Both the position numbers and the translations under genes were made by a program. The notes below the pieces were generated by a model, which saw only the letters and a list, made by a program, of their open reading frames with translations, searched no databases and was not told where the DNA came from. A stretch of 64,000 nt of DNA from Eutreptiella sp. 'Long Island Sound 2002' (Eukaryota > Protista > Euglenida). Positions 1 to 64,000 of the stretch are shown here, in pieces (position 1 is the first letter of the stretch; the number at the start of each line of letters is the position of its first letter). The stretch covers positions 60,698,001-60,762,000 of the forward strand of contig OZ038378.1 in assembly GCA_964036045.1 (NCBI GenBank), read 5' to 3'.

Positions 1-1385
1 GAGGCCCACGTCCTATGGGACTGCCCGGAGTGGGGCGACGCCTAAGTGACGTTGCCCCCCCCGGCTGAACGACGCGGCGGGGGCCATCCCTACCCTGGGC
101 CCACCGGACCGGTGGCCCTCCTGCCTGCGGAAAGCGGGCCTTTTCCCCCTCCGGCTGGCGCACGGGGTGGACCGGGACCTCCTTGACGATTTCCTCTACC
201 ACCTGTATGGCATGTACTTGTTGATCCTTGCGGCCCGAATGGCGGCCGGCGCGGGGAATGAGCCGGGCCACTGCGACTCCCTCTTCCTGGAGCAGCCGCG
301 TCCGTGGCCCCGCAACCCCTACCCCTGGGATGCCTTCGTTGGCCCTATACCGGGGGACGCCGTCTGCCACCGGCCGCGGCTGCAGCCGGGGGCGCCGGCG
401 GACTAGAGGTACCCCCAGGACTTCATCCACGACCTGGGCAGGTGGGCTCGGGCGCTAGCCGGGGCTTCGCGGCCCGCGGGGGTCTCTTGGGCAGAGCTGG
501 CCCTGGACTTTGAGGCCTTTTTGGGGCGGGCGCTCCCGGCCCTTCCAGACCACCGTGTGCGGGGCACACGCCTGCCACTAGGGGAACGAGCCCAAGTCCT
601 GCGCAAGGCATTGGGGCTTGCGGAGCGCCACCTGGCGGCGGGCGCACTGCTGGGCGGGGCTCCACTGGGGCGCTGCCGCTCGCTCCTCCCCCTCGGTTGG
701 TGTGTGCGCGGGGCTCTCGGCACGGCTGTACTTCGCGGCGCGCCACGAGGTCATGTGGCAGCTAATGCACCTGGCGGCGCACTGCCGCGACTCGTGGGCC
801 CGGTGACTGTGGACGCCGGCGCGCATGCGGCCACAGCACAGCGACCGCTTGCTCATGGATTATTTCCCCCGCCCCCTCGAGGGGGGCCCCCCTGTGCTCC
901 CGTATGCCCGGCGGCCCCCGCGGGCTCCGGCCCGCAGCGTCCCTCTCGTGGCGCCACAGCGCAGTGCCCCCCAGGTGCGGGCAGCGGCAGGCAGGGCGCG
1001 CTCTGCTTGGCGCATGGGGCGCCGTCGTGTGCCCGGTGCCGGAGCCTGGGGTGTGGTATCAGCCGCTGCTGCCGAGCTGGCCACGAGGGCCACGCGGCTC
1101 CTCCGGGGGCTCAGGCTGCCCCGTGGCCCCGCTCCAGGTCGCGCCGGGCCGCCAGGTGCTTGTCCCCGAGGCCCGACGCGCGGGCGCGGCGGCGTTGTCC
1201 TCCTTGCTAGGGCGGGCCCAGCCGGCATCCCAAGCCCTCCCGGACTCGGCCCCCCGGCGGCACGCCGGTGCGCGGCCCCGCCCAGAGTGCTGGGCACGCG
1301 CCCTTCCCCTGCCCTAGGCCCGGACACCTCCCGGCCCGTGAAGCGCGGGGCGCCAAACCGGGCTAACCGGCGGGTACCGGGGCGA
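1..1385 (+). mobile_element. Non-LTR retrotransposon copy A, 3' fragment (end of CCHC finger plus C-terminal extension), truncated into the satellite
   Basis: Bases 1-45 read EAHVLWDCPEWGDA (end of CCHC). The rest is collinear with 19070-20430 (DRDLLDDFLYHLYGMYL; SWAELALD; CLAHGAPSCARC). It joins the satellite at CGAA microhomology near 1383-1386; the ~750 bp of 3' sequence present in copy D is missing. Confidence 0.9.
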
Positions 1386-3013
1386 ACTTATTTTTTTGAT
1401 ACCATGGTCACCTAAAAGGACCATCCAAGGTGTGTAAAGCATGTTTTAAGCCGTATTTACGTGTTTTTCACGGGACTTGGGCATTAGGTCGGGGGCGGGG
1501 GTCTCCGAAGGGATTGGTACACAACGTGCTTGTGCAATTTTTCACCCTGTAGAGCTCAAAAATGGAAGTTTTTGAAACTTGTGTTTTTGATATTTTGCAC
1601 CACTCAAACTGACCATCCAAGGTATATAAAGCATGTTTTAGGCCGTATTTGGGTATGAAGTCCGGGGCGGGGGGTCTCCCAAGGGATTGGTACACAACCC
1701 GCTTATGCAGTTTTTCACCCTTGGCAGCTCAAAAATTGAAGTTTTCGAAACTTATTTGTATGATATTGTGACCACACAATATGACCATCCAAGGTATGTA
1801 AAGCATGTTTTAGGCCGTATTTACATGTTTTTTACCCTATTTGGGTATTAAACCTTGCGGGGGGGGGGGCTCCCAGGGGCTTGGTACACATTCTGCTTAT
1901 GCAGTTTTTCACCCTGTAGAGCTAAAAAATGGAAGTTTTCGAAACTTGTGTTTTTGATGTTGTGCCCACTCCAAATGACCCTCCAAGCTATATATAGCAT
2001 GTTTTAGGCCGTATTTACGTTTTTTTCACCCGATTTGGGTATCAGGTCCGGTGGGGGGGGGGGGGTGGGGGGGGGTCTCCCAAGGGATTGGTACACAACT
2101 TGTTGTGCAGCTTTTCACCCTAGGCAGCTCAAAAAACGAAGCTTTCAAAACTTATTTGTATGATATTGTGACCACACAATATGACCATCCAAGGTATGTA
2201 AAGCATGTTTTCTGCTGGATTTACATGATTTTGACCCTCTTTGGGTATGAGGCCTTGAGGGGGGGGGGGGGGCTCCCACGGGATTGGTACACAACGTGCT
2301 TACGTAGCTTTTCACCGTGGGCAGCTCAACAGTCCAATTTTCGGAAACTTACTTTTTTGATAGCGTGATCACGTAAAATGACCAGCAAGGTATGTAAAGC
2401 ATGTTTTAGGCTGTATTTACGTGTTTTTCACCCTATTTGGGTATTGGCAGCACCGGGGGGGGGGGGGCTCCGAGGCATTGGTACACAACATGCTTATGCA
2501 TTTTTTCACCCTTGGCAGCTCAAAAAATTGAACTTTTCGAAACTTGTGTTTTTGATATTGTGACCACTCAAAATGACCATCCAAGGTATATAAAGCATGT
2601 TTTAGGCCGTATTTACCTGTTTTTCACCCTATTTGGGTATTAGTTCCGAGATGGGGGGGGGGCTTCCAACGGACTGTTACACAACCTGCTTTGGCAGTTT
2701 TTCACCCCGTACAGCTCAAAAATTGAAGTTTCCGAAACTTATTTGTATGATATTGTGACCACACAATATGACCATCCAAACTATGTACAACATGTTGTAG
2801 TCCGTATGTACGTGTTTTTCACCCTATTTGACTATTACGTCCAGGGGGGGGGGTCTCCCAAGGGATTGGTACACAACCTGCTTATGCAGCTTTTCACCGT
2901 GGGCAGCCCAAAAGTCGAAGTTTTGGAAACTTACTTTTTTGACATGGTGATCACCTAAAATGACCATCCAAGCTATGTAAAGCATGTTTTAGGCCGCATT
3001 TACGTGTTTTTCA
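1386..3013. repeat. ~190-bp tandem satellite (family S190), about 8.5 monomers
   Basis: GACCATCCAAGG-type anchor recurs every ~170-205 bp (near 1420, 1611, 1782, 1977, 2182, 2371, 2576, 2771, 2962). Length variation lies mostly in the poly-G tract before CTCCCAAGGGATTGGTACACAAC. Confidence 0.97.
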
Positions 3014-4394
3014 GACGCGCCCCCACCAGCTGCAGGGCCGTCCCGTGTTGCGCCACATACTGCGTAGCGTGGTCCCCGAATGTGCGGTTGCAGGCCAGCT
3101 GGGCCGAGACGCCGTACGCCACTTTGGCGTGCAAGGTGTCCGCCCCCCAGCCCAAGCCAACCAGGACGTGGCACCAGTGGGTTGAGTGCTAGAGGGTCTC
3201 GGCGAGGGCGTCCGCCTCGGTGCGGGGTGCCCCCTTGGGGGGGAGAATTTGTTTGGCCGGGATGCCCTGGCGCACCATGACACCTACCCCCCCTGCTGGC
3301 GCATCCTAGACGCCCCCCCCCGGGATTCCAAGGGCGCCCCCAAAAAAGCTTGCGAGGCCGAGGCCCCGTCCTGTGCGCGCATCACCCGCGGCGCCACTGC
3401 CGTGAGGCGGGTCTCCAAGGTCAGCACCACGTGTGCTCGCCAGTCAGCGACCGTGTGCCAATGCACACACAGGGACGTGATGTTCGCAAGCGCGACGCGC
3501 ATGGGGCCCGGGTGGGGCTCGATGTCCCCGAACCATAACACGAGGAGGGGGGGGAAGGCCCTGCACTAGGGGGGGGGGGGGGCGTCCCGCCCCGGGAGCC
3601 CCGGTCCGTGGCAGGGGAGAGAGGTAATCTCCACCACCCACATGAGATTGTCCGTCGCTGGTCACAGGGTGCAGGGAGGGAGGTTAGAGGGGCAGCCAAT
3701 CATGCCTTCAGGTTATCTGTCGACCCAAGTCCTGCATCGCCATGGTCACGCAATTGGACCCGGTCCCCATCCAAGGGTGGGCGCGCTGGGCGGCGGAGCG
3801 GGCGGCGCCGGGGGGAGCGGCGTTCCGCCACGGGCGCGCGGCCGGGCAAGCGGCGGCGCACGTTCGGGGCCGCCCCGTTCCCAGTCGCGCGCGAGGCGGA
3901 GGGTCTCGCGGAAGACCTCGTACGTGTAGTCGTGGACCGGCCCCGGCCCAGCGCGGCTGATGGCATCGGGCCACAGCGCCGTGGCGTGGACTTCCCCCGG
4001 CTCCGGTAGGACGGCCAACCACACATCGGTGACCACACGGAGGAGGGCGTGGACGTTGTAGGCCACCTCCCTCCACGTCGCCTCAGGCCCAGGGTAGGGG
4101 GGCGGCTGGCGGGAGGGGTCATCGTCCCAGACCCGGCCCCACCATTCCAGGCCCACGGCGTGGTCCCTGCCGGCGGCCGTCGTCCCCTGGAAGAGGGTGA
4201 GGCGGCGGCGCGGGCGGAGGAACCAACAGGGAGGGGGGTCGTCCCGTTGCTCAACACCGCCGAGCAGGGTCTGCCGCCACAGCGGCTCGCCTGTCTCCCC
4301 CGCCACACGGGGGCAAGGAACTTGCGCCACGTGTACAGGAGGGGGCCGCCGCGGGCATCCGGCCGGGGGGCGCGCGTGAAGAGGAGCCTTGGGG
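3014..4394 (-). mobile_element. Internal antisense fragment of the same retroelement (Trp-rich domain, 2A-like motif, APE N-terminus)
   Basis: ORF 3746-4447(-) matches the Trp-rich domain at 8600-9240. ORF 3284-3541(-) reads WFGDIEPHPGPMRVALANITSL...LETRL (APE motifs I and II). Flanked by S190 on both sides. Confidence 0.92.
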
Positions 4395-4563
4395 GGGGGG
4401 GGGGCTCCCAGGGGATTGGTACACAACCTGCTTCTGCGGCTTTTCACACTGGGCAGCCCAAAAATTCAACTTTTCGAAACTTGTTTTTTCGATATTGTGA
4501 CCAGACGATATGACCATCCAAACGATGTACAACATTTTTCAGGCCGTATTTCCGTGTTTTCCA
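4395..4563. repeat. S190 partial monomer (left target flank of copy B)
   Basis: Poly-G, CTCCCAGGGGATTGGTACACAAC, ...AGGCCGTATTTCCGTGTTTTCCA, ending at the element 5' junction. Confidence 0.95.
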
Positions 4564-4615
4564 GGCCTCTTATTGTGAACCTGCACGTGGTGAGGCTTCC
4601 TAGCTGATCCGCAAT
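4564..4615 (+). ncRNA. Putative minimal HDV-like self-cleaving ribozyme at the element 5' end
   Basis: P1 GGCCTC(4564-69)/GAGGCT(4592-97) with G1.U; P2 ATTGTG(4572-77)/CGCAAT(4610-15); P3 ACC/GGT; 7-nt L3 TGCACGT with U and G at the HDV U20/G25 positions; J4/2 C4604-T-G-A (CNRA); P4 reduced to CTAG. P1.1 is mismatched here but intact in copy C. Confidence 0.72.
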
Positions 4616-4680
4616 CTTGTTGTTTTCTCTTTTGGCGCACCCGCGTCTTCCCCTTCTCTTGCCGTCGCGCCCTGCGCACA

Positions 4681-7081
4681 ATGGTCGACCAAGTTGGGGT
4701 GGCCACCCAGCTGGCCGCCCTCCTACAGCGCCCCGCACTCCTTACGGCCCTTGGTGCGGCACCCTTCCTCGCGGGCGTACCGCCCGCGGCCACCGACATG
4801 GGGGCGGCGACGCGCAGCCGCAACCGCTCCCGCTACAAGGGGCGTAAGGGAGGCAACCGCCCTGCCCAGCCGCCCCCCGCCCCCCCGACGGCGGAGCAAG
4901 CTATGATCGCCTCGCTCCAACGACAAATCCCGTCCCTTGAGGGCGCAATCAACACCCTCCGCCGTGAGCTGATGGAGTCACGAGGCGAACCGGCCCCCGC
5001 GGCCTCCGCGCGGACCGGCACAGCCACCGCGCCCCAGGCCGCGCCCGCAGCCACGACGACAACGAACCAGAAAGCCGCATCGACGACCCCCCGCGCGGCA
5101 GCGACGAACGGCAAGACGGCGGCCACACCGCCCAAGACGTCCACCGGCTGGCAGCTCGTGGGCTCCGGGCACAGCCGGCGCTCCAAGGGTGCCCACGAGA
5201 AACCAGGGGCAGCGCCCCAGACCCGCCCCCATTTGCTTGCTTGTGGACGAACACCGGCTCGGGCTAGCGGCGCCTGGAGCACCACGATGGGTGCCTCTGC
5301 CGGTCAGTGCACCTGCCTGCCCACCCCTTCGCCTCCCCGCAGCCCTACCGGGCGCGGGAGGACATCAAGGTTGCCCGGGGCAATATCGTGCTCTGAGGCA
5401 TTGGCGGCGTCGCGGAGGCGTCCGCCCCCCCGCCCCCCCAGCAGGCCGGCCCGGGTCGCACGACCTACGCCTCGGCGACGCGGTCCACGGCACGGGGCCC
5501 CCGGCCGGGCGCCGTGCAGGTGGTGGCGGCCGCCGCGCGCCCCTCGGCGGGGCTTTCCCCGATGGAGCCCACGCCGGCGGCCCTATGGGCCCTGCTGCCC
5601 TGGACCACGGCGGTGCAGCCCCTCCGCCTCCTCCAGGGCGAATCCCGGGAGAAGCTCCGGGAATGGGGCATCACCCAGATCACGCTAGGGCGGCATCCCG
5701 GCGGAGTGGAAGCAGCCCTCCCAGGAGGGGGCCGTGCATTGCGTGGCGCTGGTGGGCTGCACGGTCCACGAGGCCCACCTCGCGGCTGCGGCCGCCGTCG
5801 CGGCCCACGACGCCGTCCATCAGGTCACCGCCGTGGTGCACGTCCAGGGCGGCAGCAGGGCGGCCCCCACGGTGGCGACCCTGCCGCAGACCCTCCGCCG
5901 GACGAGGGCCAACCCTGGCGGTGCCGGGCACGGTTGTGCAGGGCGTAGTGCGCACTGAGTGCCAGCCCTGGGAGACGGCGAACCCCGCGGTGGTGGACCC
6001 CGCGCCGCCGGGGCACATCATGCAGCTCCTCTGGGAGCGCCTTCCGGAGGATGACGACCGGGTGTTGGCGGAGCTCCCGGACGAGGACCCGGCGCCACTG
6101 GACCCTGTGCCAGCCACCGTTCGGGCCATTTGCGTCCTGGACCCGGCGATTGTGGCGGATGCCGACTTGCTTCGGCTCCACGTGGGAACCTTTGGAAGGG
6201 ACCACGCCTGGCAGCACCTCAAGCCGCTCATGGGGGCAGCACTGCCCCATCCCCCGCCCATGCAGACCGCGGTCCGGGGTTCGATGGTTGAGGTCTCCAC
6301 CGACCTCCCGTCGTCTGTGGCCCCGCTGGTGATGCGCGCCAGCGGCAAGGCCCGGGGGATGCACTTCCGGCCCTAGATCGTCACGGGCGCTGCCTGCCAG
6401 CACCCCGCGTGCGTGCTGTGGTTCAAGCAGCCACCGGAGCGCCGCGGGCCCTCCCCGGCGGTTTGGAAGACACTCGCCGAGGACCAGGAGCTCCGCTCCA
6501 TGTTCGCGGGGCTGGTGGACGGGGGCGCCCCCGGCAACGTGGGGGTCCGGATGTGGGGTGCCAAACCGGCGGACCCCAAGGTGGTGGCGCACATCGCCAA
6601 CCTACTGGGAGCCCCGGCCCCGGCGCAGACCACATCCGTACAAGTCCGGGGCTACCCCGCGCAACTGGGGCTGGCGCTGGACGAGTATGCGCAGCTCCGG
6701 CGCTACGCCCAAGAGGCATTTGGGCCGGTGGTGCCCAATTGCGTGCACCGCTGCACCTAGCTGGCCCACAGCACCCTCCACCGCCCGGTCGTCGACCTGG
6801 AGCTGGAGGGGGTGCCTGAGGATTGGCAGGGAGTGCAGCTGGGTGCGCCCGACACCCGCCTCCCGGACCCGACATGGGAGCGGACCACCCGCAGCTCCTG
6901 CCAGGGGCGCTACAAGCCAGTGGGACCCAGGGCCCGGATGACACGCCCGAAAGGATCCGACGAGGTGCATCAGCAGCCTGAGGGCGCCCAAGACGTGCCG
7001 GACCACACGGGGGACCCGGCCATGGCCTATGCGGAGCCGGCCGCAATCGACGTCGATGAGGAGGACGAGGACATTCTTTAA
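4681..7081 (+). pseudogene. ORF1 (gag-like; N-terminal coiled coil, late RRM-like segment), frameshifted, ~800 codons
   Basis: Starts MVDQVGVATQLAALLQ, with heptad AEQAMIASLQRQIPSLEGAINTLRREL. Segments at 5514, 5734, 5825-6376, 6413-6760 and 6812-7081 are collinear with copy C. TSVQVRGYP...AFGPV resembles an RRM. Ends DVDEEDEDIL*. Confidence 0.8.
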
Positions 7082-9552
7082 TGTTCTTAGTCCTCCTCTT
7101 CCTGACCCTCTGCCTGCACGCGGTGGAGTGCCCTGGGTGGCTGCTCAGTACGGGGGCGATGACCCACGGGGGTTGGATCGTGCGACCCCAACCCCGGCTC
7201 CTTGCGAGACGCACCCGTTGCTAGCAGCGGTGGCAACAGCGGCGGTACTAGCCCCGGCACCCCCCCCCTTGGGGAGGCACCAGGGACCGGACCCCCGACC
7301 CGGCTGGAGGCTGTCTATACGCCTAGAGCCCACGAGGGCGCCCCGGCGCGAGGCGATGGCCCTGGGTCCTCTTTGGGGGAGGGGTGCAGGCCGGACAGTG
7401 GAGAGGGTCTCCACACGACAGTGGGGGGTTGGCAGTACAGCAAGGGGCACAGCCGCTTGCCGCGCTACGGCTCCCCCTTTCACCGGGTGCGGCCGGCGTG
7501 GCAGCCGGCGGACTCCCCCACCCCCCGCCCCCCCCACCGGGGAGAGCAGGAGTCCGGGGGGCAGCCCGGGGGCGAGCAAGCCAGTCAAGGAACCGACAGC
7601 CAAAGGGGGCGCGCCAGCCCCCAACACCGAGGGGCCCCTGCCCCGACCTGTTGACCCCGGAGCCCACTGCGGCCATGCAGCGAGCAGAGGCCCCCTGCCC
7701 GCAAGGGGCGGCCCGCTCGCCGCAAATGACCAGAGCCAGCGGACTCGCCGGGGCGGGGGGGGGGGGGGGGGCAGTGAACCAGATCGCCTCGGTGTCCTGT
7801 TGGGCACGTCCGGTGCGGGTGGTGGTGGAAACGGCGGCGGTACCAGCCCCGGCAGCCCCCCTCCTGGAGTGGCCCCAGTGTCCAGACCCCCGACCTCGCT
7901 GGAGGGTGTCTATATGCCCACAGCCCACGAGGGCGCCCCAGGGCGAGGTGATGGCACTGAGTCCCCCCCGGGGGCGGGGGCCGGCCCGGGCAGTGGCGCG
8001 GGGCCCCACCCTACAGTGGGGGGGTTGGCGGTACAATAGGAGCGCGGCCGCCGCGGCACTGCGGTTCCCCTTGGCGCCGGGCTTGGCCGGGGCGGCGACC
8101 GGGGGTCCCACCCCCCCCGCCCACCCCTCCCCTTCCCCCCCCCCCCCCCCTCGAGGGACAGCGGGTGCCAAAGGACCCGGCGGGCGACAAGCGCTGCCTG
8201 CCCAGGGAGCAAGGGGGGCGGGGAACGCAACCCAGCCTCCCCCCCAGCCACACCCTCCCCCCCAACCACACCCTCGGCCCCCAGCGGCCGGGCCTGGTCC
8301 CCTTTTGACCTGCAGCTCAACTGTTTTGCACATGGCTCGTGGAACACCCCTCGCGGAACACCATCGGCGGAACTAGGGCCTCGCCCTGGTTCGCCGGTGG
8401 TACCGCCAGGCCGCCGAGGTGTTGCCGCTCCGCCCACAGCGATGGGGCTTGGCCCACACGGACTGCGCCCTGGCCCCCCTTGTCGGCCTGCTCCCTAGGC
8501 TGGTGCGGCTCCAGGACCTCCTGGCGGGGGGCCTGGAACGGATGGTCGCACTGCGGTCACCGGCCGGAGGACAAGGCGGTCCGGATCACCGCCGTCCGTC
8601 TCCCAAGAGGCCCTGAGTTCGAGACCAAGAGGGCCACTGTGGGCCACGCCCTGCAGTGGAGGTACCCTTAGGTCCTCTTCGCGCGCGCCCCCTGGCCGAA
8701 TCCCCGCGGCGGCCGCCTCCCGTACACGTGGCGCAAGTTCCTTGCCCCCATGTGGAGGGAGGAGACGGGCAAGCCGCTGTGGCGGCGGACCCGGCCCCGC
8801 CGCGTGGAGCAATGGGACGACCCCCCCCCCCTGCTGGTTCCACCGCCCGCGCCGCCGCCTCACCTTCTTCGAGGGGACGACGGCCGCCGGCAGGGACCAG
8901 GCCGTGGGGGTGGACTTGTGGGGCCGGGTTTGGGACAACGACCCCGCCCGCCAGCCGCCCCCCTACCGTGGGCCTGAGGCGACGTGGAGGGAGGTGGCCT
9001 ACGCCGTCCACGCACTCCTCCCCGTGGTCAGCGATGTGTGGTGGCCCGTCCTGCCGTAGCCGAGGTCCACGCCACGGCGCTGTGGCCCGATGCCCTCAGC
9101 CGCGCTGGGCCAGGGCCGGGTCAGGTCCACATGTACAAGGTCTTCCGGGGGTCCCTCCGCCTCACGGGCGAATGGGAGCGAGGCGGTCGCGAGCGTGCGC
9201 CGCCGCCTGCCCTTCCGCGCGCCCGCGGCGGCACGCTGCTCCCCTAGGCGCCACCCCCTCCGCCGCCCAGCGCGCCCGCCCTTGGGTGGGGACCGGGCGC
9301 GACTGCCCGACCTTGGCGCTTCAGGACTTTGGCCGACAGTTAACCCGCAGGCATGCGTGGCTGCCCCACTTAGCTCCCTCCGTGCACCCTGTGACCAGCG
9401 ATGGGCAAACCTGTGCGAGGGCAGGGGACTGGCTCCCTCCCCCCCCATCGGCTCGGGCTCCCGGGGAGGGACCCCCCCCCCCCCCTAGTGCCGGGCCTTC
9501 CCGCTCCCTTCTCTTGTTAAGGTGCCGGGACATCGAGCCCCACCCGGGCCCC
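7081..9552 (+). pseudogene. ORF2 leader: hydrophobic N-terminus, duplicated Gly/Pro-rich region, Trp-rich domain, 2A-like peptide
   Basis: ATG 7081-7083 overlaps the ORF1 TAA. Reads MFLVLLFLTLCLHAVECP; low-complexity region 7200-8330; Trp-rich domain ~8380-9240; SRSLLLLRCRDIEPHPGP ends at 9552. Frame continuity is broken at homopolymer runs and cannot be proven. Confidence 0.6.
9499..9552 (+). other. 2A-like (StopGo) peptide variant, LLLLxCGDIEPHPGP consensus
   Basis: In frame directly before the APE Met at 9553. Second copy at 3503-3550(-) reads LLVLWFGDIEPHPGP. Matches D(V/I)ExNPGP except N to H. Confidence 0.7.
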
Positions 9553-10360
9553 ATGCGCGTTGCTCTGGTGAACATCACATCCCTGCGCCTGCAGTGGCAC
9601 ACGGTCGCTGAATGGTGAGCGGACGTGGTGCTGATCACGCAAACCCGCCTAACGGCAGTGGGGCAGCGGGTGATGCGCGCACAAGCCGGGGCCTCGGGCT
9701 GGTCAGCCTTTTAGGGGGCGCCCGTGGAGTCCCAGGGGGGGGGGGGGCATGTGGCATGCGCCAGCAGGGGGGGTAGGGCATCCCAGCCAAACAAGTCCTC
9801 CCCCCCAAGGGGGCACCCTGCTCCGAGTCGGACGCCCTCGCCCTGACCCTCTGGCATTCCGACCGCTGGTGCCACGTCCTGGTTGGCCTGGGCCGGGGGG
9901 CGGATACTTTGCATGCCAGGGTGGCGTACGGCGTTTCGGCCCAGCCAGCCCTCAACCGTACTTTCTAGGACCACGCCACACAGTACGTGGTGCGACACGG
10001 GACGACCCCGCAACTGGTGGGGGGGGACTTGAACTTTGACCTGAACCACCCAGTTCGGGTGCCGCCGTCTGTCCTGGCGTCCCTCCTTACTCGCCGGCTG
10101 GCGGATGCGGACCTGGAGCTGGCGACCGCCTTGGGGAAGGACATCCTCTGCTCGTACCACGGCCCGGAGGGAACACGATCCTCGCGCATTGACGGCCTGT
10201 TGGTAGACACGCGCCTGGCGGCGCTTCTCCATGCGGCGGAACGGCTGCCGCGAGGGGCAATCCCGGGGCACACCCCGGTACGTTTCGACATCCACCTGCG
10301 GGGGGCCTCGCAACGGGTGGTCAAGTTTGTTCGCCCCGAGCCGCTGGTGCCGGCCTAGCG
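9553..10360 (+). pseudogene. Apurinic-like (APE) endonuclease domain of ORF2
   Basis: NITSL, I(T/E)TRL, GGVGI, VYG, GGDLN, SRIDGLL and PGHTPV motifs occur in the APE order; stops and frameshifts present. Confidence 0.9.
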
Positions 10361-11592
10361 GGAGAAGCACGAACGACTCCTTCTTGTTCAACGCGTGCTC
10401 GACCCGATGGAGACGGGGTGGCAGGCGGCTCTGGCGACCGGGGGCGTGGACCGCACTTGGGCCTTTTGGACCACAACTGCAGAGGAGACACTCCTCGCCC
10501 TGGCCTGCCCGGACTTCACTCCGGACACCCTCCCGGCCGGGGCCACCCTCTAGCTGGCCCCTCCCCCCCTCCCCCGCGGCAGGGGCACGGACCAACTGCT
10601 CCGGGAGGTGCGCCTCCGCCCCAAGCAGCGGCGAGACACGGGGGGGGGCCTGACATACCCGGTGGCACACAACCAGGTGGCCCATGGACCCCTCCGGGAG
10701 GTCTTGCGCTGGCTGGGACGCCCAGCGCAGGGGCTAGGCGTTCTGCCGCGAGCTGTGCAGCAGGCGTGGACGGCCCTCCGACGCCGCTTGGACACGCTCC
10801 GCGCGCTCGGCCCAAAGTATGCGGACTTTGAGCCGGGGGGCGCGCCCGATAGGCTGGCCCCGTTGGCCTCCCTTCGCCGCCTCAGCGTAGCGCTGGTGGG
10901 CAGGGTCCGGGCGACGCTCCGGGCGGAGGACAAGGACCGCGTCCGGGAGTGGCGCGCCTGGCTCGAGGAATCCTGGTCCTCGGATCAGGGGGCCGTGTAC
11001 CGCTAGCTGAAGGACGAGTCCTACGCCCCCCTAGTCACTCTCCTCAACAGGCCGGATGGCACGGCCACGGCCAACGTGGCAGAGATGGATGGCCTCATGC
11101 AGGTTGCCTGGCGCCCCATCAACGGCAAGTATGCGTCGGACCCAGAGCCGGACCCAATGGCCTTCCTGCGTCGGTACGTCCACCACGTACGGCGCGTCCC
11201 CATTATTGCCTCGCAACTTGATGGCCCCCGCCTGCGCAACGGGCTCTCCCGCCTGAAGCCCTCGGCGTTGGGGCTGGATGGGTGGAGTCTGGCGGACCTC
11301 CGCTTCCTCCCCGACAGGCTGCTGGGCTAGTTGGCGGACCTCCTGCGCGAGGTGGAGCGGCCGGGGAAATAACGCGCGCGCCTGGCCGAGGGCTACACCG
11401 CCCTCATCCCCAAGGAGGGGCCGCCGGGGCCCTTGAAAACCCGCCTGCTCACCGTCCTGTCCATGGTCTACCAACTGTGGGCCGGGGTGCGCTTGGTGGA
11501 CGCCATTGCGTGGCAGGAGGCCTGGGCCCACCCGGCGGCCTCTGATTTTCCGCCCGGCCAGGAGCGCCCTGGACGGGGCGGCGGTGACACAG
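10361..11592 (+). pseudogene. RT linker and N-terminal RT subdomains (copy B)
   Basis: LKPSALGLDGW, AEGYTALIPKEG, LTVLSMVYQLWAGVR, QEAWAHPAA; collinear with 16400-17630. Confidence 0.88.
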
Positions 11593-13535
11593 ATCACGGA
11601 CTTGGTAGGCAACCTCCCTCCACGTCGCCTCAGGCCAAGGACAAGGGGTCGGTTGGCGGGCGGGGTTGCTGTCCCAGACCCGACCCCCCCATTCCACCCC
11701 CACGGCGTGGTCCCTGCCGGCGGCCGTCGTCCCCTCCAAGAGGGTGAGGCGGCGGCGCGGGCGGAGGAACCAGGAGGGAGGGGGGTCGTCCCGTTGCTGC
11801 ACACGGCGGGGCCGGGTGGGCCGCCGAGCTCGCCCGTCTCCTCCCGCCACATGGGGGCAAGCAACTTGCGCCATGTGTACGGGAGGCGGCTGCCGTGGGG
11901 ATCCAGCCGGGGGGCGCGCGCGCAGAGGACCTTGGGGTACCTCCACTGCAGGGCCTGGCCCACAGGGGCCCCCTTGGTCCCGAACTCAGGGCCGCACGGG
12001 AGAACGACAGCGGTGATCCAGACCGCCTTGTTCGCGGGCCGGTGACCGCCGGTGTCACCACCCGTTCCAGGCCTCCGACAGGAGGTCGTGGCATCGCATG
12101 ACCCCGGGGAGCAGCCCCACGAGGGGGGCCAGGGCGCAGGCCGGGTGGGCCCAGCCCCACCGCTGGGGGCGGCTCGCGAACACCACGGCGGCCTGGCGGT
12201 ACCACCAGCGAACCAAGGAGAGGCCGTGCTGCCGCCGCTAGTGTTCCGTGAGGGGGGCAGGGGGGGCCAGGGCCGCGTGCCCGCGCCCTCGCCCTCAGCC
12301 TCGTCTCCCTCCGCGACCTCTTCGTCTATGCGCCATGTGTAAAACAGTCGGGCTGCAGGTCGACAGGGGGCCAGGCCCGGCCGCTAGGGGCCGGGGGTTG
12401 GGGTGGGGGGGAGGGAGTCTCGCGTCCTCCGCCCCCCTCGCGCCCAGGCAGCGCGTGTCGCCCGCCGGCCCTCCCGGCCCCTGTTGTCCCCCGTGGGGGG
12501 GGGGGGGGGGGATGGGGGGGGGACCAATGGTCACCGTTCCGGCCACGCCTGGCGCTAGGGGGAGCCGCAGTGCCGCGGCGGCTGCGCCGCCTGGTGTACG
12601 GCCAACCCCCCCCAATAGCGTGGGGCCCCGAGCCACTACCCGGGCTGGCCCCCGCCTCCGGGGGGGGTCCACTGCCATCGCCTCGCCCCGGGGCGCCCTC
12701 GTGGGCTGTGGGCGTATAGACACCCTCTAGCCGGGACGGGGCTCCGGCCACTGGGGCCACTCTAGAAGGGGGGTTGCCGGGGCTGGTACCGCCGCCGTTT
12801 TCACCACCACCCGCGCCGGGCGTGTCCAGTATGGAACCGGGGCGATCTGGCTCGCTGCCGCCCCCGTCCCAATGAGCCCACACACTCTGGTCAGTTGCGG
12901 CGGGTGGGCCGCCCCTTGCGGACGGGGGGCCTCTGTTCGCGTCACCGCCGCGCCGGGCTTTGAGGTCAGCTTGTCGGGGCAAGGGCCCCTCGGTGTCGGG
13001 AGCTGGCGCGCCCCCCGTCGTTGCCGTCCCCATCACAGGCAGTGCTCGCCCCTGGGCCGTCCCCCAGGCCCCTGCTCTCCCAGCGGGGGGGGGGGGGGGG
13101 GAGTCCGCCGGCCGCCACACCGGTCGCACCCGGTGGGAGGGGGAGCCGCAGCGCCGCGGCGGCTGTGCCCCGTATTGTACCGCCAACCCCCCACCGCCGT
13201 GGGGGGACCCTCGCCACTGCCCGGGTTGCACCCCTCCCCCAAAGAGGACCCAGGGCCATCGCCTCGGGCCGGGGCGCCCTCATGGGCTGTGGGCCTATAG
13301 ACACCCTCCAGCCGGCCCGGGGTTCTGGTCCCTAGTGCCTCCCCAAGGGGGGGGGCGCCGGGGCTGGTACCGCCGCTGTTGCCACCGCCACTGGCACCAA
13401 GTGCGCCCGGCATGAAGCCGGGGCTCGGGGTCATGCTGCGCCCCCCCCCGTGGGTCATCACCCTCGTCCTGGGCTGCCCGCATGGGCACCCTACCGTGTG
13501 GAAGCCGAGGGTCAGGAAGAGGAGGACTAAGAACA

Positions 13536-15933
13536 TTAAAGAATGTCCTCGTTCTCCTCATCGACGTTGACAACGGCCGGCTCCGCATTGGCCATGGCCA
13601 GGTCCCCCTTGTGGTTCAGCGCGTCTCGGGAGTCCTCAGGCTGCTGTTGCACCTCTCCGAATCCTTTGGGGCGTGTCATCCGGGCCCTGGGACCCATAGG
13701 CTGGTAGCGCTCCTGGCGGGAGCTGCGGGTGGTCCTCTCCCAGGTCGGGCCCGGGAGGCGGGTGTCGGGCGCGCCCGGCCGCACACCCTGCCAGTCCTCA
13801 AGCACCCCCTCCAGCTCCAGGTCGAAGACCGGGCGGTGGAGGGTGCTGTGGGCCAGCTAGGTGCAGCGGTGGACGCGGATGGGCACCTCCGGCCGAAATG
13901 CCTCCTTGGCGTAGCGCCGGAGCTGCGCATACTCGTCCAGCGCTAGGCCCAGTTGCGCGGGGTAGCCCCGGACCCGCACGGAGGTGGTTTGCGCCGGGGC
14001 CGGGGCGCGCAGCAGGTTGGCGATGTGCGCCACCACCTTGGGGTCCGCCGGTTTGGCACCCCAGATCCGGACCCCCACGTTGGCGGGGGCGCCCCCGTCC
14101 ACCAACCCCGCGAACATGGAGCGGAGCTCCTAGTCCTCGGCAAGGGTCTTCCAAACCTCCGGGGACGGGCCGCGGCGCTCTGGTGGCGGCTTGAACCACA
14201 GCACAAACGCGGGGTGCTGGTAAGCCGCGCCCGTGACAATCGAGGGCCGGAAGTGCACCCCCCGGGCCTTGCCGCTGGCGCGCATCACCAGCGGGGCCAG
14301 GGACGAGGAGAGGTCGGTGGAGACCTCGACCATCAAACCCCGGACCGCGGCCTGCATGGGCGGGGGATGGGGCAGTGCTGCCCCCATGAGCGGCTTGAGG
14401 TGCCACCACGCGTGGTCCTTTCCAAAGGCTCCCACGTGGAGCCGACGCACGTTGGCATCCGCCAGGACCCCCGGGTCCAGGACGCAAATGGCCCGAACGG
14501 TGGCTGGCACAGGGTCCAGTGGCGCCGTGTCCACGTCCGGGAGGTCCGCGGACACCCGGTCGTCATCTTCCGGGAGGCGCTCCCAGACGAGCTGCATGAT
14601 GTGCCCCGGCGGCGCGAGGTCCACCACCGCCGGGTCCGCCGTCTCCCAGGGCTAGCGCTCAGGGCGCACCACGCCCAACAAGGCCGCACCCGGCACCGCC
14701 AGGCTTGCCTTCGTCCGGCGGAGGGTCTGCAGCAGGGCTGCCACCGTGGGTGCTGCCTTGCGGCCGCCCTGGACGTGCACCAGGGCGGTGACCCGCTGTA
14801 CGGCGTCATGGGCCGCGAGGGCGGCCGCAGCCGCGAGGTGGGCCTCGCGGACTGTGCAGTTCACCAGCGCCATGCACCGCAGGGGCCCCTCTTGGGAGGG
14901 CTGCTTCCACTCCGCCGGGTGCAGACCCCCCGTGATCTGGGCGATGTCCCATTGCCGGATCTTGTCCTGGGACTCGCCGTGGTAGAGGCGGAGCGGCTGC
15001 ACCGCCATCGTCGAGGGGAGCAGGTCCCATAGGGCCGCCACCGTGGGCTGCACCGGGGGGAGCGCCGCCGAGGTGCGGGCGGCGGCCGCCACCGCCCGCA
15101 CGGCGCCCTGCCGTGAGCCCCGCGACGCGGACCGCATCGCCGGAGCGAAGGTCGAGCGACCCGGGCCGGCCTGCATGGGGGGAGGGGGAGCGGATCCCTC
15201 CGCGACGCCGCCAATAACTCAGAGCGCGATATTGCTCCGGGCCGCCTTGATGTCCTCCTACGCCCAGTAGGGCTGCGAGGACGCGAAGGGGTGGGCAGGC
15301 AGGTGCCCCGACCGGCGGAGGCACCCGTCGCGGTGCTCCAGGCGCCGGTAGCCCCAGCCGGTGCCCGTCCACACACATGGGGACTCGGGGGGGGATGGGG
15401 GCGCTGCCCTTGGTCCCTCGTGGGCTCCCTTGGAGCGCCGGTTGTCGCTGGAGCCCGCTAGCTGCCAGCCGGCGGGCGTCCTAGACGTTGCGGCTGCCGT
15501 CTTGCTGCTCGCTGCGGGGGGGGGGGGGGGTCGTCGATGCGGCGTTCCGTTTCGTCTTCGTGTTCTTGGGCGCGGCTTGGGCCGCGGTGGCTGTGCCGGT
15601 CCGCGCGGAGGCCGCGGGGGCCGTTTCGCCTCGTGACGCTGCCAGCTCGCGGCGGAGGGTGTTGATTACGCCCTCAAGGGACGTGATTTGGCGCCGGAGC
15701 GAGGCGATCATAGCCTGCTCCGCAGTTGGGGGGGCAAGGGGCGGGTGGGCAGGTCGGCTGCCCCCCTTACGCCCCTTGGAGCGGGAGTGGCTGCGCGCCG
15801 CCGCCCCCTCGTCGATAGCCGCGGGCGGTGCGCCCGCGAGAAAGGGTGCCAGCGCCGCACCGAGGGCCGTGAGGGCCTCGGGGCGCTGTAGGAGGGCGGC
15901 CAGATGGGTGGCCACCCCCGCTTGGTCGTTCAT
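13536..15933 (-). pseudogene. ORF1 of copy C
   Basis: Starts MNDQAGVATHLAALLQ; ends VVNVDEENEDIL* with the same TAATG overlap at 13538-13534. Confidence 0.8.
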
Positions 15934-16014
15934 CGTGCGCATGGCGCGAGGGCGAGACAGGAGGGCGAGACGGCGAGGGGGAGACACAGGAGCGTCAAGA
16001 GAGAAAACAAGAAG

Positions 16015-16066
16015 ATTGCGGATCAGCTAGGCAGCCTCACCAAGTGCAGGTTCACATTAAGAGACC
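16015..16066 (-). ncRNA. Second copy of the putative HDV-like ribozyme
   Basis: GGTCTC-TT-AATGTG-A-ACC-TGCACTT-GGT-GAGGCT-GC-CTAG-CTGA-TC-CGCAAT. P1.1 (GC/GC) is intact; L3 G is changed to T; one P2 mismatch. Confidence 0.68.
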
Positions 16067-17099
16067 TTAATTACCCGCTTCGAGCACCGCCGTATGTCCT
16101 GGCGACCCTCATGACTCGCCGGCCGGCGGATGCGGACCTCGAGCTGGCGACCGCCTTGGGCAGGGACCCCCTTTGCTCTCTCTGCCAGCTGCTCGTACCA
16201 CGGCCTGGAGGGAACTCGACCCTCGTGCATTGACGGCCTGCTGGTTGACACGCGCCTTGGCGGCGTTGCTCCATGCGGCGGAGCGGCTGCTGCCAAGGGC
16301 AATCTCGGGACACACCCCGGTATGTTTTGAACTCCACCCGCGGGGGTGTCGTAGCGGGTGGTCAAGTTTGTCCGCCCCAAGCCGCTAGTGCCGGCCCAGC
16401 GGGGGAGCACGAACCACTCCTCCTCGTACAACACCTACTCGACCCGTTGGAGGCGGGGTGGTAGGCAGCCCTGGCTACCGGGGACGTGGACCGCGCTTGG
16501 GCCTTTTGGACCACGACTGCGGAGGAGGCTCTTCTCGCCGTGGCCTGCCCGGACATCACTCCGAACACCCTCCCGGCCGGGGCCACCCTCTAGCTGGCCC
16601 CTCCCCACCTCCCCCGCGGCAGGGGCATGGACCAACTGCTCCGGGAGGTGTGCCTCTGCCCCCAGCAGCGGCGAGACACCGGTGGGCCCCTGACTTGCCC
16701 GGTGGCACGCATCCAGGCGGCCCGGGGACCCCTCCGGGAGGTCTTGTGCTGGCTGGAACGGCCAGCGCGGGGGCCAGGCGTTCTGCTGCGAGCGGTGCAA
16801 CAGGCGTGGGCGGCCCTCCGACGCCGCTTGGACAGGCTCCGCGCGCTCGGCTCGGAGTATGCGGAATTCGAGCCGGGGGGCGCGCCCGGCAGGCTGGCCC
16901 CGCTCGCCTCCCTCCGCCGTCTCAGCACGGCGCCAGCGGGGAAGGTCCGGGCGACGCTCCAGGCGGAGGACAAGGACCGCGTCCGGGAGTGGCGCGCCTG
17001 GCTCGAGGAGTCCTTGTCCTCGGATCAGGGGGCCGTATACCGCTGGCTAAAGGACGAGTGCTACGCCCCCCCTGGCCAGCTTCCTCTCTAGGCCGGACG

Positions 17100-18650
17100 G
17101 CAGAGCCACGGCCAACCTGGCGGAGATGGATGGCCTCCTGCATGACGCCTCGCGCCCCATCAACCGCAGGTATGCGTCGGACCCAGAGCCGGACCCAATG
17201 GCCTTCATGCGCCGGTACGGCTGCCACGTGCGGCGGGTCCCCATGATTGCCTCGCAGCTCGACGGCCCCCGCCTGCGCAACGGGCTCTCCCGCATGAAGC
17301 CCTCGGCGTTGGGGCTCGAGGGATGGAATGTGGCCGACCTCCGCTCCCTCCCTGACACGCTGCTGGGCTGGTTGGCGGACCTCCTGCGCGAGGTGGAGCG
17401 GCTGGGGAAGTGGCCCACCCGCCTGGCCGAGGGCTACACCGCCCTCATCCCCAAGGAGGGGCCGCTAGGGCCCTTGAACAGTGCCCGCTCACCGTCCTGT
17501 CCATGGTCTACCGGCTGTGGGCTGGGGTGCGCCTGGTGGACGCCATTGCGTGGCAGGAGGCCTGGGCCCACCCGCCGGCCTTTGTCTTCCGCCCGGCCAG
17601 GAGTGCCCTGGACGTGGCGGCGGTGACACAGGTCCTCCTAGAGCTGTGTCGTCTGCGGGGGTGGGCCGTCGCGGGGATGAGCATCGATTACGTCAAGTGT
17701 TTCAATCTCATCCCCCAAGCGGTCGTGCTGGCCCTGCCGTTGGAGCTGGGCATGGACCCGGGCACGTGTCGTGCCCTAGGGGCCATGTACAAGCAGCTTC
17801 GCCGGGCCTTCAAGATCGCAGGGGCCTTCGGCCTATGGTGGCAGGCCACCAACGGCATCCTCCAGGCGTGCCCCTTGTTGCCGATCGTAGTGAATGTGCT
17901 CACCACGATCTGGAAATTGGAGGTGGACTCCCTACGCCGTCAGGTGTGCGCACAAACGGCCGCCCTCCCGCCGGCTCTGGAAGAGGACGCGGCAGACAAC
18001 CTACAACCGGGGGCCCTGCTCCCCCTCAAGGATGCCAGGCCCGGGTACGCTGCGCTAGGGTCGTCGAGCTACGCGGACGACACCCAGGCGGTGGCCCTGG
18101 GCGCGGCCGCGCTCCAGGACACGGTCCCCGCGACGGAGGAGTGGCTACGGCAGGACGTCCGCGTGGACAAGTCCTGCTTGTCGGTTCAGGGGGAAAAAGG
18201 CGCCCCGGCACTGCTACTCCGGGTGGTCCCCATCCCGCTGGTGACGACCTCCCCCCACCTCGGTGTCGACATCGGCATTGGAGGCTCCAAGGCCACGGGA
18301 CCGGTGCTGTCCCGGCGCCTTGAGGCGGGGAGGAGCGCCCTGCGTCGCCTGCCCCATCTCTCGCCCTACGACCGGCGACGGCAGGCCATCAGCACCCTAG
18401 TCACCCCACTGGCGCTCCATGGGGTGGCGGTGGCGTCGGTGACGGAACCCGACCTGCGGGGACTCGAGACCGCAGTGGTTCGGGCCCTGTGGGGGCCGGC
18501 GCGCGTGTCCCGGGCCAAGGAGGTCCTCTTTACCGTCTTGTCCAAAGCGCATCGCCTGTCCCCGATCATGCACACGCGGTATGAGCGCCTCCTCCCCGTG
18601 GCCCGCCTGGCCCGCCGGCCGGGGGTCATGCAGGTCTTTGCCTAGGCTAT
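17100..18650 (+). pseudogene. Non-LTR reverse transcriptase core and thumb
   Basis: AGMSIDYVKCFNLIP (motif A), TNGILQACPL (motif B), SYADDT (YADD at 18070-18081), PHLGVDI; ORF 17410-18645. Confidence 0.95.
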
Positions 18651-19019
18651 TTGGGAGTTCGGGGGCCGCCCACCCGAGACGGGCCCGGTGGGGGGCGCGC
18701 TCCGCATGGCGGCCTCCCTTGGCTGGACCCCGCACGAGGGCTGGTGGTGCTGGGACGTCCCAGGGTAGGAGCACCGCCTGCACTGCGTGCATGAGCCGCT
18801 CCGCCAGCTCTAGCACCGAGTCCAGGACAGCCTTCGCTGCCACTCCTCGCGCCAGTTGGAGGCGCGGCGCCCCGTCACCTTCGGGGGGCGGGGCGCTGGG
18901 GCGGATGGCCCGGCCTGCCGCGCAGCGCTGCGGGCGGCCTTCACGGAGTTGGGGAAGTCGCTGCTGCGCGGGCTCGTAGCCGGGACCATGTGGACGGCGG
19001 CCCAGGTGTCGGGCCAGAG

Positions 19020-19110
19020 CACGAGGGCCAACGCCGCGTGGCCCCACTGCGGCGCGGCGCACGAGGACGAGGCCCACGTCATGTAGGACTGCCCAGAGTG
19101 GGGCGACGCC
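19020..19110 (+). other. CCHC zinc finger of ORF2 (degenerate)
   Basis: AAWPHCGAAHEDEAHVM*DCPEW fits C-x2-C-x8-H-x4-C with the first Cys mutated to Trp; copy A keeps HVLWDCPEW. Confidence 0.8.
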
Positions 19111-21196
19111 AGAGGAACGTGGCTTCCTTGACTGAACGAAGGGGCGGGGGCCATCCCCAGTCTGGGCCCGCAGGGCCGGTGGCCCTCCTACCTGCGGAAA
19201 GCGGGCCTTTTCCCCCTCCGACTAGCGCAGGGGGTGGACCGGGAACTCCTTGACGATTTCCTGTACCGCCTGTATGGCATGTACTTGGCGGTGCTCGCGG
19301 CCCGAATGGCGGCCAGCGCGGGGGATCAACCGGGCCACGGCGACTACCTCTTCCCGGAGCAGCCGCATCCGCGTCCCCGCGACCCCTACCCCTGGGATGC
19401 CTTCGTTGGCCCCATACCGGGGGACGCCGTCTGCCACCAGCCGCGGCTGCAGCCGGGGGTGCCAGCGGACTGGAGGTGGCCCCAGGACTTCATCCACGAC
19501 CTGGTCAGGTGGGCCCGGGCGCTACCCCGGGCTCCGCGGCCGGCGGAGGTCTCTTGGGCTGAGTTGGCCCTGGACTATGAAGCCTTCGTGGGGCGGGCGC
19601 TCCCGGCCTCTCCGGACCACCGGCTGAGGGGCACACGCCTGCCATTGGGGGAACGAGTCCAAGTCGTGCGCAACGCGGTGGGGCGGGCGGAGCGCCACCT
19701 GGCGGCGGGCGCATTGCTGGGCGGGGCCCCACCGGGGCGCTGTCGCTCGCTCCCCCCCCTCGGGGGGCGCGTGTGCGCGGCGCTCTCGGCTCGACCGTAC
19801 TTCGCGGCGCGCCACGAGGTCATGTTGCAGCTGATGGGCCTGGCGGCGCTCTGCTGCGACTCGTGGGCCCGGTGCATGCGGGCGCCCGCGCGCATGCCGC
19901 CACAGCACAATGACTGCTTTCTCATGGATTATTTCCCCCGCCTCCTCGAGGGGGGGCCTCCCTTGCTTTCGTATGCCCGGCGGCCCCCGCGGGCTCCGGC
20001 CCGCGGCGTCCCTCTTGCGGCGCCGCAGCGCAGCCGCCCCCCACGTGCGGGCAGCGGCACGCAGGGCGCGCTCTGCTTGGAGCATGGGGCGCCGTCGTGT
20101 GCCCGATGCAAGAGCCTAGGTTGGGGTATCAGCCGCGCCTGCTGAGCTGGCCACGAAGGCCACGAGGGCTCCTCCGGGCGCTCAGGCTGCCCCATAGCCC
20201 CGCCCCGGGTCGCGCCGGGCCGCCAGGTGCTCGTCTTGAGGCCTGACGCGCGTGGGCGGCGGCGTTGTCCTCTTGGCTGGGGCGGGCCCGCCCGGCATCC
20301 CAGGCCCTCCCCGACTCGGGCCCCCCGGCGGCACGCCGGTGCGCAGCCCCGCCCAGAGTGCTGGGCACGCGCCCTTCCCCTGCCCTGGGGCCGGACGCCT
20401 CCGGGCCGGCGAAGCGCCACACGCCTAACCGGGACAACCGGGGGGATCCGGGGGGGGGGGGGGGTTCACACCGAGCGACGGGTGGGGGGGCAGCAGTCCC
20501 CCTATCACCCAAGCCAGCTGGGGGGGGGGGGGGGGGGGGGCAGCAACCCGGGACCGACCCCCCCGGCTTCCTCCGCCCGCGCGGGGGCCGTGGGGGCACC
20601 ACCGGGTGGGGGGGCAGCAGACCTCCTCTGGCCCCGGCCACCGGGGGGGGGGGGGGACGGCCCGGGGCCGGCCCCCTCCTCATCCTCTGCCGGTGTGGGG
20701 GTCTCGGTGGAGCCGGCGGCGCGGCACGACCCCCCCCAACCCCCAGTAGAGCGACCCCCACCGTCGCTCCCGGATTTTTTGAGCCACATCTCAGCGGCCC
20801 TGAGCAGCCACGCTCCGCCGCGGCAGCGGTCCCCTCCGCGGGCACGACGACGGCCCCAACCCAGGGCCACCAGGTTGGTGGCGGACATGCTGCGCGCGCG
20901 TCCGCCCCCCCCCACGGGCCACGGACGGCGCAGCCAGGGGGGCCTCCTCCTCCTCTGACCCAGTGGCGGACGCGCCCTCGGCACCGTCGCCATCCCAGTC
21001 CACCCTGCCGCCGTGGCGGCGTCACGGCAGGGCCAGCACGGAAGAGACCTAGTCCCCTCCGGCTCGTCCCTCCTGGCCGCCGTGCAGGCACAGGCGGGGG
21101 GCCTGTAGGGGAGCACACGGGCGCCTGAACTCGAATCGGCCCACCTCCCCGCCCCTCTGCCTCTGTACATAGACCAGTGGACGCTAATCGGCGAAT

Positions 21197-21630
21197 GCCG
21201 TATTTACGTGTTTTTCACCCTATTTGGGTATTGGCCGCACCGGCGGGGGGGGGGGGGGGGGGCGTTAAGGGATTGGTACACAACCTGCTGATGCAGTTTT
21301 TCACCCTGGGCAGCTCAAAATTCGAACTTTTCGAAACTTATTTTTTTGATACCATGATCGCCTAAAAGGACCATCCAAGGTATGTAAAGCATGTTTTAGG
21401 CTGTATGTACGTGTTTTTCACCCTATTTGGGTATTAGGTTCAGGGGGGGAGGGTCTCCCAAGGTATTGGTACACAACACAACCTGCTTATGCAGCTTTTC
21501 ACCCTGTAGAGCTCAAAAATGGAGGTTTTGGAAACTTACTTTTTTGATATCGTGATCACCTAAAATCACCACCCAAGGTATGTAAAGCATGTTTTAGGCT
21601 GCATTTATGTAGTTTCCACCCTATTTTGGG
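21197..21630. repeat. S190 satellite, ~2.3 monomers (right target flank)
   Basis: Same monomer as 1386-3013; starts GCCGTATTTACGTGTTTTTCA. Confidence 0.96.
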
Positions 21631-21688
21631 TGTGCGTTGCTCGGGGTAGATTCTCTGCGAGGTGGACTTGCCGAAGGCAATAGAATTT

Positions 21689-22830
21689 CCCAAAATATCC
21701 CATTCGAAGTCCCAAAGGGATTTCTTCTTGGGTGTCAAACCCTGGAGTCGGCACACTGTAAAGGTATTTAGAATCACGTACCTAAACAAGAAGGCCTTCA
21801 AGGCACGGGTCCGGCTCTTGAACCGGCCTGTCTCACGGTGTTCTAGTGCCAATTGATTGGCACTGTGCCAATTGATTGGCACTGTCAACACCGTTCGCCA
21901 GCCGCCTGTATGCAGCCACAACAGGCGGGAGCTCATAACCACCTCTGTGGCGCACCCACGCACTAACAAACACACAGTTTGACAGAAATGGAACCACACG
22001 CGGTGGTTTGCTGCCAACTTTTGGGTTCTTGTACACATGGAGGCTATACTTGCCTCCTTTGGCATACGTTTCTGCGACAATGGAGGGTCGCATACCATCC
22101 CTAGCCAGGGACACCCCTTCCTGATCCCGTTTGCACAGGAACAAGAAGGGGTGCTGACGATGTGCCATTTGGTTTGCCACTAGGTGGCTTCCAAAGTATG
22201 AGTCGCACCCAATGGCAGTACGAGTAGGGAGTAGGTCCGCCCATCGGTGTACCATCTCCCGGGCAGTCCGAGGTCCAACCACCTGGGGTTGATACCGGAA
22301 GACTCTGACCCTTTTGCTTGCCTACAAAAAAATATCAGTTATAAAAGGGTGCATTGAGTCACCCAACACATACAATTTGATGCCCGTGCTATGGGGTTTT
22401 CTGGGGATGAACTGCCGCATGGGTCCACCCCTTTTCCCCTTGTGGGGGACAATGGATTCATCCCCTACGGCAGCCCACCCCCATACCCACAGGCTGGATC
22501 AATGGGCATTATTTGCCTCTAGGAGGTCTGCAGTACCACAATTGGACAGGCGGTGTGTTTTATAATACTCCTCCTTGGTTAATAGGGGGGCCAAGCCTTT
22601 GTGAGCACACAAAGCCGTGGGATGCCATACGTCATAGACTCGTCTTGGCCGCCACATCCCAAGCATGATAGGGAATAGGATGTAGTTGGTGAGCCCCGGG
22701 TCGCATAGCCCTGACCTTGTAGTATTTCCGCTTGTACCTCGGAAGCCTCTCCTGCTGTTCCTTGAGGGTCCCAACAAGACATGGACGCCACTAGCCGGGC
22801 AGTTTCCGTGGCGGTGGGCTCTTGTGAGTG
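21689..22830 (-). pseudogene. piggyBac-like DDD transposase core, inactivated
   Basis: TNYILFPIMLGMW..VYDVWHP; AVGDESIVPHKG...QFIPRKPHSTGIKLYVLGD (D1); IGCDSYFGS (D2); AYRRLANGVDSANQL (D3); RALKAFLFRYVILNTF. These match piggyBac motif order and spacing. Stops and frameshifts; C-terminus cut at 21689. Confidence 0.88.
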
Positions 22831-23279
22831 GACCGCAGATGCTGCATTACCCCAATGCGACACTAGGTTTGAACGATCCTGGCATCCAGGTCTTGCTGGC
22901 TGAGTTCCGCCGGGTCCTGGGTCCTCATCTGCAGCGACCCGGGGATACTGGGGCCACTCCGAAGGCCTGCACGAAGCCTCTCGAGGAGGGACAAACCTGC
23001 AGACAGAGAGTAAATGGTACATACTAAACGTAAGGCTGTCGAACACCCCAAGGATTGCAACACCATACCTTAGTATGCACTGTCAGTTTTGTGGGCTTTC
23101 TCCTGGCCTCTCTTCGCTGCTGTGGGGCCCTCTGCGTACCTGTTCGGCTGCCTCTTCGGGGCGTCAACATCATCATCCTCCGCGTCCTTCAGAGCAGCGC
23201 AGCTGTCGCAGCTGAGCTCTACTAGCATGAGGTTCAACGTGACAAAGAGTGGAAAGCATGTCACCAGGGATATAAAATG

Positions 23280-23545
23280 TAGTGCGCAGTGTTACCACCA
23301 TTGTAACCGCCTACCTGTTACCCGAAGAAAGTGTTACCCACAAGCAAAAAACCCAAAATGCAGTGTTACCACCCATGTAACCGCTGACCTGTTACCCGAC
23401 GAAAGTGTTACCCATAAGAAAAAAACCCAAAATGCAGTGTTACCACCCATGTAACCGCTGACCTGTTACCCGGGAAAAGTGTTACCGGGAAGCAAAAACC
23501 CAAAATGCAGTGTTACCACGCATGTAACCGCTGCCCTGTTACCGG
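23280..23545. repeat. ~70-bp GTTAC-rich tandem repeat (3-4 units)
   Basis: AAAACCCAAAATGCAGTGTTACCACCCATGTAACCGCTGACCTGTTACCC repeats; related units at 24955-25135 and dispersed at 25290-25562. Confidence 0.9.
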
Positions 23546-25578
23546 GGATTTACGTTACCCATCACGAAAATAGGGAACCACCAACAATGAACACAACATA
23601 CGTGCTTCACTTTGGGCTTCATCATCACTGAGAATCCCCTCTGTTCCCAACTCGTCCCACCACTTCTGCTTCAGCCGATCTAGGCACTTCGGGGAAGCTC
23701 CGGTGTGTGCCCCTCGAGCCCCGATTCGGTTGACCATGACAGGGATGGCGATTCCCAACCTACATAGGAACACAGTGGGAAACAGTTAGATGGCAACTAA
23801 ACATAACAATGTGCTGTTACCACGTGTGTAACCGTTGACCCGTTACCAGGGTAACACGAATCACACACCTTCTAGCTCAGTGCCCATCCAAATCTTTCTC
23901 TTCTTCTCGCACTTGCGGGTCTGGGGTCTTCTTCGGCATTATGGGGGGTCCCATCTTTAGCCACAATAGCCGGACCTGTCACCGCCAGACACTGCTGGTA
24001 ATGGGTTGCAACCTGTTTGAGGCCCCCAACTCTTCCCTGACATGGGTCTTGGCCCGTTCCAGGTGTTGTTGGTAGGTTGTTGAAGTTGAGGTTGTTTTTC
24101 TACCCTCCTGGGGCGGGCAGACCTGGACCTGGCCCCACCAGAAGCCGGACCCTTAAAGATAAAACTGGGGTGTGTGGCCTTCCCTTTCGCCTTTTTTTGG
24201 TTGGCCCTTGGGTTCCGATAGCGGTTCATCCTCCTCCAAATCATGTTCCTCCACCACATCCTCGTCACGGGTTTCACCTGTTGCTTGGTCACCTTCGTCA
24301 TCATCATCATCAACGTCCTTGTCAACATCCATTTGGGGCCTCTGCCGGGCTGCTTTGGCTGCAACTGAAGCTGGGGTGAGTGTTCGGGTCTGCTTTGGGG
24401 GTTTCAAGGCTGATTTCGTGGGGGCTCTGCTGGCTAATGCTGAATGGCTGCCACTGCCTGTACCTCCTTGCCCTTGGCCTTCTCTTGCCCCCCTTTGTAA
24501 AAACCCTAGGTGTTGGCACACTCCTTTGCCTGAAAGGTCACCGGCCCGTGGAGGGTCTGAATGTCCAGACATTCACCCTCATCAACGTTGTAGGCCAACA
24601 CCGTCTTCATATTCAGGGACGACGGGCTGCCCTTGGAAACCCAGCCGCAAACCAAGTTGGGCTGGCCTTGTTTCTTGGCCTTCAACTGCAAGGAAGGTAA
24701 GGGGACTAATGGGGGATGTTACCACCTGTGTTACCGGTAACAGGAACGTGTTACCCACCCCGTTGAAAACCAGGCACACCAAGCAATAGTACAAGGGGGA
24801 TACCTGAAGGACCATAGGAGCACCAGCACGGGCGACATCACCCCAACGAACGCTGTATAACGTTGATCCGGCAGTAAGCTCCTTGTATAACTTCTTTGGA
24901 ACCGGTGGTAGGGGCATAATGAGGGAAAAGAGGGCCCTAGTGGGACATGATTGGAATGTGTAGTGTTACCGCACGTGTAACCGCTGACTTGTTACCTGGG
25001 AAAAATGTTACCCAGATTAAGGAATGCCTGTGCAGATCTATTGGGCACATGTGTATTGTTACTGCAAGTGTAACCGCTGACTTGTTACCCAGGAAAAATG
25101 TTACCCAGGGGAAAAAATGCCACTGCAGATCTATTGGGCACAATTTTAGGTTTGCAAGAAATAGGCACCTCAAATCAAGACCAAAAAATTCATTGTGGAG
25201 TGCTAGGGTGTTAAGATCGAACTGACAGGGCCGTGGAGGTCGCGTTTTCTTGAGAGAATGTTATTTTCAATTATTATTGTACCTGTGCCCATTTGGTTAT
25301 TGTTACCGCTGATGTAACCGCTATGGTGTTACCCCGTATACCTGTTACCGCGAAACTCAAGGATTGCAGCAGGACACCAGGTGGGCGGGTAACACATTTG
25401 GGGTAACAACAAGCACGAAAAGGCAAACTTTGGGGTTCTTGCTGTCACATGTGTTGAATGAGAGGGTGACACTATGTTACCAAGCTCCGGCACCTCAAAA
25501 AACCCCCATATACCCCAACATGAAAAAAGTGACATGTTACCCCAAATTTGACCCTGTTACCGCCCTAGATAAAGGAAT

Positions 25579-26265
25579 ATGACCATCCAAGGTATGTAAA
25601 GCATGTTTTAGGCCGTATTTGTGTGTTTTTCACCTTGTTTGGGTATTGGGTGCGGGGCTTGGGGGGGGGGGGGGTCTCCCAAGGGATTGGTACACCACCT
25701 GCTTATGCAGTTTTTCACCCTGGGCAACTCCAAAATCGAAGTTTCCGAAACTTTTTTGTTGATATTGTGATCACCTTTAATGACCATCCAAGGTATGTAA
25801 AGCATGTTTTAGGCCGTATTTGTGTGTTTCACCTTATTTGGGTATTGGGTGCGGGGCTTGAGGTGCGGGGCTTGGGGGGGGGGGAGTCTCCCAAGGGATT
25901 GGTACACAACCTGCTTATGCAGTTTTTCACCCTGGGCAGCTCAAAAATCGAAGTTTCCGAAACCTATTTTTTTGATACCGTCATCACCTAAAATTACCAT
26001 CCAAGCTATGTAAAGCATATCTCAGGCCGTATTCATGTGTTTTTCACCCTCTTTGCGATTGGGTGTTTGGGGGGGGGGGGTCAAACGGGATGGGTACACA
26101 ACCTGCAGTGTTTCAGCCTATACAGCTCCAGAATCGAAGTTTCGGAAACTTATGTTTTTGACATTGTGATCACCTAAAATGACATTGTGATCACCTAAAA
26201 TGACCATCCAAGGTATGTAAGGCATGTTTTAGCCCGTATTTATGTAGTTTTTACCCTATGTTAGA
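25579..26265. repeat. S190 satellite, ~3.5 monomers
   Basis: Same monomer; includes a 21-bp local duplication near 26160-26201. Confidence 0.96.
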
Positions 26266-27294
26266 TGTGTGTTGCTTGGTGTAGATTCTTTGCGAGGTGG
26301 ACTTGCCGAAGGCAAAAGAATTTTCTTTGGCAAGGACACACACCACTATGCGTTGGGATTTGCAACCCTCCCCGAATGCATATGGATCGCCATATCACAC
26401 AATTGCAATTACCCAACATCAATCAGCCAGCCTTACCCAAAATGAGGAGGGGGGGGGGTCCAGGAGGCAGCTGTACAAGAATGTGGGTGCGTGTTTCTTG
26501 GTCTTGGTAGGAGCAGCATAACATCCCCTGCAATGTGCCCTTTGCCCCTCCTTGTGCATGTGGTGCACACACAAACAAAACTCTCCGTTGGTTTTTCTTG
26601 GTCCTACTCCTGCACAAAAAAGCGACACACAACCTGAAACCGCAGTCCCAAGCCACCCTTGCTTTTCATCAAAAGCCAAAACTTGAAAAATGGGCTCAGC
26701 CAGAAGTATCAACTGGCCGATTTACTTCAACTTTGTGGCACCCCCCCCCCCCCCCACATGCTGCCTGCTGCTACAATATTGGTACGCGGGATGACACCGG
26801 TCCTGCTTTGGACAGCACAAGTCGCTGCCTGCAGCCTACATGCAACAGGCAACGTACTGTCGTGTGCTGTACGGGAGCTTGGGGTTGCATAGTGCCAAAG
26901 GATATGACACATACGGAACAACAACTGCAGCATTGGCTCCACCATCGCAGCTTCTTTGTGGCCTCCAACACTGCCTAGAAGTCACCCAATGTTCGTCGTG
27001 AACCTTTGTTGTGCCTATGCCGTAGGAACCACTGTACAAAGTACTGACTGGTACCGTAAGAACAGATCTCCGTGATCATTTCTAAGCTGGTACCATAGTG
27101 GTGCTCGTACAAGAAGTCTGCAGTTGCCAGAGATGCTGCACTGGGCACAGATGTCCATCGCCTGGCAGAGATACACTCCAGATCTGGACTCAGAGCTCTG
27201 TATACAGGGCATGGGTGCTCACTGATATGGAAAAATTATCCAGGGCGCTTCAAAACAAAAAAGAAAAGGAAAGTAGGTGAAGGAGGGGTACACT

Positions 27295-27415
27295 CAGGGA
27301 AGTATTAGAACAGCCGTACACCATAGGAGGAGGGGGGTACCTCCCCTGACCCCCTCTATCCCCCCCCTTTGACCCCCCCCCCCCCTCCCTCTTCCCCTTC
27401 TAATGTGTCATTGAA
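27295..27415. mobile_element. Short MITE-like hairpin element (intact left TIR CAGGGAAGTATTAGAA, degenerate right end)
   Basis: TIR at 27295-27310, then GGAGGAGGGGGGT and a C-rich arm ending CCCTTCTAAT. Confidence 0.55.
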
Positions 27416-27660
27416 TTCACAGAGTCAGGGTCCCCTCTTTATTATTATTATTATTACTCTATTACTGGTACCCTTAAAACCCTCCGCCCTGCTCTCAACC
27501 ACTTCCCCAAACCTCTGCTAAACAAGCACAGGGGGCCACGGACAGCACCACTTCCAATTTTTTTTCTTTTTGGAACCATCTCTTCTTTCTTAAACGAGTG
27601 CATTGTGTTATGAATGAGGATTGGATGGCAAAAGGAGGGAACTTTCCGGGAAAAAATTTC

Positions 27661-27816
27661 AGACCAGAATATCTAGACCATCGCTGTGCATTGGCATGTT
27701 AGAGACTACCAGTACCCTGGTGGTAGATCACTGCACCTCCAACGTGGCTGGAGCTGGTTCGAATCCCAGCACTGCCACTCTGAGGGTTGGCAGGATGCTA
27801 CACAAAAAGAAAAAAA
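27661..27816 (+). mobile_element. tRNA-derived SINE-like element (Gly-TCC- or Trp-CCA-like head)
   Basis: A-box-like GTGGTAGATCA, anticodon-like arm with CTCCAA, B box GGTTCGAATCC (27756-27766), 3' hairpin CTGCCA...TGGCAG, A-rich tail, and AAAAAATTT on both flanks. Confidence 0.55.
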
Positions 27817-27841
27817 TTTTCTCCATTTTTTCACAGCTCAT

Positions 27842-27958
27842 CATGAAAGTACTGAAAATACTGGGATACCCCAGGAGGAGGGGGGTCCCAGCCAAACCCC
27901 CCCCCTCCCCCCTTCAGACCCCCCCCCTCCCGCCCCCCCCCCTTCTAATACTTCCCTG
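27842..27958. mobile_element. Second MITE-like copy (intact right TIR TTCTAATACTTCCCTG)
   Basis: 27943-27958 is the exact reverse complement of 27295-27310; same GGAGGAGGGGGGT core and C-rich arm. Confidence 0.55.
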
Positions 27959-30900
27959 GGTACACCCCCCCCCCAACCGGCGGCCGACTTTCGCCGATTA
28001 AGGTGAATTGTTCTGCCGATTAGTTGGGTTTCTGGATTTTGGCGATTTGTTTTGCCGAGTTGTTTGGGTTTCCAGGGCACCTGATAAGAAAAAGAGGTAG
28101 GATGGTCTGAGATGTGGACGTTTAATTTGGGTTATTGTTGATTTTATGTTTTTTTATGCTTGTTGTTCAGATTGACACCATGAAGTGTTTTTACTGCCCA
28201 CAGAAATGTCCATCTGTGGTCCCCTGGGATGCCTTGTCTCCCGCTGATCAGACTTTTCTTCGGGACAAGCACCCTAAGTCTGGTGAGGGTGCGGTTAACG
28301 AGTTGTGTGTTCACTCTGCACGCCCCAGTTCGTTCTTCATGCGCCGAGTCACCTAGTCAGGCTGCACGTCGTCGGCCACACAGTCACTGGATGGATGGGA
28401 AAAACACACAATTTTTCGATGAGTTTTAGTGATTCATGGCAGGTCATGAAAATACTGTTGCTGGGAATTCAACTCAGGACCCCGAGTTTGCAGTCGGCAT
28501 GCTTACCCACTGCAGTGGCTCCATTTCTGACATATGCTTGCTCAACTGTTCTATAGCCACTGACAACAATTTGTTTTAAAAAAATTGTGAGATATAATAT
28601 GTTCCCAAGTGATTTCAAGTGTCAAGGAAGGTCATTGGGTGCATGCAACTGAGATCCTGTTGGGCTGTGACCAGTGGCATGCTGTTTTGGTCAGAAATGG
28701 GTCCGCCGATTTGTTCCGCTGATTTGTTGGAATTTCTTCGCCGATTGGGGGCGGAGGGCTTGGGGGTAGAAGTGCAATGGGGTATCGGAAGACACCAAAC
28801 ATTTTCTGCCACAATATTTGAGGTTGTGTGTCGTGCATGTATACGCATATGCAAAGTCTGTGCAAGCACCCGATAGACGTCTGTACTACAAAAAATCATT
28901 CCTCTGCTTGCAAACGTCAATAGTGGGGTTCGGACCTTTGCTGGACTGCATGTTTTGTTTGCTGTCCCACTAATGGGCCTTTTGAGCCTACTTGGTTGCC
29001 CAATTGTCACCGTGGCAGCCAGTTTCTGTGTTTCATACCAGCCACTGCGCATATTTGTGTTGTGCAGGCGTACAGCCTGGTGCCCCAGCGCAACGCGCTG
29101 CAGAAAAATTTTTGGGGATGTCTGGGTACCTCATGATGTTCAGTAACCACCCACTGATCATGTGGCCTTCTCGGCCTGAAACTGAGACCAATCGACTGGT
29201 GGTACACGTACCCAAAAGAATGTGCCCCGCAAAATAAGCACACCAGACATTTTGGATTTCCAAAAACGGTGATGTGCATTTTCCAATTCCGAGGCATGGA
29301 GAGAAATTTGGGCCAACACCTTTTGCATTGCCATTCCGACGAATGTTTTGTCAAAGAAAAAGTGGTGAGGAGAGCTGGACCCAGCTTTCTTCCTGACAAA
29401 TGGATTTATGGTAAGAAGAACTCTTCCTAGTATCTCCCCCCCATGTTGTGTAACAACCTCCAGCATCCCCCCGCCCGTGGACAATTTAGATGGCTCTCCG
29501 TTTCAATTACCTCGAATTTTAACACAAGGCCAATCATCGGTGGACCGGTCATTTCAAAGTGTTCTTGAAATTACCGAAATGAATTGTTTTTCCTCCATTC
29601 CAAAGTGTACTACGGGTCTCAAATGATGCGAAGTAAATTGCAAAGCATGACCATGTGACGGGTCGTCTCGAACATACATACCCAAAGGAATGTGGGAAAG
29701 GGGTATGGGCGAAAGTGGCTCACATGCCATGATGAGCGTTACTGTGATAAATTGTTGGAGTACTTTGTGTGTCTCTTAACAATGGATTCACCTATTTCCA
29801 CCGCTTTGGCTGCTGATAGATCAATGTATTGGTCTCAGAATGTGTATATCAAGACGTGATCACTGTATTTCTAAACCTCTCATGCAATGGTCCTTGTGCC
29901 CATTACGGACAAAAAGCGCTGGGGTACATTGCAAGCGAAGAAGCATGGCACAAGTAGTCCCCGGATTTCGTTTAGCCCCATAAAGCAATTTGCAAGTCGA
30001 AAACGAGCCCACAAGAAGGCGCCTCTGCCAGCAGCCGTTGATGCCAACCCCTCGACCACATCGTTACCAAACCCCTACAACCAAGAGTCACGGGGGGTGC
30101 ATGTGAAGTCACCTACCAATATCAGCATTCATCTTCCCAAAGCGGTGTGTTGCGAGCAGGGTGTTGCTGGCAGGGCAAGCATCGAATCATTGCACCAGGG
30201 CTACGTTTGGGTGCAAGTTTGGACCACACACAAATTTCCGTGTGCTCTGAGGGTGTTTCACCGGGATATGGGTCTGTCTCCATCAAGGGGAGCGCCTGCA
30301 TGGCGCGCTCGCAACGGGGATGGTGACGAGTTTACTCTGCAATTGGCAAGCTGATTCTAAAATGCGAGTCACATCGCGACTCAGCCGCCAATCTGCGCCG
30401 CAAACTCTGCAAATTCCACTGAATGCCAGCGTTTCAGCAGAAAACTCATTGCTTGAGCTGTCGTGCACGCTGTGTGCGTGCCGTGCGGACTTTTCCTCTT
30501 TGTGTCTCGAATGACATTTCCTTGATGGTGCTCTCATTTCTCAAGATGGTGTGACGAAGGTGCCTACTGCTGTAACTCGTGCTCCAAAACCTTGAGGTAA
30601 TTGGTCCATTTTCGTCGACAGAATTTGCTGCATGACATGGCATTTCCTTGTGATAACACAGTGCTGCACCTGCCGCCGACGCCAACATGCCTCATGATGT
30701 AGGAGAATTCGGACTCGCAAAACGAATCTGACCGCGAACATGACTCCAACGAGGAGTCTTCCGATGGTGGTGTGAGTCCGAAAAGGCAGTTGCCGTTCAA
30801 GACACATCCGCCATTGCATCCATCACCACCCAGCACCATTCTCCCCACCAAGAGCTTGGTGGATGATGTGAGTTGTGGTTACAACGAAACTCCGCACAAG

Positions 30901-31967
30901 GCCCAACGCTTTGTGAGGTCATACCTTCCTTAATGGTGCCATATTGTGCTCTGCTGCTGGGTCTATTTAGTTACACTATCACCACACACAGAAACGTCGT
31001 GATAGATAATGATGCAGCAGTTTGTGTCGCCTTAGAACGCTTCCGGCGCGCCACTGGTGCCGAAGGGTGAACCCGAGGCCCTTACCATACGGCACAATGA
31101 GGTGGTTGCCATGGGGCACACCAAAGCACATGCCATAGGGCACACCGAGGCAGTACCATAGGGCACACCAAGGCAGTACCATACGGCATGCCAGTGTATT
31201 TACTGTACAATCTTTCAAAATTTAGGCTTTGCCACCAGGCAATTGCACATTAGTCACCTGTTTTGGTTTTTGGTGCACTTGCCAACATTTGAATGATTTT
31301 CAACATCATTAATTACTTCCCTAAAGTGGGGTTTATTTTGGGCGAGGACTGGCAGAGAGGGAGGAGGGTCCCTGGTTGTTGTCTAAGTCCAAATGTCATT
31401 TGTGTGTGCTTGGTGGTGCGCTAGGAGGTCCCACAATTAGTGGAATGCAGGTTACAGGATAGCTTATTTCATTTTTCCTGCAGTGTTGTGACCTCCCTTC
31501 TTCCCTGCAGCTCAAGCCCCACACCCTACGTCTTTGGGAGGTTACAGACAACGCAGTCTGCAGCTGCAAACACAATCATGCAACAAAATGTGGTGTGACT
31601 AGCAAGGATGTGGGGAACTCAGGTGATCACCAGGCATTTGCCAGGTGTTTGCTCGTGTGTCCACATGGTGTGAGGTGGTATAGGGCAGGGTATGGGCCGC
31701 ACCCAGGAAGTTGTGTAAACTCCACTGAAGATTAGGGTGCACTCGCAAGTACCCTCCCCCCCCTTGCAATCCCCCCCCCCCCGGGAGACCGTCACTTCCA
31801 TGTTTTTCTAGTTAACATATGTATGCTGGTTTGTATTGCCCATCTGCTTTACACATGGCCTTGCATTGCTTTCCCATTACTTCAAATCAAGCACCTGTGT
31901 GTGTTCTGTAATATTCTCTCTCCAAAGGCCTTGTATGGGTGTGTTGTGTTGCTACTTCCGACCCAAG

Positions 31968-32150
31968 ATGTTTTCTCCCGGTGACCATGTATGGTACCAC
32001 TCACGCACACTTGGTGCACATGTGTTGGCCACTGTCGTGGGCCCTTCACCAAATGGGCCACAGTTTTGCCACATTCGGTACAGACGCCCTGGTGGGATCA
32101 CTCCGGTGGATCATGAGAGCGCCCAACTCTCAAGGCTAGAGGCTGTGGCG
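31968..32150 (+). CDS. Short Tudor/SH3-barrel-like ORF fragment
   Basis: MFSPGDHVWYHSRTLGAHVLATVVGPSPNGPQFCHIRYRRPGGITPVDHESAQLSRLE has the F-x-x-G-D-x-V...A-x-V...I-x-Y beta pattern of Tudor-like barrels. Pattern recognition only. Confidence 0.4.
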
Positions 32151-32399
32151 GTTGAATCACCCAAGTCTCCAGAGTCACCCGACGTTACCCCCATGGCTCC
32201 GCAACCCCAAACACCGGCACAGCCCACACAACCCACTATGGCCGCAGTGGAGGGTACCACAGTTTGCCTTGAAATACCCTTGCAATCTCCCCCCCCTCCC
32301 GGGAGACCGTCACTTGGCGACCGTCCCCCCCCCCCCCCCAGGACACCGTCGCGCGCAGGGGGGGGAGGGTAATTAGGTAGTGTTACTGAAAGTGGAGGC

Positions 32400-33500
32400 C
32401 GCACCCAGCGATAGATGAGTTTCATTCACTGAATGTTAGGTTGCACCCATGTACAGTTGAGTGATGTCCAGAGAAAGTTAGCATCCCCGAAAGCTACCGC
32501 TCACCAACCAACAATTGCACACAGGACACCAAGTAATTAAGGTACCCTATTTTGCATTGCGGTGCCTATGCCAACAGTTGAGTGACTTTCACCATCATTG
32601 ACGACCCTGTCACTTGCATGGCGCTATTTGTGGGGTCCTCAAAGTAGGGTTACCATGGGGGGGAAGGGGTGAGCACCAAGTGTTGGCGAGATGCTTGGAT
32701 CCCATATGGTATTGGGTGGGATGCGGCGGGCTATGGGTCAAACCTGCGGAAAAATAGATAACGTCCACCAAAAGGTTGGTTGCGTTCACAAACAATAGAG
32801 CAACATCCACCAAAAGTTAGGCCACGCCTATGAACAATTGAGTAATGTCCAATGGAAGTTTAGCATCCCCTGCAAACAATGGCACACCGGACACGAAATG
32901 ATTGTAGTAGTCTCTTGCAATGCACTTACCAACAGTGGAGTGAAGTTCATTATTGTATACTACGTGGTGACTTGCATGGCACCATTGTGGGCTCTTGAAG
33001 TTGGGTTACCATGTGGGACTAACTGAGCACCAAGCATTGGCGAGGTGCATGCTTGGGGTCAAGGTATGTGCAGGTATCGAGCGGGGTATGGGGTTTCACT
33101 CTGGAATGCCTGAGTAACAACCACCGAAAGTTGAGCTGCACGGACAAACAGTTGAGTAAAATCCAGTGAAAATTAAGCTGCACCTACGAACAGTTGAGCA
33201 GCATCCACCGAAAGTTAGGGCGCACCTGTGATTAGTTGGGATACGTTCACTGACAATTAGGCTGCACCCACCAACAGGTGATTAGCTTTTGTCAAACAAA
33301 AGCTGGGCCTCACCGGCAAACAATTGCGCACCAGATACCAATAGTTACAAATTATTGAGGCAACCTGTGGGGTTGCGGTACATCTGCTTGCAATTGAGTG
33401 ACGTATGCCATCGCTGACAACGTTGTGACTTGTGACCTGCATGGCACTACTGTGGGCCCTCTGAGTAGATTTAACATGGGGCACCTGGGCGAGTTAACCC
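32400..33500. repeat. Degenerate ~360-460-bp repeat with internal short AAGTTAG/GTTGAG repeats
   Basis: GT(C/G)AC(T/C)TGCATGGC...TGTGGG...ACCATG block recurs near 32610, 32968 and 33432. Confidence 0.65.
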
Positions 33501-34859
33501 TATTTGAAGGTCCCACAAATAGTGCCATGTAAGTTACAAGTGAGTGGGCCATACTTTATGCTGGGGGTATGGGGGGATTGCATTCCGATTTCTACTCTCG
33601 TGGCGTAATGCCACCAGCGTGACATGGGAAATGAGCACCTTGGGGGAAGAGCACCAGGGTGGTCGACAGTTGCAGGAAGTTGTGTAGGAGAGCATGATGG
33701 CAGGTGAATCCTGACAGACGCAGAGTGCCCCAATGAATAATCAAAAAAAAAACTGGAGCCCCCATCAGCAGACTATTGTTGGAGCAGCTGCCATACTGCT
33801 TGTGCAAGGCGGCTAGACCCATGTCTCTCTCACCATGGCTTCATGACTCCCCTAAAGCCTTTACTAACCTCAGAAAAGGACGGTCATGGGGCAACCAGGT
33901 AGAATATTGAAGCCAACCGGGATGGAGCTGGAACACTAAAGAGGGGCTTCAGATGAGAAGTTGCGCTGAACACGTTTTACATGTGCTGTGGAGAGCCTAA
34001 GATCTGTGAATCTCAAAGACCTGTGAAGGGGTTAGACCTCGTACAAAGAGGCTGAGACTTTCCTCAGTCCACTGTGATCTGTGCCCTCTGCTATGCAACT
34101 TTCACTTTGCCCAAGGCTGCAAAGGGGAAGGACTGGAGCACCTGTTGGGTTTTCAAGATAAGTGGCTGCATGTGAACAAAATCTGAGGTAGCACGCCACG
34201 TCTGCAGGTCCGGAGGCCAAGTAGTAGTTTCTCATGTTCCAAGTAGAGAAAAGATGAGCGTAGGAGAGGTAATGAGCATCAGTGAGCCAGTGAGGGATAG
34301 GCCAAGGGAGGGAGGGACCAGTTGTCGCATCTCACATTTCGCTATAGTGTGCCGCATCCTCTGCGGCCCAAGACGGGGCAGCCCATATATCTTCCTCATC
34401 GGTCACCATCAGCCATCACCAGCCGCCCACGCTCTGAAGTCAGTGACTGCCGAACCTGTTCGGTGGCCAGTGAAAGTTTCACTGCCACATCGTTCAGAGG
34501 CACTTCTCCATACATGACGCCGCCACATATCCACCATGGACGCTCCATTGTATCAGTTGGCAGGTGGAGCGTGCACGTTGTGAGGATACTTCTACCTAGA
34601 TTTGCACACTGCGTCAGTGTTCCTGCTGAGAGCTGCGCATTTTCCTGATGTTCCTGTTGAGATACGCCAACTGTGGCAATTTCCTCATGAGACGTATACA
34701 GTGTGCATGCTGTGTCGATGTTCCTACTGAGACTTGCACGCTGTCTCCTGGTTCCGGCTGAGACGTGCACATTGTGTTGATGCTCTTCCTGCTGAGACTT
34801 GTGGTGTTCTGATGGCAGGCTCACAACGAGAGTGCAGCTGCGGATGTAGCCATCCTGGG

Positions 34860-37100
34860 GCTCAGCATCAAAAGGCTTGTGGATTGTGTGTTCATTTCCA
34901 GTAGGATTTCGATGGGTGCACTGGCAATTTCCAATTTTGGGCTTAGGAGCCGAAAAACGAAGCATGGCGTGTGTTGTAAGAGGTGCAGCTGCTACCCCCA
35001 TTTCTTCAGCCCCCCGTGTTTCAGCAGTGTCCCAGCCTCGCTCGTTCGCCCTTTTCTGTGTTGCTCCTGCAGTACCCTGGATATTTCCGACAGTTTTGGC
35101 GCCTCCCCGTACAACGTCTCCCAGGGCCGTCATGCACTGCTGGATAGCAATACGCCAGAGGTGTGTCTGGCGGGACTCAGGGAGTCCCTTGTGGTACCTG
35201 TTGGAACGTTGGAACTGAGGCCAAGAATACCCCTAAAATATACATCTTTGTGGCTACATAGTCCAGAATTTTTGCCTGCAGATGGATATCATCGCTGTTC
35301 TGCACACTGCAACCGCCTACTCTGTATTGATTTCACTGCAACGTGGCACTGGCCCCCTCTCGAGGCGGACTCAGCCACATCCACAGCAGCCCCTGATGCC
35401 TGTTACTGTGCACAGACGGGGACAGGGATTGCTGGATTACAAAACAAGGCCCTCCCTCAATACCCCTCTCAGACTCAGCAGGATGCATGAAGCCTCACGT
35501 TACGGTCACATCCTGGACAGAGTTGGATCTGAGACTGCATCCGCCCTAATGCGCCCCAATTATTGGGATGCATTGCAATCATTCAGGTCCCAGCTCCTGA
35601 GAACGTGGCCACCCTCAACGTGCTACCGGGGTATCATGGCTTCATGGGCACCTTGAAGGATTTGTAGTTTCTGGTGCTTGGCCTGGTAGGGCGCCAATTG
35701 TGCAGCAATTAGCCCAGAATTGACTGTTTTTTTTTTGGTAGTAGCTTTGTGAGATGTGGAGGACGATTACCCCCTAGTCAACGCCAACTGGCTCGAGGGA
35801 GGAATGCACCCTTCTTTCCCTTTTCACCACCATGTGCCCCCATTGATGCATCATCTTGTGCTGTCTAATAAGGGGTTGTCCGCACTGCACACAAAGACAC
35901 ACACACGGATACACCTGGGCGTCCCCGGCGCTCAGGCACGTAGCGGTCCTCTTCTTTCCCACTCAACAGGTCATTAGGAAAGCCAATATGGCTATGCGCA
36001 TCGCGATGGGCATCCGGAGCTGAGCGCTGCCCACTACTCACTGGAAATTGCCACACAACCGAGGGGGATATGCGTTGGGGTCGGCAGGGGACTTTTTACT
36101 GTGGTGCCACTCCACAGCATATGTAAGGGCGCTGAAAGCGCTGGAAGGGGGGGAGGATACAATGGACATGCGCGAATTTAGGGAGTGGGTGCGGGAGCAG
36201 GCTCCAAAGCTCCAGCTTGACCCGGTGTACCTCACAAGCTTTTCTTGGTTCCAAGTGCCGCAGAGTCAATGGTAGTAGTGGTCACCTCCTCGGTGGCATA
36301 TTCCGCATTCACACACATCTGCCCGGGAACCTGCCTGGGAGGGTGGGACGTATTGAGGATTTCGCACTGGACCTCCGTCTTTTTTCATCAACCTGTCAAA
36401 TCCAGAGACCAGGAAAACTGCTTTCATACTTTTTATTGCCCGGCACTTGTGGCCCGGGGGTTTCAGAGAGTGGCAGATTGTGTAACGGGAACGGGACAGT
36501 TGAATGCGGATTTCATCCTGTGCATCCCGCAGTCTTATGGGGCTTTGTACGTGCGACTGCTATTGTAGTACATGGATGTGGCATATGGGAGGGAGCCACG
36601 GCCACAGTGGTTCACACTCCCGCCACTACGAGAGTGGAAGCTATTTCGAGTCTTGAAGGTATGTAAACAACACTTGCAGGTGGACACACCAGCCACGATC
36701 AGTATGGGAAGCGCTGTTGACACAGACAATCCCGTTTAAGCTTCACGAGTTTGTTGTAACGGTGCTATGGCGTAAGCTCCCAGTCGCCCAGCAGCTAGCA
36801 CAGTTCCTGGTGGTGGAGGGTAATGATTGTGCGTTGTGTGCGGTTGCTGAAGATCATGATCATGTTTTCAAGAAGTGCTTTTTCCTCCCGGACTCTCTAG
36901 ACCTGATCCGCCGATTGTGGGGGTTGCACGTTTGGGACAATGTCTGGTATGAGCCCTCGCGGCTTTGCACGGACCGCTCTTTGATATCGGTCACCACCAT
37001 CCAAGGGTGGCTTGTGTGGACCCCGGGGTATGCGCGCTAGCTCATCCGCCGTTAGGCGATCAGTACTCTCCCATCGGATATAGCCACAGCAGTTCTGCAA
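34860..37100 (+). pseudogene. Decayed L1/Tx1-like LINE ORF2 (RT remnant plus zf-RVT)
   Basis: 36717-37040 reads FVVTVLWRKLPVAQQL...CALCAVAEDHDHVFKKCFF (zf-RVT pattern). LCIPQSYGALYV upstream resembles the LP..GGLG thumb motif. The RT catalytic motifs are unreadable. Confidence 0.55.
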
Positions 37101-37449
37101 CGCTTTCATGCTACTCTGTTAAGCTGACAATCCCACGGGCAACATTGCCACAGGAGGTGGTCACAACCACTTGCGACTGCTTAAAGGACATTTCAGGAGT
37201 CCGCGACAAACTACACGGGGTGGCTCGACAGCCGAGGAATCGCTTGAGGCTCATTTCTCTCACGCCCCCCAACAAGTGGGGGCGCAAACGGCCAGACAAA
37301 CAAGGCATGAGGCGTGGGGAGGATGTTCGGGGATGCCCACGACGTGTAGTCTGTCATGGGCGTGGTGGGGCGGAACGAGACGGTCATGGAGGCGGAGCCT
37401 CTGCCATCCCTACCCATGGGACCAGTGCGAACCCTGGTGGAACAACCGC

Positions 37450-40400
37450 GTAGGCGGGATACCCAACTGTGGGGACGCCCCCCCCCCCCCCCCCAACAGT
37501 GGTACTCTGTTCCACAACACGTCGTGCGCGTCGTACGCGTTGCGCGCGTATTCCACGCGTGGCTCTCCATGTGTCCCCGGAGCCACACCAATTCGTTCTG
37601 CGCGTTCCGGACGTTGTGCGCGTCGTAGAACCTTTTTTTAAATTCGTCCAGAACGTCTGGAACATTTCATGTGTCTCTCGTCACAAATGATGTCTCCGTA
37701 GACAAAGGAATATCACACTAGTGGGCACACCTTGTCGTCGATGAAGGGGCCCCGCGAATCAACGGAATAGTGGGTAACGCAATTTTCACATTTTGTTGGG
37801 ACGTATCCCCGTACGGCTGCATTGCACCCATTCATCCATTTTTTGCCAAGCGAATCCATTTAATGCCCCTCGCTAGGCCATTTCCCCGATGGACCTAAGT
37901 CACCAGAAGCCAAGGCCGGGTGTCCTAGAGGCGGTGGTGGCAGCCATGCTACCGGAGGGCTCTGAGGGGACACTCGAACTCCATGGTAGCGTTGTATTGG
38001 TGTTGACCAACTTGCATATGTCTGTGCCCCCAAATGATATTTTGCCTCCATGCACAACACCATTGGTGACCTACATGCTCACTTGCACCTATTATATGTC
38101 GCGTGGACCTTGCTGGCGCCCCATGCGTTCCAACTAGGGGCCCACCAACACACCTGGGTCACTGTGCGGTACCATTGATGACAGAAAGCCCAAAAGTCCC
38201 ATGTGAATTCCGTCGGCGTGTACCGCATCTTTGCCCTTACCACCTTTCCAAAAACATCTTGGGCATGTTGTCATCGGAGGCCCGTTGATTAACGGGTATC
38301 AACGTCAGTCGTATGTGCGTTATGGCATAGTTAGCCAACACCCCCCTTGGCACTTCAGTACCATCCTGTATTGTGGTAAATAGATTAGTAGTACCTTCAA
38401 GGTCAGCGACGAACTTGATGTTCTTACACAAGCTATCCACACGGGGAAGCATTACTCTCATCATACTTCTCACTATGAATTGCTGCCCATGTTCCCTAAT
38501 GTCAACGCCCCCACACCAAATTGGTTGGAGCATTTGTAGTCGTAGTATATAGTCTCATATGCATTCCCAAGAGCATGACTAAGGAGACCCGTGCACAATG
38601 TCACACGTTGCTTTGTCTTACCACTAGAATGCTCCATACGCCTTTTCCAATTGCATTCCCAAACCCAGGTGCCAATGTGCTCTAGCACAGGGCAATATTG
38701 AAGTATCAGGGGCATTAGAGCCTAAAACAAAGCTTTAGCTCAAATATCTCAACTCCCCAACCCCAAATTTTGTATGCGTGTGTCTAGACCCCTGTATGTG
38801 CTTTGGTGTCGATATCAATCTCAGCACACTTTTCTTCATGTGCAATAGTGATGGTTTATTGTACAGGCTGTCACCCGGAACAAAACCCTTTTGAACTCGT
38901 TCCACTAGTGTGAGCACTGGATGGAACAACCTGTATATACCTTTGATAGCAAACTTGTACGGGTGCCATCCTGCATACACAATGGGGCGCCTATCCCTCC
39001 TGTACAAACATGCATAAATCATCTTGCTACAGTGGTGGTGTACATTCATGTCCATAAGAAGTGGCAAGCTGGAGCGAGTCTCAATTTGACCGACCCCTAG
39101 CATTCTTACGAGCATTTTTTTGAGGTGCTGATGCACGCGCAACGCTGATAACATGAGAGCCCGCCATAGGAGGCTTCACATATTCCTCTGGGCAACATCA
39201 AGTGGCACCCGCATGAAGGGCGTTTGCACCTTGTCGCACACGGCTCCACCGTGCGCACCACAACATCCAACTCCGCAACAAGAGCAGCTGCCGCGTGAAG
39301 TGTGTTCCACTAGGTCATGACTTATGGTGTGCCCAGCGAATAGCGGCAACTTTGTTGTGTGTTATATTGAATGTGCGGTGTTGTTCAAACTCTTGTCCGT
39401 ATTTAAATAGTTTGGGCCATGACACTCCTTATTAAAATTGTGTAGCCACACGATCACCTGCACATTGGCAACGGAAATGCTATGCACCATTGCATCAAGA
39501 CCCAGTCTTCATCGTCGCCACTTCTGACCCAATTCTTTTGACCTTGCCGGGGTAGGATCCGTTGCCTTGGCCGCCAAGCAGGCGGCAAACTTCCGCGCTA
39601 GCCACTTCAGTATCTTGCTGCTTTCCTCCTTACGTGTTGTTGCCTTCAGTGTTGCAGGGTGCTTTTACTCAATCTGCTCCATGCTGTTGACAAACTTGTC
39701 CTCCTCCATGTTACAGGCCCACAAGAATATCGTCGGCCTGAACATCTTGTGCAATTTGTTACATTGTCCAGATAATAAGATGGCAATCCTAACGCCGGAA
39801 GCGGCGTTGCACATGACCCCGGTATCAGCCTCGCCTTAGGCACACACCTGAGCAAGTATCATCGGTGGTACAGTCTCGCCCTCGCCGTGAGTCGTCATGC
39901 ACGTTCTCCGCACGATTTCTCAAAACATCTACCTCTTCCCGCTCTTCCCATTCCTGCAACATGAACGTCATTGTTCGCATAGTGTCCTTGAACTGCCTGG
40001 CACCACCGCTAGCTTGCCGGTTGCGGTGGTCCATTGCCGCCGCTCTCAAGGAGTGTGCATCTGCATTGAACACTAACACAAAGGTAGCCCGCATGGCCTC
40101 ATGGAGCTTGAGCTCCTGCAGTGACCGCCGCGCCCCGTGATGTCCTTCCTCTCCATGGCCAGTGCTATTGCGGTTGTTTCAGGTGACAGGGCGCTCACCA
40201 CGTGTACTTCGTTGTCAGGAGGTAGGGACACTTGTGTTGCATACGAGCATTGCACAATAGGTGGCATACCACTCATATCGATAGCAAACCAATCAATGAG
40301 GCTTGAAAATACAACATAACGCTGTCTCGAGCTTTCGAGCTCTTACGTGCCGTTTGTTGATGGGCAATTGTGTACAATGTACAAGAAATAAGTCTTGTCG

Positions 40401-41500
40401 TCCTCTCTCATTCGCAACACATCTCACCAATATCATGCCAGATGCACTTTTGGATCAAGACAAACATGAAGCCAGCGGCTTCACTTGCATCGTGGAGGTT
40501 CATTAGCATAACACATAGCAAACGTTGGCATCCATGGTAAGACGGAAATTAATCAAAATTCGGATGAAAACAACCACCGTTCGCCCAGATTGTTGAATTC
40601 AGTTTGCCGTCAAGCACACAAAGGTGAACCAAAGGTAATGGGATGAATTGTACGTCTTTGTAGGACCTAGAGCGTTACTGTCAAGGTTAGAATAGGTTAT
40701 TCGATGCCCCCATGATGATCGCTATGACTAATTTCGGGTGCCTTGACACTGGGTGTACTTTTCGGAGAAGGTGACGTGGTCACCTCGCCTTTGCCTTCAC
40801 GCTCCACTACACCGCCACTTCACCTTCCCACTGAAGGCCCATTGCAAGCTCACTACCAACAAACTAAAAGGTCACTAAACGTTCGGAAGGTTCACCGAAG
40901 GCTCCTTGATAGGTCACTGACTTGCACTAGGTCAATGTTCACAATTAGTGTTCACGCATTTTCACCAATTGCCGCCATGCACCAAAGTCCCCTTTGCACC
41001 ATCCTTTCTACCATTGCAGCCCTACCCCGCCCTTCCCGTGTAGCTTGTGTTGAATCCCTACAAGGCCTCCTGTACTCCCTTTGTTTTGTCACCTTTTTAC
41101 GCAAGGCGTCCCACACCTCCCTACGCAAATTGTCGTCCGATGTGTGGTTGTCTACCACACATTTGAGTCCGAGCTTGTCATGCCACAAGCTTACCCCCCC
41201 TCTTGTTCCGCAGCATTCCTCTTGACCCGTACCAGGCTCCCCTCTAGACTAAAGCAACTAAACGTACCCAAGGTCCCCGGATTTGCCAAATAAGCATACA
41301 TGTGCTCAATCCACATGTGCGTCCATAGGCCCTTACTCCATCGCAAGGCAATGTGCTTTGCCCCCAACGTCCGATGATGGCGGAGCACAGGCAATTGTTT
41401 CTACCCGCTCAAAAAACCCCCCTTGCCATGCCGCCTTGCACATTTCAGGAAAGACCTGCCACCAATCATGGCGTCCCCCTCCACATGGTGCGCACCGATT
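37450..41500 (-). pseudogene. Large decayed transposase-like coding region of unassigned family
   Basis: Ordered motifs VIVWLHNF..GPN...SLNNTA (~39470-39380), LPLLMDMNVHHHCSKMIY and IVYAGWHPYKFAIKGIYRLF (ORF 38735-39154). By recall they resemble the DN / GDQ / G.FH layout of DUF6589-type proteins; not verified. Confidence 0.35.
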
Positions 41501-41629
41501 TTTCGTCCCATTTCTTGCAACATTGGGACCCACAATCTTACTGTCACATACTCTAAGGGGGTGCCTAACTCAAGGCAGACATGCCCTTTTGCATTCACCT
41601 TAGGCGGCCCAACGGGGGGTGCTAAAAAA

Positions 41630-42480
41630 CACTATTGTGGACTATTCGTCAAGTCAAAGGCCAATGAATGCTACAAGCCGTGTGTACACTATTTGCCAAC
41701 TTCAAGCCCAAGACTATCCGTCAACTCAAAGCCCAATGAAAAACAGAGATAGTGTGCACACTATCCGTCAACTCAAAGCCCAATGAAAAGTGCAAACTAC
41801 ATTTCAACTCAAAGGCCAATGAATGGCGCAAGCCGTGTGCCCACTATCTACCGACCCTACCCCTAACCCCATGAATAGTGCAAACATTGTGTAGAATATC
41901 CGTCGACTCAAAGCCCAAGGAGTAGCGCATCTATTGTGCCGATTATCCATCAACTCAAAGCCCAATGAGCAGCGCAAACATGCTTTAAACAATGTGGAGA
42001 TGATTTGTCAGCTCAATACCAAATGAATGACGCAATCAATGTGCACGATCCGTCAACTCCAAGCCCAATGAATGTTGAAAGCAATCTTGTGGACTATTCG
42101 TCAAGTCAAAGGCTAGTGAATGCTGCAACCAGACATGTAGACTTTCTGCCACTGCAAGCCCAATTGATGCTGCATCATGTGGGCTACCCAAACTACCGCC
42201 CAATGAATAGTGCAATCAATGTGTACAATATCCACCAACACAAACCCTGTTGAATGCAACTATCCGTCAACACAAAGGCAAACAAACATTGCAATCAATG
42301 TGAAGACTCTCTGCCAACTTTGAGCCCAATGAACGCTGCAAGACTGTGCAGAGTGTCCGTCACATCAAAGTCAGATGGAGGCAACCAATCTGCTGAACAA
42401 CCGTCAACGCAACGTCCAATGAATGCTGCCAACAGTGTGTAGACTGTCCGTCCACCCAAAGCGACAAAGAATTGACATGA
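41630..42480. repeat. Degenerate ~45-47-bp satellite (CTATCCGTCAACTCAAAGCCCAATGAAT...)
   Basis: The core recurs about every 45-50 bp; further blocks at 42975-43185 (inverted), 49490-49765 (inverted), 49770-50215 and 50705-51065. Confidence 0.9.
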
Positions 42481-42488
42481 CCCCACGA

Positions 42489-42955
42489 ATCCCTGCGTGA
42501 AGCTTGATGGACCACCACCCACTCATACATCCCTTGGTGGAGATGGGTAGGCACCCTACACCATGACATATCCTTGATTTGCCCGTACAGAGCCCTACCC
42601 AACCACACATCCTGGCACGGTGCCTGTCTACGGCCCTACCCAAGCACACACACCACAACGGTGCTGATGGCGCAATATTCAAATGCATGTTCTCCAATGG
42701 CCCATTCCCCATACCTAATCAGCCGTCCAACTATCAATCTTGGCCCGTAGATTTCGTGAAGACAAGCATTGGAGTGGACTCAGCCCTCATAGCTGGCACC
42801 AGCCAATCCAAGGTGACACTTCTCCAGAAGGTGCTATTTGTTAAAGCAGAGGCACCACTAGGTGGGAAGGAAATTTCTGTGCGGACTATCTGTCAACCCA
42901 AAAGCCAAGAAAAGGTACAACTAGTCCATAGACCATCAATCAACTCCAAGCGCAA
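42489..42955 (+). repeat. ~470-bp direct repeat, copy 1
   Basis: Nearly identical to 50217-50703; about 5 substitutions and one 21-bp indel counted by eye. Confidence 0.95.
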
Positions 42956-44959
42956 CGCATGCTGAATGATAGTTTGCACATCCATTGCATTGGGCGGTCA
43001 AGTGATGGATAGTGTACCCACCCTGTACAATATCCATTGGGGCTTCCACTTGACAGACAGTGTGCGCACTGCTTGAAGCATTTATTGGGCTTGCACGAGA
43101 CAGATAGTCTACATACTTGGTTGCACTATTCATCGGCCACTGACGTGGCCGATAGCTTGCACACTTTGTTTTCACATCTTGGGTTTAGTGTTGAGAGATA
43201 GGCGGAGCGTTTGCGTAGCTCACGCCACGCACACACCATGCACTACCTTTATGGCGGGTTTCCCTAGAATCGGCTCACTTTTACACGGTCAGATAACGCT
43301 CCCTAAGGGGAGCACACAAGACCTATGTAAACATGGCTTTGTTTCACCCTTTCTAGCCCCTCCCAGGGTGAGCGCAAAAAGAATAAATAGCATTGATATG
43401 CAATGCAAGGCACACACAGAAGGGTATGGAAACACAGCCGTGAAGCAAGTGTGACTTGATATTCAATCAAACTCGCAATAATGTTAAAATTGGTTGTGAA
43501 AATCAGCGCTGCAACCAAAGTTGACGGAATTGGCAGTCAAGTTGCAAGAAAAATAAAAACATACAACATGTACTTAGGCGTACAAATAAGGATAGTGTCA
43601 CATCAGGCCAATAGTGCAAAGAGTGGCACTCGTTTCCTAGGCCGATGAACACCCACCGCTCCCCTTTTGAGCACCTTCAGCAGTGGTGGGACTTGAGGCC
43701 AACAAACCAGCATGATGAAAACCCTCAGGCACAACATCTAGCTCAGGTGTAGTAGGATCATTCCCCTTAGTAGGCCAGGCTTGGTTAGCAGACTACGCTC
43801 TTGCCTTTTTCAAAGGGGTCTTGACAGGCCCCTGAGTAGTGTCATCCACCCTTCCACACTCTTCTCCCTCGCCCTCGATCTCATCTTGGGGACGATACCT
43901 CACCAGTCACGTCAGCAAGCACGGCCATCAAAAAGCAACACATCATCCCAAAAAAACAATTGGAACATTGTCATCATCCTTACTCCTAGCAGTCGGGCTG
44001 CTAGCAAATTCAAAAGTCATTCCCTAAGGGTTACCAAGGTAACCCACCACCAAGTTACATTCATGTCTCATTGGAGTGGGCATGCGGGCTAGCAAGCTTG
44101 GGTCACTAGTGGCATCAAGCATCCCATGCACGTCACAGCCCTTTGTCACAACAGTTGAAAAAGGTAGCCAACCACTTCGGCGGCCAATGCGCCGAACCAA
44201 GACCCCTCGACAAAACTGACATACCTCAAAAACTTCATACCACTCAAAATGTCCCATCCCAGTACACACAACGAATCTTTGCCATGTTGTCATCCTGCCA
44301 CCCTATCATGCGACCGGTGTTGAAAGGGAGGATAGTAATGTCAACAATCACCTCCTGAGACAGGTACCTTGGAAACCGGTACAAGCTTTAACGTCACGGT
44401 GTCACTAACAACAATCACAGGGACTCCTTTCTCCAACAATTGGCCAATCAAATTGTGCATGTCCACTATCCATGCTAGTGGCAACTCAACCAAAGCGAAA
44501 GCAAATGGCATGACAAACCTACAACCAGGAACAGCCACACCATGCCTCAAATCCATTATCCCGACCATAATAAATCTCCGCATAGACCCATCTTCAGTAG
44601 GTACTTGCCGTGTCGTGTTAACCGTGAACAAACGAATACAAGCATCGGTGTTCAATGTAGGGATAGCCAAAGGGCGTAGCAATATGCTGTGAATGTCGGT
44701 GCACCCATGTAGGTGCCACAAAGGTGCCTTCACAATACTTGACCACGGAGAAAATGTCGCATCCTCTTGCCAGGCACACGACCCCATCAAGACCCTGATA
44801 TGGGACGCCACAGGCAGTGTCGCTTACATTGGTTGAGGGTGGCCAAGATTTCTATAAGCACAAGAGGCAACATCACCTCGTCTTGGGATGGGAGGCAGGG
44901 GAGGGGGGGGCTCACTGAAATAGAGTTAGATTTGCAGTGGCATGATCCAAATGTATAGA

Positions 44960-47350
44960 AATTAAGCTAAGGCCACATACGCACATACTTCTCCTCTCAA
45001 AAACCAAATTTGTGTTCTGCGGATGTGTAACATGCAAAACATTGATGTTTTCACATCTCGGCAGTGTCGCTTCATGCCAGCCCTGGAGAACTTATTGCCG
45101 CTCATGTCACTCACCACCACCATAATGTACTCTAGCGTCCAGGCCTTTGCTTCTGTTAGGTTTCCCAGCTCAACGTTGATGCCCCTAGCTGCCATGGTTG
45201 CCACCGCATCAATAGCAGTTGATTGTGCAATAGCCGCCATCTTACTCAGCTCTCCCCATTTCGCTACGACTTTATGCTAAAAAGACACATGTGTCAGTTC
45301 CAAACTACGACTATGATGAAAAATTCAGGTAGGTTCAACAGACTTTCATGAAATTCAATTCCCCTTTTGCAAAAGTACAGTACCCTCTGCGTGAAAAATT
45401 AGTGAGCCGCAATAAACTCCCAATTCGATACAACAACAACACAAAATGAACCCCAGGCATCCATACCAACATTCCTTCGTCGGCTCTACAGCTAGCACTC
45501 TGCACCATAAGCAGGGTCTAGTGCGGTAGTGGAACTCTGTCGCCGGGATGCCCCGATAGCTGGGTAGGTAATAGCCGCATCCTCTCTGCAGTGGTTGAAG
45601 GCGCAGATGATATTGTCGTCACCTAGTGCAAGCCAGCCAGTCCGCGTGTCATTGCCCAGGAGACCCCATCTTTGACCACCCATCTAGCAAACATCTCCTA
45701 CCATCGTTGCCTCGGTACATATGCGGTATAGAACTCTTGGCGACGCTTCAGTGCAGCTTGCCAAACATATTAGAGTCCAATGAAATAGTAACCCCCCTCC
45801 TGTAGGTGGGCATGTGATGTGAACATGTCTAAAGGGATGTTCAGTCAACACTGAACACATGGAGCGTAGGTAGTAGTAGGAAAGCTTGCACACAAGTGTG
45901 GCCCATACTCAATTTGGGTACCAGCTCGTCCAACATATTAAGCGGTACTGAAGCCGTTAAGTCATTTTACGGCATCAGTAAGCGTTGTGGATCAACCCGT
46001 CCAGTGTCACCTTGTGACAATTTCTCGTAAACGTACAATTCTTCGCACACAACAGTCACCGTCCTAGTCAACAAGGTGGGCAGCAACTTGGGCTTTGGTT
46101 TGAGCTTTGGCCTACGCCGTGCTTCAGTCTCTGTTCGGGACGGCAAAGATAGCTGGGTCAGAGCTGGTGCACGGTCTAGAGCACCCTCCTCTTCCATGGT
46201 ATCATCATCGGGTGGATATTGCGCTAGCTGTGCGTTGCGCCTTTGCTGCGCCATGAAGAGGAAGGCCTTAGAAACAATCGAATGCAGAAATTTTGTGGGC
46301 TGCCCTCTAACGTTTTCGGGGTTTGAACAGTACCGAAAAGGGTATGCGTGACACTCCATCCGGGAACATGATCTTAGTATCATGTTTTTGCTTTTCTCCC
46401 AGTCAACATAGCCTCAAATGCATTCACTTCACAAATATGAACATTCCACGCAAAAAGTAGTGCAGTATTCTCAACATAGACATCACATGACTGAAAATTG
46501 AGTCAACGCACGGCAAATATGAATGAGTCACTCAAGCAATGCAAAGAACAACATAGTAGAACACAACAGAATCGTAAAAGTAGCCAAATGTAGTAACTTA
46601 TCCTAGACGTCCATTGGTACCCCAAGTTTCGGTCCATAATCAAGAAGTTCCACTTTTACATTACTACCACTGTGCATAGATACCCTATAATCTTCACTAT
46701 CACTCAGAACGTTTGCAATAGGCGCAACTAAAGGACCGACAATTGGAGGGCCCCCAGCAACGGTAGCTCCGCGCACTGCCCCCCCACCCCCCCCCCCCCT
46801 TTTCCTCTTGCATCACGCTTGGTGCGGCGTGTAGTACGGAAAGTGTCTATATCAGTGTCCACTTGGGGAAAAATGAGTTGCACAGCAAATTGGTCATACG
46901 TGTCTAACCACGCGCACACACCTGCAGGAACGGATGTGGTAGCCAACACTAGTTTCAATGGATGCCGAACAAATTATGTGGCACTAATTTCAGTCACCCG
47001 TAGACGCCACCAATCATTTGAATCGGGGTTATGTACAGGGCACTGTAGTTGCCCCTGATTGTGGCCCCTATAATGCAGCCAGTTGGTGACTGTTCGGGTT
47101 GCGGGGATGTGGAGGAAGGTGTTCAACCTCCGCAAGAAATGCAACTTTGATGAGCAGCTATGAGCCACAGCAATGGCAAGGCGGCTGCACAATGATGGAG
47201 AATCGTGTGCTCCTCGTGTTTCATACGGGCGGAGGGTAAGGCACATGTGTTGCCCGCCGGGCATGATGGCTAGGCAAAGGCAAGCCAGTTGATGAGGGTA
47301 GGCTAATGTTGTGGCAAGAACCGTGAAACCGTCATTTAACAATTCGGCGG
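44960..47350 (-). pseudogene. Unassigned decayed coding fragments
   Basis: Protein-like stretches such as CHAYPFRYCSNPENV...KAFLFMAQQRR (45967-46383) and AAIAQSTAIDAVATMAARGINVELGNL (44962-45240), broken by stops; no family recognised. Confidence 0.3.
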
Positions 47351-47653
47351 TGCGGAGGTTGCCAGCGCCAGAGCTGAGGGGTTTGGCATTTCATGGGCGT
47401 GCTTTCAGACACCTACTAACCGACGGATTCCGGACTTCGGTGCCCATGGCGTATTGACAGAGTGCGATTCCGCTTTCTTGGGTACCGTGCATGTTCTAAG
47501 GGGACAAGGGGCAATGAGCAAGGGCAACACGGCACGTTTGGTGCGGCAAGTTGGAAATGGGGAACGTAAAGCCGCCCGAACCGTATGCCGTGGAAGATAG
47601 GGGCCGGAGAAGGTGAACTTAGGCGGCCCAACTGGGGGTGCCTCCAAAAAGGG

Positions 47654-48830
47654 CACTGTCAGAATTCTGACAGTGAAAATGGAGTGGTGGAACCCCATGT
47701 TTGTGGGCAGCGCGCCTTTGGGATGTAACACAAGCCCCCTCATAGGCTACATTTTGGCATCTTTTGGCCCATTTATTGGCCGGCAAAAAAACATGAAAAA
47801 ACGACTGTTTGAGGTAATGTTGACACCCAAATTGCACGGAACAGCCAATTGCAGGCACACTGCAAAAGGCGCAGCATTGGCTAGGTGTGTGCACCAGTGT
47901 TTGCAGAGGGGTGGCAAGGGCGCGGTCACGTAACTGGGGTCCCAGGGACAGTTTTAATTTGGATGCAGGAGGACATGAAAAAACGCTGTCAAACAGCAAA
48001 ATTCTGACAGATGTTTTTCTGCAAACCCTTGTTCCAGGACGTAACCGCCACAGGATAAAAAGGGTGCGGGTAGAGGAGGCACTTGGAACACTATGCATGA
48101 AAGGCACGGGCCGGAGCAACGCATTTGTGGCAATTCTTGTCGTATGCAGATTCGCATAGCTGCGGACGGCAGTGCACAATACTACCAACAGTTTGGGTTG
48201 AAGCAACACAAGGTGTCACTGTCAGAATTCTGACAGCGAATATAACTGCGGAAGGCACAACTGGGAACATCCATTCCGTAGCCGTGCTATTCGCAAGGAA
48301 CACTGTCAGAATTCTGACAGTGACACATTGTGTTGCTTTTACCCAAACTGTTTGTGGTAATGTGCAATGCCGTCCGCACCTACAAGAATCTGCATACCCG
48401 CACATGCGTTTCTCCGGCCCGTCCCTTTCATGCATAGTGTCCAACATGCGTTCTCTACCCGCACCCTGTGGCGGTTAGCTCACGGGACAAGGGTTCGCAG
48501 AAAAACAACGGTCCGGATGTTGCTGTTTGACAGTATTTTTCCCCATCCTATTTACAATCGTCCTTGGGACCCTGGTTATGTGATTGCACCCTTTGCCACC
48601 CTTCTACGAACACTGGTACACAGACCTGCGCTTTTTCAGCGTGCCTGCAACTGGCTGTTCCGTGCCATTTGGGTGTCAAAATCGCCGTTTTTGCATGTTT
48701 TTTGCTGCCAGCAAATGGGCCAAAAGTTCCCAAAATGTAGCCCGTGAGGGGGTTTGCATTGCATTCCAAATGTGCGCTGCCCACAAACATGGGTTTCCAC
48801 CACTCCATCCATGATTGCTGTCAGAATTTT
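47654..48830. mobile_element. Foldback/long imperfect palindrome (~1.17 kb)
   Basis: 47680-48238 pairs with 48301-48805 in reverse complement (for example GAGTGGTGGAACCCCATGTTTGTGGGCAGCGC versus GCGCTGCCCACAAACATGGGTTTCCACCACTC); centre near 48265. Confidence 0.85.
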
Positions 48831-49145
48831 TGTCGTCAGGGTTGCTGTCAGGGTTTTTGGGCTACCCCCAGATGGTTCACACACCATGCGTCAGAGAACA
48901 TAAACGGAATGACGCATTTACACTATGTGCACCACACAACACACAACACACAGCATGTAACACACAATATGCAATACAACACATGGAACACACCATATGG
49001 AACACACAACGTGCCACACACAACACGCCACACATGTCATGGAAAACACCCAGCATGGAAAAAAATGTACAAAGATGTGTCGCTAATGCAGCCACTGTAA
49101 TAGGGGTGACTGGCAGACACAATGTACTGGAGGTGGTCGACTTGG

Positions 49146-49434
49146 GCACTGCCAGAATTCTGACAGTGCCTTTGCCTTTTACAGGGTACGCTTCATGGAA
49201 GGGCGATTGGTCAGATGACTGGGGCTCAATGGTGCAAAACGTGGTGGTTTGCATTGTCTAGTTATGCCTGCCTGCATTCGCCATAGTGCCCAAGGCAGGC
49301 ACACATCACTGGACAATGTAAACCACCAGAATTTGCATTGTTCAGCCCCAGTACTTTGTAGCCATGTGACCGATCACCCTTCCATGAAGCATACTCTGTG
49401 AAAGGCAAAGGCACTGCCAGAGTTCTGACAGTGC
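49146..49434. repeat. Small foldback (~75-bp arms) bounded by the same 22-bp palindrome
   Basis: 49146-49220 is the imperfect reverse complement of 49362-49434. Confidence 0.8.
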
Positions 49435-49489
49435 CCGGCTCAAACACCTCCGGAACACGGTGTCTGCGACCCTCCCCAATTACAGTGGG

Positions 49490-51065
49490 CATTTATTGGG
49501 CTTGGAGTTGACGGATAGTGCACATTGATTGCGCCATTCATTTGGCTTTGAGTTGACAAATCGTTTGCACATTCTTTGAAGCATGTTTGCACTATTCATT
49601 GGGCTTTGAGTTGATGGATAATTGGCACACTAGATGCGCTATTCCTTGGGCTTTGGGTCGACGGATATTCTACACAACGTTTGCACTATTCATTGGGTTA
49701 GGGACAGGGTCGGTAGATAGTGTGCACACGGCTTGTAGCATTCATTGGCCTTTGAGTTGACGGATAATCTAATAATGTTGCAAACAGTGTGCAGAGCATC
49801 CATCAATTAAAAGCACAATGAATGCTGCAAACAATGTTCATACTATCCGTCACCTTCAAATGAATGGTTCAATTGGAGTGCGTAGTATTTGTCAACTCAC
49901 TGCCCAAGCATAGTGCAGCCAGTGTGCATATTATCCTCCAACACAAAGACCAATGGATGTTGCTACCAATCCGCCAACTATCTGTCTACTGAAAGCCCAA
50001 TGAATGCCGCAAACAGTGTGCAACATGTCGGTTAAGTTGGAGGCCATTGAATGGTGCCACAATGTACATACTATTCGTCAACTCAAAGCCCCATGAATAG
50101 TGAGCAGTGCAATTGGTGTGCAAATTATCAGTCAACTCCAAGCCCAATGCATGCCGCAAAATGTGTACAGACTATTTGTCGACTCAAAACCTCAAAGTGT
50201 TGCACCCACTCCACACATCCCTGCGTGAAGCCAAGGATCTGTGGGTGACGCCTGATGGACCACCACCCACTCATACATCCCTTGGTGGAGATGGGTAGGC
50301 ACCCTACACCATGACATATCCTTGATTTGCCCGTACAGACCCCTACCCAACCACACATCCTGGCACGGTGCCTGTCTACGGCCCTACCCAAGCACACACA
50401 CCACAACGGTGCTGATGGCGCAATATTCAAATGCATGTTCTCCAATGGCCCATTCCCCATACCTAATCAGCCGTCCAACTATCAATCTTGACCCGTAGAT
50501 TTCGTGAAGACAAGCATTGGAGTGGACTCAGCCCTCATAGCCGGCACCAGCCAATCCAAGGTGACACTTCTCCAGAAGGTGCTATTTGTTAAAGCAGAGG
50601 CACCACTAGGTGGGAAGGAAATTCCTGTGCGGACTATCTGTCAACCCAAAAGCCAAGAAAAGGTACAACTAGTCCATAGACCATCAATCGACTCCAAGCG
50701 CAATGAATGCTGCAAACGGTGTGTCGACTATCCTTCAACTCCAAGGCCCACGAATGTTCGTCACAGTGAGAGGACTATTCGTGAACCCAAAGTCCCATGA
50801 AGAGTGCAATCGGTGTGCACACTATACGTCAACTGCAAACCGAATCGTCATTGCACTCCAAGCCCCATGAATGCCGCAAACAGCATGGAGATCCTCTGTC
50901 AACTCAGAGCCCTTTGAATGCTTCAACCAGTCTGAAGACCTTCTGTGAATTGAAAGCCTAATGGCTCCCGTAAAGAGTGTGCAATTATCCCTGTACTCAA
51001 AGCCCAATGAATAGTGCCAAAAGTGTGCAGACTATAGGTCATCTCAAAGCCCAATAAATAGCATT
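49490..51065. repeat. 47-bp satellite blocks plus copy 2 of the 470-bp direct repeat (50217-50703)
   Basis: Inverted block 49490-49765 corresponds to 41800-42075; orientation switches near 49770. Confidence 0.88.
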
Positions 51066-52699
51066 GACGGTAAGAATTGCCGCAACACGCACCAAGGCTA
51101 CAGTCAATGCACTGTACATTGGCATCAGTTCTGTGTTCTCCGTAAACAATGTCTCTGGCACACTCACACATATTCTTTTTCTCAAGCACATTTCCCTGTG
51201 TCTCCTATCTCAAGGCAATTGCACCTGCCTGAACCACATTGCTAGTTCTGCGATTGTTCCATGTTGTTCATTTCACTCAGAGCCCAATGCCAAGGCTGAC
51301 ATCTGCACCAAACTTCCGTGCACGGCCCAAGAGCTCGCCTGCCTACCGCCTTGTCACTGACCGCCCCGTCACAGCCCCTGGCACCGGTTCCCATAAAAGC
51401 AAGTTGAAGGTGAGCAGCATTCGCCCCGAGACTGTATCTTTGTACGGGGGCTATCCTGTGGACATGGCCGAGCAGCTCCTGTACAAAATTGATATGATGG
51501 ATGGAATTTATGATCGCAAGTGTGTTGTCAATACCCCTGTGCTGTGTGTGACCCTGTGCTGTGGATTGTAGAATTATCATTCTGAGAGAGATACAAGAGC
51601 TGGCCCTCAACCAAACGATTTGTGAGAGAACTTTTCTTGTCGTTGTGCTAGAGTCCAAACCGTCCACTTGGGCAACATAAACAACACCCATAGAGGACTC
51701 CCCTACAAGATATTCAAGGCCCCACACAGCCCCTGACCAGGTGAGTTTGTATCTGCTATTGTTCTTGTGTTTTGAGGAACATGTGTGGATGCCACTGTCA
51801 AAATAGTACCCAATGGAATATTGTAGGAGTTTTGTTCAGCCAAGACCCGGTCGCGGCGGTGTAGGCCATCCAAGTATTTTCAGGGGCTGCGGTGCAGGCG
51901 ACCAGTTGGAGTGTGGGCTGTCACAGGGTGATGGAACCCCTCTACTCCAACACACACAAACATTAATACCAGGGTAGGGAATGCAGTCTTCAGGGGTGTG
52001 CAGGCTGTCCCAATGACATACTTTTGATTGAACATTGGTGGTTCTTCTTGCTGCTGCTGTGGCCCAGCCTGAGTTGGACCCTAGACTTCCTGCCCGAATG
52101 TGGTGTGGGAAGCCAAATCAATCTGCAGTCAAATTTGTCGAAGAAAAAGGTTGCAACCCACATGTGTCTTCCAAAGGATGTGGCAGCGCAGTGCACGTGC
52201 ACGTGTGGTGCAATGCATACACTCCACGCTGCCAATGTGGGCTGCAGTTGAATCCATTCCTAGCCCTTCTCCCCAGCAGCTGCATTCAGCATCCTGGGTG
52301 CCTGTCTGGACCAGTTCCACTGTGACCCACCCACCAAAATACCTTAAAATGATGGCCACCTCAAGCGCAGGTGTGAGAGCCATGTTCCCCCCTTTTGGCG
52401 GTACTCGCATAGCATAGGCAATATGGGATATTGAATGTTTAACCACTTGTAAAATCATCATTTTGATAGAGAAAGTTATACCCCATGAGATTTTTCATTT
52501 TGACCCGTCAGCCCCCCTGGACCTGGGTCGCATTTTTCAGGAGGGGTAGGGGGGTTGGTGGGTGTATGTTGTAATACATGTATTCTTTTTTGCAGTAAAT
52601 GCGTATAACAAAAGAGTTGTCAGGTCGTGTAATGTTTTTTGTGGTAGTTACGTGTAAACCGGTACACAACTTACCAAAAAACATTACACGCCGTGATGA

Positions 52700-52860
52700 T
52701 GTTCTTGTATTCGCGGTTACCGCAGATAAATTGCACAACGTGACAATGTTTTTGTACACCCATTTACCGCCAAAAAAATTACACGACATGACAATTTTTT
52801 GTACACACGTCTACCGCAAAAAAAAATTACACGACTTGACAATTTTTTTGTGCTCCCATT
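52700..52860. repeat. ~48-bp tandem repeat (about 3 units)
   Basis: ACAAT(G/T)TTTTTGTACAC...TACCGC.AAAAAAATTACACGAC.TG units. Confidence 0.75.
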
Positions 52861-53559
52861 TACCACAAACAGAAATCACCTCGAAGAGACGTTGTTAGAT
52901 CAAGCGCAGGCGCGGGCGTCGTGTACCCCCCTTTTTTGGGGGTCATTCACGTAGCATACCCCAAGACATGATATTGGATGTCCAACCCCTTGTAAAATCC
53001 TTATTTTGCCCAATAAGACCATCCCCCAATGGATTTTTTGATTATGAGGCCTCTATCCCCTAAAACTGGATATCACTTTTTTGAGGGAGGGGGTGGAGGG
53101 GGGCTGGGGGATGGGGGGGGGGGGTCAAAAGTTTGCGCTAAGAAGGCTCCAAGCAGTGGGGAAACTTATCCCTATCAGACAACCGCCGGTCGAATGGTAA
53201 CACAGCCGACGCAAAGTTTTCGGTCGGCAGTTCGAATCCTGGTCCGTCGACTGTTGGCGGCGGCGGCGACGCCGTATTCACCCGACCGGGGTTCAAACTG
53301 CCAACCGACAAGACTCCGGTCAACTACCATTACCATTGGCCACTGCTTGGTCTAAGGAGAACGGTGCCCCCACTGCTTGGGGCCGCGTCTGCCACTGAAC
53401 AAACCTGAACTCCGTGTTTCTGTCTGACTGACTGCTGGCCTGGCTAAGGGACTGATTGGCAGAGTGCCAACCTCTCTTCGAAGTGCACTGCCGAAGGCAA
53501 TAGAATTACACACTTTTACTGCATAAAATGAATACACAATTTCACAAATGAAAAACAAA

Positions 53560-56500
53560 AAATGCATGCATGTAGCCACTCTGCCCACTGCAGGGCCACT
53601 ACTGATTTTGTCCCCCACTCTAAGGCGTCGGGGACCCCAGACGGCAGGAGTTATGTAGCCACAAGGCCCGCTTGTGGCCCACTGCTGATTTTGTCCACCG
53701 CTGTAAAGCGTTGGGAACCCCTAGACGGCATGCTTTATGTAGCCACCGGGCCCACTCTTGTGCAAGTGCTGATTTTGTCCCACCCTCTGAAGCCTTGGGG
53801 ACCCCCAAGAGGGCAAGGGCTATGTAGCTAGCACGCACATTTATGGGCCAATGCTGATTTTGTTCCCCGCTGTGAAATATCCCCCCCCCCCCGCGCGAAC
53901 AACACAGGTTATGTAGCCACCAAGCCCACTTGTGGGCCACTTCTGATTTTGTACTCCGGTTTCAAGTGTTGGGCCCTTGCTAGACGGCTGGGGTTATGTA
54001 GCCACGTGGCCCATTTGTGGGCCAGTGCTGATTTTGTCCCCTGCTCCGCACTGTTGGTGACCCCCAAGACGGCAGGGGTCATGAAGCCACTAGGCCCAAT
54101 TGTGGGCCACTGCTGTTTTTTTTCCCCGCTCTAAAGAAATGGGGACCCCGCAGACCGCAACGGTTATGTTGTCACTAGGCCCCTTTGTGGGCCACTGTTG
54201 ATTTTGTCCCACTCTGTGAAGCGTTGAAGACCCCACAGATGGCAGCGGTTACGGGTGCCATCAGACCTACTTGTTGGCCATTGATGATGTTGTCCCCTGC
54301 TCTGAAGCGTTGGGCATACCCGGACAGGAGGCGTCATGTAGCCACTAGGCCTAATTTGTGAGCCATTTCGGATTTTGTCCCCCCCCCCCGAAGCATTGCC
54401 CCCCCCCCCCCCTAGACGGCAGGGTTTATGTAGCCACCAGGCCCACTTGTGGGCCCCTGCTGATTTTGTCCCCCGCTTTTAAGCCTTTTGGGCCCCGCCG
54501 GACAGCAAGGGTTATGTAGCCACCAGGCCTATTTGAGGGCCACTTTTGATTTTGCTCCTTGCTCTCAAGCATTGGGGACACCATAGGCGGCAAGGGTTAT
54601 GTAGCCACCAGGCCCATTTGTGGGCCACTGCCGATTTCGCCCCCCGTTCCGAACAGTTGCGGACCCCCAAGACGGCAGGGGTTATGTACGCATCACGGGC
54701 ATTTGTGGGCCACGCTCCCAAGCGTTCGGGACCCCGAGCAGGGGAGGCTTTATGTAGCTACCACACACACTTGTGGGCCACGACTGATTTCCTTTCTAGC
54801 TACAAAGAGTTGGGGAGCCTCAGGCAGCAGGGTTATGCAGGCACCTGGCGCACTTGTGGATCACCGCTGATTTTGTCCCCCGCTATACAGTGTTGAGGAA
54901 GCCTCAGGTGGTCGGGGTTATATAGCCACGAGGCCCACTTTTCAGCCTCCGCTAATTTTGTCCCCCGTTGTGAAGTGTTGAGGTGCCCCCACAACAAGGG
55001 TTATGTTGGCATCAGGCCAACTTGTGGGCCATGGTTGATTTTGTCCCCCACTCCGAAGAGTCGGGCCCCCCAAATGTAGGGCTTATGTGGCCATAGGGCC
55101 CAGTTGTAGGCCACTACTGATCCTATCCCCCACTCCGAAGAGTGGCGGACCCTTTAAGCGGCACGGGTTACATAGCCACTAGGCCCACTTGTGTGCCACG
55201 GGTGATGTTTCTCCGTGCTCTGAAGCGGTGGCCCCCCATCGGTCGGCGGGGATTATGTAGCCACCAGGCACACTTGGGGGTCGCTGCCAATTTCACCCCA
55301 TGTTTTCAAGTGTTGCGGACCCCCAAGACAGCAAGGGTTAGGTACGCACCACGGGCAGTGGTGGGCCACGCTCCGAAGCATTCATGACTCCCCCGCATGT
55401 GAGGCGTTGTGTGGCTACCACACACACTTTTGGTTTATTGCTGATTTTGTCACCCACTGCAAAGACTCTAGGACCGCCGGACCTGCAGGTGTTATGTACC
55501 CACTAGACCAACTTGTGGGCCGGTGCTGATTTTGTTCCCTGCTCTGCGGAGTTGTGAAACCCCAAGCCAACAATCGTTATGTAGCCACCAGGCTCACTTG
55601 TGCGCTATTGTTCATTTTGCCCCTCGGTCCCAAGCATTCTGGTAGCCGCACATACCATGGGTCAAGTAGCCACCGGCCCACTTGTCGGCCACTTTTGATT
55701 TTGTCCTCTCCTATGAAGCGTTCACAACCCCTAAGTGGGCAGGGGTTATGTAGGCAGCATGCCCACTTGTGGGCCATTGCTGTTTTTGTTGCACCTTGTG
55801 AAGCATTAAGGACCCCACAGACGGCAAGGGTTATGTATGCCATCGGGCCTACTTGTGGGCCATTGATGATTTTGTCCCCCACTCCGAAATGTTCGGCACC
55901 CACCCCCCAGACGGCAGGGGTTGTGCAGCCACCGGGCCCACTTATGGGCATTCTCCGATCTTGTCCGCCGCTCGGAAGCATTGCTCCCCCCCCCCCCACC
56001 CCCCCTCCAAACGGCAGTGGTAATCCACCCATTAGGCCGACTTGTGGGCCACTTGTGATTCTGTCTCCCGCGGTGCAGTGTTGGGGACCCCAATATGGCA
56101 CGGGTTCCTAGCCACTTGGCCCACTTGCGTGTCACTTCCGATTTTGTCCCCGGCTCGCAAGTTTTTGCGACTCCCAACACGGCGACGGTTATGTACGCAC
56201 CACGCTCATTTGAGGGCCACACTCCGAAGCATTCGGGACTCCCCGCATGGGATGCGTTATGTAGCTGCCACACACACTTGTGGGCAACTGCAGTTTTAGT
56301 CCCCCACTGCGAAGTGTTAAGGACCCCCACGGCAGGGTTATGTAGACACCAAGCCCGCTTGTGGGCTATTGTTGATTTTGTCCCCCGCTCCAAAGCGTTG
56401 GGAACCCCTAGATTGCAAGGGTTATGTAGGCATGAGGCGCACTTGTGGGTCACTGCTCATCGTGTCTTTTGCTCTTGAGATTTGCGGACCCCGCAGACGG

Positions 56501-58235
56501 CGGGCTTTACGTAGCCACCAGGCCCACTCGTTGGCCATTGCTGATTTGGCCCCTGCTGTGAAGTGTTGCCCCTCCCCTTCCCCTGTGGATAGCCGTGGTG
56601 ATGCAGCCAGCAGGCCCACTTTTGGGCCCCTGCTGATTTTGCCCCATGTTTCGAAGTGTTCCGGACCCCCGAGCCACGCAATGGTGGGCCGCGCTCCAAA
56701 GCGTTCGGGGCCCCCCCGCATGGGGGGTGGTTTATGCCTGCAAGGCCCACTTGTGGGCCACTGTTGATTTTCTTCCCCGCCGTGTAGCGCTGAGGACCCT
56801 CCTCATAGTAGGGATTATGTAGCCGGTAGGCCCCCTCGGGGGCCATTGTTGATTTTGGCCCCCACTCCAAAGCGTTGGGGGCCACCGATGGCAGGGGTTA
56901 AATAGCCACTAGGCCCACTTATGGACCATTGTTGATTCTATCCCCCGCTCTTGAGAGTCACGGGCCCCACAGACGGCAGGGGTTACGTAGCCATCGAGCC
57001 CACTTGTGGGCCACTTATGTCTTTGTCCCCTTCTCAAAGGTGTCGGGGACCTCCTAAACAGGAGGGGTTGTGTAGCAACCGGAAACACACTTGTGGGCCA
57101 CCGATTTTGTCCCGCTCTCCAAAATATTGGGGACCCCCGATGGCAATGGGCCACTATTGAGTCTATCCCCCGCTCTCGAGAGTTGTGGACCCCACAGACC
57201 CCAAGGGTTATGTAACCATCAGGCCCACTTGTGGGCCACTGGCGTTTTTGTCCTCCTCTCAAAGGTGTCACGGACCTTCTAGACGGCGGGCGTTGTGTAG
57301 CCACCAGACACTCTTGTGGGCCGCTCCTAATTTTGTCCCCCTCTCCAAAGTATTGGGCACCTTCCACACGGCAAGGGGTCATGTAGCACTCGGACCATGT
57401 TTTGTGCGAGTGCTAATTTCGTCCCCGACCATGAAGCGTTGGGGAGCCCCGGGTTGTCAAGGGTCATGTGGGCACCAGGCCCAACTGTGGGCCACCACTA
57501 ATTTTGTCCCTTGCCGACAAGCGTTTGGGAGTCCGCGGCTGGCAGGGTTTATGTAGCCATGAGGCCCACTTGTGGGCCACTGCTAAAATTGTTCTTTGCT
57601 CTGTTGTGTTGGGTACCCTCCAAGCGGCACGGGTTATGTAGCCACCAAGCCCACTTGTGGGTCACTCCATATTTTGTCTCCATGCCATGCAGCGTTGGAG
57701 AGCCCCCGGGCGTCCGTGGTCATGCAGGCAATTGACCAAGTTGTGGGCCACCACTGATTTTGTCTCCCGCCCAAAAGCGTTTGGGAACCTCAAACGGCGG
57801 GGATTATGTAGCCACTAGGCCCACTTGTGGGCCACTGCTCATTTTCTCCCCCGCTACGAATCCTTGGCAACCCCCAGACGGCAGCCTCAATGTAGCCCCC
57901 AAACCCTCTTTTTTGCGAACGCTGATTTTGTGCCCTGCCATGAGGCGATGGGGGGGGGCGGGTGTTGGGGGCCATGTAGGCAACAAGCCAAGTTGTGGAC
58001 CACTAGTGATTTTGTCCCTTGCACCAAGGCTTTTGCGACCCTGCCGACGGCAGGGGTTATGTAGCCACCTGGCCCACTTGTTGGTCATTTGCTGATTTTG
58101 TCCCGCCGCGACGAAGGTTGGAGAGCCCCCGCGTGTTGGCGGTCATGTAGGCACCGGGCTCAATTGACGGCCACTTCTGATTTTGTTACCCGCACAAAAG
58201 CGTTAGGGAATCTCAGCAGCTATGTGTATAGCGAC
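53560..58235. repeat. Diverged ~83-bp satellite
   Basis: GGGTTATGTAGCCACCAGGCCCACTTGTGGGCCACTGCTGATTTTGTCCCCCGCT...GACCCC.AGACGGCA; for example TTATGTAGCC at 53653 and 53736. Confidence 0.93.
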
Positions 58236-58704
58236 CTAGTCGGCTATCAGACATCAGACATCAGACTTTTATGGACCATCACCCCCAACCCCCCCCCCCC
58301 CCCCACCCCAACACCCTTTCTAACCCCCCCCCCCCCTGTGTCAGACTTTGCCCGCCCCCCCCCCCCGTGTCCCCCCCCAATATCAGACTTGTCCCATTGT
58401 CACCACACCCTTGAGGTGTAGAAGTGGGTTGTGGTCTCGACCCTAGCGTCTGAAACCCAACCAGTGCTTGCAACCCCTTCAATGATGGTACGTGCCCCCC
58501 CCCCCCCCACCCCATCCCACCCCATCTCTCTGACTGCAACCGATCGGGGGGCTCATATGTGACTGAAGACAAGTGGGAACAGAATCCTGATGTCTGGCCC
58601 AAGCAACCTCACCTCAGCTAATCGGGTCAGTTTTGCTGGAGGGGTGGGTGGGTGTGGGGTTCATCGGGTTGGGCCGGAACTGTGGAGAGGGGGGGTAGTG
58701 GGTT

Positions 58705-58925
58705 TCGAGCACGGCACAACACAGCACGGCACAGCACGGCACATCCCAGCACATCACATCAGAGCACACCAAAGCACAACATACAGCATAGCACAGCATA
58801 TTACAGCACAACACAGCACAACACAGCCCCTACGGCCGCCCAAGAGAGCCTCCCTCCCTCCCTCCCTCCCTCCCTCCCTCCCCTCCCTCCCTCCTCCCTC
58901 CCTCCCCTCCCTCCCCTCCCTCCCA
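58705..58925. repeat. Simple repeats (CAGCA)n-like then (CCCT)n
   Basis: Seen directly at 58705-58825 and 58845-58925. Confidence 0.9.
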
Positions 58926-59139
58926 CCCTGTCATTTCCCTGCTTGTGTGGTTGAGGTTAGGGAGGGTATGCCTGTTTTTCTTTTTCAGGTTTTCTTTTCC
59001 AGTAGAGTGTTTTCCCCACCAGCTTACCAAGGTCCGAACCCAAAAAAAATTAAAATACCAGGTATGTTACTCCGTTCCTTAGTTAGTTCCGTGGAGGGTG
59101 GATGGGGCACCGCTCCCCCAAGCGCCCCCTTGACACTTA

Positions 59140-60020
59140 TTTACCCCCCCATCAATTTCATATGCCCCCCCTATCAATTTCATAGCCCCCCCCCCCATCC
59201 ATTTCATAGCCCCCCCCCACATCCATTTCATAGCCCCCCCCATCAATTTCATAGCCCCCTCCCATCAATTTCATAGCCCCCCCCCCACATCCATTTCATA
59301 GCCCCCCCTATCAATTTCGTAGCCCCCCCCCATCCATTTCATAGCCCCCCCCCTATCAATTTCATAGCCCCCCCCCCCCCTGCATTTCATAGCCCCTCCC
59401 GCATCAATTTCACAGCCTCCTCCCATCAATTTCATAGCCCCCCCCTATCAATTTTCATAGACACCCCCCATCAATTTCATATGCCCCCCCATCAATTTCA
59501 TAGCCCCCCCCCCTATCAATCTCATAGCCCCCCCCCCCCCCTTATCAATTTCATAGCCCCCCATCAATTTCATAGCCCCCCCCCATCAATTTCATAGCCC
59601 TACCCCCATCAATTTCACAGCCCTACCCCCCATCAATTTCATAGCCCCACCCCCATCAATTTCATAGATCCCCCCCATTCAATTTCATAGCCCCCCCCCA
59701 TCGATTTCATAGCCCCCTGCCCTATCAATTTTATAACCCCCCCTTTATCAATTTCATAGCCCCTCCCCCATCATGTTCATAGCCCCGCCCCCATCCATTT
59801 CATAGCCCCCCCATCAATTTCATATGCCCCGCTATCAATTTCATAGCCCCCCCCCCATCCAATACATAGCCCCCCCCCCTATCAATTTCATAGCCCCCCC
59901 CCATCAATTTCATAGCCCCACCCCCATGAATTTCATAGGTTCCCCCCATTCAATTTCATAGCCCCCCCCCCCATCTATTTCATACCCCCGCCCTTGACTT
60001 CATAGCCCCCCCCCCCATTG
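59140..60020. repeat. ~22-27-bp minisatellite (ATCAATTTCATAG + poly-C)
   Basis: Roughly 35 units with a variable C-run. Confidence 0.97.
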
Positions 60021-60088
60021 ATTCACAGAGGGGTGTACACCCCTCTTAGGAATTGGCGCGTGGGCACGCTCCGATTCCTAGAGGGGTC

Positions 60089-63000
60089 TTATTTGGGGGG
60101 TCTAGACCCCCCAAATAATTGACGCATGGGCATGCATCAATTATTTTGGGGGTCTACACCCCCCAGATAACTGACGCATGGGCATGCGTCGAATACTTGA
60201 CGGACATGCATCCGTCAAATATTTTGGGGGTGTAGACATCCCAAATATTTGACGGATGTATGTCCGTCAAACATTTAGGGGGTCTACACCCCCAAAATAT
60301 TTGACGGATGTATGATATTTGACGGAACCCCTTCCGTGAAATATTTTGGGGCTGTACACCCCCCAAATATTTGACGGAACGCCATCCGTCAAATATTTGG
60401 GGGCTGTACACCCCCCAAATATTTGACGGAACCCCTTCCGTGAAATATTTTGGGGCTGTACACCCCCCAAATATTTGACAGAATGCCATCCGTCAAATAT
60501 TTGGGGGCTGTACGACCCCCAAATATTTGACGGAACCCCTTCCGTGAAATATTTTGGGGCTGTACACCCCCCAAATATTTGACGGAACCCCTTCCGTGAA
60601 GTATTTTGGGGCTGTACACCCCCCAAATATTTGACGGAACCCCTTCCGTCAAATATTTGGGGGCTGTACACCCCCCAAATATTTGACGGAACCCCTTCCG
60701 TGAAATATTTTGGGGCTGTACACCCCCCAAATATTTGACGGAACCCCTTCCGTGAAATATTTTGGGGCTGTACACCCCCCAAATATTTGACGGAACCCCT
60801 TCCGTCAAATATTTGGGGGCTGTACACCCCCCAAATATTTGACGGAACGCCATCCGTCAAATATTTGGGGGCTGTACACCCCCCAAATATTTGACGGAAC
60901 GCCATCCGTCAAATATTTGGGGGCTGTACACCCCCCAAATATTTGACGGAACCCCATCCGTCAAATATTTGGGGGCTGTACACCCCCCAAATATTTGACG
61001 GAACCCCTTCCGTGAAATATTTTGGGGCTGTACACCCCCCAAATATTTGACGGAACCCCTTCCGTGAAATATTTTGGGGTCTGTACACCCCCCAAATATT
61101 TGACGGAACCCCATCCGTCAAATATTTGGGGGCTGTACACCCCCCAAATATTTGACGGAACGCCATCCGTCAAATATTTGGGGGCTGTACACCCACCAAA
61201 TATTTGACGGAACCCCTTCCGTCAAATATTTGGGGGCTGTACACCCCCCAAATATTTGACGGAACCCCTTCCGTGAAATATTTTGGGGCTGTACACCCCC
61301 CAAATATTTGACGGAACGCCATCCGTCAAATATTTTGGGGCTGTACACCCCCCAAATATTTGACGGAACGCCATCCGTCAAATATTTGGGGGCTGTACAC
61401 CCCCCAAATATTTGACGGAACCCCTTCCGTGAAATATTTTGGGGCTGTACACCCCCCAAATGTTTGACGGAAGGGGTTCTGTCAAATATTTGGGGGCTGT
61501 ACACCCCCCAAATATTTGACGGAACCCCTTCCGTCAAATATTTGGGGGCTGTACACCCCCCAAATATTTGACAGAACGCCATCCGTCAAATACTTGGGGG
61601 CTGTACACCCCCCAAATATTTGACGGAACCCCTTCCGTGAAATATTTTGGGGCTGTACACCCCCCAAATATTTGACGGAACCCCTTCCGTGAAATATTTT
61701 GGGGCTGTACACCCCCCAAATATTTGACGGAACCCCTTCCGTCAAATATTTGGGGGCTGTAGACCCTCCAAATATTTGACGGAACGCCATCCGTCAAATA
61801 TTTGGGGGCTGTACACCCACCAAATATTTGACGGAACCCCTTCCGTGAAATATTTTGGGGCTGTACACCCCCCAAATATTTGACGGAACCCCTTCCGTGA
61901 AGTATTTTGGGGCTGTACACCCCCCAAATATTTGACGGAACCCCTTCCGTCAAATATTTGGGGGCTGTACACCCCCCAAATATTTGACGGAACCCCTTCC
62001 GTGAAATATTTTGGGGCTGTACACCCCCCAAATATTTGACGGAACCCCTTCCGTGAAATAATTTTGGGGCTGTACACCCCGCAAATATTTGACGGAACCC
62101 CTTCCGTCAAATATTTGGGGGCTGTACACCCCCCAAATATTTGACGGAACGCCATCCGTCAAATATTTGGGGGCTGTACACCCCCCAAATATTTGACGGA
62201 ACGCCATCCGTCAAATATTTGGGGGCTGTACACCCCCCAAATATTTGACGGAACCCCTTCCGTCAAATATTTTGGGGCTGTACACCCCCCAAATATTTGA
62301 CGGAACCCCTTCCGTGAAATATTTTGGGGGCTGTACACCCCCCAAATATTTGACGGAACCCCTTCCGTCAAATATTTGGGGGCTGTACACCCCCCAAATA
62401 TTTGACGGAACGCCATCCGTCAAATATTTGGGGGCTGTACACCCACCAAATATTTGACGGAACCCCTTCCGTCAAATATTTGGGGGCTGTACATCCCCCA
62501 AATATTTGACGGAACGCCATCCGTCAAATATTTGGGGGCTGTACACCCCCCAAATATTTGACGGAACCCCTTCCGTGAAATATTTTGGGGCTGTACACCC
62601 CCCAAATATTTGACGGAACGCCATCCGTCAAATATTTTGGGGCTTTACACCCCCCAAATATTTGACGGAACGCCATCCGTCAAATATTTGGGGGCTGTAC
62701 ACCCCCCAAATATTTGACGGAACCCCTTCCGTGAAATATTTTGGGGCTGTACACTTCCCAAATATTTGACGGAAGGGGTTCCGTCAAATATTTGGGGGCT
62801 GTACACCCCCCAAATATTTGACGGAACGCCATCCGTCAAATATTTGGGGGCTATAGACCCGCCAAATATTTGACGGAACCTCTTCCGTCAAATATTTGGG
62901 GGCTGTACACCCCCCAAATATTTGACGGAACGCCATCCGTCAAATATTTGGGGACTGTACACCCCCCAAATATTTGACGGAACCCCTTCCGTGAAATATT

Positions 63001-64000
63001 TTGGGGCTGTACACCCCCCCAATATTTGACGGAACGCCATACGTCAAATATTTGGGGGCTGTACACCCCCCAAATATTTGACGGAACCCCTTCCGTGAAA
63101 TATTTTGGGGCTGTACACCCCCCAAATATTTGACGGAACCCCTTCCATGAAATAGTTTGGGGCTGTACACCCCCCAAATGTTTGACGGAACCCCTTCCGT
63201 CAAATATTTGGGGGCTGTAGACCCCCCAAATATTTGACAGAACGCCATCCGTCAAATATTTGGGGGCTGAACACCCACCAAATATTTGACCGAACCCCTT
63301 CCGTGAAATTTTTTGGGGCTGTACACCCCCCAAATATTTGACGGAACCCCTTCCGTGAAATATTTTGGGGCTCTACACCCCCCAAATATTTGACGGAACC
63401 CCTTCCGTCAAATATTTGGGGGCTGTAGACCCCCCAAATATTTGACGGAACGCCATCCGTCAAATATTTGGGGGCTGTACACCCACCAAATATTTGACGG
63501 AACGCCATCCGTCAAATATTTGGGGGCTGTACACCCCCCAAATATTTGACGGAACGCCATCCATCAAATATTTGGGGGCTGTACACCCCCCAAATATTTG
63601 ACGGAACGCCATCCGTCAAATATTTGGGGGCTGTACACCCCCCAAATATTTGACGGAACGCCATCCGTCAAATATTTGGGGGCTGTACACCCCCCAAATA
63701 TTTGACGGAACCCCTTCCTTGAAATATTTTGGGGCTGTACACCCCCCAAATATTTGACGGAACCCCATCCGTCAAATATTACGGGGCTGTACACCCCCCA
63801 AATATTTGACGGAACCCCTTCCGTGAAATGTTTTGGGGCTGTACACCCCCCAAATATTTGACGGCACCCCTTCCGTGAAATATTTTGGGGCTGTACACCC
63901 CCCAAATATTTGACGGAACCCCTTCTGTCAAATATTTGGGGGCTGGACACCCCGCAAATATTTGACGGAACGCCATCCGTCAAATATTTGGGGGCTGTAC
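60089..64000. repeat. 52-bp double-hairpin satellite (homogeneous from ~60315, about 70 units, runs off the window)
   Basis: Monomer AAATATTT-GACGGAA-CCCC-TTCCGTC-AAATATTT-GGGGG-CTGTACA-CCCCCC; variants ...CCGTG-AAATATTT-TGGGG and GACGGA-ACGCCA-TCCGTC. Confidence 0.98.

Follow-up and report, generated by a model that had tools for sequence, protein, structure and literature searches.

A candidate minimal, P4-less HDV-like ribozyme at the first base of satellite-inserted LINEs in a euglenid genome

HDV-like ribozymes need about 50 nucleotides and five conserved bases (PMC4870747); they cut at the first base of P1 and their core is formed by L3 together with J4/2 (PMC4908430). At the base of P3, the U and the G of L3 make a reverse wobble within this core, and the C of L3 pairs in P1.1 (PMC4836649). 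At the 5' end of non-LTR elements such ribozymes are established for R2 and L1Tc, and they have been described for R2, RTE and Baggins (Eickbush and Eickbush, 2010; Ruminski et al., 2011). The elements L1Tc and NARTc of Trypanosoma cruzi bear L1TcRz, also known as Pr77 (PMC3185411, PMC1874656). The P4 helix is dispensable in a minimal HDV-like subclass, and the P4-less phage ribozyme drz-Mtgn-1 self-cleaves in vitro with a length of only 51 nt (PMC10879173). These minimal P4-less forms came from metagenomes (Riccitelli et al., 2014, as cited in PMC10879173), and nearly 99% of the minimal drz sequences are found in phages, as theta ribozymes of gut Caudoviricetes, where their role is the processing of tRNA 3' trailers (PMC10879173). 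Our literature search found no paper linking HDV-like ribozymes with Euglena.

Here we describe a candidate of the minimal form at the start of a LINE in a euglenid. We analyzed a 64-kb stretch of DNA, in the following called the window (G000:C1:60698001-60762000), which lies within a 2.28-Gb euglenid genome. A block of 72% GC between positions 3000 and 21200 consists of nested copies of one LINE family, designated F1, within a satellite of ~195 bp. The satellite monomer at 4395-4563 (plus strand) represents the insertion target, and F1 joins it after '...GTGTTTT(T)CA'; in the repeat this insertion point follows '...GTGTTTTTCA'. Copy B covers the 5' 7.0 kb of the element (4564-11595, plus strand) and is interrupted by copy C, an inverted 5' portion of 4.5 kb (11598-16066, minus strand). 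Copy D (16063-21195, plus strand) is 5'-truncated and comprises the 3' 5.1 kb with the end of the APE domain and a reverse transcriptase carrying GILQGCPLS and GYADD; it is followed by ~21 nt of satellite (21196-21217) and then by the remainder of the monomer. The window also holds two smaller F1 pieces. A comparison with eight other genomic copies revealed that the element has a length of ~10.6 kb and is continuous across 10023/10038, so that the element boundary placed earlier at 10023 was wrong. Copies B and C are old, dead insertions.

F1 codes for ORF1 (ATG at 4681 in copy B), a 2A-like peptide DIEPHPGP (~9499-9555), an APE-type endonuclease starting at ~9560 and a divergent reverse transcriptase. 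The RT motifs were spotted by eye and homologues of the element carry Pfam RVT_1; a Pfam search of the window ORFs gave zero matches. The RT is split by frameshifts and the GC-rich DNA yields long spurious ORFs. In the 2A-like peptide (window 9499-9560) an H replaces the N, and the peptide lies directly 5' of the APE domain start (MRVALVNITSLR...). Runs of 13-22 G occur at 4384-4401, 20440-20660 and 21247-21263, that is, at the satellite monomer boundary and in the 3' region of the LINE.

The first 52 nt of copy B (4564-4615, plus strand) can be read from the sequence as a minimal HDV-like fold. P1 comprises 6 bp between GGCCTC (4564-4569) and GAGGCT (4592-4597) with G4564 opposite T4597, P2 is formed by ATTGTG (4572-4577) and CGCAAT (4610-4615), and P3 by ACC (4579-4581) and GGT (4589-4591), the latter adjoining the 3' strand of P1. 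The 7-nt loop L3 reads TGCACGT (4582-4588). J1/4 (4598-4599) is followed by CTAG (4600-4603) as the sole bases before C4604, the putative catalytic base, with which the CNRA sequence CTGA (4604-4607) of J4/2 (4604-4609) begins. In copy C the motif occupies 16015-16066 of the minus strand and its G1 is at 16066. The majority sequence of F1 is composed of GGCCUC (P1), UU (J1/2), AUUGUG (P2), an unpaired A, ACC (P3), UGCACGU (L3), GGU (P3'), GAGGCU (P1'), GC (J1/4), CUAG (linker), CUGA (CNRA), two further bases UC and CGCAAU (P2'). Its J1/4 pairs with bases 3 and 2 of L3 to form P1.1, and the core bases are G1 opposite U34, U19, C21 and G24 of L3, and C41 in the CNRA part of J4/2. This is the strand order of a nested double pseudoknot, P1-P2-P3-L3-P3'-P1'-(P1.1)-J4/2-P2', and the complete pseudoknot of the original prediction was recovered with every listed feature in place. 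The statement that P4 consists only of CTAG was correct with regard to the bases, but these are better read as a 4-nt linker and no P4: the P4 helix is absent, and only 4 nt (F1) or 5 nt (the sister family F2, see below) separate P1.1 from the candidate catalytic C. Since P4 is dispensable in the minimal subclass, its lack does not exclude the F1 motif from the HDV-like ribozymes but places it in this subclass.

The copies in the window carry distinct lesions, as had been proposed. In copy B, T4598 stands in place of a G within J1/4, so that the C21-G35 pair of P1.1 is lost; the equivalent site is G in nearly all other copies (~13,460 of a depth of ~13,500 in one DNA sequencing run). Copy C has lost the conserved G of L3 (G24>T at 16043) and one P2 pair (T10>A at 16057), and the change C3>T at 16064 leaves a wobble pair. 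Because each of them has a core lesion, in P1.1 and in the L3 G respectively, both copies would be impaired as ribozymes. The consensus is intact: the majority sequence of 31 F1 copies is unbroken and 16 of these copies form all 17 pairs.

A helix-by-helix comparison revealed that the F1 motif is laid out like drz-Mtgn-1 (52 and 51 nt, respectively). Both have a P1 of 6 bp that starts with G.U, a J1/2 of 2 nt, a P2 of 6 bp, a P3 of 3 bp, a 7-nt L3 of the form U-N-C-N-C-G-N, a P1.1 of 2 bp, a short linker instead of P4 and a CNRA sequence ahead of the 3' strand of P2, and both satisfy one and the same descriptor. This is a likeness of layout, with no primary-sequence relationship shown, and the settings differ: drz-Mtgn-1 and the theta ribozymes are located in phage genomes at tRNA 3' trailers, whereas the F1 motif is located at the 5' end of a eukaryotic LINE. 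In this respect F1 resembles L1TcRz, as in both cases an HDV-like motif, in F1 a candidate ribozyme, occupies the first bases of a euglenozoan APE-type LINE, and L1Tc/NARTc and F1 encode a 2A-like peptide. The L1Tc core ACC-TCAACGT-GGT of the original prediction is indeed present in oligo R77 of PMC1874656. Compared as RNA, this P3-L3-P3' core (ACC-UCAACGU-GGU) and that of F1 (ACC-UGCACGU-GGU) agree in 10 of 13 positions and are followed directly by the 3' strand of P1. L1TcRz is 77 nt long, has a P4 helix, starts with C instead of the G.U pair, has a P1.1 of 1-2 bp and is also a promoter. Against the 77-79 nt Pr77 signature of L1Tc/ingi only the 13-nt P3-L3 core is alike, and P1, P2, P4 and length differ. 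Beyond this core the sequences cannot be aligned, and we do not class the F1 motif as a Pr77 signature. A similar L3 is also found in CPEB3, so convergence of the F1 and L1Tc cores is possible.

The position of the motif within the element is defined by its 5' junctions. We found at least 166 candidate copies of the F1 5' end in the genome, and in 27 of 30 F1 loci the similarity of the flanks ends exactly at G1. The flank is mostly satellite ending in '...gtgtttttca', with unrelated DNA at several loci, and the small variations of the junction are on the target side and never on the element side. F2 likewise begins with G1 at 27 of 30 loci, non-satellite flanks included. Both families insert site-specifically and in a single orientation in the satellite. 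In copy B, G1 stands straight after the satellite, whereas in copy C it adjoins the 5'-truncated start of another copy (16063) and not the target. A full F2 copy in L039 has ~21 nt of satellite ('taccctctttgtgtgtttttta' in L039) on both sides (L039:6044-6065 and 15222-15243), and a matching stretch of ~21 nt is present in the window at 21196-21217. Judging from these sequences, the flanks read as a target-site duplication of ~21 bp, which would regenerate the target at the 3' junction and thus give rise to the head-to-tail tandem copies in L039, L042 and L062-L065.

The sister family F2 (L039) shares the target site with F1, and its ORFs are 67% identical to those of F1. There is no BLAST match between the 5' UTRs of the two families. 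The F2 copy at L039:6066-15257 contains long open frames of 821, 311 and 1691 aa. Many copies of the F2 5' end are 98-100% identical to one another over the 5' 235 nt (L042-L057) and therefore F2 was probably active recently, or still is. The relatives retrieved by protein searches, F2 (L039) among them, all came from a second assembly, which represents this organism or one very close to it.

The F2 motif has 53 nt and consists of GGUGCU, GU, GUGGUG, C, GCC, UACCCGA, GGC, UGCACU, GU, U[A/C/U]UUA, CUGA, G and CCCCAC. Up to position 36 its register agrees with that of F1 base by base, and the P2 columns also coincide. F2 keeps 15 of the 17 pairs, with the mismatches U6xU29 (6-29) and U13xC48 (13-48), and in seven of the 17 pairs both partners differ between the two families and still pair with each other. 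These compensatory pairs are located in P1 (3-32, 4-31, 5-30), P2 (9-52, 11-50), P3 (16-28) and P1.1 (20-36). Seven of eight double changes keep the pair, which has an estimated probability of ~0.016. Each compensatory pair counts as one event, as there are essentially two lineages, at most three. When 40 distinct copies are aligned without gaps, 91.5% of the cells are paired, compared with 31-55% if the partners are slid by 1-3 columns, and G1 stands opposite U34 in 34 of the 40 aligned rows. G1, U34, U19, C21, G24 and CUGA are invariant or nearly so in both families, and the C21-G35 pair is kept; these are the bases by which HDV-like ribozymes are defined. Other genomic copies retain most of the pairing of P1, P2 and P3, the loss of which had been named as one refuting outcome. 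A decayed third relative (L074:6953, minus strand) has a different 3' strand of P2, which is shifted by two bases and still forms 6 bp. Within its first 35 bases, many of the substitutions relative to F2 are C>T or G>A, a pattern that deamination would give in a methylated genome, and TTAGGG-like telomeric repeats (L074:7400-7500) lie ~450 nt upstream of this 5' end.

The motif is also more conserved than its surroundings. In F1 copies with an overall divergence of 6-14%, the cells at positions 1-52 depart from the majority in 2.8% of cases compared with 7.4% in the rest of the 5' UTR (Mann-Whitney p = 6e-4), a pattern that fits constraint on the source lineages. Among the 31 F1 copies all five core bases are present in 24. 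The CNRA sequence is located at 41-44 in F1 and at 42-45 in F2 (CUGA in both) and is retained in 28 of 31 F1 and 25 of 27 F2 copies. In the young F2 copies variation is highest at a position of the linker, where P4 would be.

Standard searches do not single out the motif. No Rfam family matches the window at the gathering score, and none matches at E <= 10 over 4400-4800; this is a failed test, although an expected one, since the HDV-type models (HDV_ribozyme, CPEB3_ribozyme and the drz models) carry P4 and ignore pseudoknots. Nested free-energy folding is unremarkable, with z-scores of -0.6 to -1.0, and in F1 it prefers a rival inner hairpin (11-14/21-24). In F2 a rival hairpin using the second GGUGC (11-15/30-34) is calculated at -17.8 kcal/mol versus -6.1 kcal/mol for P1 plus P3. 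The sequence GGUGC occurs twice in F2, at 1-5 and 11-15 (e.g., L048:1501-1515), and for this reason the 3' strand of P1 can pair with either of them. Pairing with the second one extends P3 into a stable hairpin, which could be a misfold trap or a switch. RNAalifold recovers P1 independently and proposes 11-14/19-22 with one covarying pair in place of P3. Alternative folds are known for HDV-type ribozymes. According to these folding models, the alternative nested folds are a real rival for the inner part of the motif.

This rival leads to a different explanation of the whole region, in which the 5' 52 nt are a conserved structured element with another job, for example an internal promoter like Pr77 of L1Tc or a protein-binding or translation element. 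The RNA's 5' end would then be set by initiation at G1, the RNA might fold into P1 with a small hairpin inside it and not into a pseudoknot, and the fit to the HDV-like fold would be vestigial or non-catalytic. A fixed 5' end of the full-length copies is to be expected with any defined start site, the nested consensus of RNAalifold is exactly P1 plus the hairpin 11-14/19-22 with its covarying pair, and in L1Tc the same 77 nt are promoter and ribozyme at once. No RNA sequencing run contained the element, and three small runs that may be RNA yielded no contigs. It leaves unexplained, however, why CNRA, U19, C21 and G24 are retained in both families, and the four compensatory pairs in P2, P3 and P1.1 are unusable by the nested alternative. 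Moreover, an independently validated ribozyme satisfies the same descriptor. We therefore regard another job in place of cleavage as improbable; a second function alongside cleavage is a different matter, as the two readings are not mutually exclusive.

It could also be argued that the match is a coincidence between a loose HDV-like descriptor and a conserved 5' UTR, and that the structure has no role at all. Our first loose descriptor gave ~10 matches per 25 kb and missed copy B because of its lesion; as it was too permissive, it was replaced by a strict and a relaxed version with decoys. The strict descriptor demands a G.U start, a perfect 6-bp P1, a spacer of 8-10 nt, a 3-bp P3, a 7-nt L3, a 2-bp P1.1, a linker of 2-8 nt, CNRA and then a P2 of at least 6 bp. 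F1 and the published sequence of drz-Mtgn-1 satisfy it, but not one of 9 million random 62-mers with G as their first base does. In 236 kb of real sequence searched on two strands (472 kb) it matches only at base 1 of the element, in six copies, and the decoys with A, G or U at the catalytic C gave zero strict matches in the same 472 kb. The relaxed descriptor, which is needed by F2, has a rate of 1.6e-5 per G position and matches at a few unrelated places too; these matches, the high rate of the loose descriptor and the non-significant free-energy z-scores speak for coincidence. When the pair register of F1 was threaded over 146,000 sequence windows, at least 15 pairs were reached at a rate of ~1e-4. 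A genome-wide pattern for new P1 variants gave 99 matches compared with 159 in the control, which is noise, and a further pattern search of the genome for P1 variants found only a copy of family F5 and one F2 copy. A chance match would have to account for two families with unalignable UTRs that share one register of the motif beginning exactly with element base 1 (relaxed p ~1.6e-5 per position) and differ by the seven compensatory pairs, and for the conservation of positions 1-52 relative to the neighbouring UTR, and we consider it highly unlikely.

Taken as sequence evidence, the data argue for the 52 nt of F1, and the 53 nt of F2, being a genuine minimal P4-less HDV-like ribozyme that processes the 5' end of the LINE, and we would put the probability of this reading at about three in four. 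What the genomic copies show directly is the motif and where it lies, how well it is conserved and how its pairs covary; from this we infer co-transcription, cleavage and a role of the cleavage. F1, inserted in one orientation within a highly repeated satellite, would be transcribed within a longer RNA that spans satellite and LINE. At its 5' end the element RNA would fold with P1 stacked on P1.1 and P2 on P3, the linker of 4-5 nt replacing P4, and the J4/2 cytosine C41 (4604 in copy B) would catalyse scission immediately 5' of G1. The scission would release the satellite leader and leave a unit-length LINE RNA beginning at G1, and we propose that full-length reverse transcription of this RNA is the reason why the copies begin exactly at G1. 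The most likely function of the self-cutting RNA would thus be to trim F1 RNA to its exact start.

Such a mechanism has a counterpart in R2, likewise a non-LTR element that inserts at a specific site of a repeated host sequence and has precise 5' junctions. The R2 ribozyme cleaves the co-transcript at the junction or close to it, and consequently R2 needs no promoter. The setting of the F1 motif, at the start of a non-LTR element within a repeated target, is that of the R2 and L1Tc ribozymes alike, which speaks for the ribozyme reading. The two elements differ in that R2 has a restriction-like endonuclease, an rDNA target and larger ribozymes with P4, whereas F1 is of the APE type, targets a satellite and lacks P4. 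The principle of an HDV-like ribozyme at the 5' end of a non-LTR element is well established, and what would be new here is the stripped-down form and the host group.

Further LINE families are present in the genome. F3 (L040, L041) is a third family with 41-49% RT identity, of which ~24 copies start at L041:6194/6195. We considered it as a third ribozyme lineage and rejected it, as it has a different common 5' end, is located outside the satellite and has no HDV-like fit. F3 is without the first ~500 codons of ORF1, and in L041 it adjoins a 2.2-kb array of a 38-bp repeat (L041:3998-6194). A search for ORF1 homologues retrieved F1 and F2 only. L075 represents a further LINE family and is 5'-truncated. 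The 12-mer CCTGCACGTGGT, identical to the P3-L3-P3' core of F1, recurs inside the ORF2 region of ~40 F2 copies, ~6.4 kb into the element (e.g., C4:5932979 and C7:28744979), which is probably a coincidence. Furthermore, a 24-nt spliced-leader sequence, which we take to be that of Euglena gracilis, occurs 5,458 times in the genome, on both strands of the chromosomes, and not at all in a reversed control, which marks the organism as a euglenid and not an animal; this number is far higher than expected from an SL-RNA gene array alone.

It is possible, though in our view rather doubtful, that P4-less HDV-like ribozymes are the standard 5' device of several lineages of euglenid LINEs and share descent with Pr77/L1TcRz through the common core (ACC-U..ACGU-GGU). 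If this were true, the motif would be an ancient euglenozoan retroelement module, its 52 nt would make it the smallest natural retrotransposon ribozyme known, and a form seen almost only in gut phages would have a eukaryotic home. The likeness of the F1 and Pr77 cores allows an ancestral origin of euglenozoan LINE 5' ribozymes to be tested against a convergent one. If the F1 motif cleaves, HDV-like ribozymes would extend to euglenids and the minimal P4-less form of the phage type would also be used by eukaryotic retrotransposons. Cleavage would also provide a 52-nt natural ribozyme together with a natural mutant series of hundreds of decayed copies, and would account for the expression from a satellite array of a LINE with no evident promoter.
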